Part shown: positions 1-64,000 of the stretch, piece by piece
Numbering within the stretch: position 1 is the stretch's first letter
How the letters are laid out: every line of letters begins with the position of its first letter
Origin: a virus
Taxonomy: Duplodnaviria > Caudoviricetes
Virus record (IMG/VR): IMGVR_UViG_3300011116_001007
Length of the DNA: 64,000 nucleotides
Reading direction: 5' to 3' (one strand)
Translations under genes and position numbers: made by a program
Notes under the pieces: generated by a model
The model's database searches: none
Told to the model about the DNA's origin: nothing
The model's input: the letters and a program-made list of their open reading frames with translations, nothing else

Positions 1-1155
1 TGCTTTGTTGCCTTTGGCAACAGCATTAGCATCTCGTCGAGACATATCGTCAGCAATGGCATCTGTGCTGGTAAACAATCCATCGTAACCAGCTGCTGAA
101 AAACCCGAATCATCTGTAAGCACAAACTCACCAGTTGCGGGCTTGCGACCAAACACCACAGCAGGTTTTCCATCCCATTTTACGGATCCTGTTTGAGAAT
201 TTTTATAAAACCCATCAGCTATGGCCAATGCTTGGTCTACTCCAGCACTGCCCTTGCGGAAAATATAATCTTCCAGGTGTTCGATGCCTTTGGCTTTTCC
301 GCCTACAGCAGCAGGTTCTTGTTCGTAAAGTTGGTAAGATTTTTTAGTTTCAACCAAGGCCACGTATCCGCGATTCACAATGCGATCTCTTAATCTAGCT
401 AGGAAATATGCGTCGCTTTCTTTCACAGATAAGTCGGGTTCTTGCAAGCCTTCGCCGGCTAGATAACCACGGAAGTCTTGAAGCTTGGCATCACGGTTGG
501 GATCTTTGGCCAATGCAGCATAGATTGATTCTACATTCTTTAGATTGGCACGAGTAGCACCGCGTCCCAATAGCACCTGGGCCACATAATCAGGATCCAG
601 GCCACCTTGTACCAGTTGATTTGTGGTTCTAGAGAACATGCCATTGGCGCCTACTTTGAGTCCCAGTTGTTTGGCTATGCTGCTCATTAGCACGTTTCGA
701 TTCATGCCTTTGTAAGCTGAGTCTGTGCCACCGCCATAAAAGAACTGTCCCCAATCCAAGTTGGGAAAGAACATAAAGTCAGTTTGCACAAATCCACGAT
801 TGGCATCACCGGCAATGGGTGTTTTTAAATGTACTTCCCCGCCCTTCTTGACCCATTCTCTAGGATCCAGTCCTTGGCTTTGTACAAATTGAGAAAGTAT
901 TCCAGCCAATTGTTCTTTTGAAACTTCATTCAGATCCACAGCAAGATCCAAGTCTCCTGATGAGGGGGCTTTGCCAGTTGACCCCAACCAACGCAATGGT
1001 ATGCCATCGTCATCTTTGTCGGTGCTGAAATCTAAACCAGTAACTTGTTCTATCCATTGGACCGTTGCTGGTACATCTTGTCGATTGATACGCTGTGTAA
1101 GCGGTTCTTTGTTGGGCCCTTTGAATACATTTCCGCCTTCTAATAGATATCTCAT
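1..1155 (-). CDS. Pol-beta-type nucleotidyltransferase fused to a KxDG ligase-like (DUF6267-like) domain; runs off the window start
   Basis: Hand translation from ATG at 1155 (ATGA overlap with the stop of 1152..1637) is open to base 1: MRYLLEGGNVFKG...WLGSTGKAPSSGDLDLAVD...FVQTDFMF...KAKGIEHLEDYIF...SVKWDGKPAVVFGR. Not in the ORF track, presumably because it has no stop in the window. Confidence 0.8.
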   Translation of the reverse strand, partial: MRYLLEGGNVFKGPNKEPLTQRINRQDVPATVQWIEQVTGLDFSTDKDDDGIPLRWLGSTGKAPSSGDLDLAVDLNEVSKEQLAGILSQFVQSQGLDPREWVKKGGEVHLKTPIAGDANRGFVQTDFMFFPNLDWGQFFYGGGTDSAYKGMNRNVLMSSIAKQLGLKVGANGMFSRTTNQLVQGGLDPDYVAQVLLGRGATRANLKNVESIYAALAKDPNRDAKLQDFRGYLAGEGLQEPDLSVKESDAYFLARLRDRIVNRGYVALVETKKSYQLYEQEPAAVGGKAKGIEHLEDYIFRKGSAGVDQALAIADGFYKNSQTGSVKWDGKPAVVFGRKPATGEFVLTDDSGFSAAGYDGLFTSTDAIADDMSRRDANAVAKGNKA

Positions 1156-1637
1156 GGTGCTGTGCCTGCTTGCTGTTTAGGGTGAGTTTGCATCAAAACT
1201 CCTGCTTCATATGCAGCTTGTGCAATTGTTCGAAATTCAGCCAATTCTCTAGTGTCAACTTTTTCCACATCAAGATTACCCAACTGACGTATACCAGCAT
1301 ACAATTGATTCATTATGGTATCAGCTTGATTGATGTAGACTGGAGTATAAGCGCCATTGTCATCTGTTTGAGATACCATTTGGCTTAAATTTGTAAAATC
1401 CATACCGCCAAGAAATTGATTTTGTGCCACTATTGAGTTCAATGCTTTTTTCAATGAAGTTTTAGATTGCGGACTGAGTTGTGCAGTGTCAGTGACTGCA
1501 TCTGCTGCCAGGGCCTGAGACACCTGCCGAGACCACTGCCGTTGCATGTTTTGTGCAGCCTGGTTAACCATCAATGACGTGTTTGGCGCAGCATCTTCAT
1601 TGACGCGAGATTTTCTAGTCAGTTCATGAATTTGCAT
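1152..1637 (-). CDS. hypothetical protein, possible internal head protein
   Basis: 161-aa ORF overlapping both neighbours; starts MQIHELT...VNE. Confidence 0.6.
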   Translation of the reverse strand: MQIHELTRKSRVNEDAAPNTSLMVNQAAQNMQRQWSRQVSQALAADAVTDTAQLSPQSKTSLKKALNSIVAQNQFLGGMDFTNLSQMVSQTDDNGAYTPVYINQADTIMNQLYAGIRQLGNLDVEKVDTRELAEFRTIAQAAYEAGVLMQTHPKQQAGTAP

Positions 1638-1872
1638 CTGTTTTCCTTACTGATCGAGAAAATTTACCAGCGTTTTTTGTTCGTATGGCATTGAGGAATT
1701 TTCTAGTGAGGTTTTCTGCTGTTTCAGCATCAAATTCTGATTCAATCTGCTCCAGCAATCTGATGGCATTGGCTATCACGTTGCTCGCGCGATTTTCTAT
1801 TACCAACCGACGATCTCGCTCGATGTACAGACTGTCCAGTTCTTCTAGTATGCTGCGGGTTTTCTTTTGCAT
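1624..1872 (-). CDS. hypothetical protein (82 aa)
   Basis: Preceded by CTAAATA late motif (1894-1900) and AAAGG; overlaps the downstream gene. Confidence 0.65.
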   Translation of the reverse strand: MQKKTRSILEELDSLYIERDRRLVIENRASNVIANAIRLLEQIESEFDAETAENLTRKFLNAIRTKNAGKFSRSVRKTDANS

Positions 1873-1944
1873 GTAAATCAGTGACCTTTGGATTATTTAG
1901 CGATTTCTGGATGTGAATAAATATCTATAACAAGGATACCACCA

Positions 1945-2949
1945 ATGACCAGCAGCATCAACCCGCAAAATATCGACGCCAACTACCCGGTTGCCGGCGT
2001 GCCCAACAACACTCAAGGATTCCGTGACAACTTCACTAATATCCAAACCAATTTTACCTACGCCAAAAACGAAATAACTGATCTGGAAAACAAAGCTGTG
2101 CTCAAGAGTGCATTGGACGGCACTACCTTGGACAACAACATGGGCGATCAATTGATCTATTCTGCGCTGATCCGAGATTTTTCTGGCAGCATTGTGCAAA
2201 ACACCGTGACGTCTGGTGCTGTTGCATTGGATTATTCGTCTGGGCATTATCAAACGGTCAGCACCACTGGTAGTATAACATTGGGATTCTCTAACTTTCC
2301 AACATCGGGTACTGTGGGCATGATGCGAGTGCAGGTCAACATTACCAATACTGCCTATACCATGACTCTTCCAGCCGCAGTCACGCTGGGGCTTACTGGC
2401 ATACAAGGCATCAGCGCCAATGTGATCACATTTGGTGCCACTGGATATTATGAATTTGGATTTGTTACCAGTGATGGCGGTACTACTATTACTGTGTTTG
2501 ATTTGAATAGACCTCTAAGTTATTTTACCAACACTGTGAATGTGGCAGCTACCACTGCCAGCACCAGCACCACAACCGGTGCATTGATTGTGGCAGGCGG
2601 CGCCGGCATTGTTGGAAATGTGTACAGTGGTAACATACGTACAGGTGGGTTGGTATCTGCAACTGGTAATATTACTGGTGGTAATGTAATCTCAAGTGGT
2701 GTGGTGTCATCTGTTGGAAATATCAGATTGCTTGCTGCAACTGCTGTACCTGCTGGCGGCACAGCAGGTGCTGGATTGTTGATGTCTAGTACTGCTAATC
2801 TTGGCGTGTTTTTTGGATCTGGTGCTCCAACATTGACGGCGGCACAAGGCAGTCTCTATTTGAGAACTGACGGGTCAAGCACCAGCACACGAATGTATGT
2901 GAACACCAGCGGCAGTACCACTTGGACTGCTGTGACCACTGTTGCTTAA
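1945..2949 (+). CDS. virion structural protein (T/G/S-rich, fibre/baseplate-like)
   Basis: 334 aa, beta-rich T/G/A composition; AATAAATA late motif at 1916-1923 and AAGGA RBS. Confidence 0.7.
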   Translation: MTSSINPQNIDANYPVAGVPNNTQGFRDNFTNIQTNFTYAKNEITDLENKAVLKSALDGTTLDNNMGDQLIYSALIRDFSGSIVQNTVTSGAVALDYSSGHYQTVSTTGSITLGFSNFPTSGTVGMMRVQVNITNTAYTMTLPAAVTLGLTGIQGISANVITFGATGYYEFGFVTSDGGTTITVFDLNRPLSYFTNTVNVAATTASTSTTTGALIVAGGAGIVGNVYSGNIRTGGLVSATGNITGGNVISSGVVSSVGNIRLLAATAVPAGGTAGAGLLMSSTANLGVFFGSGAPTLTAAQGSLYLRTDGSSTSTRMYVNTSGSTTWTAVTTVA

Positions 2950-2977
2950 TTTGACTTGATCTGCTCCGGTAGTTCTT

Positions 2978-3973
2978 TTAGTTTTGCATTTTGAACATCT
3001 GCTGAAACAGTTCTGGGAATACAGCACGCCAATCTGTGCCTCGTCGTTGATCAATAGAATCCAAGGTAGCAATTATTTTAGATTTTCTGTTGTCTGTATC
3101 TTTAAGAGCGAACACCCCATTTGTTAATTGTTGTCGGTGTTCTATAGGATCTGTAAATCGCGTGGTGTGGAAATTTGTTTGCAGCCACTCTTCTAACTGT
3201 TTAAGATTGTCGGAATTTAGTATGCCAACTGAGGTATTGGTAGCAAACATACAATTGTGCGGCGCATTATCAATATACCATTGCAAATTATCTGTCACCT
3301 GAGCCCACTTTGCAGGGAACCGTTGGTATTCAAATCTTTCACCAACATCATCAATACTAAAATCAAGTTGCACTAACTTAAATTGCTCCCACAAATTCAA
3401 CAACTCTTTATTTGGTAATATAGTCCCATTGGTGTTGTAATTTAAGTGTACTTGATCTTTGTGCTCAATTGCATGTAACAATTTCACATGTTCTTTACTC
3501 AGCAACGGTTCACCGCCATTGAAATGTATAAATTGTATGCTGCTCAAGTCGATGGTTTTCCAAAACTGATTGGCCGTTGATTTTTGTAATTCTATAGGTA
3601 GCCCAAGTTCTTGTTTCCACACACTACTGTTATTCGGCCCGCATATTACACAGGCCAAATTACATGTATCGCCAGTCCAGTAATCCATACGAATTAGCTC
3701 AACCTTGTTGTTGTTAAGATTGTGGTCTTTATACCAAGAGTTGCTGCCTTGCCGTCGGCTTGTTAGTCCAGCAGCTTCGGCATCTTTACAATTACTACAC
3801 GCTGTTGGTAACTGTCCAGTAGATATCTCATTGCGAAGACCAACAAGGTATTTGTTGTTTAAAAAATCAATTACTTCAGCTGAGCGTACAGGAGATATAC
3901 AACAAGGCGAAATTGCTAATGCATTTTGCTGAGCCACAATGTTTATATTTTTATAAATGTCAATGCATGTCAT
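2978..3973 (-). CDS. radical SAM enzyme with N-terminal Cys cluster (SPASM/twitch-like)
   Basis: CNLACVIC (CxxxCxxC), FNGGEPLL, YNTNGT, FSID; N-terminal CC...CSNC; TAATG coupling to the helicase. Confidence 0.9.
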   Translation of the reverse strand: MTCIDIYKNINIVAQQNALAISPCCISPVRSAEVIDFLNNKYLVGLRNEISTGQLPTACSNCKDAEAAGLTSRRQGSNSWYKDHNLNNNKVELIRMDYWTGDTCNLACVICGPNNSSVWKQELGLPIELQKSTANQFWKTIDLSSIQFIHFNGGEPLLSKEHVKLLHAIEHKDQVHLNYNTNGTILPNKELLNLWEQFKLVQLDFSIDDVGERFEYQRFPAKWAQVTDNLQWYIDNAPHNCMFATNTSVGILNSDNLKQLEEWLQTNFHTTRFTDPIEHRQQLTNGVFALKDTDNRKSKIIATLDSIDQRRGTDWRAVFPELFQQMFKMQN

Positions 3974-5421
3974 TATGACGTTTTAATAGTTTTCAGCAAT
4001 TGATTGAGTTTGGTGCTTTCTACTACACCAACCACTTTGGCAACGTCTCCGTGATTGACCACTGGTTTGTCCCAGGCGTGTGTGCCACCTACAGGCGCTT
4101 GCCAAGCAGCATTGTCGCTGGCAACAACCTGACTCTTGGCCTTGATTGAGTCCATGATTGATGTTTGCGGTTTGTTATAACCAGTTCCTTCGTCGCCGCC
4201 CTCGTCTGTGATACGCATGGTCTCAATGTTGTATTCCAAATCAATCTTTTGTCCCACACCAGTCGAACTACGACTTTTCATGCATTGTATCTGATACTTG
4301 CCACGTTCTTTCATTGATCTGCTGGTAAAGATACCAAACACATTGTCTGCTGTGTTGATCTTTGAAATACCGCCTGCAATGTGACTGTGATCAAATTCTA
4401 CTTCTTCCACTGCGCTGCGATTCAATTGACTTGCAGTTACCATTAATATTTGCAGTTCTTTGGCCAAGTTACGTAGTTCTTCACTCACATACTTGTCTTT
4501 GATAAACTGGTCATTGGGATTGACTTTGACGCTGATTGGCATCAGCAAGTCTAGGTAATCAATCATCACAAAGTCTACCCGTTTGCCTGTTTGTATTTGA
4601 TACTCTTTCAAGTACGATCTAATGTCATTGATGTTGCTTTGTGCTGGCAAACCTTTCACTTGGTAGTTGCCCGACTTCTTGGCCATCATTTTGACTTTGA
4701 GCTCTGTGGTATCGATGTCTCTGCGTATGTCTTTGGTGCTCATGTTTGTGAGCATGGCATCTGTTCTCAAGCTGGTCAAGTCTTCACTCAATTCCAAGGT
4801 AACATACACTCCGCTCAATCCTTGCTGCAACCAATTGAGTGCAATGTTCATCATGACCAAGCTCTTGCCTGATCCTGATCCTCCGGCAAAGATGTTCAGT
4901 TCACCACGACTGAATCCACCGTACAACAATCGATCCAGTTGTGGCCAGCCTGTGCTGACTTGCCCACCCGAGTTAAAATACTTGTTGATACGTTCGCTGG
5001 GATTGGCAAAATAGTCTGTGCCCATGTCCTTGGTCAAGCTGATCTGCACTGCATCTTTGATCAGTTTTTCCACAGGACCATATTCACCTTTTTCCAACAG
5101 GTCTGCTGCTGCCAAGATCGCACGTTCTAGTTCTTGTCTGCGTGTGAATGCTTCAAATTCTTCCATGAACCATTCATAGTGCCCTTCATTCAAATCAGGC
5201 ACTGATTGTAATTTGATTCCAGTGGTGGCCGAGATCTGCGTGATATCTGGCAGAGTTTTGTGTTTTTCACTGTGTTCTTTAATAAACGCAGCCGCTGGTC
5301 TAAGATTTCGATCAAAGTTTTCTGGATTGTAAATGTTCTGCACACGCACATAGCTGGCAGCATCCTCCAGCATCATTTCCAGGAATAATTTCTGTATATC
5401 AATTCCGTATTCTTTTAACAA
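3973..5421 (-). CDS. gp41: replicative DnaB-like helicase (T4 gp41-like)
   Basis: Walker A GGSGSGKS, IDYLD, TASQLNR, KSR; TTG start. Confidence 0.95.
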   Translation of the reverse strand: MLKEYGIDIQKLFLEMMLEDAASYVRVQNIYNPENFDRNLRPAAAFIKEHSEKHKTLPDITQISATTGIKLQSVPDLNEGHYEWFMEEFEAFTRRQELERAILAAADLLEKGEYGPVEKLIKDAVQISLTKDMGTDYFANPSERINKYFNSGGQVSTGWPQLDRLLYGGFSRGELNIFAGGSGSGKSLVMMNIALNWLQQGLSGVYVTLELSEDLTSLRTDAMLTNMSTKDIRRDIDTTELKVKMMAKKSGNYQVKGLPAQSNINDIRSYLKEYQIQTGKRVDFVMIDYLDLLMPISVKVNPNDQFIKDKYVSEELRNLAKELQILMVTASQLNRSAVEEVEFDHSHIAGGISKINTADNVFGIFTSRSMKERGKYQIQCMKSRSSTGVGQKIDLEYNIETMRITDEGGDEGTGYNKPQTSIMDSIKAKSQVVASDNAAWQAPVGGTHAWDKPVVNHGDVAKVVGVVESTKLNQLLKTIKTS

Positions 5422-6128
5422 GATTTTTTCCTTACAATATGATCAATGCACTCGTTAGCAAACAAACTTTGTACAGCGTCATCGCTGATGTGAAAGTACG
5501 GTCTAGTATTGGACCCATTAAGATGCCCGGCGTTTTTATGGGTGGTTCGATGATTCCACAGATTTGTCATTAATGCTTGCTCTTGATAATCGTTGGCAAG
5601 ATTTTTTATATAGTTAGAATTTGTTAGCTGTCCAATATTATCAAGAAATCCACCAGTACTATAGCAAAATGGTATTTTGTTTGTTGCACAGGTAGTCAGA
5701 CACAACACCAAGTACATGTAATTTTTTATCATCTCCATGTTTATTGAGGCTGCAGAGGCTAACCAATGATCAGTTGTTTTTATTTTTTCTTTGTTTTCAA
5801 AATAACAAGTAGTAGTATAACGTTTTTTGATATAATCTGCAATATCTAGGTCACTAAAGGATCGAGGCAGCACAGCGGTGTCATTGTCAAATTCATATCG
5901 AAGCGGATTGGTAAAAGAAAATATTACAAAATCAGGATTTAACTTCATTCCTTGCATCATTTGCAATGAAATCAATGCATTGCTGCTGCCCCCGTAGGCT
6001 AGATTAGAAATTTTAAAATTCGGCGAGTAATTTGATATTTTCTCTGACCAATGCAATCCTGGAAAGTCAGGGTCGGTCACACAAAAACTATCACCACAAA
6101 TAAGAATGTGAACTTCATCGTTTGACAA
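5415..6128 (-). CDS. SGNH/GDSL-like hydrolase-fold protein (paralog 1)
   Basis: ILICGDSF, NLAYGGSSN, C-terminal RPYFH. Confidence 0.6.
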   Translation of the reverse strand: MSNDEVHILICGDSFCVTDPDFPGLHWSEKISNYSPNFKISNLAYGGSSNALISLQMMQGMKLNPDFVIFSFTNPLRYEFDNDTAVLPRSFSDLDIADYIKKRYTTTCYFENKEKIKTTDHWLASAASINMEMIKNYMYLVLCLTTCATNKIPFCYSTGGFLDNIGQLTNSNYIKNLANDYQEQALMTNLWNHRTTHKNAGHLNGSNTRPYFHISDDAVQSLFANECIDHIVRKKSC

Positions 6129-7089
6129 TTTGTTTTTTCCTCATTTCTATTTTGATTCGACTAGTGTTTCTGTTTTCAAATATAGTTAGCATGGTTGCCA
6201 ACTGACCATAACGAACCACACTGTCGTTGACATCTTTGACATCATCTGGCCACGGCGGCATACTCACCGCCCATCCCAGTTCTACTGCACGATCTACCAG
6301 TTCCATACCTGCCAAGTCCTGATCAGGTACCACGGTTATTTCTTTGCCTAAACTACGGATCAACCGTGCCTGCTCATCTGATATGGTGTTATGCATCACT
6401 GCCAAGCCACCAATGCACAGTGCATCAAATATGCCTTCAACAACAATTGCATTGGTCCAATTGTCGTGCTGCAAATCTGTTCCAAACACATATCCAGGTT
6501 GGCTGTCAGTGATGTACTTGGGTCGCCGGTTATCCAAGAATCTTTGTGAGTACCCCACTATGCGATCATTGTGTGTGAATGGAATAATTACACTGGGACG
6601 ATTTTTCCAAGACCTTTCTTCGTGAAGCTGTACCATCACAGGATAGTCATCGGGCACTTTTCTTGAACGAAGATACTCTCGACGTTCATATGAATCATCC
6701 AATAACTCACTCATTGGCGGCAATTCTCTTTCTTCAAACTCTATGCCAGACAGCACATTAAACATACGTTGTCGGTCATCCAGGATGCCATGCACACTGC
6801 GATGTCTTAGACTTTCTAAGTTTAATATGTCGATCTCAGCATCGGGCACACCTAACCAGCCCAAGAGCCTGCGGGCCTTAAAACTCACTGTACGGCCAAG
6901 GATAAAGCTAGCGGTGTAGTTGCAGTTGAAGCAGTGATAACTCCAACCCGATTCTGTGGGTTTGAGACCTCCTCGACCACGTTTATCTGCTGTACCAGCA
7001 TTGTGTTGACAACACACAGCATTGAAACTTACCCAACCTGATGGTGTGGCTTTTCGTTTTGCTGGCAAATATTGTAGGATGTCTAGCAT
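6115..7089 (-). CDS. gp61: DNA primase (T4 gp61-like)
   Basis: Zn finger CCQH...HCFNC; TOPRIM motifs VEGIFD, PDQD, KDVND. Confidence 0.9.
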   Translation of the reverse strand: MLDILQYLPAKRKATPSGWVSFNAVCCQHNAGTADKRGRGGLKPTESGWSYHCFNCNYTASFILGRTVSFKARRLLGWLGVPDAEIDILNLESLRHRSVHGILDDRQRMFNVLSGIEFEERELPPMSELLDDSYERREYLRSRKVPDDYPVMVQLHEERSWKNRPSVIIPFTHNDRIVGYSQRFLDNRRPKYITDSQPGYVFGTDLQHDNWTNAIVVEGIFDALCIGGLAVMHNTISDEQARLIRSLGKEITVVPDQDLAGMELVDRAVELGWAVSMPPWPDDVKDVNDSVVRYGQLATMLTIFENRNTSRIKIEMRKKQIVKR

Positions 7090-7095
7090 CCGTGT

Positions 7096-7124
7096 AGTTT
7101 AACAGATTTGTGTTGTAATAGCAA
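7096..7124 (-). promoter_or_regulatory. sigma70-type promoter of primase, placed for a leaderless mRNA
   Basis: TTGCTA-17 nt-TAAACT, then 6 nt, then ATG; no SD. Confidence 0.55.
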
Positions 7125-7127
7125 CGA

Positions 7128-8198
7128 TTATCGGTACTGTACGTTCTGTATCAGGCCATTTGAGAATACTACTGTGGCAGCCAACGATCCTTGGAACTGC
7201 AACGGAAGGTACCCTGATCCACCATTGGTCACTGTGACCGATCCAACCGTACCACCATCGCTGGCAGTGGCCACTGCTTCGGCGCCTGCACCATTGCCCA
7301 GAATTTGCACATATGGTGCAGCCACGTAATATTGTCCTAAATTAGTCAGGCTAATTCCTGTTACCACTCCGTCAACCACAGTGGCAGTACCACTAGCACC
7401 ATAGCCAATGCTGTTGTTCATGGCCAATCTCAACAGCGGATGAAATCCCACAATGTTGAAGTAATCACTTACTGTGGCATCCAAATATTGTCGTGCTTCT
7501 GACACATCTGTCCATACTGCTTCGTAGTTTTCGGCCGCTTGCACTTTGACTGTGCCTGTGTAATGTACTAGGTCAAACTTGATTGTGGTAAATGCAGTTT
7601 GATTGGTGTTGATATAACTGCTGTAGAATTCAGTTGCCTGAATGCTGTTGATGGGTTGCGGGGTCAGTGCCCAATCAGGGAATGCTGTGGGTGCTGCACC
7701 TACGTATTGATTTTTGCCATACAAATCAGGCACAGTACAATCTGCACTGGGAATAAAACTAGGGAATACACTGTCCACAATATTGCAATCAGCCCTGGCA
7801 GAACTGTCAGCGCCAGTGTATGCTGCCTGAACATAGTCACCGGCAGCCCGTTGTATGCTGTAGCTGGCAGGTTGTGCTTGAATATTGATAGTATCCGAGC
7901 TGTCTAGCACCACTTTGACTCGTCCTGTGCTTGCACTTAAGGTCTCCATATCTTTGGCCAACAGCAGTTGACCTCCAGCTTGATCAATCAGTCGGAACAC
8001 AAATGTGCTGCCAGTGATGTTCACAGGTTTCTGATCTTGATTTATAAACTCAAACAACAGCACATTGTCAACACCTTTGTTAATGGTTAGGGTTCTTGCG
8101 TACACAGGGTCGTACCTCGCAGTAAAGTATCCTCCACTGGTGTCTACTAGTAGCACTCGTGTGATTTGTTGGTAAAGATAAACGGTGGTAGAATACAT
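7128..8198 (-). CDS. virion structural protein (baseplate/BppU-like N-terminus, TNGGSGY-type C-terminal repeats)
   Basis: TINKGVDNVLLFEF; VTGISLTNLGQYY / VGSVTVTNGGSGY; GATAAATA late motif upstream. Confidence 0.65.
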   Translation of the reverse strand: MYSTTVYLYQQITRVLLVDTSGGYFTARYDPVYARTLTINKGVDNVLLFEFINQDQKPVNITGSTFVFRLIDQAGGQLLLAKDMETLSASTGRVKVVLDSSDTINIQAQPASYSIQRAAGDYVQAAYTGADSSARADCNIVDSVFPSFIPSADCTVPDLYGKNQYVGAAPTAFPDWALTPQPINSIQATEFYSSYINTNQTAFTTIKFDLVHYTGTVKVQAAENYEAVWTDVSEARQYLDATVSDYFNIVGFHPLLRLAMNNSIGYGASGTATVVDGVVTGISLTNLGQYYVAAPYVQILGNGAGAEAVATASDGGTVGSVTVTNGGSGYLPLQFQGSLAATVVFSNGLIQNVQYR

Positions 8199-8227
8199 AT
8201 CCTATTATTTATCCAAAAAATATTGAC

Positions 8228-8235
8228 CATAAATA
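8228..8235 (+). promoter_or_regulatory. T4-type late promoter
   Basis: CATAAATA, 6 nt before ATG 8242. Confidence 0.6.
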
Positions 8236-8241
8236 CCCGCG

Positions 8242-8619
8242 ATGGGCAATAATGTTTTCGAAAAATTAACTGAGAAATATCCATTTATCAGCTTGTGCAT
8301 GTATGCCAATGCTGAATATGTGGGTGTGATACAGAACAAAGATGATGTGGTCACCACCATCTACGACTTTGGTGCAGTGGCAGATCAAGCTGACAAACTG
8401 AATTACCTGGAGTTGGCATCTGTTTGGTGGTGGGAAAGCAATAGATCCATTCCCATAAACATATTTCTGCGTAAAGATTGGGAACAATTTCGCTACACAT
8501 TACGCACGTTTGTCAACAAAGACCTAGAAATCTTGCATGGCCCTGCTTGCAGTTTGTTGGACATAGCCCGCAAAAAAAGCAAACGAAAAAGTATTATGCT
8601 GGTTCGCCGACTTGAGTAA
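8242..8619 (+). CDS. hypothetical protein (125 aa)
   Basis: Clean ORF with late motif directly upstream; convergent overlap with the mini-DnaE. Confidence 0.7.
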   Translation: MGNNVFEKLTEKYPFISLCMYANAEYVGVIQNKDDVVTTIYDFGAVADQADKLNYLELASVWWWESNRSIPINIFLRKDWEQFRYTLRTFVNKDLEILHGPACSLLDIARKKSKRKSIMLVRRLE

Positions 8620-9172
8620 GTAGATTCATGTGTAGTGCAACCAAGGCTGCGTAACCAAGTGCATGAGCTTTCTTAAACACATATCCCCGACCAAGATCAC
8701 CATCCCATACTGAGTCAAACACCTCTGACCACGGCTTATTCTGCAGGTGTGCCTTGCCTGGACGTATCACAGATATGAATGCTGCCATTCTAGGAATTGA
8801 GTTGGGCTGCATGGTCCTTAGTAGTTCAGTGTAATTTCCCACGTGAACCAGTTGGCTTGCCCAGGCTGGATCTGTCCACAATTTTGCCCATGGTGGCTCT
8901 GCTGTCGACATCAGTTCGTAGTGTGCAGGATCTTTTACCAGTCCGTACACACTCATGTTCAACAAGTCAATCTTGAAGTAGCCACGTGATTCGGCTGTTT
9001 CGTAATCCAAGGCAGCGCATCCTAACACAGGATCCAGTGGAATGTCAGTCACATACACACCCGAATTGTGTTTTCTTGCTGTGCCTTGATACAGTTGCCG
9101 TGCAGGTGTGTGCTGTATCAGCTTCAGCACATGTTCTCTGTCGGCAAAATCAATGTCAATATCTGCACTCAT
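8594..9172 (-). CDS. minimal DNA polymerase III alpha (DnaE/family C) catalytic-core protein
   Basis: ADIDIDF, KHNSGVY, GYFKIDLLN, FKKAHALGYA match DnaE PDFDVDF, HAAGVVI, KFDFLG, FNKSH. Confidence 0.8.
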   Translation of the reverse strand: MSADIDIDFADREHVLKLIQHTPARQLYQGTARKHNSGVYVTDIPLDPVLGCAALDYETAESRGYFKIDLLNMSVYGLVKDPAHYELMSTAEPPWAKLWTDPAWASQLVHVGNYTELLRTMQPNSIPRMAAFISVIRPGKAHLQNKPWSEVFDSVWDGDLGRGYVFKKAHALGYAALVALHMNLLTQVGEPA

Positions 9173-9948
9173 ATCAAATTCAATTTTTTTATTGTTGGTA
9201 ATAATATTTTTTCAGCAAACGATCGATGTGCATCTGCTTGATAGTGACCTATTCCTGGCCGATCAATAAAATCAAAAGGAACAAATCCTTGTTGATTGCT
9301 CCAGCTACAAAATCCAAAGTTATCAAGATCAATAAATCGAGGATCATTTACTATCTCATTTCGAAAGAAATCTAACAAATAGTCAGAATCTAACTTTTCT
9401 GGAGTTACACAATTAAACACTAAAAAATTAATATCAAGTCGATCCAATAATGATTTCAACATGATTAGATCACAAAATAAATTTATACGCTCAGCATACG
9501 GACTATAAAAATAAGCTCGCCCCTCGGTATATTTTTTGTAGAACTTTTCTTCTAACAGATGTGGATTCTTAGCATCCTGGAAAAATCCTTGCAGTAGTGT
9601 TTCTCTCCAGTTCAGTTGATTACTAAACACATGAGTGCCAAAATTGCTTTCTTCAGATTTCAATGGCTGGCTATTGTCTATCCATAACTCTGATCTAATC
9701 TCAAAAGTTAGCCCAATCAACGCAATTGTTTTTTGTTGAGGATTTAACTGTCTTTGTTGAATCATGTCATGAACCGTGGTCCTGATAATTCTACGATTGC
9801 AACTGCCAGATATAGCACGATTCATAACATATCCGGGCAGATGTTCATTGACTACATAATCATATGTTTTGTCCTGCATTGTGGGACGATATTTCGGATT
9901 ACTGTAACTGTCTCCATTGCAATAGATCATCGTATGCGATGTACTCAT
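9169..9948 (-). CDS. SGNH/GDSL-like protein (paralog 2)
   Basis: IYCNGDSY, NRAISGSCN, DRPGIGH. Confidence 0.6.
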   Translation of the reverse strand: MSTSHTMIYCNGDSYSNPKYRPTMQDKTYDYVVNEHLPGYVMNRAISGSCNRRIIRTTVHDMIQQRQLNPQQKTIALIGLTFEIRSELWIDNSQPLKSEESNFGTHVFSNQLNWRETLLQGFFQDAKNPHLLEEKFYKKYTEGRAYFYSPYAERINLFCDLIMLKSLLDRLDINFLVFNCVTPEKLDSDYLLDFFRNEIVNDPRFIDLDNFGFCSWSNQQGFVPFDFIDRPGIGHYQADAHRSFAEKILLPTIKKLNLI

Positions 9949-9949
9949 T

Positions 9950-10624
9950 TTACCATCCTGCCTGTTTCAACATTTCCTGTGCGTACTCGTGATCTGTGGG
10001 ATATGTTTGAAATTTTTTCTGCCAAACGTCTGAATCAATATACATCCAAATCATGGCCACTTGTTCCGTACCTAGCTCACTCAAAAACTTTTGCCCAGAC
10101 TCTGAACTGTAAATCACCCAAGGGCTGATTCGTCCAGTGGTTATGGCATGGCATATCACATTGGCATTGCCATAACGCAAACAATCATGTGCAGGGTTAT
10201 TGGTTTTTTCAGCCCAGTCCAATCCGTATTCCATGGCTCGTGCTAGCGCATCATCCACTGCTTCCAGTGTGAGATAATTTACCAAGTATTCAGTATACAC
10301 TTGATCGCTGCACCAACGATCAATTTTTTTTTGTTGTTTCAGCAGCCAGGCCATGAATCGTTCAGGATTGATCACGCGAGTGTTCACACAGTAATGACCA
10401 AACTTCACAAACGCACGATAGTAGGATGACGTTTCAAAATCTTCAAATGTTTTGTTCTTGGCTGAACCTTGCATGGTTTCGTAAAACCTCACATAGGCCT
10501 GCAATGCCAGTTGTACTCCTCTATCGCCGCGTTGCAGCCTGCGACGTTTGGGTTCGCACATGTGTACTTCTATACTGCTTTCTCTTGAGAAAGTTTTTTC
10601 ACAGTATCCGCAAGTGAATGTCAT
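9950..10624 (-). CDS. C2H2 zinc-finger protein, unknown function
   Basis: CGYCEKTFSRESSIEVHMC. Confidence 0.7.
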   Translation of the reverse strand: MTFTCGYCEKTFSRESSIEVHMCEPKRRRLQRGDRGVQLALQAYVRFYETMQGSAKNKTFEDFETSSYYRAFVKFGHYCVNTRVINPERFMAWLLKQQKKIDRWCSDQVYTEYLVNYLTLEAVDDALARAMEYGLDWAEKTNNPAHDCLRYGNANVICHAITTGRISPWVIYSSESGQKFLSELGTEQVAMIWMYIDSDVWQKKFQTYPTDHEYAQEMLKQAGW

Positions 10625-11067
10625 TTTTTGTCGTTGCCACTGGCTCGGTTGTAACTATCTATTTCTTTTTGTGTGACCAGCTGTGCCATCACGTCAATCT
10701 CATCATCTTTGTATGTGGGAAAGATTGCCATCAACGCTCGTCGCTTGGCACTGAGTCCTGCTTCTTTTTTCTTGGGCGCTATCCAGTTGTGCCTCATCAC
10801 TCCCATGCCGGGGCTGGCAGCAGTTGCACACAGCCATTGTAGTTTGGTATGCTTGGCTATGTCAAAGAAGTTTTTGTTCAAATAGTGATTGGTACTCTGC
10901 ACGTAGTATTCTTGTAGTTGTCTGCTGCCGCCAACTGCACTGCCCCAACGTATCATGAGATAGGTACTGAATTTCTTTCGTTCCTCTGAGGTAAGCTCAT
11001 CATAAAATGCACGATTCTTTGCATCCAGTTGCCGCATCTCGTTGTTGATGTTTAGTTTATCGCTCAT
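10621..11067 (-). CDS. probable clamp-loader small subunit (T4 gp62-like)
   Basis: Size 148 aa; FSTYLMIRWGS...N...LQWL...WIAPKKK pattern; replication context. Confidence 0.5.
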   Translation of the reverse strand: MSDKLNINNEMRQLDAKNRAFYDELTSEERKKFSTYLMIRWGSAVGGSRQLQEYYVQSTNHYLNKNFFDIAKHTKLQWLCATAASPGMGVMRHNWIAPKKKEAGLSAKRRALMAIFPTYKDDEIDVMAQLVTQKEIDSYNRASGNDKK

Positions 11068-11363
11068 GTTGCTTTGGTTGTTTTGGTCAGATGATAGATC
11101 ATTATAGCATTTTCCAAGGCATCGTGTAAAGTGGGATTGGTTTTGGCTTCTCTGCGAATGTCACCCCACAGTTTGGCCTCCTGCAAGGCTTCATGTCGTT
11201 GTCTCATTCCTGCTCTGATGTCATGGTCTCTACGTTCTTCAAATGTTTCGTAGTCATATCCTATTTCTGTTCGTGTGCTGGGATCAGCACCAGATTCGCG
11301 AGAATACACTGTGTTGCCAACACGTTCGTAAACAAGGGTTGCGCCAGGCTTTAGTTGTCCCAT
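11064..11363 (-). CDS. hypothetical protein (99 aa)
   Basis: Coupled overlaps on both sides. Confidence 0.65.
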   Translation of the reverse strand: MGQLKPGATLVYERVGNTVYSRESGADPSTRTEIGYDYETFEERRDHDIRAGMRQRHEALQEAKLWGDIRREAKTNPTLHDALENAIMIYHLTKTTKAT

Positions 11364-11863
11364 TACCAGGCCTTGTTATAGTCTACTATCTCGCAGTTGC
11401 GACTGATGTCTTTGACAAAATACACACAGTCAGGCTCTGCGTCATCATTCAACGGCACAGCCAACAGCTGGCCATTTTTTAGTTTGGGTGCAAACCAGTT
11501 GACTTCGTGATACACATCCAATATTTCAATGTCAGGAAAGCTGGGTCTGAAACTGGTCAACGGATTGAATTGAAACACCTTGAAACCACGGTCATTTATA
11601 CTGGTAAGTGGCAGCACTTCAAGATCGCCCACATCGGGTTCACCAATTAGTATCTGCCAGTCCATGGGCATTTTTATAGTGGCATCGCCTATTCGCAGCA
11701 CCAAGGCAGGGGCGTTAAAACTTTCCAAGAATATAAGTGGAATAAAATGATAATCTGGATCTTTGGGGTCTGAGTTGTCCAAGATGGCGAATCTCATATC
11801 ATCTACTTCATCGGGCAAGTGATCTAAGTCATAAAAGCTATTGTCTAAGGTTAATATACGCAT
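11363..11863 (-). CDS. hypothetical protein (166 aa)
   Basis: Clean ORF with its own sigma70 promoter. Confidence 0.7.
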   Translation of the reverse strand: MRILTLDNSFYDLDHLPDEVDDMRFAILDNSDPKDPDYHFIPLIFLESFNAPALVLRIGDATIKMPMDWQILIGEPDVGDLEVLPLTSINDRGFKVFQFNPLTSFRPSFPDIEILDVYHEVNWFAPKLKNGQLLAVPLNDDAEPDCVYFVKDISRNCEIVDYNKAW

Positions 11864-11871
11864 GATGCCTA

Positions 11872-11900
11872 AGTATACAAGATTGTTATGGATTTGTCAA
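11872..11900 (-). promoter_or_regulatory. sigma70-type promoter
   Basis: TTGACA-17-TATACT, 8 nt before ATG 11863. Confidence 0.75.
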
Positions 11901-12652
11901 GTCTTTGACAGTTTTATTATTTCCGCATGCACAGCATCTGCTACTTTTTGCTGAGTGGCCTGATCTGTGTGAAAAGGTCGATCGTCATTGTAATCTGGGT
12001 GCATGACATAAGTATCACCTACCATCTTGCCTTGCATTTGATAATCAAACATGGCACGACCCAGTGACAGTTTCATGTCTATTGGAACAATTCCTGATTT
12101 TTCTGCTTGATGATGCCAATGCGCCAGAATCCAAGAGTCAACTTCTTGATACAATGCTTCGTTAAAAAAATATTTAAAATGGTATTCAATGGCTCGGTGT
12201 TGATCTTTGGTAATTATCAAAGTAGGACTGGTTTCAAGTCCTTGTGGCACTGTACTCAGTATGGGTGCGTCATTGTCGGGAGTTTGTACTCCATTGGAGG
12301 ATGTGCAAATTGGGTTGTGGCCAACATAAGTGGTGTAGGAACTTTCATCATCCGTGAATGGATATATGAAATTTTTCAATCCTTTTTCAACTTGAAAATT
12401 GTCATTTACTAACAAGTTCAACCGGCTGCTCCAGGTGCTGTGGTACAATAAAAATCTACATCCGATTTCAACTGCTTCTCGCATTTGCCAGGCAATGCCA
12501 AGATTGTCCATAGAAGACCTTGCCAAACACAATACCGAATATCCATATTGATCTTGCAATATTTGGCTGTAATGATCTCTAGCATTGCTGGTTGCCGAAC
12601 TAAAACTGTCACCACACACTATTATATCAAATTTCATTTTATCTTCATCCAT
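11897..12652 (-). CDS. SGNH/GDSL-like protein (paralog 3)
   Basis: IIVCGDSF, CLARSSMDN, DDRPFH. Confidence 0.6.
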   Translation of the reverse strand: MDEDKMKFDIIVCGDSFSSATSNARDHYSQILQDQYGYSVLCLARSSMDNLGIAWQMREAVEIGCRFLLYHSTWSSRLNLLVNDNFQVEKGLKNFIYPFTDDESSYTTYVGHNPICTSSNGVQTPDNDAPILSTVPQGLETSPTLIITKDQHRAIEYHFKYFFNEALYQEVDSWILAHWHHQAEKSGIVPIDMKLSLGRAMFDYQMQGKMVGDTYVMHPDYNDDRPFHTDQATQQKVADAVHAEIIKLSKT

Positions 12653-14103
12653 TCCAGTTTCTCAGCAGTAAATGGATAATTGGCTTCTTTGTAAAACACC
12701 TTGCGTTTGTTTAGGTGTCTGCGAGCAAATTTGCACGTACTAGTAATATCCCATATCTGCACATGATCTTTGTCTTCGGCTTTGCGGATGCCGCGCCCGA
12801 TGCTTTGTATCACTCGCACAAAACTCTTGCCAGGTTCAATCAGCACCAGATTAAAGATCCGCGGAATGTTGATGCCCACAGCAGCCACACCATATGTGGC
12901 CACGATGATCTTGCCGTCGCTCACAGCAATCTCATCATATTCTTCCTGACGTACTTTGGCTTTAGTGGCTCCAGAAACAAACACGGCATGTTCACCCAGT
13001 CGTTCCACAAGCTGTCGACCACATTCAGTTCGATCTACCAAGACCAAAGTATTGCCTGTTTCGTTAACTTGTTGTATCAACGTTGCCATGGTATCCAGGC
13101 GGCCAGATTCTTCAAGAAGATATTTTAGTTCCGCTTGATAGTCAGCGTATTCCACATGATCTACCAATTGCACTATGTTCACATGACAATTGGCTAAAAC
13201 ACCAGCGTCCTGCAATGTGCTTGCAGACAGTCTGCTGATAACTGGGCCTAGGCTGACCAGCAAGGCCTGACTTTCAAACAGTTCTTTGGGCACTGTTCCA
13301 GTCAAGCCCCAGCGAATTGGCACTCTAGCCATTACACCTGTGAGTAAAGTTTTTAGTGCATCTGCTTTGGCCATGTGTACTTCATCCACTATCACACACA
13401 CCACACCTTCAATGAACTCTTGAATGGTGCAATCGCCTACGCCGTTCTTGGTGTTCTTCATAAGATTGTTTAGACTTTGCCAGGTGCAGATGGTGTGTGT
13501 TCGACCGTATTCTTTTCTGTCTCCGAAATACACACCCACATCCAGGTCCATGTTGATGTAGTCTTTTTCTGTTTGTGTAACCAGACTCTTGTTGGGCACA
13601 ATCACTATGCTACGACCATATGCACTGACTGCGTCGCTGAGTGCTGCTGTCATTATGGTTTTGCCTGCACCCGTGGCCACTTCTTGTATGCATTGTGGAT
13701 TGGTCAAGAAGTTGTTGATGATCTCCACCTGGTAGTCACGCAACAAGATTGGTTGGCCTGCTGCAGGATGGTTCTCAGGCCATGCTTTGTTTGCATAACT
13801 TTGTTCCGTTACCTGAGCAAACTCAAATGTAGTTGAGTATTCTCTGCGGTCGTCCAGTTCAATGTCGTAATCAAATCGTTCCAACAAAGGAATAATATCC
13901 GGCAACAAATTGATATATGTGCTGCCGCCCAGTTGGAAGTAAGATACCTTGCCATCCCAGCGACCCAGCCGTACTGCCGGCAAATATCTTGCATACGGAA
14001 TATCATATTTGAATGACTTGACCAAGGCTTTGCGAGCATCAAGATCAAGTCCTTCAATTTTGATGTTCACTTCGTCATTGATTTGTATTGTTGCTAGTTT
14101 CAT
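12634..14103 (-). CDS. uvsW: SF2 DNA helicase UvsW
   Basis: ATGAGKT, DEVH, GLTGT, QSIGRGIR. Confidence 0.95.
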   Translation of the reverse strand: MKLATIQINDEVNIKIEGLDLDARKALVKSFKYDIPYARYLPAVRLGRWDGKVSYFQLGGSTYINLLPDIIPLLERFDYDIELDDRREYSTTFEFAQVTEQSYANKAWPENHPAAGQPILLRDYQVEIINNFLTNPQCIQEVATGAGKTIMTAALSDAVSAYGRSIVIVPNKSLVTQTEKDYINMDLDVGVYFGDRKEYGRTHTICTWQSLNNLMKNTKNGVGDCTIQEFIEGVVCVIVDEVHMAKADALKTLLTGVMARVPIRWGLTGTVPKELFESQALLVSLGPVISRLSASTLQDAGVLANCHVNIVQLVDHVEYADYQAELKYLLEESGRLDTMATLIQQVNETGNTLVLVDRTECGRQLVERLGEHAVFVSGATKAKVRQEEYDEIAVSDGKIIVATYGVAAVGINIPRIFNLVLIEPGKSFVRVIQSIGRGIRKAEDKDHVQIWDITSTCKFARRHLNKRKVFYKEANYPFTAEKLEWMKIK

Positions 14104-14966
14104 TGTATTTTTATTTCACGCACAAACTGTTGGGTGCTTATTTGTTGAATCAAGTGTGTTTGATCTACAGACGATTCTAGATCTGCCACAGGAAAATAAA
14201 GTGGTTGTGCTTGTATATTATACACACTTGTGATTCCTTTTGCAAGAAAAAAATCACTGTGTTGCTCAATATAGTTTTGTATTTGTAGATAGTTTTCTGT
14301 ACTGTCTCGATCATAAAATGCTATCTTAAAATCGGCACTGTAATGACTGAATGGTCGAAATGCTTGGTCGCTTATGTATGTGTCATTATCAAATGTTAAG
14401 TCTTCAACTGTTTTGCCTATCTCACAATAGTTAAGATATACTGTACCAAATTTAATAGTGGTCTCCCCATATTCGCGTTGTAGTTCAGCCGACAAGTAAT
14501 GTGTTTTAGGCAAGCCATACCAAGTACACACTATACGCTGAGTATTTGACTTTGTAGCATGCTCGCATCTATGTACTGCTAAATTTAAATCAGCCAATGC
14601 TGTCCTAACATCATTTGGTGCTGTCATCCAATAATCTGATGTTTGTTGGTCTAACAACCCATGATATTTTTCAAATATATTATGCAGGTAGTTGAGACAG
14701 TCTTGTGTGTATTCAAACTCACGATCAATTATGCGTTTGTGGTTGTTTATGATATCAATACAGTTTTGTATCATGTTTACCGCACGAGATCTTTCTTTGG
14801 CCGGATCATTAAATCCGTAAAATCTGTCCGGATGATCCAATGGATATTGATGCCTTTGTTGCATCCGTTCAAGCCATAATTCTGCTAACGCAGTTGATCT
14901 AATACGGAATTTTAATTCCATACTGCCACTGTGGCCTAGCAAAATAATAAGATGTTTATTAACCAT
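14100..14966 (-). CDS. hypothetical protein (288 aa, AT-rich)
   Basis: Long ORF, ATGA-coupled to uvsW; no recognised motif. Confidence 0.75.
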   Translation of the reverse strand: MVNKHLIILLGHSGSMELKFRIRSTALAELWLERMQQRHQYPLDHPDRFYGFNDPAKERSRAVNMIQNCIDIINNHKRIIDREFEYTQDCLNYLHNIFEKYHGLLDQQTSDYWMTAPNDVRTALADLNLAVHRCEHATKSNTQRIVCTWYGLPKTHYLSAELQREYGETTIKFGTVYLNYCEIGKTVEDLTFDNDTYISDQAFRPFSHYSADFKIAFYDRDSTENYLQIQNYIEQHSDFFLAKGITSVYNIQAQPLYFPVADLESSVDQTHLIQQISTQQFVREIKIQ

Positions 14967-14971
14967 GTTTC

Positions 14972-15000
14972 AGTATATACTTATTGCAAAAAAAAGTCAA
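14972..15000 (-). promoter_or_regulatory. sigma70-type promoter, placed for a leaderless mRNA
   Basis: TTGACT-17-TATACT, then 5 nt, then ATG 14966. Confidence 0.7.
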
Positions 15001-15060
15001 AAAAACAGGCACCTAAGTGCCTGTATAAAGTTCGGGCGGAGCCAACCGTACCCAAACGTT

Positions 15061-15210
15061 TTAAAAAATCATATTCAACAGTTCGGCAAAATTCCAAGCA
15101 CTCAAGAATACCCAGAACCACCCGAATGCGTTTTGCTGGCGTTCAAAACTGCCCATGGCTAGCCACCCATTCAGCAACATAAACAACACTGACACTGCCA
15201 TGGCACTCAT
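15061..15210 (-). CDS. small membrane protein (49 aa)
   Basis: ATG just after the ATPase stop; two hydrophobic segments (MSAMAVSVLFMLLNGWL...FGWFWVFLSAW). Confidence 0.5.
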   Translation of the reverse strand: MSAMAVSVLFMLLNGWLAMGSFERQQNAFGWFWVFLSAWNFAELLNMIF

Positions 15211-15215
15211 GGTTA

Positions 15216-16241
15216 TTAGGCCGCTTTCATGCAAGTGGTTTCTGCTAGACGTTTCCAATTGCCTGTGCTGAGTTTACGCAAGTCAGCAATCTTCAATGCC
15301 ATACGCAAGCTCATTTCGCGCAGGCGATTTTGATTGGCATTCATGAAGTCAATGATCTCGTCTTGCATGCAAGGCTCAAAATCATAGTCTTGGAACAACA
15401 CGCCGTCTTTGGCAATCTGCTTGATACGCAAGATTTTGTCTTGCATGGTATCCAGCGTCAAGTCCAAGTAGTGGCAACGACTTTGCAGTGCATCCAAGTG
15501 ATCGCGCAGTTTCTGCGATTTCATTGTTTCAAACTTCAAGTTGGTGATAAAGATCACACTGCCTTTGAAGTCGAATTGATCTGGGATGCCTTCACGACGC
15601 AAGGTGCTAGACTCACTCAGCCAGGAAATTTTACGTTTCTTGCCTGAGTCAAGAGCACCTTTCAGCAAGTTCAATGCCACGTCATCAACGAGAATACTGT
15701 CGCAGTCATCAAATACCAATACGCAATTATCATCGCTGTATTTGTACAAGGTTTGATACAGGCCAATGGGAGTGGCTGAACCTTTGACAACTTCTGCTCG
15801 CAGTCGTTTACCTGCCAGTTTATCAAACAGCGTGGCTTTTTCAATTTCTTGTTCCACGCCATAGCTCTTGCCCACGCCCGGGGGACCCGACACAATCATT
15901 GCACGGATGTCGCCACCAATTGCGGCTTTGGTCATTTCTGTAAGAATTTCAAAACGCTCACGGATACGATCCATGGCTTGTTCTTCAGTTTCTTTGGCTT
16001 GTGCCGGCACTGCGGCAATTTGCGGTTGTGCTGTCACACTGTCTCCTGATACCATCTCATAGTCAGAGATAGCGTTTACTTTGATACGAATGGTGCTGGG
16101 GCAGTTGGCGAATGTGCCGTCATTTTGCACAGTCACATAGCCGCCTTTGGCACCGGTTTGAAAACCTGACACTAGAGCAAAGCTCTGATTTTTTACAGTT
16201 TTGCCGCGGTACTCGCCGCGAATAATACGAATAGCACTCAT
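15216..16241 (-). CDS. AAA+ ATPase, unknown function
   Basis: GPPGVGKS, LVFDDCD, FITN, ALQSR; GGAG RBS. Confidence 0.85.
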   Translation of the reverse strand: MSAIRIIRGEYRGKTVKNQSFALVSGFQTGAKGGYVTVQNDGTFANCPSTIRIKVNAISDYEMVSGDSVTAQPQIAAVPAQAKETEEQAMDRIRERFEILTEMTKAAIGGDIRAMIVSGPPGVGKSYGVEQEIEKATLFDKLAGKRLRAEVVKGSATPIGLYQTLYKYSDDNCVLVFDDCDSILVDDVALNLLKGALDSGKKRKISWLSESSTLRREGIPDQFDFKGSVIFITNLKFETMKSQKLRDHLDALQSRCHYLDLTLDTMQDKILRIKQIAKDGVLFQDYDFEPCMQDEIIDFMNANQNRLREMSLRMALKIADLRKLSTGNWKRLAETTCMKAA

Positions 16242-16287
16242 TTGGTTGGCTCCTATTTGTGCGGTTAAAATTACTTACTAAGCTTCT

Positions 16288-16316
16288 ATTATAGCAAAGT
16301 ACTCATTACTGGTCAA
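16288..16316 (-). promoter_or_regulatory. sigma70-type promoter 1 of the AAA+ gene
   Basis: TTGACC-17-TATAAT. Confidence 0.8.
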
Positions 16317-16404
16317 CCACTAGATTGTGGCTTTTTTGCAACAAAAATCAGCCGTTTTCTGCGACATTTTTCAGCAGTTTTGGCGTTTTTTGTTGTTATG
16401 CTGT

Positions 16405-16433
16405 AGTTTAGCATGGTCTGAGTTACTGGTCAA
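16405..16433 (-). promoter_or_regulatory. sigma70-type promoter 2 of the AAA+ gene
   Basis: TTGACC-17-TAAACT; shares GTTGACCAGTAA with promoter 1. Confidence 0.7.
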
Positions 16434-16468
16434 CTGGGCAAATAATACCCATACTTACAATAAGGTTA

Positions 16469-17176
16469 TTATTTCCATAATTGTGTAATTGTTGCATCAG
16501 ATATTTGATGCGGTTTGGGAGATCCGTGAAATATCACCACAGAAGTATCAGGTGCAATTTTGACTCCGCTGCCGGGAGATTTGTGTTGTCGACGCTGAAA
16601 ATTATAACCACCATCCAAGCACTGCCATCTAAAACTTTCAAACATTCGATCTTCAAAAAATCTACGCTGATTGATATCAATGACTTTTGTGATATAATCT
16701 TGGTCACCTGGATTGGTTTTGGTCACTTGTTTAATGTCACCTTGTGAAAACTGTTCCCATATCCAAGAAAAATGACTGACATTCCACCACATGACACTGC
16801 TGTTGAATCCTGCGTGGTGTGGATTTTGTAGGTATCTAAAATCTCTTATGGCCCAAAAATATCGTGTGTCAAGATTCAATATCCACGACAAGTCACGTAC
16901 TACCACTGTGTCCAGATCCAGGTAGAGCAAATTACCAGAATGATGCTCAGGATTGAACATCTGCATTTTGTACCACCAGGACTGTTTGGGTCCTGCAATC
17001 CCAGGCCATTCGGTCAAGATGTGTTTGATCATGTGAGGCGGTACAGATCTATCGTGTTCGGTGTACACATGAAAACGAATGCCACCAGGCAACACTCTGG
17101 TCAACATGTTGTACAAGTTTTCTACATAGCGCCAGTCATATCCGGTGCTGTGAATCACACAGGCACAATCAATCAT
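16469..17176 (-). CDS. GT-A (GT8-like) glycosyltransferase
   Basis: WWYKMQMF, YLDLD (DxD), GDQD, FHGSPKP; start moved to the ATGA overlap at 17176. Confidence 0.8.
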   Translation of the reverse strand: MIDCACVIHSTGYDWRYVENLYNMLTRVLPGGIRFHVYTEHDRSVPPHMIKHILTEWPGIAGPKQSWWYKMQMFNPEHHSGNLLYLDLDTVVVRDLSWILNLDTRYFWAIRDFRYLQNPHHAGFNSSVMWWNVSHFSWIWEQFSQGDIKQVTKTNPGDQDYITKVIDINQRRFFEDRMFESFRWQCLDGGYNFQRRQHKSPGSGVKIAPDTSVVIFHGSPKPHQISDATITQLWK

Positions 17177-18027
17177 AGACTCAGGGCGGATGCGATTCTT
17201 TTTAGCCATAGGCCCGTTCTCAATTCTTCTACAGTGTATTCGGTATGACAAATTTCTATCAACCACTGTTGTCGATCTATATCATATGATTTTTCTATAT
17301 CGGCCCAGTCTATAGATACTGGCGCTGCCAGGCTGGATTCATGAACCACGGGCCTACTGCCAGCAATGGCTGCTTGAATACCTGGTCCTGAGTTGTAATT
17401 GACCACAGCATGACATGCATAATTCATATCAAATCCGTCGTAAGTATTAGGCACTGGTCTTGGTGTTTCCATGTGTATCCCAGCAGGCAACTGCGGCAAA
17501 TTCAATCTTGATCTAGGATGTGATCGTACCATGATCGGACGGTCACTTGCAGCTTGAATTTTACTTATGCAATCTAGCACCCAAGATTCTTGACTTGCAA
17601 GTTCTTGCACTTGCAAACTGCGACTGTGCTGTGCAGCTATCACAATGTTTGGATTGGGCTTGTGGTTGGTCAACAATTTAATACCCAGTTTGGCCGGGCG
17701 ATCCAGATCTAAATTTTGCGTGTGTCCATAGTAGCCTTGTGCAGTCACATGATTGACTGAGACTTTCCAGGTCAATCCACGATGCAATGCACCAACTTCC
17801 ACAATGATCACCGGACGGTTTGATTGACGATAATGCTCATACACTTGCTGATTGGCTCGCATGCGCCCATTCCATAGCACAGACCAAATAATTGCAGCGT
17901 CTGTGTCCCAGGAGTTTTCCACAGCGGTCAATCCATTGGCATGCAATGCTGCCAGTATGGCTGACATTACTGGAGGACTGTTCCCCGCTGATTGAGAGGG
18001 AAAATAAGATAGGGTTTTTATGCTCAC
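17173..18027 (-). CDS. KpsS/KpsC-like capsule-synthesis glycosyltransferase (paralog A)
   Basis: VRSHP, VVNYNSGPGIQAAIAG; probable GTG start at 18027. Confidence 0.6.
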   Translation of the reverse strand: MSIKTLSYFPSQSAGNSPPVMSAILAALHANGLTAVENSWDTDAAIIWSVLWNGRMRANQQVYEHYRQSNRPVIIVEVGALHRGLTWKVSVNHVTAQGYYGHTQNLDLDRPAKLGIKLLTNHKPNPNIVIAAQHSRSLQVQELASQESWVLDCISKIQAASDRPIMVRSHPRSRLNLPQLPAGIHMETPRPVPNTYDGFDMNYACHAVVNYNSGPGIQAAIAGSRPVVHESSLAAPVSIDWADIEKSYDIDRQQWLIEICHTEYTVEELRTGLWLKRIASALSL

Positions 18028-18033
18028 TAAATA
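18027..18033 (+). promoter_or_regulatory. late promoter of the plus-strand glycan operon
   Basis: CTAAATA, 4 nt before ATG 18038. Confidence 0.55.
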
Positions 18034-18037
18034 TCTG

Positions 18038-18841
18038 ATGAAATACTGTGTAGTTACCACTTTTAATGCCGCTGGTTACGAAAAATACGGTAAGCGCATG
18101 ATCCAAACGTTCTTACGCACCTGGCCCAAAGATGTACAACTAGTGGTATATGCTGAAAAATGTACAGTTCGAGAACATGCTTCTAATCTGTTGATACACG
18201 ATCTTGACTCAGCCAGTCCCGAATTGGTAGCATTTAAAAACACCTGGGGCAATGTTCCCAAAGCCAATGGTGATGTCAGTGCCGATCCTGCTCGGGCCCG
18301 ACGTAAAGATGCTGGTAAAGGATTCAAATGGGATGCAGTTCGATTTGCTCACAAAGTGTACAGCATTTTCCACTGTGCAAAAAACACTCCCTGCGATTGG
18401 TTGCTGTGGATGGATGCTGACACCATTTGCCATAGTGCTATCACACAGTCTGACCTTGACAGGCTGTGTTTTAGTTTGGTTGATTTGTGTTTTTTAGGGC
18501 GCGCTCGCAAATATACCGAATGTGGATTGTACGCAATGAAATTAGCAAGTCCTGCTGTTGGCACATTTTTACAAAAATTTCAAGAAATGTATGATCATGC
18601 CGAAACTGGAATTTTTACCCTAGAAGAATGGCATGATAGTTTTGTGTTTGATGCTGTGCGAAAACAATGTAACTTGATTGAATTGGACTGGAGCGGTCAT
18701 TTGATCTCTGGCGAAGGACATCCGTTGATCAATAGCGATTGGGGTGCATATTTAGATCATCTCAAAGGTGACAGAAAAGATCAAGGACGCAGCAGGCGAT
18801 CAGACTTAAAAGTCAAAAGAACTGAAGCATACTGGCAATGA
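18038..18841 (+). CDS. GT-A glycosyltransferase-like protein
   Basis: WLLWMDADT (DxD), AVRFAHKVY. Confidence 0.65.
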   Translation: MKYCVVTTFNAAGYEKYGKRMIQTFLRTWPKDVQLVVYAEKCTVREHASNLLIHDLDSASPELVAFKNTWGNVPKANGDVSADPARARRKDAGKGFKWDAVRFAHKVYSIFHCAKNTPCDWLLWMDADTICHSAITQSDLDRLCFSLVDLCFLGRARKYTECGLYAMKLASPAVGTFLQKFQEMYDHAETGIFTLEEWHDSFVFDAVRKQCNLIELDWSGHLISGEGHPLINSDWGAYLDHLKGDRKDQGRSRRSDLKVKRTEAYWQ

Positions 18842-19650
18842 ACTGGATCTGTCTAAGTAAAAATGGCGAAGATGAGTACATTGATATGTTTGCTCGTGGC
18901 GCAGGCATGGAACCTACCCCGCTGGAAACTTGGAACTACGAAGATAGTACTGAGCCGCTGGTGTTGCGTGGTATCATGAAACACAAGATAATCAAACGCT
19001 GCTGGCAAGACAAGCGATTTTTTTGGTACATGGATTCAGGTTATCTGGGCAATCGCCCCAGCATCAAAAACCCATACGGATGGAAGCACTGGCATCGCAT
19101 AGTGCCCAATGACCTACAACATGATCAGATCATACCGCGGCCAGCTGATAGATTGCAACGATTGGAACTGTACATGCGACCATATCATCAACACAGTCGC
19201 AACATATTGATTGTGGCACCTGACCACAAACCTTGTGCGTTTTACGGGTTTGAATTGGATGACTGGTTGACCAACGTCAAGAATGAACTGCAAATGTACA
19301 CTGACCGACCAGTAAAGATTCGAGAGCGGCCGGCCAGCAGAATGGATCGCAAAACTCAACGTGCAGAAGATTGGTTGGCCGACGTGCATGCTGTGGTCAC
19401 ATTCAACAGCACAGCGGCCACAGAAGCTATCTTAGCAGGCGTGCCAGTGTTTACCACAGCACCTTGCAATGCTGCCAACCCAATGAGCAATCACGATCTT
19501 TCCAAAATTGAAGAGCCGTGGTTTCCTACAGATGATCAACGCCATGCTTGGCTTTGCCATCTTGCATATGGGCAATTCCATATAGATGAATTTAAAAATG
19601 GTATGGCATATCGCATACTGAAACAAACACAGGAGATGCTACATGTATGA
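18838..19650 (+). CDS. KpsS/KpsC-like glycosyltransferase (paralog B)
   Basis: YMDSGY, IRERP, VVTFNSTAATEAILAGVP, WLCHLAYGQF. Confidence 0.6.
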   Translation: MNWICLSKNGEDEYIDMFARGAGMEPTPLETWNYEDSTEPLVLRGIMKHKIIKRCWQDKRFFWYMDSGYLGNRPSIKNPYGWKHWHRIVPNDLQHDQIIPRPADRLQRLELYMRPYHQHSRNILIVAPDHKPCAFYGFELDDWLTNVKNELQMYTDRPVKIRERPASRMDRKTQRAEDWLADVHAVVTFNSTAATEAILAGVPVFTTAPCNAANPMSNHDLSKIEEPWFPTDDQRHAWLCHLAYGQFHIDEFKNGMAYRILKQTQEMLHV

Positions 19651-20293
19651 AGAATTAGGATGGTGGTTCCCGGACGCCGAAGATCATTTTCCCAAGATGC
19701 TGAAAAAGAATATCAGCAAAGGTGGACCAGCAGAATATCAGCAACCAGTGCGTTTACGCAGCTTGACACATGTTAAAAAATTCAATGTGGCCTTAGATGT
19801 GGGTGCCAATGTGGGATTGTGGAGCAGAGATCTTGTTAAGAAATTTGACAAAGTTATTGCATTTGAACCAGTGGGAATATTTAGAGAATGTCTAGAAAAA
19901 AACGTAAACGGGCCTAACTTTTTTATCAGCCCCATGGCTCTGGGCGATCAAGATACCAAAGCACAAATGACCATAACTGAAGGCAATACTGGGCATACAC
20001 ACATAGATCCAACCAGCATTGGCTCAGGTGATACCACAGTGGTCAAACTAGACAATCTAGGCATAGACAATGTTGATTATATCAAAATGGATTGCGAAGG
20101 TTTTGAATATCGTGTGATACAAGGTGCTGAACAAACCATCAAGCGATGCCGTCCAGTGATTGTGGTAGAACAAAAACCGCACGACATGTACAGCAAAGAC
20201 TATGGACAATTTGCAGCTATTGAATTGCTGGAATCGTTTGGTATGACCAAATTGGATCAAGTCAAAGACGACTGGATCATGGGATGGAAATAG
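19643..20293 (+). CDS. FkbM-family methyltransferase
   Basis: DVGANVG, FEP, IKMDCEGFE. Confidence 0.9.
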   Translation: MYEELGWWFPDAEDHFPKMLKKNISKGGPAEYQQPVRLRSLTHVKKFNVALDVGANVGLWSRDLVKKFDKVIAFEPVGIFRECLEKNVNGPNFFISPMALGDQDTKAQMTITEGNTGHTHIDPTSIGSGDTTVVKLDNLGIDNVDYIKMDCEGFEYRVIQGAEQTIKRCRPVIVVEQKPHDMYSKDYGQFAAIELLESFGMTKLDQVKDDWIMGWK

Positions 20294-20910
20294 AAAATCC
20301 TGACAAAGGTGCTGCGGATTCTGCAGCCTGGGATCGCAAATGGTCTCATGATCGCTATGTGACCAAACGCCGTGCTAGTTTTGAAATCGTTGATGCATAC
20401 TTGAATCAACCTGTTGGTAGATTGTTGGACATAGGCTGCGGATTTGCATATGACAGCAGATGGTTCAATCAAAAGTACGGCACAGAACTTTGGCTATTAG
20501 ATGGAGATGCCAGTACCAACGCTACCAAGCCAGAGTCGGCCAGCTATGGCAACTGGAACACCACCAGCAGTGAATTAAAGTTCTATCACACTTTTGAGTT
20601 CTTGGATGCAAAACTAAAAGATCTAGGCACAAAGAATTATCGCCTGGTTGATGCCAACAATATTTCTATACCCAATGACGTAAAGTTTGATGTCATAACC
20701 AGTTGGCTCAGCTGCGGACATCATTATCCAGTAAATACTTACAAGGAGTTGATGCGAAAACATTCACATGCCAACACTAGGATTGTGTTGGACATACGAT
20801 GCAAAGGCTCTGAAACCAATTTTGTCGGCGTGGATGGATTTGAAATTGTCAATGTGATATCCAACGCGGGTGGCAAGAAAAGAGCAACTGTGGAGATAAG
20901 ATTGTTATGA
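20284..20910 (+). CDS. class I SAM-dependent methyltransferase
   Basis: LLDIGCG, FDVI. Confidence 0.75.
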   Translation: MEIENPDKGAADSAAWDRKWSHDRYVTKRRASFEIVDAYLNQPVGRLLDIGCGFAYDSRWFNQKYGTELWLLDGDASTNATKPESASYGNWNTTSSELKFYHTFEFLDAKLKDLGTKNYRLVDANNISIPNDVKFDVITSWLSCGHHYPVNTYKELMRKHSHANTRIVLDIRCKGSETNFVGVDGFEIVNVISNAGGKKRATVEIRLL

Positions 20911-21578
20911 GTCCATACTACGAAGAATCTGTCAGACTAGGTACTGAGTTCCAACGGAACAACAAGAACTGGGCTGGATACGATGTGGTCAAATATCAAA
21001 AAAAAATTAAGCACTTGGTAGATCGTTACAAAGCCAAAACTATATTGGATTACGGTTGCGGCAAAGGACTACAATATCAGGAAAAATTACCATATGGCCA
21101 ACTGCCCGGTGATCCAATTCCGTTGGACCAATGGAAAACATTTGACGAATATCTTGGCGTTACAGTATATCCCTATGATCCATGTGTACCTGAACACAAT
21201 CAATTGCCTGATCCCAAAATCAAATTTGATGGTGTAATCTGCACACAAGTGCTCAACAGCATACCCGACGATGACATGCCATGGGTGCGGGATCTATTGC
21301 AACAGCATTCAGCTAAATTTTGTTTCATCGGAATAAACTTTCAACGTGAGGCCAAAAGCAAAAAAACCATGTATGATCCCGAGTATTTCCGCTTGCCGCG
21401 CACAAGAGAATTCTTCCGCAGCTACTACAACAACTGGTCCGGCAGTGATTTGTTCTGGTGGTGGAAGGATCGCCCTTACTATGCAGAATGGGCAGATGAT
21501 CAATTGTCGGGACAATGGCAAGACGTTCCTTCAGAGTTTGAAGGCAAATATAAGTATATAGAGGTCAATCACAGATGA
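20907..21578 (+). CDS. class I SAM-dependent methyltransferase
   Basis: ILDYGCGKG, YDP, FDGVICTQV. Confidence 0.8.
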   Translation: MSPYYEESVRLGTEFQRNNKNWAGYDVVKYQKKIKHLVDRYKAKTILDYGCGKGLQYQEKLPYGQLPGDPIPLDQWKTFDEYLGVTVYPYDPCVPEHNQLPDPKIKFDGVICTQVLNSIPDDDMPWVRDLLQQHSAKFCFIGINFQREAKSKKTMYDPEYFRLPRTREFFRSYYNNWSGSDLFWWWKDRPYYAEWADDQLSGQWQDVPSEFEGKYKYIEVNHR

Positions 21579-22135
21579 TAATCAATCAAGACTACAAAGA
21601 TCAATTAGCTACCATGCATGGTCAAGGCAGATTCAGAAGAGGTAGCAAAATACTATCCACCATAACTCCGTTCCTTAAACAATATCAACCCACAAGCGTA
21701 TTGGATTTTGGATGTGGGCATGGAGAACTAATTCGGAGTATTGCCGAGGCATACCCGGGTACAACAGTGGATGGATATGATCCAGGATCAGCTACACACA
21801 GTGAAATACCAGCAGAGTCATTTGATGCTGTGGTCAGCGCGGATGTATTTGAGCATATCGAGCCCGAGCATCTGGATCAAACATTGCAGTTGATTGGTCA
21901 AAAGATGCAGCGTGTGGGCTGGTTCCGTATTGCATGTTACCCAGCCAAAAAGGTGTTATTAGATGGGCGCAATGCTCATCTCATAGTGGAACAACCTGCG
22001 TGGTGGCGAGAAAAGCTGTTGAAAAACATGTCCATTGAAATTGTGCATGAAGATATCAGCGTGTTTGACAAAAGTTACAAATGGCCACATGTCAAAGGTT
22101 GCAACTACGACGTAACTGTGCTGCGAGTCAAATAA
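21575..22135 (+). CDS. class I SAM-dependent methyltransferase
   Basis: VLDFGCGHG, YDP, FDAVVSADVFEHI. Confidence 0.85.
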   Translation: MIINQDYKDQLATMHGQGRFRRGSKILSTITPFLKQYQPTSVLDFGCGHGELIRSIAEAYPGTTVDGYDPGSATHSEIPAESFDAVVSADVFEHIEPEHLDQTLQLIGQKMQRVGWFRIACYPAKKVLLDGRNAHLIVEQPAWWREKLLKNMSIEIVHEDISVFDKSYKWPHVKGCNYDVTVLRVK

Positions 22136-23052
22136 GGCAAGAACTTTTGATAGATGCGGCCTTTTCTAGCATCTTCATCGCTCCAGTGTGCCGCTGCCAG
22201 ATCATAGATCCATTGTTGCCGATCAAACTGTTCAGGTGATTCAATCTTGGCCATGTCCTTGTTGGCCACTGCCCAACTCACACAGCTGATATCATCCACA
22301 AAAATAGGTATTCCAGCACAGGCCGCTGCCACACTGGCACTGCTGTTGAAAAATACCGCAGCATGTGCTCTCAGAAGATTGTCAGTAAGTTTGGCAGCCA
22401 ATGGCTCTAGCACCTGCACACCCAAACGAGTTTGATAGTGTTTGGTTCTAAACTGTAAAAAATCTGTAGGTTTGTAAGCACCCGGATGCGGGCGTACCAA
22501 GATAGTACGGTCTGTGTATTTTCTTATTTCATCAATTTTTTGTTGTAGCCACACCAATGGATCTAGGGCTTTCATAGCAAACCCTCCATCACGTTGCATA
22601 CAGATCAATATGTGGCCGCCAGGATTGTTTTGTAGAGGTGCTAGTGAGATTCTCAGTGCTTGACTGATCTCTTGCCATTTAGTGCTGTCGCTGTTGTGAT
22701 TGGCGTATTCGGCTCGATCATAGAACGGCCCATCCAAACTGTAACGCAAGTAACTGCTGGCATTGTCTAGATATTTCCAACAACTGGCATCAATGCACAT
22801 GGTATGATTGTTCTGACGTCGTTGTTGAGCTATGATTTCTTTACGTAGTGCTATGTTGGCACCACCAGTGTTGGTAGTGGCCCAGCCCAACATCACTGCC
22901 AGGCGACTGGGGGTGTACCTGTGAGCAGTTTCTAATAGAACTGTATGCCCGCTGTTGGTCACACCAGCTGCAAAGCTCTCAAGACATTGTGTTTTTCTTG
23001 TGTGCTTTTGAAAGTTGGCCACACTGGAAACGTAAACTACTACATCAACCAT
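22105..23052 (-). CDS. KpsS/KpsC-like glycosyltransferase (paralog C)
   Basis: VRPHP, VFFNSSASVAAACAGIP, WIYDLAAAHW; start moved to 23052. Confidence 0.6.
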   Translation of the reverse strand: MVDVVVYVSSVANFQKHTRKTQCLESFAAGVTNSGHTVLLETAHRYTPSRLAVMLGWATTNTGGANIALRKEIIAQQRRQNNHTMCIDASCWKYLDNASSYLRYSLDGPFYDRAEYANHNSDSTKWQEISQALRISLAPLQNNPGGHILICMQRDGGFAMKALDPLVWLQQKIDEIRKYTDRTILVRPHPGAYKPTDFLQFRTKHYQTRLGVQVLEPLAAKLTDNLLRAHAAVFFNSSASVAAACAGIPIFVDDISCVSWAVANKDMAKIESPEQFDRQQWIYDLAAAHWSDEDARKGRIYQKFLPYLTRSTVTS

Positions 23053-24016
23053 CGTTGAGTATTCTCCAAGCAGTACCGTCACGCATTTCCGCTTCAGTAA
23101 ACTGACAGTAGGCCAGGTGTCTTGCCCAAGCAGAGATCTCGTCGAGACTGGGACGTTTGATTGTTTCTATTTCAGCAATACTGGTACTGCAAACTGCTGC
23201 TGCTGCATTAGGTCCTAGTGTGATTGCAGGTTTGCCAAACAAGATGGCTTCGCCTGCTGCAATACTGCTGTAGGTGATCAGGCAGTACACGTCTTGACTC
23301 AAGGCCATCTCTATGGTATCATCGTTTATACGAGTGCTACGTCCTTGCTTGCGACGAATAACCACTTCGCGATCAGTATGAGCACTAATTTCTGCTAGTG
23401 TTTGATTGAGCCAAGTTTCCAAATCAATATCATACAAATTTAATAGTTTTTGGCTAGGCGGCGCCAGTAGTATTTTACTGCCTTCGGCACGTACTTTTTT
23501 CAAACTGATACCAGTTCGATCCAGTCGGTCTGACGGTCGTTCTCTCACAGGGCCAAAGTTCTGCACATCGTTGCGTGTGATGCGATGATAGTTTTTCTTT
23601 TTTCCGTTGCCAAAATAACCAGTGTCGATGTAATAAAAATCTCTGCCATTGGCACGGCAAGTGTCCATTTGTTTGCGTTTGGTTATTCCGCGCAGCACTA
23701 CAGGTGTCTGTGTATTTTCTTCTTTTGCCCAGGTGCTGATTTGGCCGCCAGCGCCCTGAACAAAACTTTGTAATGTGGGATCATACATATGACCTTTCCT
23801 TTCATATCTGTACTCGCTGTCCAACGCCACTATGCGATCAACTGGCAATTCTGCAATTTGCTGCATGAGACTTTGCTGTGTTACTCCGTAATACAATCCT
23901 GCAGGATCCACACGATATTTCAATATGTCATCAAACAGTTTTCTTATTTCTGGAACAACCATGTCTAATGCATGGGCGTCTGGCAGCGGCAGTGATTCCA
24001 ATTCTTCTTGATCCAT
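23045..24016 (-). CDS. KpsS/KpsC-like glycosyltransferase (paralog D)
   Basis: YIDTGY, LITYSSIAAGEAILFGKP, WARHLAYCQF; TAATG coupling gives start 24016. Confidence 0.6.
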   Translation of the reverse strand: MDQEELESLPLPDAHALDMVVPEIRKLFDDILKYRVDPAGLYYGVTQQSLMQQIAELPVDRIVALDSEYRYERKGHMYDPTLQSFVQGAGGQISTWAKEENTQTPVVLRGITKRKQMDTCRANGRDFYYIDTGYFGNGKKKNYHRITRNDVQNFGPVRERPSDRLDRTGISLKKVRAEGSKILLAPPSQKLLNLYDIDLETWLNQTLAEISAHTDREVVIRRKQGRSTRINDDTIEMALSQDVYCLITYSSIAAGEAILFGKPAITLGPNAAAAVCSTSIAEIETIKRPSLDEISAWARHLAYCQFTEAEMRDGTAWRILNDG

Positions 24017-24702
24017 TATTGATCTGTCCTTTGCTGGCAATGTTCTGTGAGGGCACGTTCTGCATGCCAGTGTTCATTCATCGGAGTATGTTTGAATTCA
24101 TCAAAGCATGGTGTGCCCAGTGTGTAATGCAACAGTTTGGCATTGGGATTGGCACCGTATTCGTCTGGCAACCAGTTCCATTCGGGAGGCAGCTCTCCCA
24201 GTCGGCTGTCCTCTATCCAAGAGAATCGATGCAAGAAAGCACCTGTTGATTTTTGTACAAATTCAGGATTCAGCTGTCTGTTGCGTATGGCATTGCAATT
24301 CCATAATATCACACTAGACCAGTTTTTGCGTGGATAATCTTCGTTTGGGCTGCCTAGATATTTTTCTTTCATTCGCGTCTTGTAGTCGTGTTTGACTACC
24401 ATGGCATCTTTGGTGTACTGTCTGAGATCCCAGAGTTCAGCAATATCCCCACGCACAATCATGTCGCCATCAATGAAGATTGCCCAGCCTTGATATTCCA
24501 TCAAATACGGTACTAGAAATCTTGTGTAGATAAAATGGTTTGACCCGTCGGTGTGTGTTTCAGCATAGTCTCGGAACAAATTCAGCGCCACCGGTACAAT
24601 GGCCACTGGGCGACTGCTGTTGCGTATGATTGAATTCACACAGGTATGATAAGCTATGGCTTCTCTAGGATCGTATCCTACAAAAATAGGAATTGGTTTC
24701 AT
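24016..24702 (-). CDS. GT8-like glycosyltransferase
   Basis: FVGYDPRE, FIDGDM, KNWSSV, LLHYTLGTP. Confidence 0.8.
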   Translation of the reverse strand: MKPIPIFVGYDPREAIAYHTCVNSIIRNSSRPVAIVPVALNLFRDYAETHTDGSNHFIYTRFLVPYLMEYQGWAIFIDGDMIVRGDIAELWDLRQYTKDAMVVKHDYKTRMKEKYLGSPNEDYPRKNWSSVILWNCNAIRNRQLNPEFVQKSTGAFLHRFSWIEDSRLGELPPEWNWLPDEYGANPNAKLLHYTLGTPCFDEFKHTPMNEHWHAERALTEHCQQRTDQ

Positions 24703-25037
24703 AATCTTGTGATGTCCTCTTCTACACAATTGTCTCCGTACTGTATTTCGATCAATCGCAGTGGTTGGTCAGTCTCATTGCACAGTTGGTGCCATTCGTT
24801 TAGACCAATCCAGCTGTGTTGATGTTTTGTCAATTGATCTTTGATGTCTCGATCAGTGCTGGAATCCAGTGTGTATACTGTGGCTTCGCCCTCGGCCACA
24901 AACCAAAATTCTGCTCGTTGGGCATGACGTTGCATGCTCAAACATGTTTTGGGCATGACTGTGAGTTCTTTGACTTTGGTGTGTGTGCCCACTTCGTGCA
25001 GCACATGATAATATCCCCAGGTTCTTTCAGTTTTCAT
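24699..25037 (-). CDS. ManC/mannose-6-phosphate isomerase C-terminal cupin
   Basis: ERTWGYY, LSMQRH..RAEFW, WHQLCN, IEIQYG..EEDI. Confidence 0.85.
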   Translation of the reverse strand: MKTERTWGYYHVLHEVGTHTKVKELTVMPKTCLSMQRHAQRAEFWFVAEGEATVYTLDSSTDRDIKDQLTKHQHSWIGLNEWHQLCNETDQPLRLIEIQYGDNCVEEDITRL

Positions 25038-25042
25038 GAAGA

Positions 25043-25050
25043 TATTTATA
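25043..25050 (-). promoter_or_regulatory. late promoter of the minus-strand glycan operon
   Basis: Perfect TATAAATA, 5 nt before ATG 25037. Confidence 0.7.
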
Positions 25051-25058
25051 GGCGTAGA

Positions 25059-25511
25059 TTACACCTGGATATCTTCCATGCCTGCAGTTCTTAGACGGAC
25101 CACATGCCCCATCTGCCATTGCTTGGTATCTAGGCCTTTCATGATGCCCAGCCAGCGATTGCGTAGGTATGCCACTTCATTGATGATGGTTTCGTAATCA
25201 ATCACTTCATCTTCGCCTTCCACATACTTTTCTGCATCTCTACTGGTCAAGGCACGGGCATAGCCTTCTAGATACTTTTGAAAATGCTTCCTGCGTATTT
25301 TACGTAGTTGTATGTTGAGATAGTTCAACACAGCTTCAATTTCTTGCAGCTGGTTGAACCGTTGTTCGGTAATGCCCGGCAGCGCAGTGATGTTTTTTTC
25401 TACTACTCCGCCAATCTTGCAGTCTTTCTTGGCATCCTCAAGCTCACGCTCGTAGTGACTGATAAAGTCTGGAATAGCAGTCAAGCTGGCTGTTACGCGA
25501 CTGTACCACAT
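25059..25511 (-). CDS. uvsY: recombination mediator UvsY
   Basis: Helical 150 aa, YVEGEDEV, KQWQMGHVVRLRTAG; next to uvsX. Confidence 0.8.
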   Translation of the reverse strand: MWYSRVTASLTAIPDFISHYERELEDAKKDCKIGGVVEKNITALPGITEQRFNQLQEIEAVLNYLNIQLRKIRRKHFQKYLEGYARALTSRDAEKYVEGEDEVIDYETIINEVAYLRNRWLGIMKGLDTKQWQMGHVVRLRTAGMEDIQV

Positions 25512-25777
25512 TAATTTTCCCAGTCGTCTTCGTGATAATCCTCTTCTTCTTCAACTTCGTCCTCTTCTGCATAATCCTTGTCGTCGTCAAGGTAAACTGT
25601 GAGAGCACGTTTGATATCGGGTTCACCTTTGAAAGTGTCTTTGATATCATCAACATCACAGTCGTTGTCAATCAAGATGGCCACCACTGTTTCGGCTGCT
25701 TCATCTCGATCCACTGTGTTTACGTAACGTTTGAGTTCGCTCCAGATCTCACTGGCCACTGCTACTGCTTCATTCAT
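25511..25777 (-). CDS. hypothetical protein with acidic tail
   Basis: Coupled between uvsX and uvsY. Confidence 0.7.
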   Translation of the reverse strand: MNEAVAVASEIWSELKRYVNTVDRDEAAETVVAILIDNDCDVDDIKDTFKGEPDIKRALTVYLDDDKDYAEEDEVEEEEDYHEDDWEN

Positions 25778-26829
25778 TCTGCTGTCTCCTCGATGGTACT
25801 TACCTCTTCTTTATGATTTCCAAAGTCTTTCATTGCACGATCCAAACAGCCTTCCTCGTTGGCTTCCCACTTCTTGCGGAACTTCTTGATGATCTCACCA
25901 TCGCTGGTCACAAACACCAGGCTGTTGCCTTCTTTCTTTAGCAGACTGCGTTTTTCCATGAGATCTACCATGCCGCTGTAAGGACTCATACCTGTTTCAT
26001 AAGGAATCTTGACCTGTACACCTTCAAAGGGTTTTGAGTAACGTGTTTTCATAACCTTACAGGCAGCACGGATGCCCATGACGTCTGTGATCTTGTTGCC
26101 ATCCTCGTCCTCTTTGAGTTTGAGTTTTTTCATGGCCACAACAATTGAACTGGCGTAGATGAATCCTTGTCCACCAGAGATTTTATCATCTGGGTCAAAC
26201 ATATCTTGCGAAGCGTATGTGTGATTGGTACACACCAGGCCCACATTGTAACTGCCAAACATGTTGACACAATTACGTACAAGACTGGTAAGTGCTTTGG
26301 GCTTACGACCCAGATCACCTTTCATCTCGCCTGCATCAAACTGATTCACGTCAGTGGGGGTAAGCAACATGCCCAGGCTGTCAATCACAAACATCACTTT
26401 GGGACGCTCACCATCGGGTAAGGCCTTGTAGTCGCTCATGAATGTGCTGATTGTTTTGGCCACATCGTCGATCATGGCCATGCTCAATTTGAGCAATTTG
26501 TCTTGGCCGGTATCCACACCCAGTGCCTTGAGCCAGTCTTCGTCTAGTGCATTTTCGCTGTCAATCAACACCACATAGATACCCTGTGCTTGGGCGTTCT
26601 TGATGATGTTACCTGAACAGATATAACTTTTGCCTGCGCCGGATTCACCAGCAAACACAGTGACCTTGCCTAGAGGAATACCTCGATTGAAGTCACCAGA
26701 TATTAAATAATTTAAGGCATAGTTGCCTGTACTGATCCAGTCTGTGGGATCGTTGAAGCCGATTGAAAGACCTTCAATGCTTTTGGTTATTTCCTTGCGG
26801 AACTTGCTTACGTCAAATGGTTTTGCCAT
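25774..26829 (-). CDS. uvsX: RecA-like recombinase UvsX
   Basis: AGESGAGKS, IDSENA, VIDSLG, SGGQG. Confidence 0.95.
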   Translation of the reverse strand: MAKPFDVSKFRKEITKSIEGLSIGFNDPTDWISTGNYALNYLISGDFNRGIPLGKVTVFAGESGAGKSYICSGNIIKNAQAQGIYVVLIDSENALDEDWLKALGVDTGQDKLLKLSMAMIDDVAKTISTFMSDYKALPDGERPKVMFVIDSLGMLLTPTDVNQFDAGEMKGDLGRKPKALTSLVRNCVNMFGSYNVGLVCTNHTYASQDMFDPDDKISGGQGFIYASSIVVAMKKLKLKEDEDGNKITDVMGIRAACKVMKTRYSKPFEGVQVKIPYETGMSPYSGMVDLMEKRSLLKKEGNSLVFVTSDGEIIKKFRKKWEANEEGCLDRAMKDFGNHKEEVSTIEETAE

Positions 26830-26842
26830 GGTGTTTCCTTAG

Positions 26843-27805
26843 TTAATTTGTATGTAATTTTATATATGCTGTGTAATATGTTGACAATAATGTTTGATTA
26901 AAATCATCATATCCTAACCAACTATACAATTCTTTCATCTGTGTTAAAAATTTATCTTTATCAAAATATGTGTTATCAACATCTACATTAAAAATTGGTG
27001 CAGAAATTTTGTGCCACGGATAGAACAATTTTATCTCATTTATTATGTCATCACTTATTGTAACACATTTTGCAATTTTGTCAATATTATAATGGTTTTT
27101 TTCAAATATTTCCCAATCTGGCCAATCGTCGCCTTTGAGGAAATTGTATTTCTCTCTGCACTCATTGCCACATATAGACGACATGGTTGGGACTGTTTTA
27201 TTTGTGGTTTTTTTTAAAAATGCAATTGAAAGAAATTTTTCAAAATTAATCAGTCGTACTATTTTAGAATTTGGCCAATAAGAAAGATAGTTCATCAACC
27301 CAGAAGAAGTACGATTCTCAGCAAAAAAATCCAAGTTTTTATCTATCAATTTGCTTATTCTTTGCTGTACTTTATCACTGGCCTTATCAAATTTGCTTAT
27401 TCTTTGCTGCACTCTATCACTAGCCTTATCAACATCAACAATGACCCGCTGAGTGTGTGCATTGTGTATTTTGTCAAATGCCACAAGTTGGCTGTCTATG
27501 AATACCCGTTGGGTATTCGTAGCTGCAATTGTATCTTTTCCTGTGCGGATGCTGGCAAAACCATAAAATTCATCTGTGTCACATTCATATGATAACCATT
27601 CCGTCATTGCATCTTTTGCTGGCAATGTCTCTAACACTTTTTTTAATCTGTAGTCATAATCAGCCGGATGTTCTAATAGATAATTGCATGCAGCAACATC
27701 TAGCGGAACACAGTGCTTGCTTAACGCTAGGCAATTCATAATAAACTTGCCGCCAGAGTACCGAGGGTACCACACAATAATTAAATTATCAGCATTAAAA
27801 TCCAT
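26843..27805 (-). CDS. hypothetical protein, AT-rich insert (possible sulfotransferase-like N-terminal loop)
   Basis: 320 aa; WYPRYSGGKF near the N-terminus; internal 14-aa duplication; YNFLKGDDWPDW motif. Confidence 0.7.
   Translation of the reverse strand: MDFNADNLIIVWYPRYSGGKFIMNCLALSKHCVPLDVAACNYLLEHPADYDYRLKKVLETLPAKDAMTEWLSYECDTDEFYGFASIRTGKDTIAATNTQRVFIDSQLVAFDKIHNAHTQRVIVDVDKASDRVQQRISKFDKASDKVQQRISKLIDKNLDFFAENRTSSGLMNYLSYWPNSKIVRLINFEKFLSIAFLKKTTNKTVPTMSSICGNECREKYNFLKGDDWPDWEIFEKNHYNIDKIAKCVTISDDIINEIKLFYPWHKISAPIFNVDVDNTYFDKDKFLTQMKELYSWLGYDDFNQTLLSTYYTAYIKLHTN
27348..27431. repeat. 42-bp tandem duplication (2 copies, 3 mismatches) inside the CDS
   Basis: aatttgcttattctttgctg(t/c)act(t/c)tatcact(g/a)gccttatca x2. 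Confidence 0.9.
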
Positions 27806-27809
27806 TGTC

Positions 27810-28697
27810 TCATTTCATTGTCAATGTAGGATTATAACCAAACACTTCTATACATTCTTTTTTGATGTGGTCTGGCAAATTTACAAAATCTTTTTCATAT
27901 TCGCAGTCTGGCCAACTTGGATCTCGGACTTGTTCATAAAATGTTATCCACTTGGTCAATGGTCCGGTGCTTGAAAGTTTTGTAACTCTAGCCTTCCGAG
28001 ATATAAAATTTTTTGAGCTTTTAGGCAAAATATTGTTTATCAAATTTTTGTGATTTTTATAAAAATAATTTCCGTACAATTCGTATTCTGACAAACGATA
28101 GTTGGGATTCCTATCAGGACTCACATCTGCATCAATTAGTAAACTGCTAGACATTATGTCAATCCAGGATTTTTTATGTTTATTTTCTATTTCATCTCTG
28201 AGGTTTTTTAAAATCTCAGTAGAAAAAATCATGACTTCGGATACAAACGACTCATCTTCATTATATTCAAAATTTAAATCCAATAGAAATTTATTAAAAT
28301 TGTTGTAGAAAAATTTTGCTTCGGGCAAGATGACTGTTGTATAGACATCAACAGTGTTCTGATGTATAAATTTTGTAGGGCCTGTGAATAACACATCTCC
28401 GTCAACTATTAATGCATTTCCATCAATATACTTGTCGACATGTAGTTTAAAAAACTGTTGTTTGTACCAATTGTGATTGTATAAATTCCTATATTGAAAT
28501 TTAGGATCTAGTAGGTTCCAAAAATCACGATCTTTGATAGTGGTGCAACCGTCTTTTTTTATTGTTGTATTTGTTACAATGTTTATTGAAAGTATTGTAT
28601 CAATCACATGAGTTCTAATAGAATCCAAACACTCGTCAAGATATGGTGCATATTCAGCACAGGAAAATAAAAAAATGTGAATTCCGTCGCCGCCCAT
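27810..28697 (-). CDS. GT-A-like (DUF6492-like) protein
   Basis: WYKQQFFKL, IVDGDV, LSEYELYGNY; C-terminal YEQVRDPSWPDC module. Confidence 0.6.
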   Translation of the reverse strand: MGGDGIHIFLFSCAEYAPYLDECLDSIRTHVIDTILSINIVTNTTIKKDGCTTIKDRDFWNLLDPKFQYRNLYNHNWYKQQFFKLHVDKYIDGNALIVDGDVLFTGPTKFIHQNTVDVYTTVILPEAKFFYNNFNKFLLDLNFEYNEDESFVSEVMIFSTEILKNLRDEIENKHKKSWIDIMSSSLLIDADVSPDRNPNYRLSEYELYGNYFYKNHKNLINNILPKSSKNFISRKARVTKLSSTGPLTKWITFYEQVRDPSWPDCEYEKDFVNLPDHIKKECIEVFGYNPTLTMK

Positions 28698-28713
28698 AAT
28701 AATTTAGAGTTTA

Positions 28714-28738
28714 CAATGGGGAGAAATTCTCCCCATTG
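28714..28738. terminator. 11-bp hairpin after gp32
   Basis: CAATGGGGAGA-AAT-TCTCCCCATTG; poor U-tract. Confidence 0.5.
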
Positions 28739-28743
28739 CGTTA

Positions 28744-29733
28744 TTACTTGTTCTGGCGACTACGGATCATGGCCAAGATGTCCTGTGTTTTGCTGTCACC
28801 AGCAGGTTTGGCCACCGGAGCAGATGCCTCTGCTGGTTCGTCATCAAAGTTGTCTGCTGGTGCTGCTTTGCTTGGTGCTGCCACCCGCAATGCAGGCTTG
28901 GCAACGTCTTCGTCTGCGTCTGCAGGTGCTGCTGCACCGCCAGGAGCATTCACACCAGCAGGGCGGAAGTATTGGCCCCAACGCTCTGTGTCGTAAGGCT
29001 GTCCATCTACTGATGCTTCAAACATTTCTTTCATGACCTTGAGTTCCACATCTGTGGGTTTCTTGGGCAAGAATGAGCTCAAGTCAAACAAGCCATGTGC
29101 TTCCACTGCTGCTTGTTCTGCGTCAGTCAGTGCTGACTCTTTTCTAGCCCACTTGCTGCTGTTGTAGTCAGCAAAGCCACCTTTTTGTGTTTTGCTGATA
29201 CGGAAGTCCAGACCGCGCATCATGTCAGTTGGCAATTCTTCCAACTCAGGATCCATCAACGCACCCTTGATCAAGGTGAACAGTTGAGGTCCAATGATGA
29301 AACGTCGGATGGGATTGTCCGGTGTCTTGTCGTCTGCAATGGGATTCTCACGAACAAATCCTTGAAAGATGTAACTGCGTTTCTTCCAGTACTTACGACC
29401 CATGTCCTCAAGGCTCTTGTCCTTGAACCAGGTACGCACTTCTGCCAAGATTGGACAAGTTTCGCCCCACATCTCAACACAAGGTACTTGTACCATGACT
29501 TGTTTTGAGTCCATCTCTCCTTTGATGCCATTGAATGGCAGTCGGATCATGGCTCGTTCTGCCCAGAAGAATGTGTTTTTTGTGTTGCCGTCGGGCAAAA
29601 AGCGCAAAGTGGCTGATTGACCTTCTTCCATGTTCCAATGCGGGTAAATGGATTTGTCACCGCCTCCGGTGGATTGCCCACCTTTGTTTTCTGCTGCCTG
29701 TAGTCGTGCTCGAATTTCTGCTAAAGATGCCAT
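28744..29733 (-). CDS. gp32: single-stranded DNA-binding protein (T4 gp32-like)
   Basis: LRFLPD, CPIL, YWKKRSY, GLDFRI, YNSSKW; acidic/Ala-rich tail. Confidence 0.9.
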   Translation of the reverse strand: MASLAEIRARLQAAENKGGQSTGGGDKSIYPHWNMEEGQSATLRFLPDGNTKNTFFWAERAMIRLPFNGIKGEMDSKQVMVQVPCVEMWGETCPILAEVRTWFKDKSLEDMGRKYWKKRSYIFQGFVRENPIADDKTPDNPIRRFIIGPQLFTLIKGALMDPELEELPTDMMRGLDFRISKTQKGGFADYNSSKWARKESALTDAEQAAVEAHGLFDLSSFLPKKPTDVELKVMKEMFEASVDGQPYDTERWGQYFRPAGVNAPGGAAAPADADEDVAKPALRVAAPSKAAPADNFDDEPAEASAPVAKPAGDSKTQDILAMIRSRQNK

Positions 29734-29834
29734 AGTTTTTTCTCCTATAAAGTTGCCTATGTATGTTGCCTATCTAATGTTAGTTAGATCTAATGTTGCC
29801 TGTGCCACAAAAGAAAAAGCGCAAACACTGTAGT

Positions 29835-29863
29835 AGTATATGCGCTTTCTGTCTACGTGTCAA
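29835..29863 (-). promoter_or_regulatory. sigma70-type promoter of gp32 (late CATAAATA just upstream at 29867-29874)
   Basis: TTGACA-17-TATACT. Confidence 0.8.
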
Positions 29864-29874
29864 TGTTATTTATG

Positions 29875-32800
29875 TCATTTGATTAAAGCTAATGATTTTA
29901 TTCTTGCCAAAAGCGCATCACCTTCACGTGATTCGCGAGTGACATCAACATTTGTAACAGTGTTGTTGGGCAGCCGTGGTGCTTTATCTAGCGAGCTAAG
30001 TGGTGGTTCTTGGTCAAAAACCGGGGGCCCAAGATCGTCTCTGTTGCTGTAGGAAACTGGGTACGAGTCGTCAGAGCCTGGTATATCTGTATCTGGGTCT
30101 ATACGGTTAGGCTGAACAACAGGTTGGTCTGAGTGAGGCAAGAAGTATCTTGATCTTGAATTGCCTTTGTTAGGTGTATTATTTGGATCAGATCCATCTG
30201 TTGGCAGTGGTGGATATCCATCACTGCCCCACCATTTTTTGCCGGGCAGTTGGCGACTTTGAAAATATGGGCTGGTGAAACCTTTTGCTCTGTTTTGAGC
30301 TGGAGCATCAGCTTCGCTTACTTTGGTCTGATTCATGAGGTCAGACCAGGCATCATCATCTGTATCCGGAACTGATTTCATCATGTCGTCCCAGGAATTT
30401 TTATCCAATTCTCCCGGCGGCAATCCCAAATCTACAGGTGGTTTTTCAACGCCGTTGGGATTTAGAGAATTTATATAGTTGGCATCATTCATCTTGCGAT
30501 CATTTGGCTCTTCGTCACGCTGCATAGCAAAAGCATCCGGATTGTTAGGATTGATCAGCATGTGAGCCAAGGCAGGATCAACATTTGGATTTTTCAACTT
30601 TCCAAGACGTGCTGTTTCTGCACTGCTTTGATCTGCATCATCATAATTGTAGTAGTTGGATCCGCCTTGACCTGAATGTGCTTGGCCTTTGGGCTCTTCG
30701 TCTTGGTAGTCGTAACCTTGCTGACCCAAATGTGCTTGGCCTTTAGGCTCTTCATCCTGGTAGTCCGAACCGCCCTGGCCAGCATGTGCGGCGCCAGGAG
30801 TTTTAAACGATGGTGCCACATCTGCAGCCGACGACTTGTCCTGCCCAGTCATTCTGGCCAGTAGATCATTGGTGGATTTTTGCAACGAAGAACGGTTACC
30901 TGCTTTGTACATACCAGCCAGTTTCATCAGTCGTTGAATTTGTGGCATATCAAGGCTTGGTGGGGTGGGAGGCGTTGGCGCAGTTGGTGGGGTGGGAGGC
31001 GTTGGCGCAGTTATTCCCATGCCTGCTGCCATCCCGGGCATTGTGGGCATTGTGGGCATTGTGGGCATTGTGGGCATTGTGGGCATTCTCATACCAGACA
31101 TCTGCGGCATTGACCGTGTCTTTGTTTCTTCGGCCAGTTGGATGCCTGTAGACAAAATGTCTTCGTACATGCCTTGCGACCAGCATTCAGACAAGCCGTG
31201 CTCTGGACAGTATTCACCTTCCATGGTGTAGTTGCATTCGGTCAGTGGCGCTGGTCTGCCATTGAGTCCGCGAGTGCCCACTTGACTCATCACTTGGCCC
31301 ACAGTTTGACCGTCAGACTGATGTGGCGTATCGACTGGTGCATTGCTCAAGATGTCTTCAGCAAAGCGATCGCTGATCCATTCATACGGATCGCCTGAGC
31401 GAGCTTTTTTAACCCCGTATGGCATGTCATCAAAATAGTAGTCATACAGTGCATCATACAGGTCTGAACTCATTTCTCCAGTTTGTGCAAAGTCTCTAAC
31501 GTCACGTTGATATGTGGTCATGATATGTGCCAGTGTGCTGCCAGCATCATTGAGCACATTTTCTTTCAGTGGCATGCCTGCCAGGCCACGCATACGTTGC
31601 AGGCTTTCAAAGGCAGCAATGTTGTCAGCTTCTGACATACCTCGTTGACTTTTTGATTGTTCCCATTGGTCATATACTGTTTCATAGGCACTATATAATG
31701 TATCAATTTCGGGTATGCTAAGATCATACTTGTCAGGGAAATCACCTATTGCTGACATTGCTTGGTCAACAGAATCATTGAATTTATTGTTTCTAAGTCC
31801 GTATTTTGCTATATTGAACCAGGCTGTTTTGATAGGATCACCATAGTGCCCAACCTTTGCCCAGTTTCCTACTTCTCGTAGACCCAAATCAATTGGTGGA
31901 TTTTCACCAGCCATTTTTTCATTGTATGCGGCTAATCTTGCGACTTGTTCTTCATGCGAATCTTCCGCCACGCCTTGCTGCGGTTGAGCATCCATATCTG
32001 CTGCAGAACGATCAGGCATCTGTATGCCCAGTTCTTGCATTCTGGCTTGTATGTCAGTATCGTCCCACACATTGGCACGTGGGTCTTGTGCAGCCAATTC
32101 ACCGATGCGATCAAACAACACATCGTCGCCGATCAAGTCATACAGTTGTTCTGTGGCATTGGTACCATCGGGTCCCGCAATCAATTCACCACTCATGAGC
32201 TCTTTGAGTCGGGTCATTTGTTCAGGAGTTTCTGGCAGGCTCCAGGTGCCTTCGGTAACGTTGTTTACCCAGTTTTCAAAAATTTCAGCTTCTTTCATTT
32301 CGCGTCCTTGTTGTATTTTTGCCAACAGTGGAAGAGCTTGCTCAATCCTGTCGTCAATGGTCTGTTCTATGAACAGTGTTTTGATATCTTCTACCAATTG
32401 GTCTTGTTCTGTGATGCTGGCCGGATGCCATGATTCAAAATAAGCCGTGTAGCCACGTGGGCTGCTCAATCGCTTGATGTTTTCTCTCAAGGACTTGTAA
32501 TAAGTTTGAGCACCTTGTACCACGCTTTGTTTGACACCTTCTACCACACGCCCCTGGCTGGCACGATTAAAACGTGCAAGAACCTTGAGCTCATTTATCA
32601 TTTCACAAATGTGATTGCCGCGCACATCATACGGCTTGCCACCTTGACGCACATGTTCCAGCATGGCTCTGCCTCCAGCTAGATTTGTAAATGGCAATCG
32701 ATGTCGCTCACCGTCTGCTGTTTCTACAAAAATACTTTCCACATAACGGAAACGTGCGTCATTTTCGCCCAGATTGCGATTGTGTCGGATCATCAATCTT

Positions 32801-33231
32801 GCTTGGGTGGGCTCGCCGGCATAGCTGATTCTGCGTGTGCCATAGTAGCCTTCAAACAGGCCTTCTTTGATGGCGGCCAAGCCTTGCATGGTATACTTGA
32901 GCTTGCTTATGTCATCGCCGGTGTAAGTCCAGCGATGGCTGTTGGCAAATTGACTCAGTTGCTGTTGAAATTCATACCATTCGTCTTTGTCCGCATCTTC
33001 CATGCCGCGACCTAAATTGTTGCCAAACATGGCTTTTAGATCATTTCCTGAGTCCAGTATGATCACCATGGTTCCGTAGTCTTTGCCGCTGCCGCTGACA
33101 TAGTCAAATGTGAACACTTTGGCATCACTGCTGTCGCATACTTTTCCCTGCGAATCGCGCATGTCCGGGTGAAAATCTCGTGTGACCAGTAGGTCATTCA
33201 GTTGCTGAGCGATGTTGTTTTCTTGTGCCAT
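29875..33231 (-). CDS. large modular hypothetical protein, probable internal head protein
   Basis: 1118 aa; ordered N-terminal ~330 aa, then low-complexity modules; CTAAATA 7 nt before ATG. Confidence 0.75.
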   Translation of the reverse strand: MAQENNIAQQLNDLLVTRDFHPDMRDSQGKVCDSSDAKVFTFDYVSGSGKDYGTMVIILDSGNDLKAMFGNNLGRGMEDADKDEWYEFQQQLSQFANSHRWTYTGDDISKLKYTMQGLAAIKEGLFEGYYGTRRISYAGEPTQARLMIRHNRNLGENDARFRYVESIFVETADGERHRLPFTNLAGGRAMLEHVRQGGKPYDVRGNHICEMINELKVLARFNRASQGRVVEGVKQSVVQGAQTYYKSLRENIKRLSSPRGYTAYFESWHPASITEQDQLVEDIKTLFIEQTIDDRIEQALPLLAKIQQGREMKEAEIFENWVNNVTEGTWSLPETPEQMTRLKELMSGELIAGPDGTNATEQLYDLIGDDVLFDRIGELAAQDPRANVWDDTDIQARMQELGIQMPDRSAADMDAQPQQGVAEDSHEEQVARLAAYNEKMAGENPPIDLGLREVGNWAKVGHYGDPIKTAWFNIAKYGLRNNKFNDSVDQAMSAIGDFPDKYDLSIPEIDTLYSAYETVYDQWEQSKSQRGMSEADNIAAFESLQRMRGLAGMPLKENVLNDAGSTLAHIMTTYQRDVRDFAQTGEMSSDLYDALYDYYFDDMPYGVKKARSGDPYEWISDRFAEDILSNAPVDTPHQSDGQTVGQVMSQVGTRGLNGRPAPLTECNYTMEGEYCPEHGLSECWSQGMYEDILSTGIQLAEETKTRSMPQMSGMRMPTMPTMPTMPTMPTMPGMAAGMGITAPTPPTPPTAPTPPTPPSLDMPQIQRLMKLAGMYKAGNRSSLQKSTNDLLARMTGQDKSSAADVAPSFKTPGAAHAGQGGSDYQDEEPKGQAHLGQQGYDYQDEEPKGQAHSGQGGSNYYNYDDADQSSAETARLGKLKNPNVDPALAHMLINPNNPDAFAMQRDEEPNDRKMNDANYINSLNPNGVEKPPVDLGLPPGELDKNSWDDMMKSVPDTDDDAWSDLMNQTKVSEADAPAQNRAKGFTSPYFQSRQLPGKKWWGSDGYPPLPTDGSDPNNTPNKGNSRSRYFLPHSDQPVVQPNRIDPDTDIPGSDDSYPVSYSNRDDLGPPVFDQEPPLSSLDKAPRLPNNTVTNVDVTRESREGDALLARIKSLALIK
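30676..30789. repeat. 54-bp (18-aa) in-frame repeat, about 2.3 copies
   Basis: AH(A/L/S)GQ(G/Q)G(S/Y)DYQDEEPKGQ; atgtgc recurs at 30676, 30730, 30784. Confidence 0.85.
30959..31012. repeat. 27-bp perfect tandem repeat x2 (TAPTPPTPP)
   Basis: ggtggggtgggaggcgttggcgcagtt x2. Confidence 0.9.
31036..31087. repeat. 9-bp tandem repeat x5 plus a partial copy (MPT)n
   Basis: gggcattgt x5 + gggcatt. Confidence 0.95.
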
Positions 33232-33247
33232 GATTGTTTATTTAGTT

Positions 33248-34831
33248 TCAACGCATGATTGATATAAATGGCATGGGCTCAATTATGGTGTCACCGTGAT
33301 CTTTGAGATGTGTGTCTAACTCCACGTGATATGTCTGTAACATCACCAACATACGCACAGCCAACAACGTGGCCATGACCAAATCATCAGTTTCTCCGGG
33401 CTTGGCAGCAAAACTGGTGCCATGCGCCACAAATGTTTTGAGTTCAGTGATCAGTGGTGAACTGTGGATTTTCATGCGCCCAGACTCAATCAAGATTTTG
33501 GCCTTGTTGCAGGCCATGATTTTGCTTTTGTTTGTGGTGGTAAAACCCTTGCGAATTCTACGCCCAGCTGTGCCTTGCACTGAGTTGTCGCTGAGGAAAT
33601 AGCCTGGAATATTTTCTTCGCCGTATTCTGCAATGGATATCAACGCTGCTTCGCCCAGGGTGTTGTTTTCCACACTGTAGTAGATCTTACTGGAATCTTG
33701 TACTACAGCATTGATTTCTTTGATGATGTCCACTAGTATTTTGACCTGAGTGGGCACATCTGTACGATCATGCCGCCATTCAGCCACTTGTATTGTGGTG
33801 TCTGCTTCAAATACCTGTATGGCACTGGGGTCGCCGCCGGTACCTAGACTGGGATCTAGTGCCACAATGTACATCTTGTCCTTGCTGGGTTCTTTGTACC
33901 AGCGTACTTGCCCAGTTTTACGCAAGGGCTCACGTCCTTCAAGATCAATCAATTTGGTAGGAGCAATCAGTGTTTCATCATTGATAATGAACTCACAACC
34001 CATTTCACGGCGGAAACGATCTTCGCCTAAGGCTGCTCGTTGTTGATCTGCCCAGGCTTCGTCACGATCTGGATGCTCATTCCAATAACTGCGAAATGCT
34101 CTGAATCCGTTGGTGCCCAGCACAGTTTGATTGCCATATTCATCCACTGTTTTGTTGGCACCTTTCCACAAGAATGCAAACTGATCTTCGTCACTGTTGG
34201 GGGTTGATGTAATAATTGCTTTACCGCCTGTGGCCAGTGTGGGCGATATACTGGTCCAGAATTCTTTGGCAATGGTTGGGCGAACAAACGCAAACTCGTC
34301 ACAGTACAGCAGTGAAATACTCATACCACGACCGGTATTTTCAGTAGTTGTGGCTGAAACAATACGGCTGCCGTTGTCAAACTCCAAACTGCCTTTGTTG
34401 TAACTGGTAGCACCGGCACGTATGTGATTGGGGCACAGTTCGTAGGCATAGCGTATGCGTTGCATGATCTCTTGAGCGCCTGTGTACTTGTGTGCTGCAA
34501 TCAACACTGTGGAATCAGGCACAAACATAGCATACCATAGTAGGTAGCCAGCAGCACTGGTTGATTTGCCTGTTTGTCGAGGCATCATGGAGATTGAATA
34601 TCTGTAGTTGTGATACGTTTCGATCAGTCGGGTTTGATATTCAAAAGGAGAATATCGCATTTTGCCGCGTATGGGATGTTGTATGTAGAAAAAATGATCC
34701 ATAAAGTACAGCGGTCCTGTAACAGGATCAGCACACAACACAAATTCTGTGATTTCTTCGTCTGAGTAAGTCTCGCGCCGATGAGGCGCCTTGACCAATG
34801 CTGTTTCTGAACTATTTTTTAGACCAATCAT
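33248..34831 (-). CDS. gp17: terminase large subunit (T4 gp17-like)
   Basis: PRQTGKST, LLYCDEFAF, ITSTPN, RuvC-like VALDPSLGTGGD, DDLVMA. Confidence 0.95.
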   Translation of the reverse strand: MIGLKNSSETALVKAPHRRETYSDEEITEFVLCADPVTGPLYFMDHFFYIQHPIRGKMRYSPFEYQTRLIETYHNYRYSISMMPRQTGKSTSAAGYLLWYAMFVPDSTVLIAAHKYTGAQEIMQRIRYAYELCPNHIRAGATSYNKGSLEFDNGSRIVSATTTENTGRGMSISLLYCDEFAFVRPTIAKEFWTSISPTLATGGKAIITSTPNSDEDQFAFLWKGANKTVDEYGNQTVLGTNGFRAFRSYWNEHPDRDEAWADQQRAALGEDRFRREMGCEFIINDETLIAPTKLIDLEGREPLRKTGQVRWYKEPSKDKMYIVALDPSLGTGGDPSAIQVFEADTTIQVAEWRHDRTDVPTQVKILVDIIKEINAVVQDSSKIYYSVENNTLGEAALISIAEYGEENIPGYFLSDNSVQGTAGRRIRKGFTTTNKSKIMACNKAKILIESGRMKIHSSPLITELKTFVAHGTSFAAKPGETDDLVMATLLAVRMLVMLQTYHVELDTHLKDHGDTIIEPMPFISIMR

Positions 34832-36707
34832 TCAGCATCCTTTCTGCCAGCATGCTGTGCCCAACAGGTCCAGCATGCATGCGATCTCTAGCATATCCAA
34901 CTTCTTCTCTTGGTTTTGCCATGTGATCAAGCACATCATATACAAAACACGGAATATCAAGTTCGGCACATATGGCTTTTATTGCCAACTTATTTTTTTT
35001 GTAATTCAATCTGGAATTTTCGTCCATGGTATGCCAGTGTTTTAAAAAACTATCAATTTCAGTTGTGCTGTGTGATTCACCTTGTGGTAGATAGTTTTCA
35101 ACAGGCGGATAGCCCACCGCTTTTATCAATTCAAATCTAGCGGGCGGTGGTGCCAACACAAACACTGCTTTGGGTTTTAGTTTTGGAATCCAATATTCTG
35201 CCAGTCTAAAACAAGTGTCAGCTGATGCTCCGCCCCAGGCCATGGTGTACGGAACCAATCCCAATTGTTTGCCCACTATCTGTGGCCAAGTGCTGTCAAG
35301 CGGTAGTCCTATGCCAATGGTAAAACTACAGCCCAGGGCCAGCATGCAGTCTTGATCATCAAACTCAGCACAACGAAATCCATAGCTGTTGATATCATAT
35401 GTGATGGCACCGGGTTCCAACCAGCCATTATTTTTGAAATATTCGTGGTATTCAGGAACTTCGCAGAGTTTTTCAAAATTTTCTTTGCTGTCTGGCGGCA
35501 TAAACTCTCGGGTGGTATTGACATAATATGCTTCAGGATTTGTAGAGGCTCCTGGGTGCCAGGGGGAATTTTTAAATTTTTGTGTCATTGTGTTTTTTTG
35601 AAAAGGATTTTGTAAATTATCAACAACGTGCTTGACATTGTCCAACATTGATAAATGCCAATTGGTATTCATCAGCAACTGATAATTATGATCTATTGTG
35701 CTCTCAATCTGTTTTTGAACTGTCAATTGATCCATGTTGCATAATTTTTCAACCTGTTCAAAAGCAGCGGCCCATCTTTGTTTGTCATCAATGATGTTAT
35801 CATAACTTTCATCTATCACATTGCCAAATGTTCGAAATCCCAACTTTTGCAAGTTGTTTAAAAAGTTGTAGCCGGAAAACACCACAAACAATCTTTTGGC
35901 CAACAGTGCTTTGGCTATTTTTTCTGTAAAAAAACTATACTCATTGAATGCGTTGGTTTCGGTTATTATGCTATAGGCACACTGATTGTAGATGGTAATT
36001 GGAACTATCAGACTTACTTTTAAGTTTTCGCCCAGGTAATTCACGTTGGTAACCGAGCTCCAAAATGATGACGCAAATTCTACTTCGGGTTCCCAATGGT
36101 ATTTTGAAACTGTATCCTGGCCTGGCCGAGCACCGTAGGTCATAAGAAATTTTTCTCGATTGTTGCTGGCATTCACAGCGTCAAATACAAAATCTCTAAA
36201 AGGTCGACTCAGTCCAAGTAATGCATCAAAGTAAAAAGGTTTGTGCTCATGATACGTGAGTTCATGCAGTTTGTGATTTAATCTTTGTTGATAAGGTTCA
36301 AGTTGATAGTGAAATTGAACGTTGTAGGGCAAAATATTAATTGCAGAAGTAACGCAAGCAGTTGGATATACTGGCAATATCCAATAGATGTTGGATTGAT
36401 TGTGTATCTTTAAGATGTCAAGATGATATGCGTGAAATTCATTGTCAAGCGCAAAAACTGCTTCACTGCAATATTTGGTCTGTTCAATTTCCTGGCAAAA
36501 TCGTGTGCCGTTGACCATTTGCTCATGATGGTCTTGATCATTTTTTGGTGGATCAAATTGATTGATACAATTTATAAATGCCAGTTTTCTAACAGCATCT
36601 GAGTTCACATACTGATCAATTGATCTAAAAATTTCATACGGTTGAACAAACTTGCAATGTTCAATTATTTCATCTGTCACTATATTGTTACTGTAGATTG
36701 CTAACAT
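34812..36707 (-). CDS. GT10/fucosyltransferase-like GT-B domain fused to an SGNH-like domain (paralog 4)
   Basis: YSIITETN...FFTEKIAKALLAKRLFVVFSG; from MTQKF onward LALGCSF, MAWGGAS, RDRMH. Confidence 0.55.
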   Translation of the reverse strand: MLAIYSNNIVTDEIIEHCKFVQPYEIFRSIDQYVNSDAVRKLAFINCINQFDPPKNDQDHHEQMVNGTRFCQEIEQTKYCSEAVFALDNEFHAYHLDILKIHNQSNIYWILPVYPTACVTSAINILPYNVQFHYQLEPYQQRLNHKLHELTYHEHKPFYFDALLGLSRPFRDFVFDAVNASNNREKFLMTYGARPGQDTVSKYHWEPEVEFASSFWSSVTNVNYLGENLKVSLIVPITIYNQCAYSIITETNAFNEYSFFTEKIAKALLAKRLFVVFSGYNFLNNLQKLGFRTFGNVIDESYDNIIDDKQRWAAAFEQVEKLCNMDQLTVQKQIESTIDHNYQLLMNTNWHLSMLDNVKHVVDNLQNPFQKNTMTQKFKNSPWHPGASTNPEAYYVNTTREFMPPDSKENFEKLCEVPEYHEYFKNNGWLEPGAITYDINSYGFRCAEFDDQDCMLALGCSFTIGIGLPLDSTWPQIVGKQLGLVPYTMAWGGASADTCFRLAEYWIPKLKPKAVFVLAPPPARFELIKAVGYPPVENYLPQGESHSTTEIDSFLKHWHTMDENSRLNYKKNKLAIKAICAELDIPCFVYDVLDHMAKPREEVGYARDRMHAGPVGHSMLAERMLNDWSKK

Positions 36708-36752
36708 AATTTTATTAATTAAAAAACTTGACTTGACTGTCTAGACTGGTTT

Positions 36753-37298
36753 TCATTTGGCTGTTAGCCACGAATACGAACTTACTCTTAAAGAGTTAGC
36801 AGGTACAGGAGTCAGCATACCGTGCCATTGTAATTTTCTATACCCAGTTGAATCTGCATTGTTTATCATGAGATATCCTGCGTTTGGAACGGCTTCAACT
36901 TGATATCTCAGTGCAGCAGGATTGTTGTAATGATAAAATGCAGTGCCCAAATTGTCACCGATCCAGGTCATCTGAATAGCGCCTGGCAACTCCCCGTCAG
37001 TATGTATTCCGCAAATAAATCCTGGTTCATCAACCCACCAGCCTGTGCCCGAGTATTGCGCTACCGTACAATCCAGTGCTGTTCCAATCTTGGGCCACAG
37101 TTCTTCGCAATAGTCATTCCACTGTTGAATCCATTCTATTGCTGCATTATCAATCTTGCGACGTTTTTGATGACCTGGTTGTGGCTGCCAGGGCAGTTTG
37201 GCCCAATCAGTGTCAAGGACCTGTTGAACCAGTGATGGTGGAAACAGATCCATCACGCGGAACAAGTTTAGGTCTTGATCAACAGCAGTTATTTGCAT
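36753..37298 (-). CDS. 2OG-Fe(II) oxygenase-like protein
   Basis: HTD...WHG...RVS (HxD...H...RxS). Confidence 0.7.
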   Translation of the reverse strand: MQITAVDQDLNLFRVMDLFPPSLVQQVLDTDWAKLPWQPQPGHQKRRKIDNAAIEWIQQWNDYCEELWPKIGTALDCTVAQYSGTGWWVDEPGFICGIHTDGELPGAIQMTWIGDNLGTAFYHYNNPAALRYQVEAVPNAGYLMINNADSTGYRKLQWHGMLTPVPANSLRVSSYSWLTAK

Positions 37299-38437
37299 AA
37301 GAATGCCAACTCCGGCCATAGGCGCTGAAACTCGCCAGCTTTGTCTGGATGATATTTGGTTTCATTGTTATGCACATGACGCCAAAAGTCTGTGTCAATT
37401 TTGCTAATTTTATCCACACTCAATCTATTGTGATAAGTGGTTAGTGCATTGTCAAAAAACTGACGTTCAGCAGGTGTAGCAATGTTCATGGCATAGAATC
37501 TTTCAATCTCTGCAATTGCTGCTTGAGCAACTGCTGCACCGTGCAAGAATGGATCAAGGTATTCAGGTTGAAACAAGTTTTGCCATAGCACTGTGGTTTT
37601 AGTTTGTTCGGCAAATTGTCTTAGTTCACAAATACGTGTGGCATTGTACATGTTGTACACTGCATGTATACCACCCCAATGGCCTTGTGTGGTCATCAAG
37701 TGTTTGATCTTGGCAAGATTTTCTTTGATCAACGACCAACTGGCTCCGTGACGCACATACTCCAGTTGTTCACCAGTGTTATCAAAACTCATTGACCAGC
37801 CCACCCGGTTTCGTTTGGATAATTTTTGAAATATTTTGTTTTTGTCTAGATCCACATTCAAGTTTGTGATTAGTGTGACAATGGCATCCTGGGGTATGAC
37901 ATCTAGTAGCCGATCATTTTCTGGCAACAACAGTGGTTCTCCACCAACCAAGGCCACCTCGTGTATGTGTTCATAGTGCTGTTCAATAAAGTCGCAGACT
38001 GAATCGTAGTAGGGACGAGCACCAGATTTGAATGGAATTCCTTTGATACTGGCCCATTTTGAACTGCATGATTCGCCGCAATAATTACAACTTAGATTGC
38101 ATGTGGTGTTCCAACGTACATCTACTATCACAGGATAATGATATTGGTTGCCAGCAGTGGCATAATCAAAATTGGGATTCACGTTGTTGTGCCATTGCCG
38201 TTCAGAGTCTGCTCCAAAGCGTTCAGCTCGAACACAATTGGAACAATAGTCGTGCGGCTGACCTTGTGCCAAACTGGCACGTATTTCTGTCATGAGATTG
38301 CTGTTCAGTATCTGCTCAATGGTCTGGCTGTTCAAATTGCCCAGCATGTTGGGATTGCCGGCACAACAAGTTTTAACATTGCCTTGAGGATTGATATGCA
38401 AGCCGCGCCAGGGTGCAGCACAGTAGAAATTGGTCAT
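37289..38437 (-). CDS. radical SAM enzyme with N-terminal SPASM/twitch-like cluster
   Basis: CAAPW, CCAG, CSNC; CNLSCNYC; VGGEPLL; SFD; YVRHG; GTAAATA 4 nt before ATG. Confidence 0.9.
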   Translation of the reverse strand: MTNFYCAAPWRGLHINPQGNVKTCCAGNPNMLGNLNSQTIEQILNSNLMTEIRASLAQGQPHDYCSNCVRAERFGADSERQWHNNVNPNFDYATAGNQYHYPVIVDVRWNTTCNLSCNYCGESCSSKWASIKGIPFKSGARPYYDSVCDFIEQHYEHIHEVALVGGEPLLLPENDRLLDVIPQDAIVTLITNLNVDLDKNKIFQKLSKRNRVGWSMSFDNTGEQLEYVRHGASWSLIKENLAKIKHLMTTQGHWGGIHAVYNMYNATRICELRQFAEQTKTTVLWQNLFQPEYLDPFLHGAAVAQAAIAEIERFYAMNIATPAERQFFDNALTTYHNRLSVDKISKIDTDFWRHVHNNETKYHPDKAGEFQRLWPELAFLCK

Positions 38438-38470
38438 GCAGTATTTACGACATGCCTGTTTGGACAGATT

Positions 38471-39286
38471 TTAATCGTCTGCTGCGCCGCATTTGGCACG
38501 TTTGGCTCGGGTCAGTGCACCAAAATCCACAGCCCATTCTGTTCCGGGGTTGAGTTCGCGAGCATTGGCTGGGAAAGCAAACTGCACTCCTGCCATGGTT
38601 TGAATTTGACTGACAGGCAATCTAAACTTGGTCAGGTCATTGCCTAAGTTGGGATATGGTGCAGTGTGTGGGAAAGTCCAACCGGCGATTTCGTGTGTTT
38701 GATTGTTGATCACAATCTTGTAAAAGCCATGTGGTACAACCACACCCCGACCAATCTTCTTGTCAGATGCATCGTAAAAACTGCCTGCAATGACAGTATA
38801 TGCTTGATTGTGCTGCGCTGCCCAGCCACGCACTGATGTTTCTAGCAATTTCCAAATGCCGCGATTCAAGCTGCCAGCTTGTGGACTCATGTTGGTCATC
38901 AAGAAACTTTCAAACTCCACCTGTTGATCCCAGCTTAGATCGCCATCGGGTGCCATGTGCCCTTTGTCAAATCCTGTACCAGCATAATCATCCGGAGTGG
39001 CTCCATTTGAGATTAATTGATCTACTGCAAATGCATTGGTACGTGCTACACAACCCAGTGCGTTGGGTGGTGTGAGTGTGTATGCCACATAGTTGGGAAT
39101 TTTGGCCTGTGCGTCATAGGCCACAAGATATGCCTGCCGGCAGATGGGTTGTAACTGGTGTGCAGTTTTTGCAAATCCATATGGTTGATGCACTTTACAC
39201 ATGGGCAATGGATTGGGAGCTCGTTGCGTCCAAGCCTGTGCTAAATTAACGGCTGTGAGTAACAGCACAAACAAAAGTTTTTTCAT
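38471..39286 (-). CDS. DNA/RNA non-specific endonuclease (NucA/Serratia type) with Sec signal peptide
   Basis: DKGHMAP, NMSPQ..LNRGIWKLLE; MKKLLFVLLLTAVNLAQA; TATAAATA at 39291-39298. Confidence 0.9.
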   Translation of the reverse strand: MKKLLFVLLLTAVNLAQAWTQRAPNPLPMCKVHQPYGFAKTAHQLQPICRQAYLVAYDAQAKIPNYVAYTLTPPNALGCVARTNAFAVDQLISNGATPDDYAGTGFDKGHMAPDGDLSWDQQVEFESFLMTNMSPQAGSLNRGIWKLLETSVRGWAAQHNQAYTVIAGSFYDASDKKIGRGVVVPHGFYKIVINNQTHEIAGWTFPHTAPYPNLGNDLTKFRLPVSQIQTMAGVQFAFPANARELNPGTEWAVDFGALTRAKRAKCGAADD

Positions 39287-39298
39287 TGGGTATTTATA

Positions 39299-39904
39299 TT
39301 AAGCTATTTGATATATGCCACAAAGATCAAAGTGACTGCCGGTATTGGTAGCATTAACCGGTGTGTTGTATTTCCAGGCTAGGTCTGTGGTACTGCCAGA
39401 ATAATACAAGTTATGAATTGTGGTACTAGTATCTATATCTGTAATACCGGCTATGTGAAAATTTGCCGGGCTACCTGTGCCTGACGTTTGATGCAGGGTA
39501 CCGTTGGCCATGCGTATGGTCTGAGCTGAAGGAAATGGCAGAGTAATTCGATAACCCAAAGTACCAAAGTTGGTGCAGGTTGCAAAATCCACATACACTT
39601 GAAAATAACACAGAGGACCCATCAGCGTGTATGATGCTGTGGCTGTTGCACCAGCGGTGGTACCTGATACGTCTGTAAACTGCGGATCGAATGCTGTGGG
39701 AGACGAAACTCCAGAACCAAATGCCACCAAGGTCAGGTTACCATTGGTGTTGCCCACGTAAAGATTGTCAGTGATTTGATCGACTACAAGTTCACCAGGT
39801 CTAGCAACCCCATTGTAATTTTGCACAGTGATTTGTGCATTGTCCTTCATTGCCGCACGAGATATGCCGGTAATGTTTGCGTATGGTGGGGGTGGATTGG
39901 CCAT
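39299..39904 (-). CDS. probable virion structural protein
   Basis: T/G-rich 201 aa; CTAAATA and GAGGA upstream. Confidence 0.6.
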   Translation of the reverse strand: MANPPPPYANITGISRAAMKDNAQITVQNYNGVARPGELVVDQITDNLYVGNTNGNLTLVAFGSGVSSPTAFDPQFTDVSGTTAGATATASYTLMGPLCYFQVYVDFATCTNFGTLGYRITLPFPSAQTIRMANGTLHQTSGTGSPANFHIAGITDIDTSTTIHNLYYSGSTTDLAWKYNTPVNATNTGSHFDLCGIYQIA

Positions 39905-39942
39905 GATCTAAATATTCCTCGTTGGAGTATTTAGCTGTAGAT

Positions 39943-40323
39943 TCAATAACCTTTGAATGCTTTTATGGGACTGACTTTGTCCACAAAGTCTGGTTCAGTG
40001 CTGGTAGGAGTAGAAACCAATTTTTTTCCGCCAGGTGTGTTGGTCATGGCCAATGCTTGGTCAATCACCGATTCTATGCTGTTGTTCATACCGATCACAA
40101 CGCCATGCTCGCCAAATGCAGTTTCTGCGCTCCATTCGGGAAAATCTTTGCTGAGTCCATCCTTGCCGGCATCACTTCGTGCTCGTGCCAGGGCCACACC
40201 AAATCTGTAATTGCGATAAGGGTCCGCGGCACTGAGTCCAGGAATCACATAGGTATATCGCATGGGGTCTGCGTCCTCGGGTGGCAGATTCTTTTGCTCG
40301 GTCACGAACTCTCGGGCTCTCAT
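39943..40323 (-). CDS. small protein with T4 internal-protein-like N-terminus (paralog 1)
   Basis: MRAREFVTE...SPIKAFKGY. Confidence 0.65.
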   Translation of the reverse strand: MRAREFVTEQKNLPPEDADPMRYTYVIPGLSAADPYRNYRFGVALARARSDAGKDGLSKDFPEWSAETAFGEHGVVIGMNNSIESVIDQALAMTNTPGGKKLVSTPTSTEPDFVDKVSPIKAFKGY

Positions 40324-40691
40324 CTGTATCCTCGGAATGCTTTTACCGGACTGACAGTATTGGTGCTGGGTATTTCCAAACTGCGGAGATCGCCGTGGTT
40401 GAGATCACTCACATCTGACCCAATGGCTTTGTAGGCCATTTTCAACATGTCATGTTCTTCTTTGGTGTAAGGCGCGGCAATGTTCCAGCGTCCAACCCAA
40501 GATTCTCCATCAATATCAGGAACAAAAGTTCCATCGGTACTGGCTGTGGCCATCATGATGCGATTTAGTTCATACACACGATCAGCATGACCTGGATCAA
40601 CAAATTTGTGCAGGCCCACACTAGCATAACTTTTTGTTTTGCTTAGGCGGCCAATTTGCTGACCTTCAGAAATAAATTCATTGGCACGCAT
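40320..40691 (-). CDS. small protein with T4 internal-protein-like N-terminus (paralog 2)
   Basis: MRANEFISE...SPVKAFRGY. Confidence 0.65.
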   Translation of the reverse strand: MRANEFISEGQQIGRLSKTKSYASVGLHKFVDPGHADRVYELNRIMMATASTDGTFVPDIDGESWVGRWNIAAPYTKEEHDMLKMAYKAIGSDVSDLNHGDLRSLEIPSTNTVSPVKAFRGYR

Positions 40692-40693
40692 GA

Positions 40694-41020
40694 TCAGGTG
40701 CCAGTGACCCCTGCTGTGGCCGATGTTGCGCTGCCAATGGCAGTGGCAGTAAAACCACCTGCGCCTGTTAGGATGTTGAGATAGTTGCCTGCACCCACAT
40801 AATATTCTTGACTGGAGTTACCAGGCAATGCAATTGCATTGGCATACAAGTTTCCAGTAGAAGTGCTCATTGCAGCGTTGGTAGGCACGCCATTGGCCTG
40901 TATGTAGGTCAATTGCACTGCACTGACTTGGAATGTGACATTGGACAATGTGGTGTTGAACTGCACTTTGTCAGTGGTCCACAATACATTTCCTACGGTA
41001 TTTACAACTTGAATAGCCAT
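40694..41020 (-). CDS. small probable structural protein
   Basis: 108 aa, T/A/G-rich; AAGGA RBS. Confidence 0.6.
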   Translation of the reverse strand: MAIQVVNTVGNVLWTTDKVQFNTTLSNVTFQVSAVQLTYIQANGVPTNAAMSTSTGNLYANAIALPGNSSQEYYVGAGNYLNILTGAGGFTATAIGSATSATAGVTGT

Positions 41021-41190
41021 TATGAGTTATCCTTAGGAACTTCTGTCACCACCGGTTGATACAACTGACGTGATTGGTGTAACACACCTGGAATTTCCAC
41101 AGGTTGTGGTTGCCATCTCGCACTGGCCGGACTGTGCGGATTGTGCTGTGTGGGTGTGTTGAGATTTTCGTTGTAGGGTTTGTATGACAT
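41020..41190 (-). CDS. hypothetical protein (56 aa, below the track cut-off)
   Basis: Hand translated MSYKPYNENL...VPKDNS; TAATG overlap with the next gene; AAAGGA upstream. Confidence 0.6.
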   Translation of the reverse strand: MSYKPYNENLNTPTQHNPHSPASARWQPQPVEIPGVLHQSRQLYQPVVTEVPKDNS

Positions 41191-41195
41191 GGCCA

Positions 41196-43778
41196 TTATC
41201 CTTTATAGCGTTTCCACAAATTTTCAGTATCAGTAAAAATACTTTCATTTTGTTTTTGTTGTGCCTTCTGCGCCGAGGTATTGCTTGGCACTGCTCTGTT
41301 GTTAACTACGGGCATTGCAGGTGGCATTCCGGCCATTTCTCTAATGCGGCTCAGTTCATCTTGAGCACGCACTGCTGTTACAGGAACTGTGCTTTGACCA
41401 TTGCCGGCTACATCGTGCTTGGGTTTGTTTACACCGCCGCTGTATCCAAAGTTATCTTGAGCACGTTCAGTGTTGGTAGGATAATTAGGGCTGTTCATGT
41501 CTACCACGTTGTCGCCATAAGTTTCGTCTACCATTTCGTCGCAACCGCAATCGGACATGCCGCAACCAGCACACACTTCTTCGCCGCCGAACGCTGCACC
41601 GCCATGACCTTGTTCAGCTTGACGAATTTGGTCAGCAAGATCATCTTCACCATGCGACATATTGTCACCGCCGCCTAGTCCAGCCATTTTCAACATCTGT
41701 GCCAACTGTGTAGCATCTTCGTCTGTGGCAGTGATTGTGAGGGTTTGGCCTGCGCTGCCACCTTCGTTGTTCATGCTCATGCTAATGTTCATGCTTTCGT
41801 TGATCTGACGTTCAACTGCACGATCAATGCTGTCATAGATGCCTTTGCCAAAGCTCATGCTGCCTTTGCCAGCTTTGCCTGAGGTGGGTGCTGTGGCTAC
41901 AGAACCAGCAGTGGTTGATTCTTCAACTTCTTTTTCTTTCTTGGCTAAAGGCTTGGTTGACTTTTTTTTACCGCCCATTTCATCTTTGCCCAGGCGACCT
42001 GCAACAACATCGCCTCGTGTTACTTTGTCATAAGGTTTGGCGTTGTTGGCCAAGTTGCCGTCATTGCCGCTGCTTTGTTTGGGTTTTGAGCGTGCTGATT
42101 TTTTTTCAGCCAGTTCCATTTCTTCGCCTGACTGATCTTCGGCATCAGTTTCTTTTTCGCTAGCCAAATAGTCAGCAATGGTCTGCATGTAGTCGCTGGC
42201 CAAGCTGAGTTTTTTCTGAACCCATTCTGGCAAGTTGTCGTTGTCGCCCAACATCTGTTCCAGTTGTTTGGCATTACGCATCATGGTATGGATCTCATTG
42301 CGACCCATTGCGCCTTCTTGATCGTATTCGCCTTGATCTGCTGGATCCTGGTCGCCTTCGCGTGTCATCAATTTGGATTTGCCAGTGTTGATTTTGGCAC
42401 CAATCTTTGTGCCTTGGCCAGCACCAACTCGGCGTCGTCCCGCGGGACCACTTGGTCCATCTGAACCGGCATGGGCATCATGGCCTGCGCCACTGTAGTT
42501 GCCTTTTACTGGAGTATGGCGTGTGACTCCCGGTGTGGAGGTATCAATTCTACCACCGGTACTTGACAATTTACGGCCACGATCGTCATCTGACCAATCA
42601 ATATGGCCGCCGCTTTCGTCCATCCCAGCATTGCGTCCGCGACCGCCACCTATGGCTTTTTTCATTGCGTCGGCTGCTACATTGCCTAGCATTTCATCAA
42701 CTTCTTTCTTGGCGCCGGCAATCTTGTCAGCGAAAGTGATCTTGTCAGCAGGCGGTGCTAATTTAGCAAACGATTTTTGCTTAGGGGTCATTGGCACACC
42801 AGCTTCGGGCAAATTGGGTTGTGTATGTGTTCCGTGTGCGTCTTTGATACTGCCTTTGAGGCTGGTAATTTGATCCCTCTTTGGCAGACCTTTTCTTGGT
42901 CCTTTTTCTACAGGATTTCCTGTGCCTGAACGACCAAATCCTTTTTTCAATGGATCTGTTCTGCTGAACTCGTCGCCAACTCCGCCCATTCTGCGTTTTT
43001 GTCCTGGATCATTTTTAGGGCGCGCCTTAATTCCGTAGTCGTCATAGCCGTAGTCCATATCATCGTAGTCGTCACTGTCACCAGGCTTCTGTGTGTACAG
43101 TTTGTCTTTGTGTTCAGGCGCACGCCACTTGGCTGCTTCCTTCACTGGATATTCTTTGCCGCCTACATGAATTTTTTCACCTGGTTGAACACCGTCGGCT
43201 TTGGCTCGGACCACAGCACCTGAGAAAGCATTGCCTTCGTCGGCCATGCCCATGCTTTCGTCATACTTGTCATAACGATTGCGAATGTTGTTCATGGTAG
43301 TATCGCTAGCGTGATTTCTTCCGGCTTTTTGCAGTGCCTTCATACCTTGATCACCGTATTTCTTTTTGCCAATAGCAGCTTGGAATGCACTTTCATCCAT
43401 GTCAGCTTCATTGGTTGTTTTTTTAGTTGGAGGTGCAGCACGTGATGCTGCCGAAGCTGGAGGTGCTGGTGGATCAACTTTGATTCGAGATCCTGGTGCT
43501 TCTGCTTTTGCATTTTTATTAACCGGCTCGTCAACTGGCGTATAGTCTGTGTACGGGCTGCCTTCTTCTACTTGGCCTTTGGCACGCATCTTGGCCAGCT
43601 GTGCGCCAGCGATTCTAGCACCTTTTTCACCACCGCCAGTTTTCTTGGCCAATGCAGCAAACCCAGTGGTAGCATTGTTGTGCTTGCCCATGTCACGCTC
43701 GTTCAGCTGTTGATGTGTTACTTCAGGTGTGGCACGAATGCTGTCTAACTTTTTGTTTAGGTCGTAAAAAAAACTCAT
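41196..43778 (-). CDS. large low-complexity probable internal head (poly)protein
   Basis: 860 aa, charged/disordered; many h-x-E-[AGS] motifs; LPEWVQKK module. Confidence 0.75.
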   Translation of the reverse strand: MSFFYDLNKKLDSIRATPEVTHQQLNERDMGKHNNATTGFAALAKKTGGGEKGARIAGAQLAKMRAKGQVEEGSPYTDYTPVDEPVNKNAKAEAPGSRIKVDPPAPPASAASRAAPPTKKTTNEADMDESAFQAAIGKKKYGDQGMKALQKAGRNHASDTTMNNIRNRYDKYDESMGMADEGNAFSGAVVRAKADGVQPGEKIHVGGKEYPVKEAAKWRAPEHKDKLYTQKPGDSDDYDDMDYGYDDYGIKARPKNDPGQKRRMGGVGDEFSRTDPLKKGFGRSGTGNPVEKGPRKGLPKRDQITSLKGSIKDAHGTHTQPNLPEAGVPMTPKQKSFAKLAPPADKITFADKIAGAKKEVDEMLGNVAADAMKKAIGGGRGRNAGMDESGGHIDWSDDDRGRKLSSTGGRIDTSTPGVTRHTPVKGNYSGAGHDAHAGSDGPSGPAGRRRVGAGQGTKIGAKINTGKSKLMTREGDQDPADQGEYDQEGAMGRNEIHTMMRNAKQLEQMLGDNDNLPEWVQKKLSLASDYMQTIADYLASEKETDAEDQSGEEMELAEKKSARSKPKQSSGNDGNLANNAKPYDKVTRGDVVAGRLGKDEMGGKKKSTKPLAKKEKEVEESTTAGSVATAPTSGKAGKGSMSFGKGIYDSIDRAVERQINESMNISMSMNNEGGSAGQTLTITATDEDATQLAQMLKMAGLGGGDNMSHGEDDLADQIRQAEQGHGGAAFGGEEVCAGCGMSDCGCDEMVDETYGDNVVDMNSPNYPTNTERAQDNFGYSGGVNKPKHDVAGNGQSTVPVTAVRAQDELSRIREMAGMPPAMPVVNNRAVPSNTSAQKAQQKQNESIFTDTENLWKRYKG

Positions 43779-43784
43779 TTTGTA

Positions 43785-44393
43785 TTATCCTCTAGGTTGT
43801 GCGCCAGTGGCTGGCTTGGGTGGACGCTTGATCGTGGTCATTGGGCTTTTGGTTCCCATTGGCAAATCATTTGTGGTTTTGGCTGGCGGTGTTTTTTTGC
43901 CGGCAATGGTGAAGTTTGAACGATAGGCATTTTTCAACACTGCATGATCATATGGCCCTGTGGCATAGTCTTTGCTGAGCGCTCGTTGTTCGGCATCAGG
44001 TGCAGGATAGTCCGGCTTGTCCAACAGGTTCTTGTTCTGGTCGCCAATCTTGCGACTTTCGTCATTCATGCTTTCTTCGTAGGGCAAAGTGTTCATCAAG
44101 ATTCTATTGGGATCCATGCCCAACAACTGTGCCAACTGTTTGATCTGTGGTTCAATAGCCGGATAACGAAATTCCACATCCACAATGCTCATGGGTTGAT
44201 TGGGAAATGCAGGAAAGTCTGGAATTTCTTTTCGTACCGGAGTAGTTTTTGGTTTTGATATTTTTACAATATCAAACTGTGTCAATTTGCCTTCCAGCTC
44301 TTTGACAAACGTGTTGGGCACATCACCCACTATCTTGATGCGATAGTTGTAGGTTTTTTCGCTTTCGGCTAGGTATTTTGCAAATGGTTTCAT
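43785..44393 (-). CDS. hypothetical protein, probable head-associated
   Basis: MKPFAKYLAE start; AATAAATA and AGGA upstream. Confidence 0.7.
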   Translation of the reverse strand: MKPFAKYLAESEKTYNYRIKIVGDVPNTFVKELEGKLTQFDIVKISKPKTTPVRKEIPDFPAFPNQPMSIVDVEFRYPAIEPQIKQLAQLLGMDPNRILMNTLPYEESMNDESRKIGDQNKNLLDKPDYPAPDAEQRALSKDYATGPYDHAVLKNAYRSNFTIAGKKTPPAKTTNDLPMGTKSPMTTIKRPPKPATGAQPRG

Positions 44394-44413
44394 GTGAGTA
44401 TCCTATGGTATAT

Positions 44414-44905
44414 TTATTCTTTTTGAGTGTTTTGGTCTTTACCACGCAACAATCGCTCCAACAAATCATTGCGACTCAACACCATGCCTTGTGCTGTTGG
44501 TATGGCACCTCCTGCCGGTTCTTCGGATTTGACGTTTTGATCCAGGCGCATTTTCTTCAACTGTAGATCAATTATCTTGAGCTTTTTGTCCAGTTTGGCA
44601 GTCTTGGCTGTGATGGCATGTCCCAACATGTTGCTGGCCACGCTGAAGATTTCAGCTGCAAAGCGACTGTCAACTTGAAACCCAAGGTCCATCAAATCCT
44701 TGTACGTACCTGTGGCCAATCCTGCTAATTCATCCATTTCTTGATCAGTGGCATCAAGTCCACGTACCATTGGGAGGGCATTGTCAATTTTATCAATTGT
44801 TTCATCTAATTCAGCTAGATGCAATTTATTTTCTGCTATGGTAGGGATTACCAAGTTATTTTTTTCTGTGGGAGGTAAATCAAACAGTTCTTCTAATTTC
44901 TTCAT
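44414..44905 (-). CDS. helical protein, candidate terminase small subunit
   Basis: 163 aa from MKKLEELF; coiled-coil KLDKKLKIIDLQLKK; CTAAATA 4 nt before ATG. Function is inference only. Confidence 0.45.
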   Translation of the reverse strand: MKKLEELFDLPPTEKNNLVIPTIAENKLHLAELDETIDKIDNALPMVRGLDATDQEMDELAGLATGTYKDLMDLGFQVDSRFAAEIFSVASNMLGHAITAKTAKLDKKLKIIDLQLKKMRLDQNVKSEEPAGGAIPTAQGMVLSRNDLLERLLRGKDQNTQKE

Positions 44906-45492
44906 CCTGTATTTAGTAAGCAGTTTTTGTTGTGCCAACGATCTAGGTTCGATTTACCACCTACTATTTTACCACAGTTATAACACGTATATTTTGGTTT
45001 AGCTATTCCAATTTGTGCTTTACTTTTCTTTTGATTCCATTCTGGTTTTTGACTCACTCCGAAGTTTGGATTCCTTAGGCCTCGCTTGACTTCTGATTGT
45101 TTTGTTAGCGTTTCTTCAGTATGCTTTTTGCCAGTCCACCAAATAGATGTTTTTGGAACTCCGGTATATGCTTCTGATAACATTTTTCTTAGATATGCGT
45201 AAGTTCTAGAACAAGAGTTATATCTTGGTCTGCTGTTTATATGTGTCATTTGCCAGGCTGCGTAACACATGCTCATCTTACTCTTTCCTTCTGTCATCTT
45301 TGTTAATAACAAATGACATACAAAATGTTCCCGTGCAGTTAAACGAACAAGATTTTCTTTTGAATTATCGCCACCGAGGCTACGCGGGATAATGTGATGT
45401 TTTTCTGTATAGATATCTGGTGGCAAGTTTCTTGATTGTGCTTGTTGTATAATGTTATTATACCAACGAGTGTATTTGTTTTGTAAATACAT
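44902..45492 (-). mobile_element. free-standing HNH homing endonuclease
   Basis: HHIIPRSLGGDNSKENLVRLTAREHFVCHLL; NUMOD3-like GKKHTEET; C-terminal CYNC...RWHNKNC. Confidence 0.9.
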
Positions 45493-45560
45493 TGCTGATG
45501 CTCCTTTAAAGCGTTAGAGTCAGTGGATGGTGGTACATCGCGACTGGCACTTTTATTTAT

Positions 45561-45995
45561 CTATTTTCTTTTGCCGTTTGCAAACATGTCCAATTCAGTG
45601 ATCACCCTAAAGTTCAGGCCATTGCGATTACACCATTTCTGGGCAGAAGCCCATTTGGCATAGTTCACTGCTACCACTGCACGATCTCTACTGCTCATTT
45701 TGCTTTCAATCACGCTTTGCTTTTTGGGTTTGATTTCAATCAACTCAGCTCGCATGGTGTTGTTTTTGTTGCGATAAGTCACTAAAAAATCAGGAATGTA
45801 CTGCGACATTTTTCCTGTTACAGGATTTCTATAAGGAATAGCTATGCTCTCACTGGCCCATTGCAAGATATGTTCGTTGTTGTCACAGAATCGCATAAAG
45901 CTGAGTTCCCAACCTGAACGATAACGAGGAATACCATTGCCCACATACTTGGCAGCGTTCAGTACTTCGTATTTGCCTTGTGCCCAATGACTCAT
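45561..45995 (-). CDS. gp4: head completion nuclease (T4 gp4-like, PD-(D/E)XK)
   Basis: YRSGWE, WASE, YIPDF, EIKP, N.AKW..A. Confidence 0.85.
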   Translation of the reverse strand: MSHWAQGKYEVLNAAKYVGNGIPRYRSGWELSFMRFCDNNEHILQWASESIAIPYRNPVTGKMSQYIPDFLVTYRNKNNTMRAELIEIKPKKQSVIESKMSSRDRAVVAVNYAKWASAQKWCNRNGLNFRVITELDMFANGKRK

Positions 45996-46360
45996 TGTAA
46001 CACTGCCTGTGCAGGATAATAATTGGGTACCACTGGCGTTCCCACCCCTAGCAATGTAGATCGGTCACGAATCAAGTTTAAATAGTATGCCAACGACACA
46101 TTGAGATTGATACCATTGCTGGCTCCGCTGCCTTGAAATCCCTGCAACAAAGTCAATGCAGGTATTTGAGTTTCTTGGGCCACACGAAACAAACTCACTG
46201 TGAAATTGCCGGCTGCGCGGGGAGTTGTCATTTCTCTCTGGAAAAAACTGTACACAATATCATATTCGTCGGCAGGAACATTGACGTCAAAGTTGTAAAA
46301 TTGATCATAAACTCTGACAGTCTGATCAATGTTGAAATTGGTAGTGTTAACTGTGGTCAT
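45992..46360 (-). CDS. hypothetical protein
   Basis: Coupled in the tail operon. Confidence 0.7.
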   Translation of the reverse strand: MTTVNTTNFNIDQTVRVYDQFYNFDVNVPADEYDIVYSFFQREMTTPRAAGNFTVSLFRVAQETQIPALTLLQGFQGSGASNGINLNVSLAYYLNLIRDRSTLLGVGTPVVPNYYPAQAVLQ

Positions 46361-47529
46361 TGTCGTGTTCTTAACAATCTATCGGTTTCGGCTTGAGTTT
46401 GATTGACCCCGGTGTTATTTCTGTTAAATTGTGCAGTAGGGAATATCCAGCCATCGGCTCTGTTGGCCACAGCACGTACTGCGCCAGGCAATGCGCCTTG
46501 TATGGCCTGTGTTCCCAATGCCGTGGCCTCGTTGATCAGCAATTTTTTAAATCCACCGTTTTGTTGATTGGTGTTGTAGAATGTTCCTGCTTTTTGCACT
46601 GCGCCAATCAGGCCCAGTACCGATCCTGACTGCAAGTCTTCGCTGATTCCATCCACCACATCCAACAATCCACCTTGACCAAATATGCTGTTGGTAGACC
46701 CTGGCCGGGCAATTGGACTGCGGCGTGTGTCGTAATGACTGGGGTTGGCAAAGCCTGGTGGCTTGTTAGGGGCTTTGTCGTAGTATTTCACTGTTTCGTA
46801 GTCAATGGTCATTTTGTTTTCCATGATACCATTGCCTTGAGCATAATCATACGTGTCATGCTGCCAACCGGAAATTATAGGATTGATCAACACATATTCT
46901 GCATACTTGTGATTTTTATCAAATCCAGCTATGCGTATGTCACTGAAAAACGGCGGTTTACCGCTGGGCGAACTAGTGCCATCGTTGTAACTTTCGCCAA
47001 TGTAGCCCCAGTCGTTGACCTGTCTATCATTTGAATAGATATCTCGGTCCCAGCCACCAAATCCATCTTGTTGACTTTGACTGCGTCCTGCACTGCCGTT
47101 GGTATTGGCATCGCTGCCATATTTTTGGCTGGCATCTTTGTAGTAGTAGGCGTAGTAGTTGTACCACATGTTTCGCACATTGTCGCCGCCGTCATCGTGG
47201 AATGTGATAGTAACAGGATTGTATTTTATTTTGGTCTGTACTAATCTTTTGCGATTGTACTGATTCATTGTGGCAGTGTCTATACTGTAAGTGGGTAAAC
47301 TTGCTGTTTTGACCACATAGCTGAGATTGGTCACATCGTCTGTGGCAAATATACCATTCAGTGCAGGTATTTGTCCTGTGTTGATTGTGAATGTCACATG
47401 AAAGAGAAACTTAAACCGGGGTTTAAGTTCGTAGGCGTTGGTCCGGAATACTTTGCTGGCGTGAGTATAGTCCCGAGTTCCCTCAGTGCCAAAGAATCCC
47501 TTGGCAAAATCCTGACCAAAGCTACCCAC
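46357..47529 (-). CDS. tail-tube-fold baseplate/tube initiator protein (gp48/gp54-like)
   Basis: FLFHVTF, KTASLP.Y.IDT, ITFHDD, IDYE; follows the tube gene. Confidence 0.65.
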   Translation of the reverse strand: MGSFGQDFAKGFFGTEGTRDYTHASKVFRTNAYELKPRFKFLFHVTFTINTGQIPALNGIFATDDVTNLSYVVKTASLPTYSIDTATMNQYNRKRLVQTKIKYNPVTITFHDDGGDNVRNMWYNYYAYYYKDASQKYGSDANTNGSAGRSQSQQDGFGGWDRDIYSNDRQVNDWGYIGESYNDGTSSPSGKPPFFSDIRIAGFDKNHKYAEYVLINPIISGWQHDTYDYAQGNGIMENKMTIDYETVKYYDKAPNKPPGFANPSHYDTRRSPIARPGSTNSIFGQGGLLDVVDGISEDLQSGSVLGLIGAVQKAGTFYNTNQQNGGFKKLLINEATALGTQAIQGALPGAVRAVANRADGWIFPTAQFNRNNTGVNQTQAETDRLLRTRQ

Positions 47530-47534
47530 AAGTA

Positions 47535-48176
47535 TTACGCTGCGCCAGCGCCTGTTACCACGTCGCCTACTGTTCGACCAATTATGCCACCAATACCAGA
47601 TGTGGTCAATCCATTGGTACCAATCTGAGCAGCATTGTCATAAGCAATGGTCATGCTTACTGTGACTGCTTCGTTGGTGCCGTAATTCATGGCACCGTAG
47701 TCGGCAGCTTTGAGATAGCAACCATACAATTCCCAAGCTTCTAGAACCACCGGTAAGTTGGCGCCGTTGCCACCGTCAAGTATTTCAAGTCTAGTCACAA
47801 ACTTGTAATCAATACCGCTGGCAGCACTGGACATCTCCAGGAAGTCCATTTGTTTCTGTAGCTGTTCGCCTACCAGTTTAGACACTGAATTAGATGCATC
47901 GTCGCGTATTTCGCAAACAGAATCTGCCCAGCTATGACGGCCGGCCAGCTTCAATGTGCTGTTGTAAACAGGTACCGCAATTTCTTCAAAAGTAAGATTT
48001 GGGCGGGCAAAACTGATTACTTGTTTGGTCAATTCAGTGGTAGGTGTTGAAACACCAAAGTTATCAAACATCACTCTAAAGCGATATCTGAGTTTGGGCA
48101 TTAACAAGCCTTGGGTTGATGAGCTTTGGTCACTTGCCAAGGGTACTGTCATGCGCTGTAATGATGAAACTGCCAT
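47535..48176 (-). CDS. gp19: tail tube protein (T4 gp19-like)
   Basis: RFRVMF, ARPNLTFE, WELYGC, MTIAYD; directly after the sheath gene. Confidence 0.85.
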   Translation of the reverse strand: MAVSSLQRMTVPLASDQSSSTQGLLMPKLRYRFRVMFDNFGVSTPTTELTKQVISFARPNLTFEEIAVPVYNSTLKLAGRHSWADSVCEIRDDASNSVSKLVGEQLQKQMDFLEMSSAASGIDYKFVTRLEILDGGNGANLPVVLEAWELYGCYLKAADYGAMNYGTNEAVTVSMTIAYDNAAQIGTNGLTTSGIGGIIGRTVGDVVTGAGAA

Positions 48177-48208
48177 TTGTTATCTCTCCTATATGTTTAT
48201 TTACCTTT

Positions 48209-48238
48209 GAGTTGGGGCTAACTTTTCAGCCCCAACTC
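48209..48238. other. 11-bp hairpin between sheath and tube genes
   Basis: GAGTTGGGGCT-8 nt-AGCCCCAACTC; no U-tract on either strand. Confidence 0.7.
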
Positions 48239-48245
48239 GTGATCA

Positions 48246-51200
48246 TTAACCACCAGCTGCAATTGCGCCAGTATTCTTGATACGCAACGGAATGTAGATA
48301 AACTCCACCGCCTTCACTGGTTCAATGGCAATATCAACCCACAATTCATTTCTGTCAATACGTGCAGGAGTATTGTTACTCAAGTCACATACCACCAAAT
48401 AGTCGTAGATAGCACGTTTGGCCACCAAGTCAATCATCAAGCTGTTGCACAGATTGGCGATAGAATTACGTGTGATCTGATCATTGGGTTCAAACAAGAA
48501 CAGTTTTCCAACTTCTTCCAGTCTGCCACGCAAGAAGCAAACCAAACGTGCCACATTGATACGATCCAATGCAGTGGTTGTGGTTGTGGTGGTTTTGTTA
48601 CCGAAGTTGGTAATACCAATACCTGGAATAAACGTGATTGGATTGATATTGCGTTCGTACAGGATGTCTCTTACGCTTTGACTCACACCAATTTGTTGGA
48701 ATTCACCAGTGATAGCATCGATATAACCAATTGCTGTGGCATTATCAATCACACCACGTCGTGTGCCAGCAGGGGCTAACCATGGATAACTCACTGCATC
48801 ACTACGCAGAATAGTACGTATCATCATATGGCTTGGAGGTTGTACCACAGTGTTGCCGCCAAGGTCTGTAGTCAAACAACTTGGATAAAATGCACCAGCA
48901 TAGTTACTGGTGGCAATGTTTCCGTCTTCTGTGGGCAATCCCAGGCCAAGATTATTAGTAGCCCATTCAACCAAGCTGTTGCCATCTGGTCCTAATCTCA
49001 TTGGTGTGTCTGCGACCACAAACAGTGTGTTGTTGCGCTCATTGCTGAGAGCAATCATATTGGGAGTCAGTTCAGGATATGCTGGAGTACCAATGAGGTT
49101 GAATCCATTTTGCTCTTCTCTAGCAGCCACACTGGTGTCAATACCACTCTTCATGGCAGCCACAATCATCTTGCGTTGTGCCTGACGCCCGCCATACATG
49201 GCACCGGTTGGACGGTTGCCACTTGCTGTGAGCCAGGTGTTGAGAACAATCAAGTCCCAATATGCTGTGTTGCTGGGAGTATTTCCTGTGGTAGTAGCGG
49301 TACACACATAGATGCCGTTGTCATAGCTGACAAAATCATTTGCCCGATATGTAGTGGTATTAGAATACACACCAATGCTGTAGTCGGTCGCTGTGGTAGT
49401 AAAATAATCTGCTTGGAAAGATTTTACATTGTAGCCGCTGCGACGAGCATTCCATAACAACATACCCTGTGGATACAGTGCAGGATTAGGCGCATCAGGA
49501 TCTAGGTAATTGCTAGTCAACAAACTGACAATAGTTGGGAATGGATCTGCCACTGGGTCAGTAGTACCATTTGATGCCCAGCGAGCATCAGCAAACAAAA
49601 TACCGCTTTGAGTAGTTTGATCTGTTGTGTCAATCTGTACCCATTGATCAACTCCGCTGGCCGATTCCCAACGATACAACCTGGGATAATTTTCCAAATC
49701 GCTGGTATCCACCCACAGGTCGCCGTACACCAATGGTGATTCAGCTGAGTCAGTTTGTGTTAGTGGTGCTGTTGCTGCCACAATTGGGCCTGTTGCATTG
49801 GTGTTACTCAAGTCATAGCCGCGAACATCGTTGGTGACATTTTGATAACCTTTCCAATCACCATTGTCTTGAATCATGATATCGCAATCATCCACAGAGC
49901 TGTAATACCATAAACGTCCATCTGCAGGATCTTGGGACGGCGCAGTATTGCTGGCAGTATAAGTGAACAACGGTGTGGTCACCCAGTTGCTAAGATTCAA
50001 TTGATTAGCTGTGCTGTTGGAAGCACGTACTTTGCTTGTGTTGGTGCTGAAACCAGCGGTGGTTATCGGAGTACCAGTAAGAGGTACCAAAAACATGTTT
50101 CCACCTTGGCTGTGTGTAAACACAATGTTGCCTGCAGAATTTACACTGGCGCTCACATAAGGAACGCCAGCAGCACTAACTGCACTGATAAAATTGGCCA
50201 CGCTACCAGTTCCGCCAATGGTCACAGTGGCTGAATTAGTTGCGCTTTGTCCAGCTTCTGTGCCTTTAAGAGTAAACGTATCACCCACTGTGAACGCATT
50301 ACCAGTGGGAATTGTGGTTCCAGTTACAATAGTGGCACCCAATGCAACTCTTTCAAGTATTTGAAAAGCCATTGTGCTGTTAGGGGTAGTGGTCACAAGG
50401 TTTGCATCATAGGCAGCATAGGTTGTGCCAACTGGAATGTTCTTTCCGCCGCCTGTAGGGTCCAATCCATAAATGGCTGTGCTATCGCCCGAATAAACTG
50501 ATGTTGTTTGTGCCACCCAGGTATCTAGTGCAGTGCTGTACTGTTTAATTGACAGTTGTATACCATTATTTACAGTGCTGAGATTATTCCACACACTTCC
50601 GGTAGGACGAGGAACAGTATCTGTGGTTCTCCAACGAGGTGCTTGATAACTGTAACCTGGGAAATATATAGGTGTGTAATATTCATCTTCGGCAATGCCC
50701 AGTGTGGTCAGCAACGCTGAACCTTGATTTGGTCCAGGTTGGATGACCACATGCCCGGTGGTCGCAGTGGATCCGTCGGCAGTGGCAAGAGAGTTAGCGT
50801 ATATGTTCAATTGACCTGACACTGCCGCGGCAGTGACGCCTGGTATGGCTGCGGTGTTGATCACTGCTGCAAATCCAGCCACTGTGTTGGTAGCACCCAC
50901 AGTAACTAAACTGCCATTGATGTACATGTTGTAACCTGCAGTCAAACTGCTGGGAGCATTGGTACCAGTAACAGTGGGGTAAGATGTTTGCCAGGCTTGA
51001 GAACCCAGGGCCACCCAGGTATTACTGGAATTTTTGTAATAGGTAGGCAGTTTTAGTGACACAGCTGACACTGCATAATCGCCAATGCTACCAATTGATG
51101 CTTGGGGAGTGTAATCTCCTCCACTGTAGTTTACCACGTCCGCAGTGTCGGTAATGACCATTGGAGTCATCACTGTGAATGTGCCAGTGGTCTGATCCCA

Positions 51201-51644
51201 TTCCTGTATGCCCCAAACAGTTGTAGAGGTATCCAGCCAGTAAGCGCCATTGTTGGCATTGCCAGTGGGGCGAGTCAAACTGGCTGTGAGATCAGTGAGA
51301 TTTATATCAACACGTTGTATGTACGCACGATTGGTAACACCCAATGCACTGTACGCTGCCAGCAATCCGTATTCGTTGAGCTCATATCCATTGATTGGAG
51401 TACCTGTGGTGGTATTGTAAAAGAATGGCACACCAAATGTAGCAGTAAGATCGCGTTGGCTGGTAATGAGATAAGTTTTGTTGGCATTGGCTGCCGTGGT
51501 ACCTGCTGCTACTGTGATGCCATCACTAGAAACTTTGTTCTGTGCTGTAGCAATTATAAAATAAGGTACGGTGTTGACGGCAGAAGGGATGTATTGACTT
51601 TCGTCAATTACAGTTACTTGTACGCCGGGTGATGTTAGAGCCAT
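48246..51644 (-). CDS. gp18: tail sheath protein (T4 gp18-like) with large insertions
   Basis: MALTSPGVQVTVIDES; C-terminal APAGTRRG, INPI, LDRINVARL, FEPND, KAVEFIYI; TATAAATA upstream. Confidence 0.95.
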   Translation of the reverse strand: MALTSPGVQVTVIDESQYIPSAVNTVPYFIIATAQNKVSSDGITVAAGTTAANANKTYLITSQRDLTATFGVPFFYNTTTGTPINGYELNEYGLLAAYSALGVTNRAYIQRVDINLTDLTASLTRPTGNANNGAYWLDTSTTVWGIQEWDQTTGTFTVMTPMVITDTADVVNYSGGDYTPQASIGSIGDYAVSAVSLKLPTYYKNSSNTWVALGSQAWQTSYPTVTGTNAPSSLTAGYNMYINGSLVTVGATNTVAGFAAVINTAAIPGVTAAAVSGQLNIYANSLATADGSTATTGHVVIQPGPNQGSALLTTLGIAEDEYYTPIYFPGYSYQAPRWRTTDTVPRPTGSVWNNLSTVNNGIQLSIKQYSTALDTWVAQTTSVYSGDSTAIYGLDPTGGGKNIPVGTTYAAYDANLVTTTPNSTMAFQILERVALGATIVTGTTIPTGNAFTVGDTFTLKGTEAGQSATNSATVTIGGTGSVANFISAVSAAGVPYVSASVNSAGNIVFTHSQGGNMFLVPLTGTPITTAGFSTNTSKVRASNSTANQLNLSNWVTTPLFTYTASNTAPSQDPADGRLWYYSSVDDCDIMIQDNGDWKGYQNVTNDVRGYDLSNTNATGPIVAATAPLTQTDSAESPLVYGDLWVDTSDLENYPRLYRWESASGVDQWVQIDTTDQTTQSGILFADARWASNGTTDPVADPFPTIVSLLTSNYLDPDAPNPALYPQGMLLWNARRSGYNVKSFQADYFTTTATDYSIGVYSNTTTYRANDFVSYDNGIYVCTATTTGNTPSNTAYWDLIVLNTWLTASGNRPTGAMYGGRQAQRKMIVAAMKSGIDTSVAAREEQNGFNLIGTPAYPELTPNMIALSNERNNTLFVVADTPMRLGPDGNSLVEWATNNLGLGLPTEDGNIATSNYAGAFYPSCLTTDLGGNTVVQPPSHMMIRTILRSDAVSYPWLAPAGTRRGVIDNATAIGYIDAITGEFQQIGVSQSVRDILYERNINPITFIPGIGITNFGNKTTTTTTTALDRINVARLVCFLRGRLEEVGKLFLFEPNDQITRNSIANLCNSLMIDLVAKRAIYDYLVVCDLSNNTPARIDRNELWVDIAIEPVKAVEFIYIPLRIKNTGAIAAGG

Positions 51645-51741
51645 GGTGGTTTCCTTTTCAAGTTACTGATATTTATAGCAATTGTCAAAAAAACACATGA
51701 TACAGTGCCCTTTGGCAAAGGTCCACGACAATAAATACCCC

Positions 51742-52086
51742 ATGAGACCCATTTGTCAAGCCTGCGGACAACGCCCTTGTGCTGTGAACTACATCCGCGA
51801 GGGCATCAAGCATTATAGAAAACGTTGTGAAACTTGTGCTAGGAAAAATCGCGGAATCCGACCACGAGAACCACGATGGAAATCAGCAGGCTACAAAAAG
51901 AAAATGAGCTGTGACCGTTGCGGATTCCGAGCTAGATATGTTAGCCAAATCTTGGTGTATCACCAGGACGGCAATCTCAGCAATGCCACACCAAAAAATC
52001 TCAAATCAGTATGCAAAAACTGTGTGGAAGAATTGCTCAGGTCTGATTTGCCGTGGCGGCCAGGAGATCTTGAACCGGATGTGTGA
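51742..52086 (+). CDS. small Zn-ribbon HNH-like endonuclease
   Basis: CQAC...CETC...CDRC...HQDGNLSN...NL..VCKNC; AATAAATA 4 nt before ATG 51742. Confidence 0.7.
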   Translation: MRPICQACGQRPCAVNYIREGIKHYRKRCETCARKNRGIRPREPRWKSAGYKKKMSCDRCGFRARYVSQILVYHQDGNLSNATPKNLKSVCKNCVEELLRSDLPWRPGDLEPDV

Positions 52087-52711
52087 CCAACTGATGCACT
52101 TGAGCATACAGGTCATCCAATGATCCGTTGTTGTCTAAGATTACATCAAATCGGGTACCCACCCAGGCAGTTTCGCTGGCATGTATTTTGAGTTTGGCCA
52201 GTCGAGACTTACTGGTGGTCCAGGCCATGTTACCAAATTCGCCTTGATTAACTGCCACAGCATCATCGTACCAGGTGGGTTCTGCGCCGCGAACAACTCG
52301 TACAACTAGCCCGTTGGCTCGTCGTATTGCTGCAATTTCATTGGGAAACCTACAGTCAGAAATTACTATGTCATCTTGGCTGTTACGCAGTTTGTTTTCC
52401 AAACTGGCAATCCAAATATCATCGTGGAATCCTTGACGACATACTTCTGTGCCCCAGTGTTGCAGCACCCATCTTGGAGTGAGTTCGGGCATGTTCAGTC
52501 GATCTGCCCACCATGAGTCTACTTGTTCGCGCCATTCACGGGCTTGTTTGGTGCGGCCTTCTAGCATGGTTCTGTCCCAGCCAAACACATGTGCTACAGA
52601 ATCTTTGAGGCTGTTGGCAAAACTTTCTCTACGAAACTCGTGCAAGTTTGTGAGATAATCTGCCACAGTATCTTTGCCTGATCCAATAAATCCACAAATT
52701 CCAATAATCAT
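52037..52711 (-). CDS. deoxynucleoside monophosphate kinase (T4 gp1-like)
   Basis: GICGFIGSGKDT, FANSLKD, LQHWGTE, ISDCRFPNE. Confidence 0.92.
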   Translation of the reverse strand: MIIGICGFIGSGKDTVADYLTNLHEFRRESFANSLKDSVAHVFGWDRTMLEGRTKQAREWREQVDSWWADRLNMPELTPRWVLQHWGTEVCRQGFHDDIWIASLENKLRNSQDDIVISDCRFPNEIAAIRRANGLVVRVVRGAEPTWYDDAVAVNQGEFGNMAWTTSKSRLAKLKIHASETAWVGTRFDVILDNNGSLDDLYAQVHQLVTHPVQDLLAATANQT

Positions 52712-53232
52712 TTGAGCTCTCTGATGTTTAGATGTTTTAGTGTGGCCTGCAACATGTCAATTTGCCGTCGGCAGTCTTCCAGTGCATGGTGACTGGTAGC
52801 AGGACGAGGCAAATCAGGCCACAAACTATATATGGTGCGGGCATCACGAACCACGTAAAATTGCCAGGGCAAGGGTCGGCCATAGCTTTTGTAAGCATGT
52901 TCAATAATGTTCATATCGTAAGTGGGACCATTGGCCCAGATCAATCGGCTTTGCCAAATAAACTTGGCCAGTTGGTCCAGTGCTTGATCTAGTGGAATAC
53001 GATCATGCTCATTGAATGCTTCGTCACGTGCTGCTGCAGGTTGGGTGGCCCACCAATCTATAGTGCCTTGTTGAATACTGCGATCAGGCTGACTTTCCAA
53101 ATCAATTCTAGCATAGTAGTATCGATCGTGGTAGCCGTGTCCCAGCGGATCAAAACTCTGAGCCGCAATAGTCAGTATAGTGGTGTCTGGTCCGGTACCC
53201 AGACCTTCAATGTCAATCATTAAATCTGCCAT
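52708..53232 (-). CDS. DEDDh 3'-5' exonuclease (DexA/DUF5051-like)
   Basis: LMIDIE, WANG..YD, HHALEDC. Confidence 0.85.
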   Translation of the reverse strand: MADLMIDIEGLGTGPDTTILTIAAQSFDPLGHGYHDRYYYARIDLESQPDRSIQQGTIDWWATQPAAARDEAFNEHDRIPLDQALDQLAKFIWQSRLIWANGPTYDMNIIEHAYKSYGRPLPWQFYVVRDARTIYSLWPDLPRPATSHHALEDCRRQIDMLQATLKHLNIRELK

Positions 53233-53267
53233 AGTGTATTGTAACACACACCGCTGGCACACACAAC

Positions 53268-54038
53268 TCAACTGGTTAAATCAATACCCAATTGTGTTTC
53301 AAACCATTCTGCCATGCCAAAAGAGCTAGGATGAAACTTGTCAATTTGTTGTAGATTTTGCTTGACACAGTATTCATAAGGCGGAGTGACTTTGTTAAAT
53401 TTTCCCCAGTCGACCATGTTGTACAGACTTGATGTGGGGTCAATTTTGCCCAAACAATGCTCCAAGGCCAACCATTGTGGCCAGCGATCAAATCCAATGG
53501 TACGATATTTGGTGTTGGTCACTTTGTCTACTGTGTCATTGTAACTTTGATTTATGTCGTAGATAAAACACATGGTATAGTCAATTTTGCAAGATTTTAA
53601 TAAATCTTGTGTGTCTATAATGGCCGCTAAGGTTGTGTCTGTGGCCGACCTAGCAGTTTGATTTAGATATTCTTCACGAAATTGAGATTTTATTGCAGCT
53701 GGACACACATCATCTGACTGCCAACTGCCAGCCATGCCTCCAGAATGGTACCATGCCCATTCTTCCATTACTGATATGTATCGGTAATTGCTGGGCGTTC
53801 TAATATGTGTTTTTAGCGTGACTGGTACATCTATACGATTTATACCCGACCAAAGTACAATCACATGATCATATGAGCCTCTGAACAGTTCGTATCGCAC
53901 ACGAGCAGCAATAGCTCTGTTGCCGGCTGCTGGTGCATCAAAGAATTTAAATCGTGTGCGATTGATGTTGGGCGCTGGATTTGAATATCCTGCTGCTATT
54001 CCTGCAAAACTGCATCCAGCAATCAGCACTGAATTCAT
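53268..54038 (-). CDS. SGNH/GDSL-like protein (paralog 5)
   Basis: VLIAGCSF, APAAGN, IDKFHP. Confidence 0.55.
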   Translation of the reverse strand: MNSVLIAGCSFAGIAAGYSNPAPNINRTRFKFFDAPAAGNRAIAARVRYELFRGSYDHVIVLWSGINRIDVPVTLKTHIRTPSNYRYISVMEEWAWYHSGGMAGSWQSDDVCPAAIKSQFREEYLNQTARSATDTTLAAIIDTQDLLKSCKIDYTMCFIYDINQSYNDTVDKVTNTKYRTIGFDRWPQWLALEHCLGKIDPTSSLYNMVDWGKFNKVTPPYEYCVKQNLQQIDKFHPSSFGMAEWFETQLGIDLTS

Positions 54039-54391
54039 GGCGTTGCAACCACTACTTTCCAAGACACAGTGGGTTCGTCCCAGTAGTAGTTTTTATCGTC
54101 AGTTGGCATGGATTTGGGTGCTTGCCATATGCAGGTGGCTTCGTCCAAGATCCAGCTGGCATAAGGTTTGGGTGCATAAAATGCATCTAGATTTTGGTCG
54201 TAAATGTAACCCACACCAGCATAATTTTTTCTCAGTGGTGTTCCGCCCAGCTGGTGTTGCCCACCATACGTGTTGTAACTGGTTTGCACCCAGGCAGCAG
54301 GATCGCCCCAAAGTCCTGTGTTGAGAACATCCTGTTCTATAACTATCACTTGGGTGACAATACCATTTTCTACTTTTGCAAAATGACTCAT
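54035..54391 (-). CDS. small fibre-associated hypothetical protein
   Basis: MSHFAKVENGIVTQVIV...KNYAGVGY...F..PKPY.SW; follows the Gly-rich genes. Confidence 0.7.
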   Translation of the reverse strand: MSHFAKVENGIVTQVIVIEQDVLNTGLWGDPAAWVQTSYNTYGGQHQLGGTPLRKNYAGVGYIYDQNLDAFYAPKPYASWILDEATCIWQAPKSMPTDDKNYYWDEPTVSWKVVVATP

Positions 54392-54436
54392 GTTGTGTTG
54401 TTCCTCTATGCGTATTTATCGGTATTTTGTGTGATA

Positions 54437-55354
54437 TTAGAAAGTTATCGAACCTGAACTGGTCCAGGTGTATATTCTATAACCACCGGTGGTTGTTATT
54501 GTTGGCGATCCAGTGGTGGATGTTGCCAGATCATAAGTGTCAGAATAACGAATAATAACAATACCAGATCCACCAGTACCACCTGTGCTTGTTGCACCGG
54601 CTTTGGCAGTTGAGCCGCCGCCACCACCACCGGTGTTTGTTGTGCCAGCTATACCATTATAGGTAGTTATTGGACCGCCACCGCCGCCACCACCTGAACC
54701 GCCAGCGCCTGGTGCTCTGCCTGCTCCTGCACTGCCAGCGCCATATGTGCCACCGCCACCGCCGCCTGCGTAATATGTTCCAGAACTAATTGGCCATTCA
54801 CTACCTGCTCCCCCGTTGCCGCCTGTTGGGCTAACATTATAGGGGCTAGCATTGGCATTTCCACCAACTGCACTTGCGCCACCGCCACCACCGCCTGCGT
54901 CAGAAGTTCTATTGCCAGTACCGCCATCATATCCTTGTCTTGGCGGACCTGCCGTGCCCGAGCCGCCAGCTAAATTTGTGTAGGCACCGCCACCACCAGA
55001 GCCACCAGTTGCAGCGGTACCGGAGGCGCCGCCGGCACCGCCGCCGCCGCCTGTTGAAGTAATAGTTGAAAAAACAGAATTTTCTCCGCTAGTTCCGCCA
55101 CCAATGGCACCGGCACCACCACCGCCAACTGTGACGGTAATTGGAGTGCTGGCAGCCACTGCAAATCCTGATGCTGTTCTATATCCGCCTGCGCCGCCAC
55201 CGCCACCGCCAGCATAATCTGCAACTGAGCCACCACCTCCACCACCGCCAGCAACCACCAAGTATTCAACTGCTGTGGGCGGATTAAGCAAAGAAGCACC
55301 AGACACAGTCCATCCGCCGCCAAATGTCCAACCAGATCCTATTGTTAATGCCAT
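54437..55354 (-). CDS. glycine-rich virion protein (paralog 1)
   Basis: VEYLVVAGGG...GSGIVIIRY...GYRIYTWTSSGSITF. Confidence 0.8.
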   Translation of the reverse strand: MALTIGSGWTFGGGWTVSGASLLNPPTAVEYLVVAGGGGGGGSVADYAGGGGGGAGGYRTASGFAVAASTPITVTVGGGGAGAIGGGTSGENSVFSTITSTGGGGGAGGASGTAATGGSGGGGAYTNLAGGSGTAGPPRQGYDGGTGNRTSDAGGGGGGASAVGGNANASPYNVSPTGGNGGAGSEWPISSGTYYAGGGGGGTYGAGSAGAGRAPGAGGSGGGGGGGPITTYNGIAGTTNTGGGGGGSTAKAGATSTGGTGGSGIVIIRYSDTYDLATSTTGSPTITTTGGYRIYTWTSSGSITF

Positions 55355-55365
55355 TGTGATCTTTA

Positions 55366-56355
55366 TTAGAAAGTTATTGAACCCGAACTGGTCCAAGTGT
55401 ATATTCTATAACCGCCCGTTACAGTGATTGTTGGTGATCCTGTTGTGGAGGTTGCAGCAAGATCAGTATCAGGATAACGAATAACCACAATACCCGAACC
55501 ACCTGCTCCGCTAGCGTAGTGAAAGTAACTATTACTGCCATTACTGCCGCCGCCACCTCCACCAGAATTTGGTCCGCCTGCGCCAGCAGCAGCAGCTACT
55601 ACACCAGCACCACCACCATTGCTACCGCCTGTAGAATTTATAGAATTGCCAAGTCCTCCGTATGCGCTGCCGCCACCTCCACCACCGTCGCCGCCGTTGC
55701 CGCCTTTGTAGCCTTGGTTAAAGCAACCGCCACCACCGCCACCAGCGTAGTAAGTAGCGGTGCCGGTAATTGATGATTGCAATCCAATGCCACCGTCGGC
55801 GCCGCTTGGATATCCAGCATTTGGTGAATACGGTCCAGCTGGTACACTTGATCCGACTGCACCTGCACCACCACCACCACCACCTGAACCGCCTGCGCTG
55901 TCAATACCACTACCACCATTGTTGCCTTGCCCGGCAGTACCTGTACCATATCCACCAGCGTTAGGTGTGGTAGTTCCTGTATCGCCACCACCACCACCTG
56001 AACCGCCAGCGAGACCAGGATACGTGGCTACGGTATAACTACCGCCACCGCCACCGCCGATTGAAGTGATTGTTGAGAATACAGAATTGGTACCACTATT
56101 GCCTTGGGCTGCTGTACTGCCAGTGGCAATAGCAGCGCCGCCACCGCCAACTGTGACAGTGATTGGTGTGCCTGAAGCAACAGCAAATCCTGACGCTGTT
56201 CTATATCCGCCGGCGCCACCACCACCGGCGGCCCAAGCGCCGCCCGAGCCGCCGCCAGCAACCACTAAATATTCAACTGTGGCAGGTGCAGCTGATGTGG
56301 GCACAAACGCCCAACCAGGTCCCATACTCCAACCAGGTCCCATACTAAATGCCAT
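55366..56355 (-). CDS. glycine-rich virion protein (paralog 2)
   Basis: Same N- and C-terminal blocks as paralog 1. Confidence 0.8.
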   Translation of the reverse strand: MAFSMGPGWSMGPGWAFVPTSAAPATVEYLVVAGGGSGGAWAAGGGGAGGYRTASGFAVASGTPITVTVGGGGAAIATGSTAAQGNSGTNSVFSTITSIGGGGGGSYTVATYPGLAGGSGGGGGDTGTTTPNAGGYGTGTAGQGNNGGSGIDSAGGSGGGGGGAGAVGSSVPAGPYSPNAGYPSGADGGIGLQSSITGTATYYAGGGGGGCFNQGYKGGNGGDGGGGGGSAYGGLGNSINSTGGSNGGGAGVVAAAAGAGGPNSGGGGGGSNGSNSYFHYASGAGGSGIVVIRYPDTDLAATSTTGSPTITVTGGYRIYTWTSSGSITF

Positions 56356-56358
56356 GTG

Positions 56359-57120
56359 TTATCCAATCACAAAAGTAATTGGTTGAGAACCATCAACATA
56401 GTTGACCAATTCTAACACCTTGGCATCCATCTGTGCCTGGGCTTCGGTTTTCATAGCAGTGCCGTTTAGGGTGCCGCCACCTTGTGGTCCAGCAATGGTG
56501 CCAAATTTTTCACGGGCTTCACCTATGATCATTTTGCACACAGCCACCATGTAATCACGGATCCATTGCTGTATTTGAAAATCACTCAAGAGATTGATTT
56601 CTGGTTTGAGTTGGTAGCACCAAATTAACACATTTTCCCCGGTATTTTTGGGATCGCGAATCAGTTGCAGTTTTTTGTTTACAGGATTCCAGGTGTAGTT
56701 CATGAAACCACCAAACATCTTGGCTGCCAGTTCTACGTATTGGCTGTAGAAATCGTACGTGGCCAGGCCACCTGCCACATTGAAATTCATGAGATACACG
56801 TTGATCGACGCTTGAGCAAACGGATCAAAGTTTGATGCAAACGGGCCTGTGGCATCGCCGAACGTGCGACGAAATATCTGCCGCACACTTTGTACTTCTT
56901 GCGGCAGCGTGTAGATGTTGAGGTCTCGTATCAACTCCATGAAGATGTAGGCTTCTTCATATGCAGCGTTGGCACGTTGCCGATACACACCCAAAGTTCG
57001 CTGGTATGCTGCTTCGTAGTGCGCTGGATCCAACTCAAGATCAATGATCTGACTGCCCAACATCAGGCTACAGTATTCTACAAGATCTTGTTTGAGTTGT
57101 GGTAGTGTTTTTTCAGACAT
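56359..57120 (-). CDS. gp13: neck protein (T4 gp13-like)
   Basis: LG..IIDLELD, W..DY..A.CK..IGEAREKF...GG.TLNG. Confidence 0.8.
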   Translation of the reverse strand: MSEKTLPQLKQDLVEYCSLMLGSQIIDLELDPAHYEAAYQRTLGVYRQRANAAYEEAYIFMELIRDLNIYTLPQEVQSVRQIFRRTFGDATGPFASNFDPFAQASINVYLMNFNVAGGLATYDFYSQYVELAAKMFGGFMNYTWNPVNKKLQLIRDPKNTGENVLIWCYQLKPEINLLSDFQIQQWIRDYMVAVCKMIIGEAREKFGTIAGPQGGGTLNGTAMKTEAQAQMDAKVLELVNYVDGSQPITFVIG

Positions 57121-57121
57121 A

Positions 57122-57148
57122 AAGGGGAACTCCGTTCCCCCTTATTTA
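57122..57148 (-). promoter_or_regulatory. late promoter plus RBS-covering hairpin of gp13
   Basis: TAAATA (57148-57143), then AGGGGGAAC-GGA-GTTCCCCTTT-ATG. Confidence 0.6.
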
Positions 57149-58315
57149 CCAGCTTTTGAGCACTAGCAAATTCTCATTGCTTCGACCATTGAACTGAGTT
57201 TCGGTTGTGGTTAGATCTTTAAAAATCTTTCTAGCAGCCGGTTTGCCTGCGGCCTGTAGTGCTTTCAAAGTGTCTGCTGGCTTACGCAGTGTTTTTTGCT
57301 GTGTTTCGCTCACAGAAAATCCAATGATTGAACTGCTTTTGATTGTAAAACTGCCAGCGTGACTGTCTGCTACCACATGGATCAGTTTGCGTTTCTTGGT
57401 ATCGTACAACCATGCTTCGCTCTTGTCCACCAGAGTCGCAGCTGACAAACCCTTGAGTTTGAGTTCAGCAAATTCCACACAATGTTTGAACTTGGCTGCT
57501 TTTTTCTCCGGGCTTACGGGTTTGACCTTGCGTGGCTTGCGTTCCACTTTCTTGATCTGCACATAAGCACCGCAATCTGAAATCACAGATTCGCAAAACT
57601 TCACAATGTTGCGTAATTGTACCTTGGACAGGTGTGAGTAGCCTTCGACCAGTTGTGCATCTTTGCCGGCTACTACTTTTTCAAAGTGTGCCAACCTAGT
57701 TTTCCAAATGTCTGCAATGTGATACACCATTTGTGGTGCCACGTTCATGCCACGTATCTGAGCAATGGGTTTCCAATCAGCTGACATTTTGCAACCTGCT
57801 GTGACAAAATCATCCAGCATGCCTTCCAATTCACCTGCACATTCTTTCATCTTTTCACGTAGACGATCTTGGATGTTGGGTTTGACTGCTGTGTCAACTT
57901 CTGCCACTTCTGCTGCTGCCTGGTCTTTGATTGCCAGCAAGTCGTCAATGAGATTGTCCAATTTGATCTGTTCTTGATCAGTCAATTCCAAGCCCATCAT
58001 GGTCATGCGGCACAGCCAACCAGTGGTCAGTCGTATTTGACTGTCAGTCAACGAGCGTATTTTTTTGGCATCTTTTGCTCGTTTGTGCAGCTCCAAGTAG
58101 GTCACAATCATTTCTTTGGCTTCTTTTTTGCCGTAAAAATAATTGTACCAACCAAACGCATTGCTCATTGCACTGATTCGATTGCGATCTTGTTCAGGCT
58201 GCACACGCCATTCGGGTTCGTGTCCCACGTATTTGGTATCTGGGCTACGCGGATTCATTGATTTGATTGCGATTTTTGCAGTCACTGCCATGGGTTTTCC
58301 TTTGGTGATTGTCAT
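57146..58315 (-). CDS. hypothetical early protein (389 aa; start may be the second Met)
   Basis: Strong sigma70 promoter; AAAGGA RBS before MAVTAK. Confidence 0.8.
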   Translation of the reverse strand: MTITKGKPMAVTAKIAIKSMNPRSPDTKYVGHEPEWRVQPEQDRNRISAMSNAFGWYNYFYGKKEAKEMIVTYLELHKRAKDAKKIRSLTDSQIRLTTGWLCRMTMMGLELTDQEQIKLDNLIDDLLAIKDQAAAEVAEVDTAVKPNIQDRLREKMKECAGELEGMLDDFVTAGCKMSADWKPIAQIRGMNVAPQMVYHIADIWKTRLAHFEKVVAGKDAQLVEGYSHLSKVQLRNIVKFCESVISDCGAYVQIKKVERKPRKVKPVSPEKKAAKFKHCVEFAELKLKGLSAATLVDKSEAWLYDTKKRKLIHVVADSHAGSFTIKSSSIIGFSVSETQQKTLRKPADTLKALQAAGKPAARKIFKDLTTTETQFNGRSNENLLVLKSW

Positions 58316-58321
58316 GTTGTA

Positions 58322-58350
58322 ATTATAACTGAAACAGAATTTCCAGTCAA
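58322..58350 (-). promoter_or_regulatory. sigma70-type promoter
   Basis: TTGACT-17-TATAAT; back-to-back with late CATAAATA (58357-58364, + strand). Confidence 0.8.
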
Positions 58351-58371
58351 CCTGCCCATAAATAACACACT

Positions 58372-59784
58372 ATGCCCAGACTTTCCATGTACCGTACCAA
58401 TCGAACTAGGGATTACCAATTTCTAGATCGCACCATTGCAGAAATGTACACCGTTGGCGGCTTGGATTTGTACTGCCACAAGTATCTAGGACCCGAAACC
58501 GGCGGTGCCGATTCGGCATTTTCGGGCAATGCAGACGCCACTTTGCCAGTTTACGAAACACTGAGCCCGTTAAACATACAAGATTTGCTGCTGCTGGAAA
58601 ATCGAGATCGGCAATATGATCCGGACATATATGTCATGCGCGGTGTGTACAACTCACAAGACATTGACTTTGATCTTACCCAATTTGGCCTGTTCCTGAA
58701 CAACGACACACTGTTCATCACGTTCCACTACAACAAAATGATTGACACGTTTGGTCGCAAGCTGATGAATGGCGATGTTTTGGAAATACCCAATTTAAAA
58801 GATTTTCATCCGCTGAAGGCTGATTTACCCACAGGACTGGCTAGATATTATGTCATCCAAGATGCTGCTTATGCCAGCGAAGGATTTAGTGTGACTTGGT
58901 TGCCTCACTTGTGGCGAGTCAAAGCCACACCGCTGACAGATTCACAAGAATTCAACACCATCACAAACAAACCCATGGTGAGCGAACAGATCTGGGATAA
59001 TGGTAATTTTTACCCCACTGGTAGTGTGGTCAACTACGGCGATGTGTATTATCAAGCCAGAGCAAACACGCCAGCTGGCACAGACATTACCAATACCAAT
59101 TATTGGAGAGAGTACACTCCTCCTACCATTGCAGATTTGCAAGGTACCAGACTCAAAGATACCAACATCAACGAAGCCATACTCACACAGGCCGACATTG
59201 AAGTTCCGCTCAGCGGTTACGACATCAGCAAGTTTTATATCCTGCCCACTGAAAATTTACAACCTGCCAACTCTACCACACTGTATGCTGGCAGTGACAA
59301 CACAGTGGATGGCACACAAGGTGGCATGGACGTGACGCCACAATCACAGGGCTACACTGAAGGTTACTTGACCGGCACACCAACATCTTTTGGTTACACA
59401 GTGGGTTACTTGACCGGCTCAGATGAAGCACCTAACGGATTGCCTGTCACACCTGGTGTGACTTTCCCGTTGAATCCATCGCTGGGAGATTATGCATTGA
59501 GACTGGATTATCAACCCAACAGACTGTTCCGCTGGGATGGTATTCGCTGGGTCAAACTGGAAGATGCAGTGCGTACCAATCTCAACAATGGTTCTGCCAA
59601 CGATATCTTGAAGAGTACCTTTGTTAACAATACATACACTGTGCCTACTACTGACATGGGTAATATACCCAGTCGTCAGAGTCTCAGTGAAATGCTCAAA
59701 CCTCGAGCGGACAATGGTGACAACGGCGGTGACTTGCCAAACAAACCATTTCCGCCCACACAACCAGGACAGAAATCCAGTTAA
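58372..59784 (+). CDS. neck/head-closure protein (T4 gp14-like) with insertions
   Basis: DLLLLENRDRQYD, FGLFL...TLFITFH, GDVLEIP; between gp13 and gp15 homologs. Confidence 0.7.
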   Translation: MPRLSMYRTNRTRDYQFLDRTIAEMYTVGGLDLYCHKYLGPETGGADSAFSGNADATLPVYETLSPLNIQDLLLLENRDRQYDPDIYVMRGVYNSQDIDFDLTQFGLFLNNDTLFITFHYNKMIDTFGRKLMNGDVLEIPNLKDFHPLKADLPTGLARYYVIQDAAYASEGFSVTWLPHLWRVKATPLTDSQEFNTITNKPMVSEQIWDNGNFYPTGSVVNYGDVYYQARANTPAGTDITNTNYWREYTPPTIADLQGTRLKDTNINEAILTQADIEVPLSGYDISKFYILPTENLQPANSTTLYAGSDNTVDGTQGGMDVTPQSQGYTEGYLTGTPTSFGYTVGYLTGSDEAPNGLPVTPGVTFPLNPSLGDYALRLDYQPNRLFRWDGIRWVKLEDAVRTNLNNGSANDILKSTFVNNTYTVPTTDMGNIPSRQSLSEMLKPRADNGDNGGDLPNKPFPPTQPGQKSS

Positions 59785-59787
59785 GCT

Positions 59788-61176
59788 ATGCAAAATTTCT
59801 TTTATGATGAACAGATACGACGTTTCTTGTTGCAGTTTACCAGAATGGTATCCGGCTTTCAAGTTCAGTACGGGCGCGACGGCGAACAAGCTGCGCTGCT
59901 GCGAGTACCAGTGAGATATGGCGATTCTACTAGAAATGTGCAGACCATATTGCAGGAAAATTCAGCCAGCAGTTTGCCCAGCACACCGCTGATGACTTTT
60001 TATATTTCATCCTTGGACTACGACCGTCCCAGGATGCAAGAACCTTATCATGTGAATTCAGTGTCAATTCGACAACGAACCTACGACAGCGAAACCGACA
60101 CTTACGAAACCACACAAGGAAATGCCTTTACCATTGAACGCTTGATGCCTGTGCCTTATAGATTGGGTATCACTTTGGAAATCTGGACCAGCAACACCAA
60201 TCAAAAATTGCAATTGTTAGAACAGATTTTGACCCTGTTCAATCCCAGTTTGGAAATACAAAGCACAGACAACTATCTTGACTGGACCAGTTTGAGTGTG
60301 GTAGAACTGGACAGTTGCACCTGGACGTCAAGAATCATTCCGCAAGGTACAGAAAATCCCATTGACATTGCCAGTTTGAAATTTGGCCTGCCAATCTGGA
60401 TCAGCTCACCAGTCAAGGTTAAAAAACTGGGTGTGGTAGAACGTGTGGTTGCCAGCATGTACGATGCCAATGGTGACCTGCACAATGCCATAGAAAACAA
60501 TGATCTGTTACTGGGCACAAGACAAGTGATTACTCCGTACAATTGGGCAGCAGTGTTGATCAACAACAAACTGCAATGCTTACAACAGCAAAGTCTAGCA
60601 GATGAGCCTGACAACGAATCATTGACCCCTACTCAAATTGTGTCCAACAGCAATTTACAATGGACAGCAGTGATTGGGGTGTACGGTGTGCTACGCCCGG
60701 GTATCAGTCAAATACGACTGATACAAGCAGATGAATCTGAAGTGATAGGAACCATAGTATTGGATCCCACAGACAATCGATTCTTGTTGTTTGACGTGGA
60801 TCAAGACACTGCTCCACAAAACACCCTGGCTCCTATAGATGCTGTGGTGAATCCCTTGACTTATGCACCCAGTCCAGACGATAGTAACCTGGAAGGCGTG
60901 AGATATTTGCTGACTGAGGCCACTGGTTCACTTGACAATGAGTATCCTGCTGAGGGCTGGATTGGGCAAAACGGTCGTCCATTGATTGCCAAAGCCAATG
61001 ACATAATTGAATACAGTGGTAACTATTGGAATGTGGTGTTCAATGCTGAAGGCAACACAGACATTCAGTATGTTACCAATATCACCACCAGCATACAATA
61101 TCAATGGACTGGAATACAATGGGTCAAAAGTTATCAAGGAATATACCCCGGCGGCACCTGGAGTCTGGTACTTTGA
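59788..61176 (+). CDS. gp15: tail terminator/sheath stabilizer (T4 gp15-like)
   Basis: FFYDEQIRRF, VPVRYG, PVPY, QLLEQIL.LFNP. Confidence 0.8.
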   Translation: MQNFFYDEQIRRFLLQFTRMVSGFQVQYGRDGEQAALLRVPVRYGDSTRNVQTILQENSASSLPSTPLMTFYISSLDYDRPRMQEPYHVNSVSIRQRTYDSETDTYETTQGNAFTIERLMPVPYRLGITLEIWTSNTNQKLQLLEQILTLFNPSLEIQSTDNYLDWTSLSVVELDSCTWTSRIIPQGTENPIDIASLKFGLPIWISSPVKVKKLGVVERVVASMYDANGDLHNAIENNDLLLGTRQVITPYNWAAVLINNKLQCLQQQSLADEPDNESLTPTQIVSNSNLQWTAVIGVYGVLRPGISQIRLIQADESEVIGTIVLDPTDNRFLLFDVDQDTAPQNTLAPIDAVVNPLTYAPSPDDSNLEGVRYLLTEATGSLDNEYPAEGWIGQNGRPLIAKANDIIEYSGNYWNVVFNAEGNTDIQYVTNITTSIQYQWTGIQWVKSYQGIYPGGTWSLVL

Positions 61177-61595
61177 AAGCCGTGGGAGTCTGGTTCCTTA
61201 GTCAAGGCACCGGAAGATACTTGTATCTGCTACGCAACGATGCCAAGCATCCGGGTTCATGGGGCCTGCCTGGCGGCAAGATAGAAACTGGCGAAACATT
61301 GCTGGGTGGTATGGAACGTGAGTGTGTGGAGGAACTGGGCAGTTTTCCCACTTACACACGATTGGTACCACTGGAAAAATTCACATCAGCTGATGGTATG
61401 TTTGAGTATCACACCTGGGTGTGTGTGGTTGATGAAGAATTTATACCAGTGCTGAATGACGAACACCTAGGGTATGCCTGGATTGATCAAGGAACATGGC
61501 CTCGTCCAATGCATCCAGGCCTGTGGAGCACTGTGAATCTTGAAAGCATACAGACCAAACTGGAATCAATTGAAAACGCATTTCGACGCAATTGA
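61173..61595 (+). CDS. NUDIX hydrolase
   Basis: Nudix box GGKIETGETLLGGMERECVEELG; probable TTG start overlapping the gp15 stop. Confidence 0.85.
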   Translation: MKAVGVWFLSQGTGRYLYLLRNDAKHPGSWGLPGGKIETGETLLGGMERECVEELGSFPTYTRLVPLEKFTSADGMFEYHTWVCVVDEEFIPVLNDEHLGYAWIDQGTWPRPMHPGLWSTVNLESIQTKLESIENAFRRN

Positions 61596-61598
61596 CGT

Positions 61599-64000
61599 TT
61601 AGAAGAATGCAAAAAAGAGTCCGCCAGCATTGAAACTGCCTGGTGCAGCAAATATCCATCCTGTGTTGTTGCTCACATTGGTTGATGTGGTTCCCGCATA
61701 CCACTGTGCACCACCTGTTGCTGCAGAATCACGAATGCTCAAATAACCAACGCTCACTGTACCACTATTTTTGCTCAAAGTGGCCTGAGTTCCTGCGGTG
61801 CTGCTGTTGATTGTGACCAAATTGCCAGCTGTGCCTGACAGAGTAAACGCAGCGAATGTCTGTGTTGTTGAGATGGTAAATGTGATTGTGCTGGGTCTTG
61901 TGGTCGCAGTCAAATCACCAAATGAATTGTTACCTGATATGGTCAGCGCACCTGCACCACCTTGATTGAGTGTTGGATAAGTTGCGCCGCCACCGGCAAA
62001 TGTTTTTGCTGAGGCACTTGTCATGCTAATAGTAAAACCGGTAAATGTTATGCCCGGCGAAGTCACAGCAAATGGTGAAAGATTATTGGCTGTAGCTGTA
62101 CCTGTGTTTGTAACAGTAAACGCGTTAGTTGAATAATCTGTTAAAAAACTACTAAATGGTGTTGATAACAATAAAGAGGTTTGAGTTCCTGTAATGGCAC
62201 TTATGTTTGTGCCAGAACTTTGTGTTGGTTGCAAAGGTGCAGTGGGTACTGTGAAGTTACCAGTATAAACTGCTACGCCTTTGACCACACGTATGTTGGT
62301 CATGTAACCTGGGAAAAATAAAGTGCTTAAAGTGCTAGCACCGATAAGAGATGCTGTTCCGGTATAATTGGTGCTATCTGTTGTTGTAGCACCAACTTGA
62401 GTTCCATCAATGAATAATCTGTTTGACGATCCTGATCTTGACCACGCAACATGAGTCCAAGTATTAAGAGCAATTGTGCCTGCTGGAGCAATTATTTCTA
62501 CTTGAGGACTTCCTCCTATCCATAGATTTAGTGCATTATTATAACTGTAAAGCGTATATCCTCCAGTGCCGCCATACACGTTATCTGCAAAAATAACTTT
62601 GTAGGCGCCGGTGGAAGTAGCAGTTTGATAGATCCAACATTCTAAAGTTAAATCTCCGGTGCCAAAAGTAAATGCTGCATTAGTTGGTGAACTTAGACGT
62701 TGGGTAGTACCATTTAACAAAACACTACCAGTTGATCCAAAATTCCATGCTGTGGCACCTGCACCTGTTATGGTGTATGTTGTGGTTGATCCTGTTATTG
62801 ATCGAGAATATGGCCCAGCACTAGCAAAGCTACCACTGGTTATGTTGTAAGGAGCAACCACTGCTCCTGCAGTCAATGTTAATGCTCCTGTGATTGATGT
62901 TGCATCATTTGTTGTTAATGTATATGTTGGAGCGTTAACTACTAGAGCTGCAACAGTTTTACCGTTACTGGTAAGTGTACTATCAGAACGGAACGAAGGA
63001 GTCAGGCCTGTATAAGTTCCGCTGGATGATAATACTAAACCACCGTTGATATTTAAAGTGGTTGTGCCTGGATTAAACGATGTAAATCCAAAATCAAGAT
63101 TGTCGATCCACCCAGCAGTGGTCAAAGTTGCCACACTAGCACCTGAAGTAAAATACAAGTTAACTGCATTGGTTGTTGAACCACCCGATGTGCTGGCCAC
63201 ACTGAACGTTCTAGTATTAGTCATTTCAGCCACAGTGAATCCGCCATTGCCAGTGTAAGTGAATCCACCTGCGGCTGCCATGTTTAGTACCACCGTGGCA
63301 GCAGTGGTGTGTGTGAGATTAACATATCCTGCAAAAGGATTCCTAGACGAACTAGTTGCGGTGCCATTGTTGGTAACGGTGGCGTTGTATGTTGAACTAT
63401 CAGTTAAGAAACTAGTACCGTTTACTGTATTCAATAACAAGCTGGTTTGTGTACCTGTGATAGCAGATGATGGATTGCCGTTGGTGTTTGCTGATTGTGT
63501 GCTGGCCAATGTACTTGTTGGGGGAGTAAATGAACCTGCGTTTGGGGTATACAGTGCAGTACCATTTACAAATCTCAGATTGGTAATATAATTAATTGTT
63601 CTAAATTGTGCATTAATACCATAATCTTTTGTACCAATAAATGCACTGGTAGTTCCCGGACTTATTGCGCCTGTACCAATGTATGTGCTACCACTTTGAA
63701 CACCGTTGATGAAAAATGTAAGTATTGATCCTGAACGCACGACTGCAACATGTGTCCAAATATTTGCCGTAATAGGATATATACTTGCATAATAGGTTCC
63801 AGTGAAGAATCTTAATAGACCATCACCGCCAACATAAAAAGCCCATGGCGCTGAAGACTGGCCAGCCACTCTGGTATCAAGTATCCCGTTGTTACCAGCT
63901 AATATAGTTGTAGGGTTTATCCATGCTTCAATGGTAAAATCACCAGTTATGTTGAATGCAGTAGAACTTGGCAGAGTTAAGTATGAGATAGTACTTTGAT
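61599..64000 (-). CDS. long tail fibre/adhesin with LamG (ConA-like) domains; runs off the window end
   Basis: The frame stays open past 63869 to the edge (…GDFTIEAWINP…); GDLTLECWIY, WTHVA; repeated AITGTQTSLLL. Confidence 0.85.
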   Translation of the reverse strand, partial: QSTISYLTLPSSTAFNITGDFTIEAWINPTTILAGNNGILDTRVAGQSSAPWAFYVGGDGLLRFFTGTYYASIYPITANIWTHVAVVRSGSILTFFINGVQSGSTYIGTGAISPGTTSAFIGTKDYGINAQFRTINYITNLRFVNGTALYTPNAGSFTPPTSTLASTQSANTNGNPSSAITGTQTSLLLNTVNGTSFLTDSSTYNATVTNNGTATSSSRNPFAGYVNLTHTTAATVVLNMAAAGGFTYTGNGGFTVAEMTNTRTFSVASTSGGSTTNAVNLYFTSGASVATLTTAGWIDNLDFGFTSFNPGTTTLNINGGLVLSSSGTYTGLTPSFRSDSTLTSNGKTVAALVVNAPTYTLTTNDATSITGALTLTAGAVVAPYNITSGSFASAGPYSRSITGSTTTYTITGAGATAWNFGSTGSVLLNGTTQRLSSPTNAAFTFGTGDLTLECWIYQTATSTGAYKVIFADNVYGGTGGYTLYSYNNALNLWIGGSPQVEIIAPAGTIALNTWTHVAWSRSGSSNRLFIDGTQVGATTTDSTNYTGTASLIGASTLSTLFFPGYMTNIRVVKGVAVYTGNFTVPTAPLQPTQSSGTNISAITGTQTSLLLSTPFSSFLTDYSTNAFTVTNTGTATANNLSPFAVTSPGITFTGFTISMTSASAKTFAGGGATYPTLNQGGAGALTISGNNSFGDLTATTRPSTITFTISTTQTFAAFTLSGTAGNLVTINSSTAGTQATLSKNSGTVSVGYLSIRDSAATGGAQWYAGTTSTNVSNNTGWIFAAPGSFNAGGLFFAFF

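Follow-up and report, generated by a model that had tools for sequence, protein, structure and literature searches.

A jumbo-phage gene predicted to join a mini family X polymerase to a divergent ligase-fold domain, DUF6267

The stretch of DNA analysed here (the window, 64,000 nucleotides) begins with a minus-strand reading frame of 385 codons, which starts at an ATG (1155-1153) and is free of stops up to the window edge. A preliminary description had assigned to this single edge frame a Pol-beta nucleotidyltransferase triad, a ligase-like KxDG domain and a packaging-type N-terminus, and every motif that it quoted is present there (Table 1). The parent of the window is a 74,250-b IMG/VR virus record with a CheckV completeness of 21%, of which the window covers bases 1-63450 in reverse-complement orientation, window position 1 being C1:63450; the last 550 positions (63451-64000) are off the contig or N. 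The full gene could be recovered from the parent record, which establishes a reading frame of 672 codons (L001:1501-3519, protein P0002). The window holds the first 57% of this fusion gene, and the candidate ligase motifs III-V fall outside it.

Table 1. Features of the fusion gene and of other reading frames in the window
Feature	Residues	Window	Strand	Remark
Fusion gene, codons 1-385 of 672		1..1155	-	codons 386-672 outside the window, at L001:2656-3519
N-module, mini family X polymerase-like palm and thumb	1-215	511..1155	-	
MRYLLEGGNVFK	1-12		-	N-terminal stretch quoted in the preliminary description
MRYLLE leader		1138..1155	-	L-x-E before GGNVFK; candidate T4-type protease site
GSTGKAPSSGDLD	58-70	946-984	-	GS-x-G-x5-G-D-x-D nucleotide-/metal-binding motif (D68, D70)
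VQTDF	123-127	775-789	-	third catalytic carboxylate, D126
Helical linker	216-285	301..510	-	conserved helix FLARLRDRIVN, residues 251-261
C-module start (DUF6267, ligase-fold)	286-385 of ~286-672	1..300	-	
H293-x-E-D (HLED)	293-296	268-279	-	invariant, upstream of motif I
Motif I, SVKWDG (K326)	324-329	169-186	-	
Upstream 161-aa ORF		1152..1637	-	TGA overlaps the fusion-gene ATG (ATGA)
82-aa ORF		1624..1872	-	phrog_11854 'virion structural protein'; 46% identical to PA5oct EST35_0225
334-aa ORF		1945-2949	+	Gly/Thr/Ser/Ala-rich; divergent from the fusion operon
Radical-SAM-like ORF		2978-3973	-	Cys-rich motifs; homologues variably present in relatives
Radical-SAM-like ORF		37289-38437	-	matches radical SAM PHROGs

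The 161-aa ORF has no family match and is found only in the closest relatives, and in most relatives the 82-aa phrog_11854 ORF lies directly upstream of the fusion gene. EST35_0230 was also considered as the PA5oct counterpart of the 82-aa ORF and rejected for want of similarity, the homologue being EST35_0225. The 334-aa ORF on the other strand has the look of a fibre or collagen-like tail protein and is restricted to the closest relatives (L007, L072, L080 and L081). The window shows no enrichment of the T4 late-promoter motif TATAAATA (3 found for 1.7 expected), and none lies upstream of the fusion-gene operon. Replication genes (DnaB-like helicase, exonuclease, NrdA) and virion genes both flank the fusion gene.

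Elsewhere in the window are genes for a large terminase subunit, a tail sheath of 1,132 aa, helicases and radical-SAM-like proteins. The best relatives of the terminase are those of Pseudomonas jumbo phage PA5oct (54% identity), Sinorhizobium phage Phosso (50%) and Agrobacterium phage Atu_ph07 (48.5%), and for this reason we place the source phage, by its sequence, as an uncultured freshwater member of the PA5oct/Phosso/Atu_ph07 group of jumbo myoviruses. Near-identical DNA was seen in riverine, lake and freshwater metagenomes of several studies. Synteny of the fusion locus extends to 26 related IMG/VR contigs and, in a looser form, to PA5oct and Atu_ph07. Homologues of P0002 are numerous: more than 3,000 match at E <= 1e-3, with contigs of 340-358 kb among their sources, and a library of 1.8 billion proteins has 1,239 matching clusters when clustered at 50% identity.

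The N-terminal part of the protein (N-module) gives a confident predicted structure (pLDDT 92.6, from alignment A1 of 86 diverse homologues), and every one of the 46 Foldseek matches of this model up to an E of 1e-3 is a family X polymerase. The palm is followed by a PolX-type thumb (the nascent base-pair binding subdomain), and the structural scores of CD-NTases and protein-modifying nucleotidyltransferases are far below those of PolX. The Pol-beta palm signature, hG[GS]-x(9-13)-D-h-[DE]-h with a third carboxylate, is found in G58-S59...D68-L-D70 and D126. These positions hardly vary among the 86 homologues: D70 is kept in all of them, and G58, D68, Q124 and D126 in 85 each. The GS-x-G-x5-G-D-x-D motif presumably is a close parallel of the GS..RG..SSGDMD segment of Pol beta. 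Sequence comparisons are far less telling. The Pfam DNA_pol_B_palm and thumb profiles do not match P0002, PF14792 weakly matches 2 of the 86 homologues (best E 0.0019), and P0002 and the profiles A1 and A2 yielded chance matches only against PDB chain sequences. The 8-kDa dRP-lyase and fingers (HhH) domains of canonical Pol beta/lambda are absent, with some 10-20 residues before the first aligned position. Hence, the triad recognised in the preliminary description holds, and conservation and Foldseek allow it to be sharpened: judging from the predicted model, the N-module is a family X polymerase-like palm and thumb, a mini-PolX of the African swine fever virus (ASFV) type.

The C-terminal part (C-module) matches Pfam DUF6267 (PF19782) with 87.9 bits for a gathering cut-off of 27 (E 1.2e-24) and phrog_455 (E 1.3e-24), the function of which is unassigned in PHROGs, as is that of DUF6267 in Pfam. 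DUF6267 was the sole match in Pfam and NCBIfam searches, the ligase and capping profiles PF01068, PF09414, PF01653 and PF01331 matched neither P0002 nor its 76 C-module homologues, and a literature search for DUF6267 found no published function. The DUF6267 profile could not be aligned by hhalign with the PF01068 ligase of a relative (G001), and its alignment with AUZ94878 of Atu_ph07 spans 17 columns and is non-significant; the two KxDG motifs happen to pair in it. In the ESM Atlas, a cluster of 65 viral proteins has DUF6267 fused to a Cu/Zn superoxide dismutase domain.

The predicted structure of the C-module is nevertheless confident (pLDDT 91.2, from alignment A2 of 76 homologues), and comparison of the model with solved structures shows a ligase/capping nucleotidyltransferase fold. 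Foldseek matches in the PDB are weak and mostly to tRNA, RNA and DNA ligases; the structural match scores are 7.5 for Naegleria Rnl, 7.3 for TbREL1, 7.1 for Trl1 and 6.5 for both T4 Rnl2 and T4 Rnl1. Conservation singles out the residues that such a fold would use. K326, D328 and G329 are kept in all 76 homologues and the W of KWDG in 69, and KxDG is also found in the standalone DUF6267 proteins of cyanophage S-RSM4 and pelagiphage HTVC008M. Y456, K625, E640-G-x-V643 and R656 are likewise invariant (76/76), K652 nearly so (75/76). Candidates for ligase motifs III, IIIa, IV and V come in the expected order, as G-D417-L-x-Y, P-N-x-V-x-Y456, E640-G-x-V643 and K652-x-V-x-R656 (each in 73-76 of the 76), and in the model the last two lie on adjacent C-terminal strands, an arrangement also seen for motifs IV and V of ligases. 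Motif IV is separated from the motif III region by a helical insert of ~120 aa (model residues 242-360). The chain stops one helix past motif V, and the model has no OB domain. RNA ligases also lack it. K326 would be the equivalent of the adenylylated lysine of ligases, and the best explanation of the model is that the C-module is a divergent member of the superfamily of covalent lysine-nucleotidyltransferases (ligases and capping enzymes). The KxDG ligase-like domain proposed earlier on has therefore stood up, both in its fold and in the conservation of its lysine.

The linkage of the two modules across genomes is established. Of the 150 best-matching cluster representatives, 51 carry them fused in the N-to-C order and 6 in the C-to-N order, 52 have an N-module without a C-module and 37 a C-module without an N-module. 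In Atu_ph07, the PolX-like gene AUZ94877 has directly upstream AUZ94878 (L006:4034-5008), a hypothetical protein that starts with KLDG and matches the whole Pfam RNA_ligase model (PF09414) weakly, at an E of 0.002 that is below the cut-off. In PA5oct, a 446-aa protein annotated as hypothetical (EST35_0228, L005:2300-3640) is encoded three genes upstream of the PolX-like gene. It carries KIDG, EGYV and KIVDK and partially matches the DUF6267 profile (hhalign 89%; Foldseek E 4e-4), and is probably, from these sequence features, a divergent ligase-like enzyme. The linker of the fusion holds two L-x-E sites (LVE, residues 267-269; LYE, residues 276-278), and it is also where the ligase-like module has been exchanged as a cassette between near-identical phages. 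In the relative with the fusion at L081:10001-11956, the flanking DNA is 88-91% identical to that of the present phage and the N-module protein 85-100%, whereas identity falls to 22-55% over residues ~270-600 of the C-module. The nucleotide alignment breaks within the linker, around residue 269.

In larger relatives, the N-to-C fusion is extended by cytidylyltransferase-like, NT5C, DUF5661 and amidoligase domains. Two metagenomic proteins combine the N-module with other partners: a cytidylyltransferase-like domain and ART-PolyVal in P0245 (866 aa), DUF5661 and the anti-Thoeris Tad3 domain in P0265 (1002 aa). Both proteins suggest, by their domain content, delivered counter-defence proteins of the 'polyvalent' kind. 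In cyanophages and elsewhere, the cytidylyltransferase-like domain recurs as a fusion partner or neighbour of DUF6267 (P0152:620-800, L003:7173-7736, L004:8386-10176 and the 591-aa S-PM2 protein, BFVD A0A0M6VVW4). It weakly resembles NMN/NaMN adenylyltransferases, far below family cut-offs, a likeness that raises the idea that DUF6267 might be an NAD+-linked ligase.

How might such a protein work? We see somewhat better than even chances that the fusion is a two-module nucleic-acid end-processing enzyme, a mini-PolX with a DUF6267 ligase, that fills and seals breaks, and more likely does so in DNA than RNA. This reading of the models is the best one because the modules are recurrently paired and because a PolX-ligase fusion, PgVPolX of Phaeocystis globosa virus 16T, is biochemically proven to fill and seal base-excision-repair intermediates (PMC5537341). 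From the modules we infer substrates, cofactor and order of reactions as follows. The N-module would extend a 3'-OH, within a gap or at a break, by one or a few nucleotides, through two-metal catalysis with D68, D70 and D126. K326 of the C-module would become adenylylated and hand its AMP to the 5'-phosphate, upon which the nick would be sealed, and the helical linker would tether the polymerase module to the ligase-fold module. The fusion would then act in repair or counter-defence, not as the replicative ligase. Such a specialised role is probable since the relative G001 (261 kb), whose fusion is 74% identical, encodes a canonical PF01068 DNA ligase as well, so that the fusion is not the sole ligase.

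The preference for DNA needs justification, given that the preliminary description had leaned towards the repair of tRNAs cut by host nucleases. More broadly put, the C-module might be an RNA ligase and the N-module might restore or extend RNA 3' ends, in response to host nucleases that cut tRNA or mRNA. RNA ligases do lead the structural matches of the C-module, but their advantage is slight, a tie within 1 Z. Several other observations point the same way, namely the missing OB domain, the RNA_ligase likeness of the Atu_ph07 neighbour, the presence of a canonical DNA ligase already in G001 and a language-model feature search that pointed, at 0.77 and as no more than a lead, to a cluster containing RNA_ligase. 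Yet, the polymerase module is of the templated, DNA-repair type, no kinase or phosphatase partner for end healing is adjacent to the fusion gene, and cyanophage DUF6267 genes belong to the DNA replication module. The standalone DUF6267 genes of S-RSM4 (SRSM4_064, L003:5980-7182) and HTVC008M (gp127, L004:5983-7215) sit in the T4-like replication module, among gp43 polymerase, UvsX, gp41 and gp61, and in neither genome was a PF01068, PF01653 or PF09414 gene found. DNA is favoured as the substrate class of the family because of this position in genomes where no such ligase gene was found. The neighbouring SRSM4_065, upstream of the cyanophage DUF6267 gene, was considered as a hidden PolX module and rejected (hhalign probability 0.1%). 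RNA repair seems to us unlikely, and we roughly estimate DNA to be two and a half times as probable a substrate as RNA. Cyanomyoviruses were reported in 2010 by Clokie et al. to be without a homologue of the g30 ligase, unrecognised distant homologues being allowed for (PMC2984593). Standalone DUF6267 is, from its genomic context, a candidate for this 'missing' DNA ligase, and the present results thus bear on a question stated at that time, how T4-like cyanophages do without a recognisable DNA ligase (PMC2984593). More generally, DUF6267 comprises thousands of phage proteins that now have a testable assignment, as a very divergent new branch of the ligase superfamily.

The suggestion that the protein is packaged in the virion, and cleaved behind its leader as T4 internal proteins are, fares unevenly. 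It gains from the homologues. Position 4 of the leader is L or I in 78 of 82 sequences, E6 is kept in 79 of 86 and G7 and G8 in 83-84 of 86 (internal polyprotein copies included), [LIV]-x-E followed by G, A or S precedes the C-module in ~20 of the 22 sequences inspected, and standalone metagenomic DUF6267 proteins often have leaders of 9-20 aa ending in [LIV]-x-E, although the S-RSM4 protein has no leader. It also gains from PA5oct. There, EST35_0231, by hhalign (99%, E 5.5e-18) a secure homologue of the N-module, bears the annotation 'structural protein, ESI-MS/MS', and it belongs to a block of genes, syntenic with the fusion locus, whose products are annotated as MS-detected; a T4-type S77 (gp21-type) prohead protease is encoded by both of the nearest cultured relatives, PA5oct and Atu_ph07. 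It loses from the leader itself, which counts 6 aa in P0002 and 4-6 aa in most standalone N-module homologues, compared with 10 aa in the capsid targeting sequence of T4 (PMC9026906), and from EST35_0231, which begins MSGNAF, with no leader and no upstream start available. The ligase-like EST35_0228 carries no MS note in the annotation. The authors of PA5oct list 93 virion-linked products, with 7 'virion-unrelated enzymes' among the MS hits. The PF03420 protease was not found in the 21%-complete record and four relatives, all five of them partial, hence uninformative. We infer the location of the fusion from this evidence: virion association comes close to an even chance but falls a little short of it, and cleavage of the leader after E6 is doubtful.

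The same observations can be read otherwise. The fusion might be a late DNA maintenance enzyme that stays unpackaged in the cytoplasm and clears concatemers of nicks and gaps ahead of headful packaging, the [LI]-x-E elements being structural parts of the fold. EGGNxFK is indeed conserved more strongly than a cleavage site would require, EGGNxF well beyond it, and the short leaders, the leaderless homologue detected in PA5oct virions, the protease not found in the five partial genomes, the replication genes standing beside the virion genes around the fusion and the unrelated enzymes among the MS hits would all fit. But the PA5oct homologue is annotated as MS-detected together with most of its neighbours, the [LIV]-x-E element recurs before the C-module, which is unrelated to the N-module, and T4-type proteases are encoded by two of the phages concerned, all of which makes a purely cytoplasmic enzyme distinctly improbable. 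If the protein is delivered, it might still have nothing to do with broken nucleic acids. As an injected 'polyvalent protein' it could counter host defences by acting on nucleotide signals, NAD+-derived molecules or host proteins. The fusions to ART-PolyVal, Tad3 and the other domains described above are in line with such an effector, as are the resemblance, faint as it is, of the cytidylyltransferase-like part to NMN/NaMN adenylyltransferases and the swap of C-module cassettes between near-identical phages, which is expected for genes under conflict. However, both modules keep their full polymerase and ligase catalytic sets, and the nucleotidyltransferases that make signals or modify proteins score much lower than PolX. 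Besides, the fusion partners of polyvalent proteins are functionally heterogeneous (PMC5512222) and therefore inform on delivery more than on chemistry. We regard such an effector as very unlikely, and keep to an enzyme that fills and seals breaks.

One might speculate further and combine these elements: the fusion would be a virion-delivered and cleaved break-repair enzyme, and DUF6267 a new ligase family whose standalone members are the long-missing replicative DNA ligase of T4-like cyanophages and pelagiphages. Taken jointly, this is rather improbable on present sequence evidence. The protein would be loaded into the head, cut by the T4-type protease at its [LI]-x-E sites and ejected with the genome. 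It would then fill and seal nicks or breaks inflicted by the host, or join the genome ends, before phage genes are expressed, and the DUF6267 ligase might partner with the NMN-adenylyltransferase-like enzyme frequently found as its fusion partner or encoded next to it. If delivery in the virion is true, phages would carry a repair activity in their heads, a category of cargo that, to our knowledge, has not yet been described.

The closest parallels lie in rather different systems. T4 proteins delivered from the head (IPI-III, Alt) have [LI]-x-E at the N-terminus, where the phage fusion has it at the N-terminus and at module boundaries, and the 10-aa capsid targeting sequence of the former contrasts with the 6-aa leader of the latter. 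Polyvalent proteins resemble the N-module relatives fused to ART-PolyVal and share the polyprotein architecture typical of delivered proteins (PMC5512222); the Pol-beta nucleotidyltransferases described in them belong to a different, minimal clade (PMC5512222). The C-module has its nucleotidyltransferase fold in common with ATP-dependent RNA ligases (Naegleria Rnl 5cot, TbREL1 1xdn, T4 Rnl2 2hvq, T4 Rnl1 9do4, fungal Trl1) and DNA ligases. The likeness includes a KxDG lysine loop that follows an N-terminal helix and, near the C-terminus, a probable counterpart of the EG-hydrophobic strand that lies beside a basic K...R strand. It differs from known ligases by the absence of profile-level similarity, the ~120-aa insert before motif IV and the invariant H-x-E-D, and has none of their C-terminal domains, nor an OB fold. 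For the N-module, the nearest parallel is ASFV Pol X (174 aa; PDB 5hr9), which also consists of palm and thumb only and is an accepted member of family X in spite of lacking the 8-kDa lyase and fingers. The two are only ~15% identical, and two further elements set the phage module apart, a conserved EGGNxFK segment at its N-terminus and a helical extension at its C-terminus. Moreover, ASFV Pol X is separate from the ligase of that virus, whereas the phage N-module is fused to a ligase-like module.

Polymerase and ligase do occur in one protein elsewhere. Bacterial LigD unites a gap-filling polymerase, a phosphoesterase and a ligase for non-homologous end joining. Unlike the phage fusion, it uses a polymerase of the archaeo-eukaryotic primase type and a canonical PF01068 ligase with an OB domain. 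Our literature search for PolX-ligase fusions in jumbo phages found nothing relevant, and the best parallel is PgVPolX, which is viral as well and has an identical domain order. The differences are substantial. PgVPolX has dRP/AP lyase activity and a fuller Pol-beta core, whereas the phage polymerase module is reduced to palm and thumb, and the ligase part of PgVPolX is recognisably of the NAD+-dependent LigA type, whereas DUF6267 has no sequence-detectable kinship to ligase families. PgVPolX comes from a giant algal virus, hitherto the sole known source of a PolX-ligase fusion, and the present fusion from a bacteriophage lineage, which would thus hold a bacteriophage counterpart.
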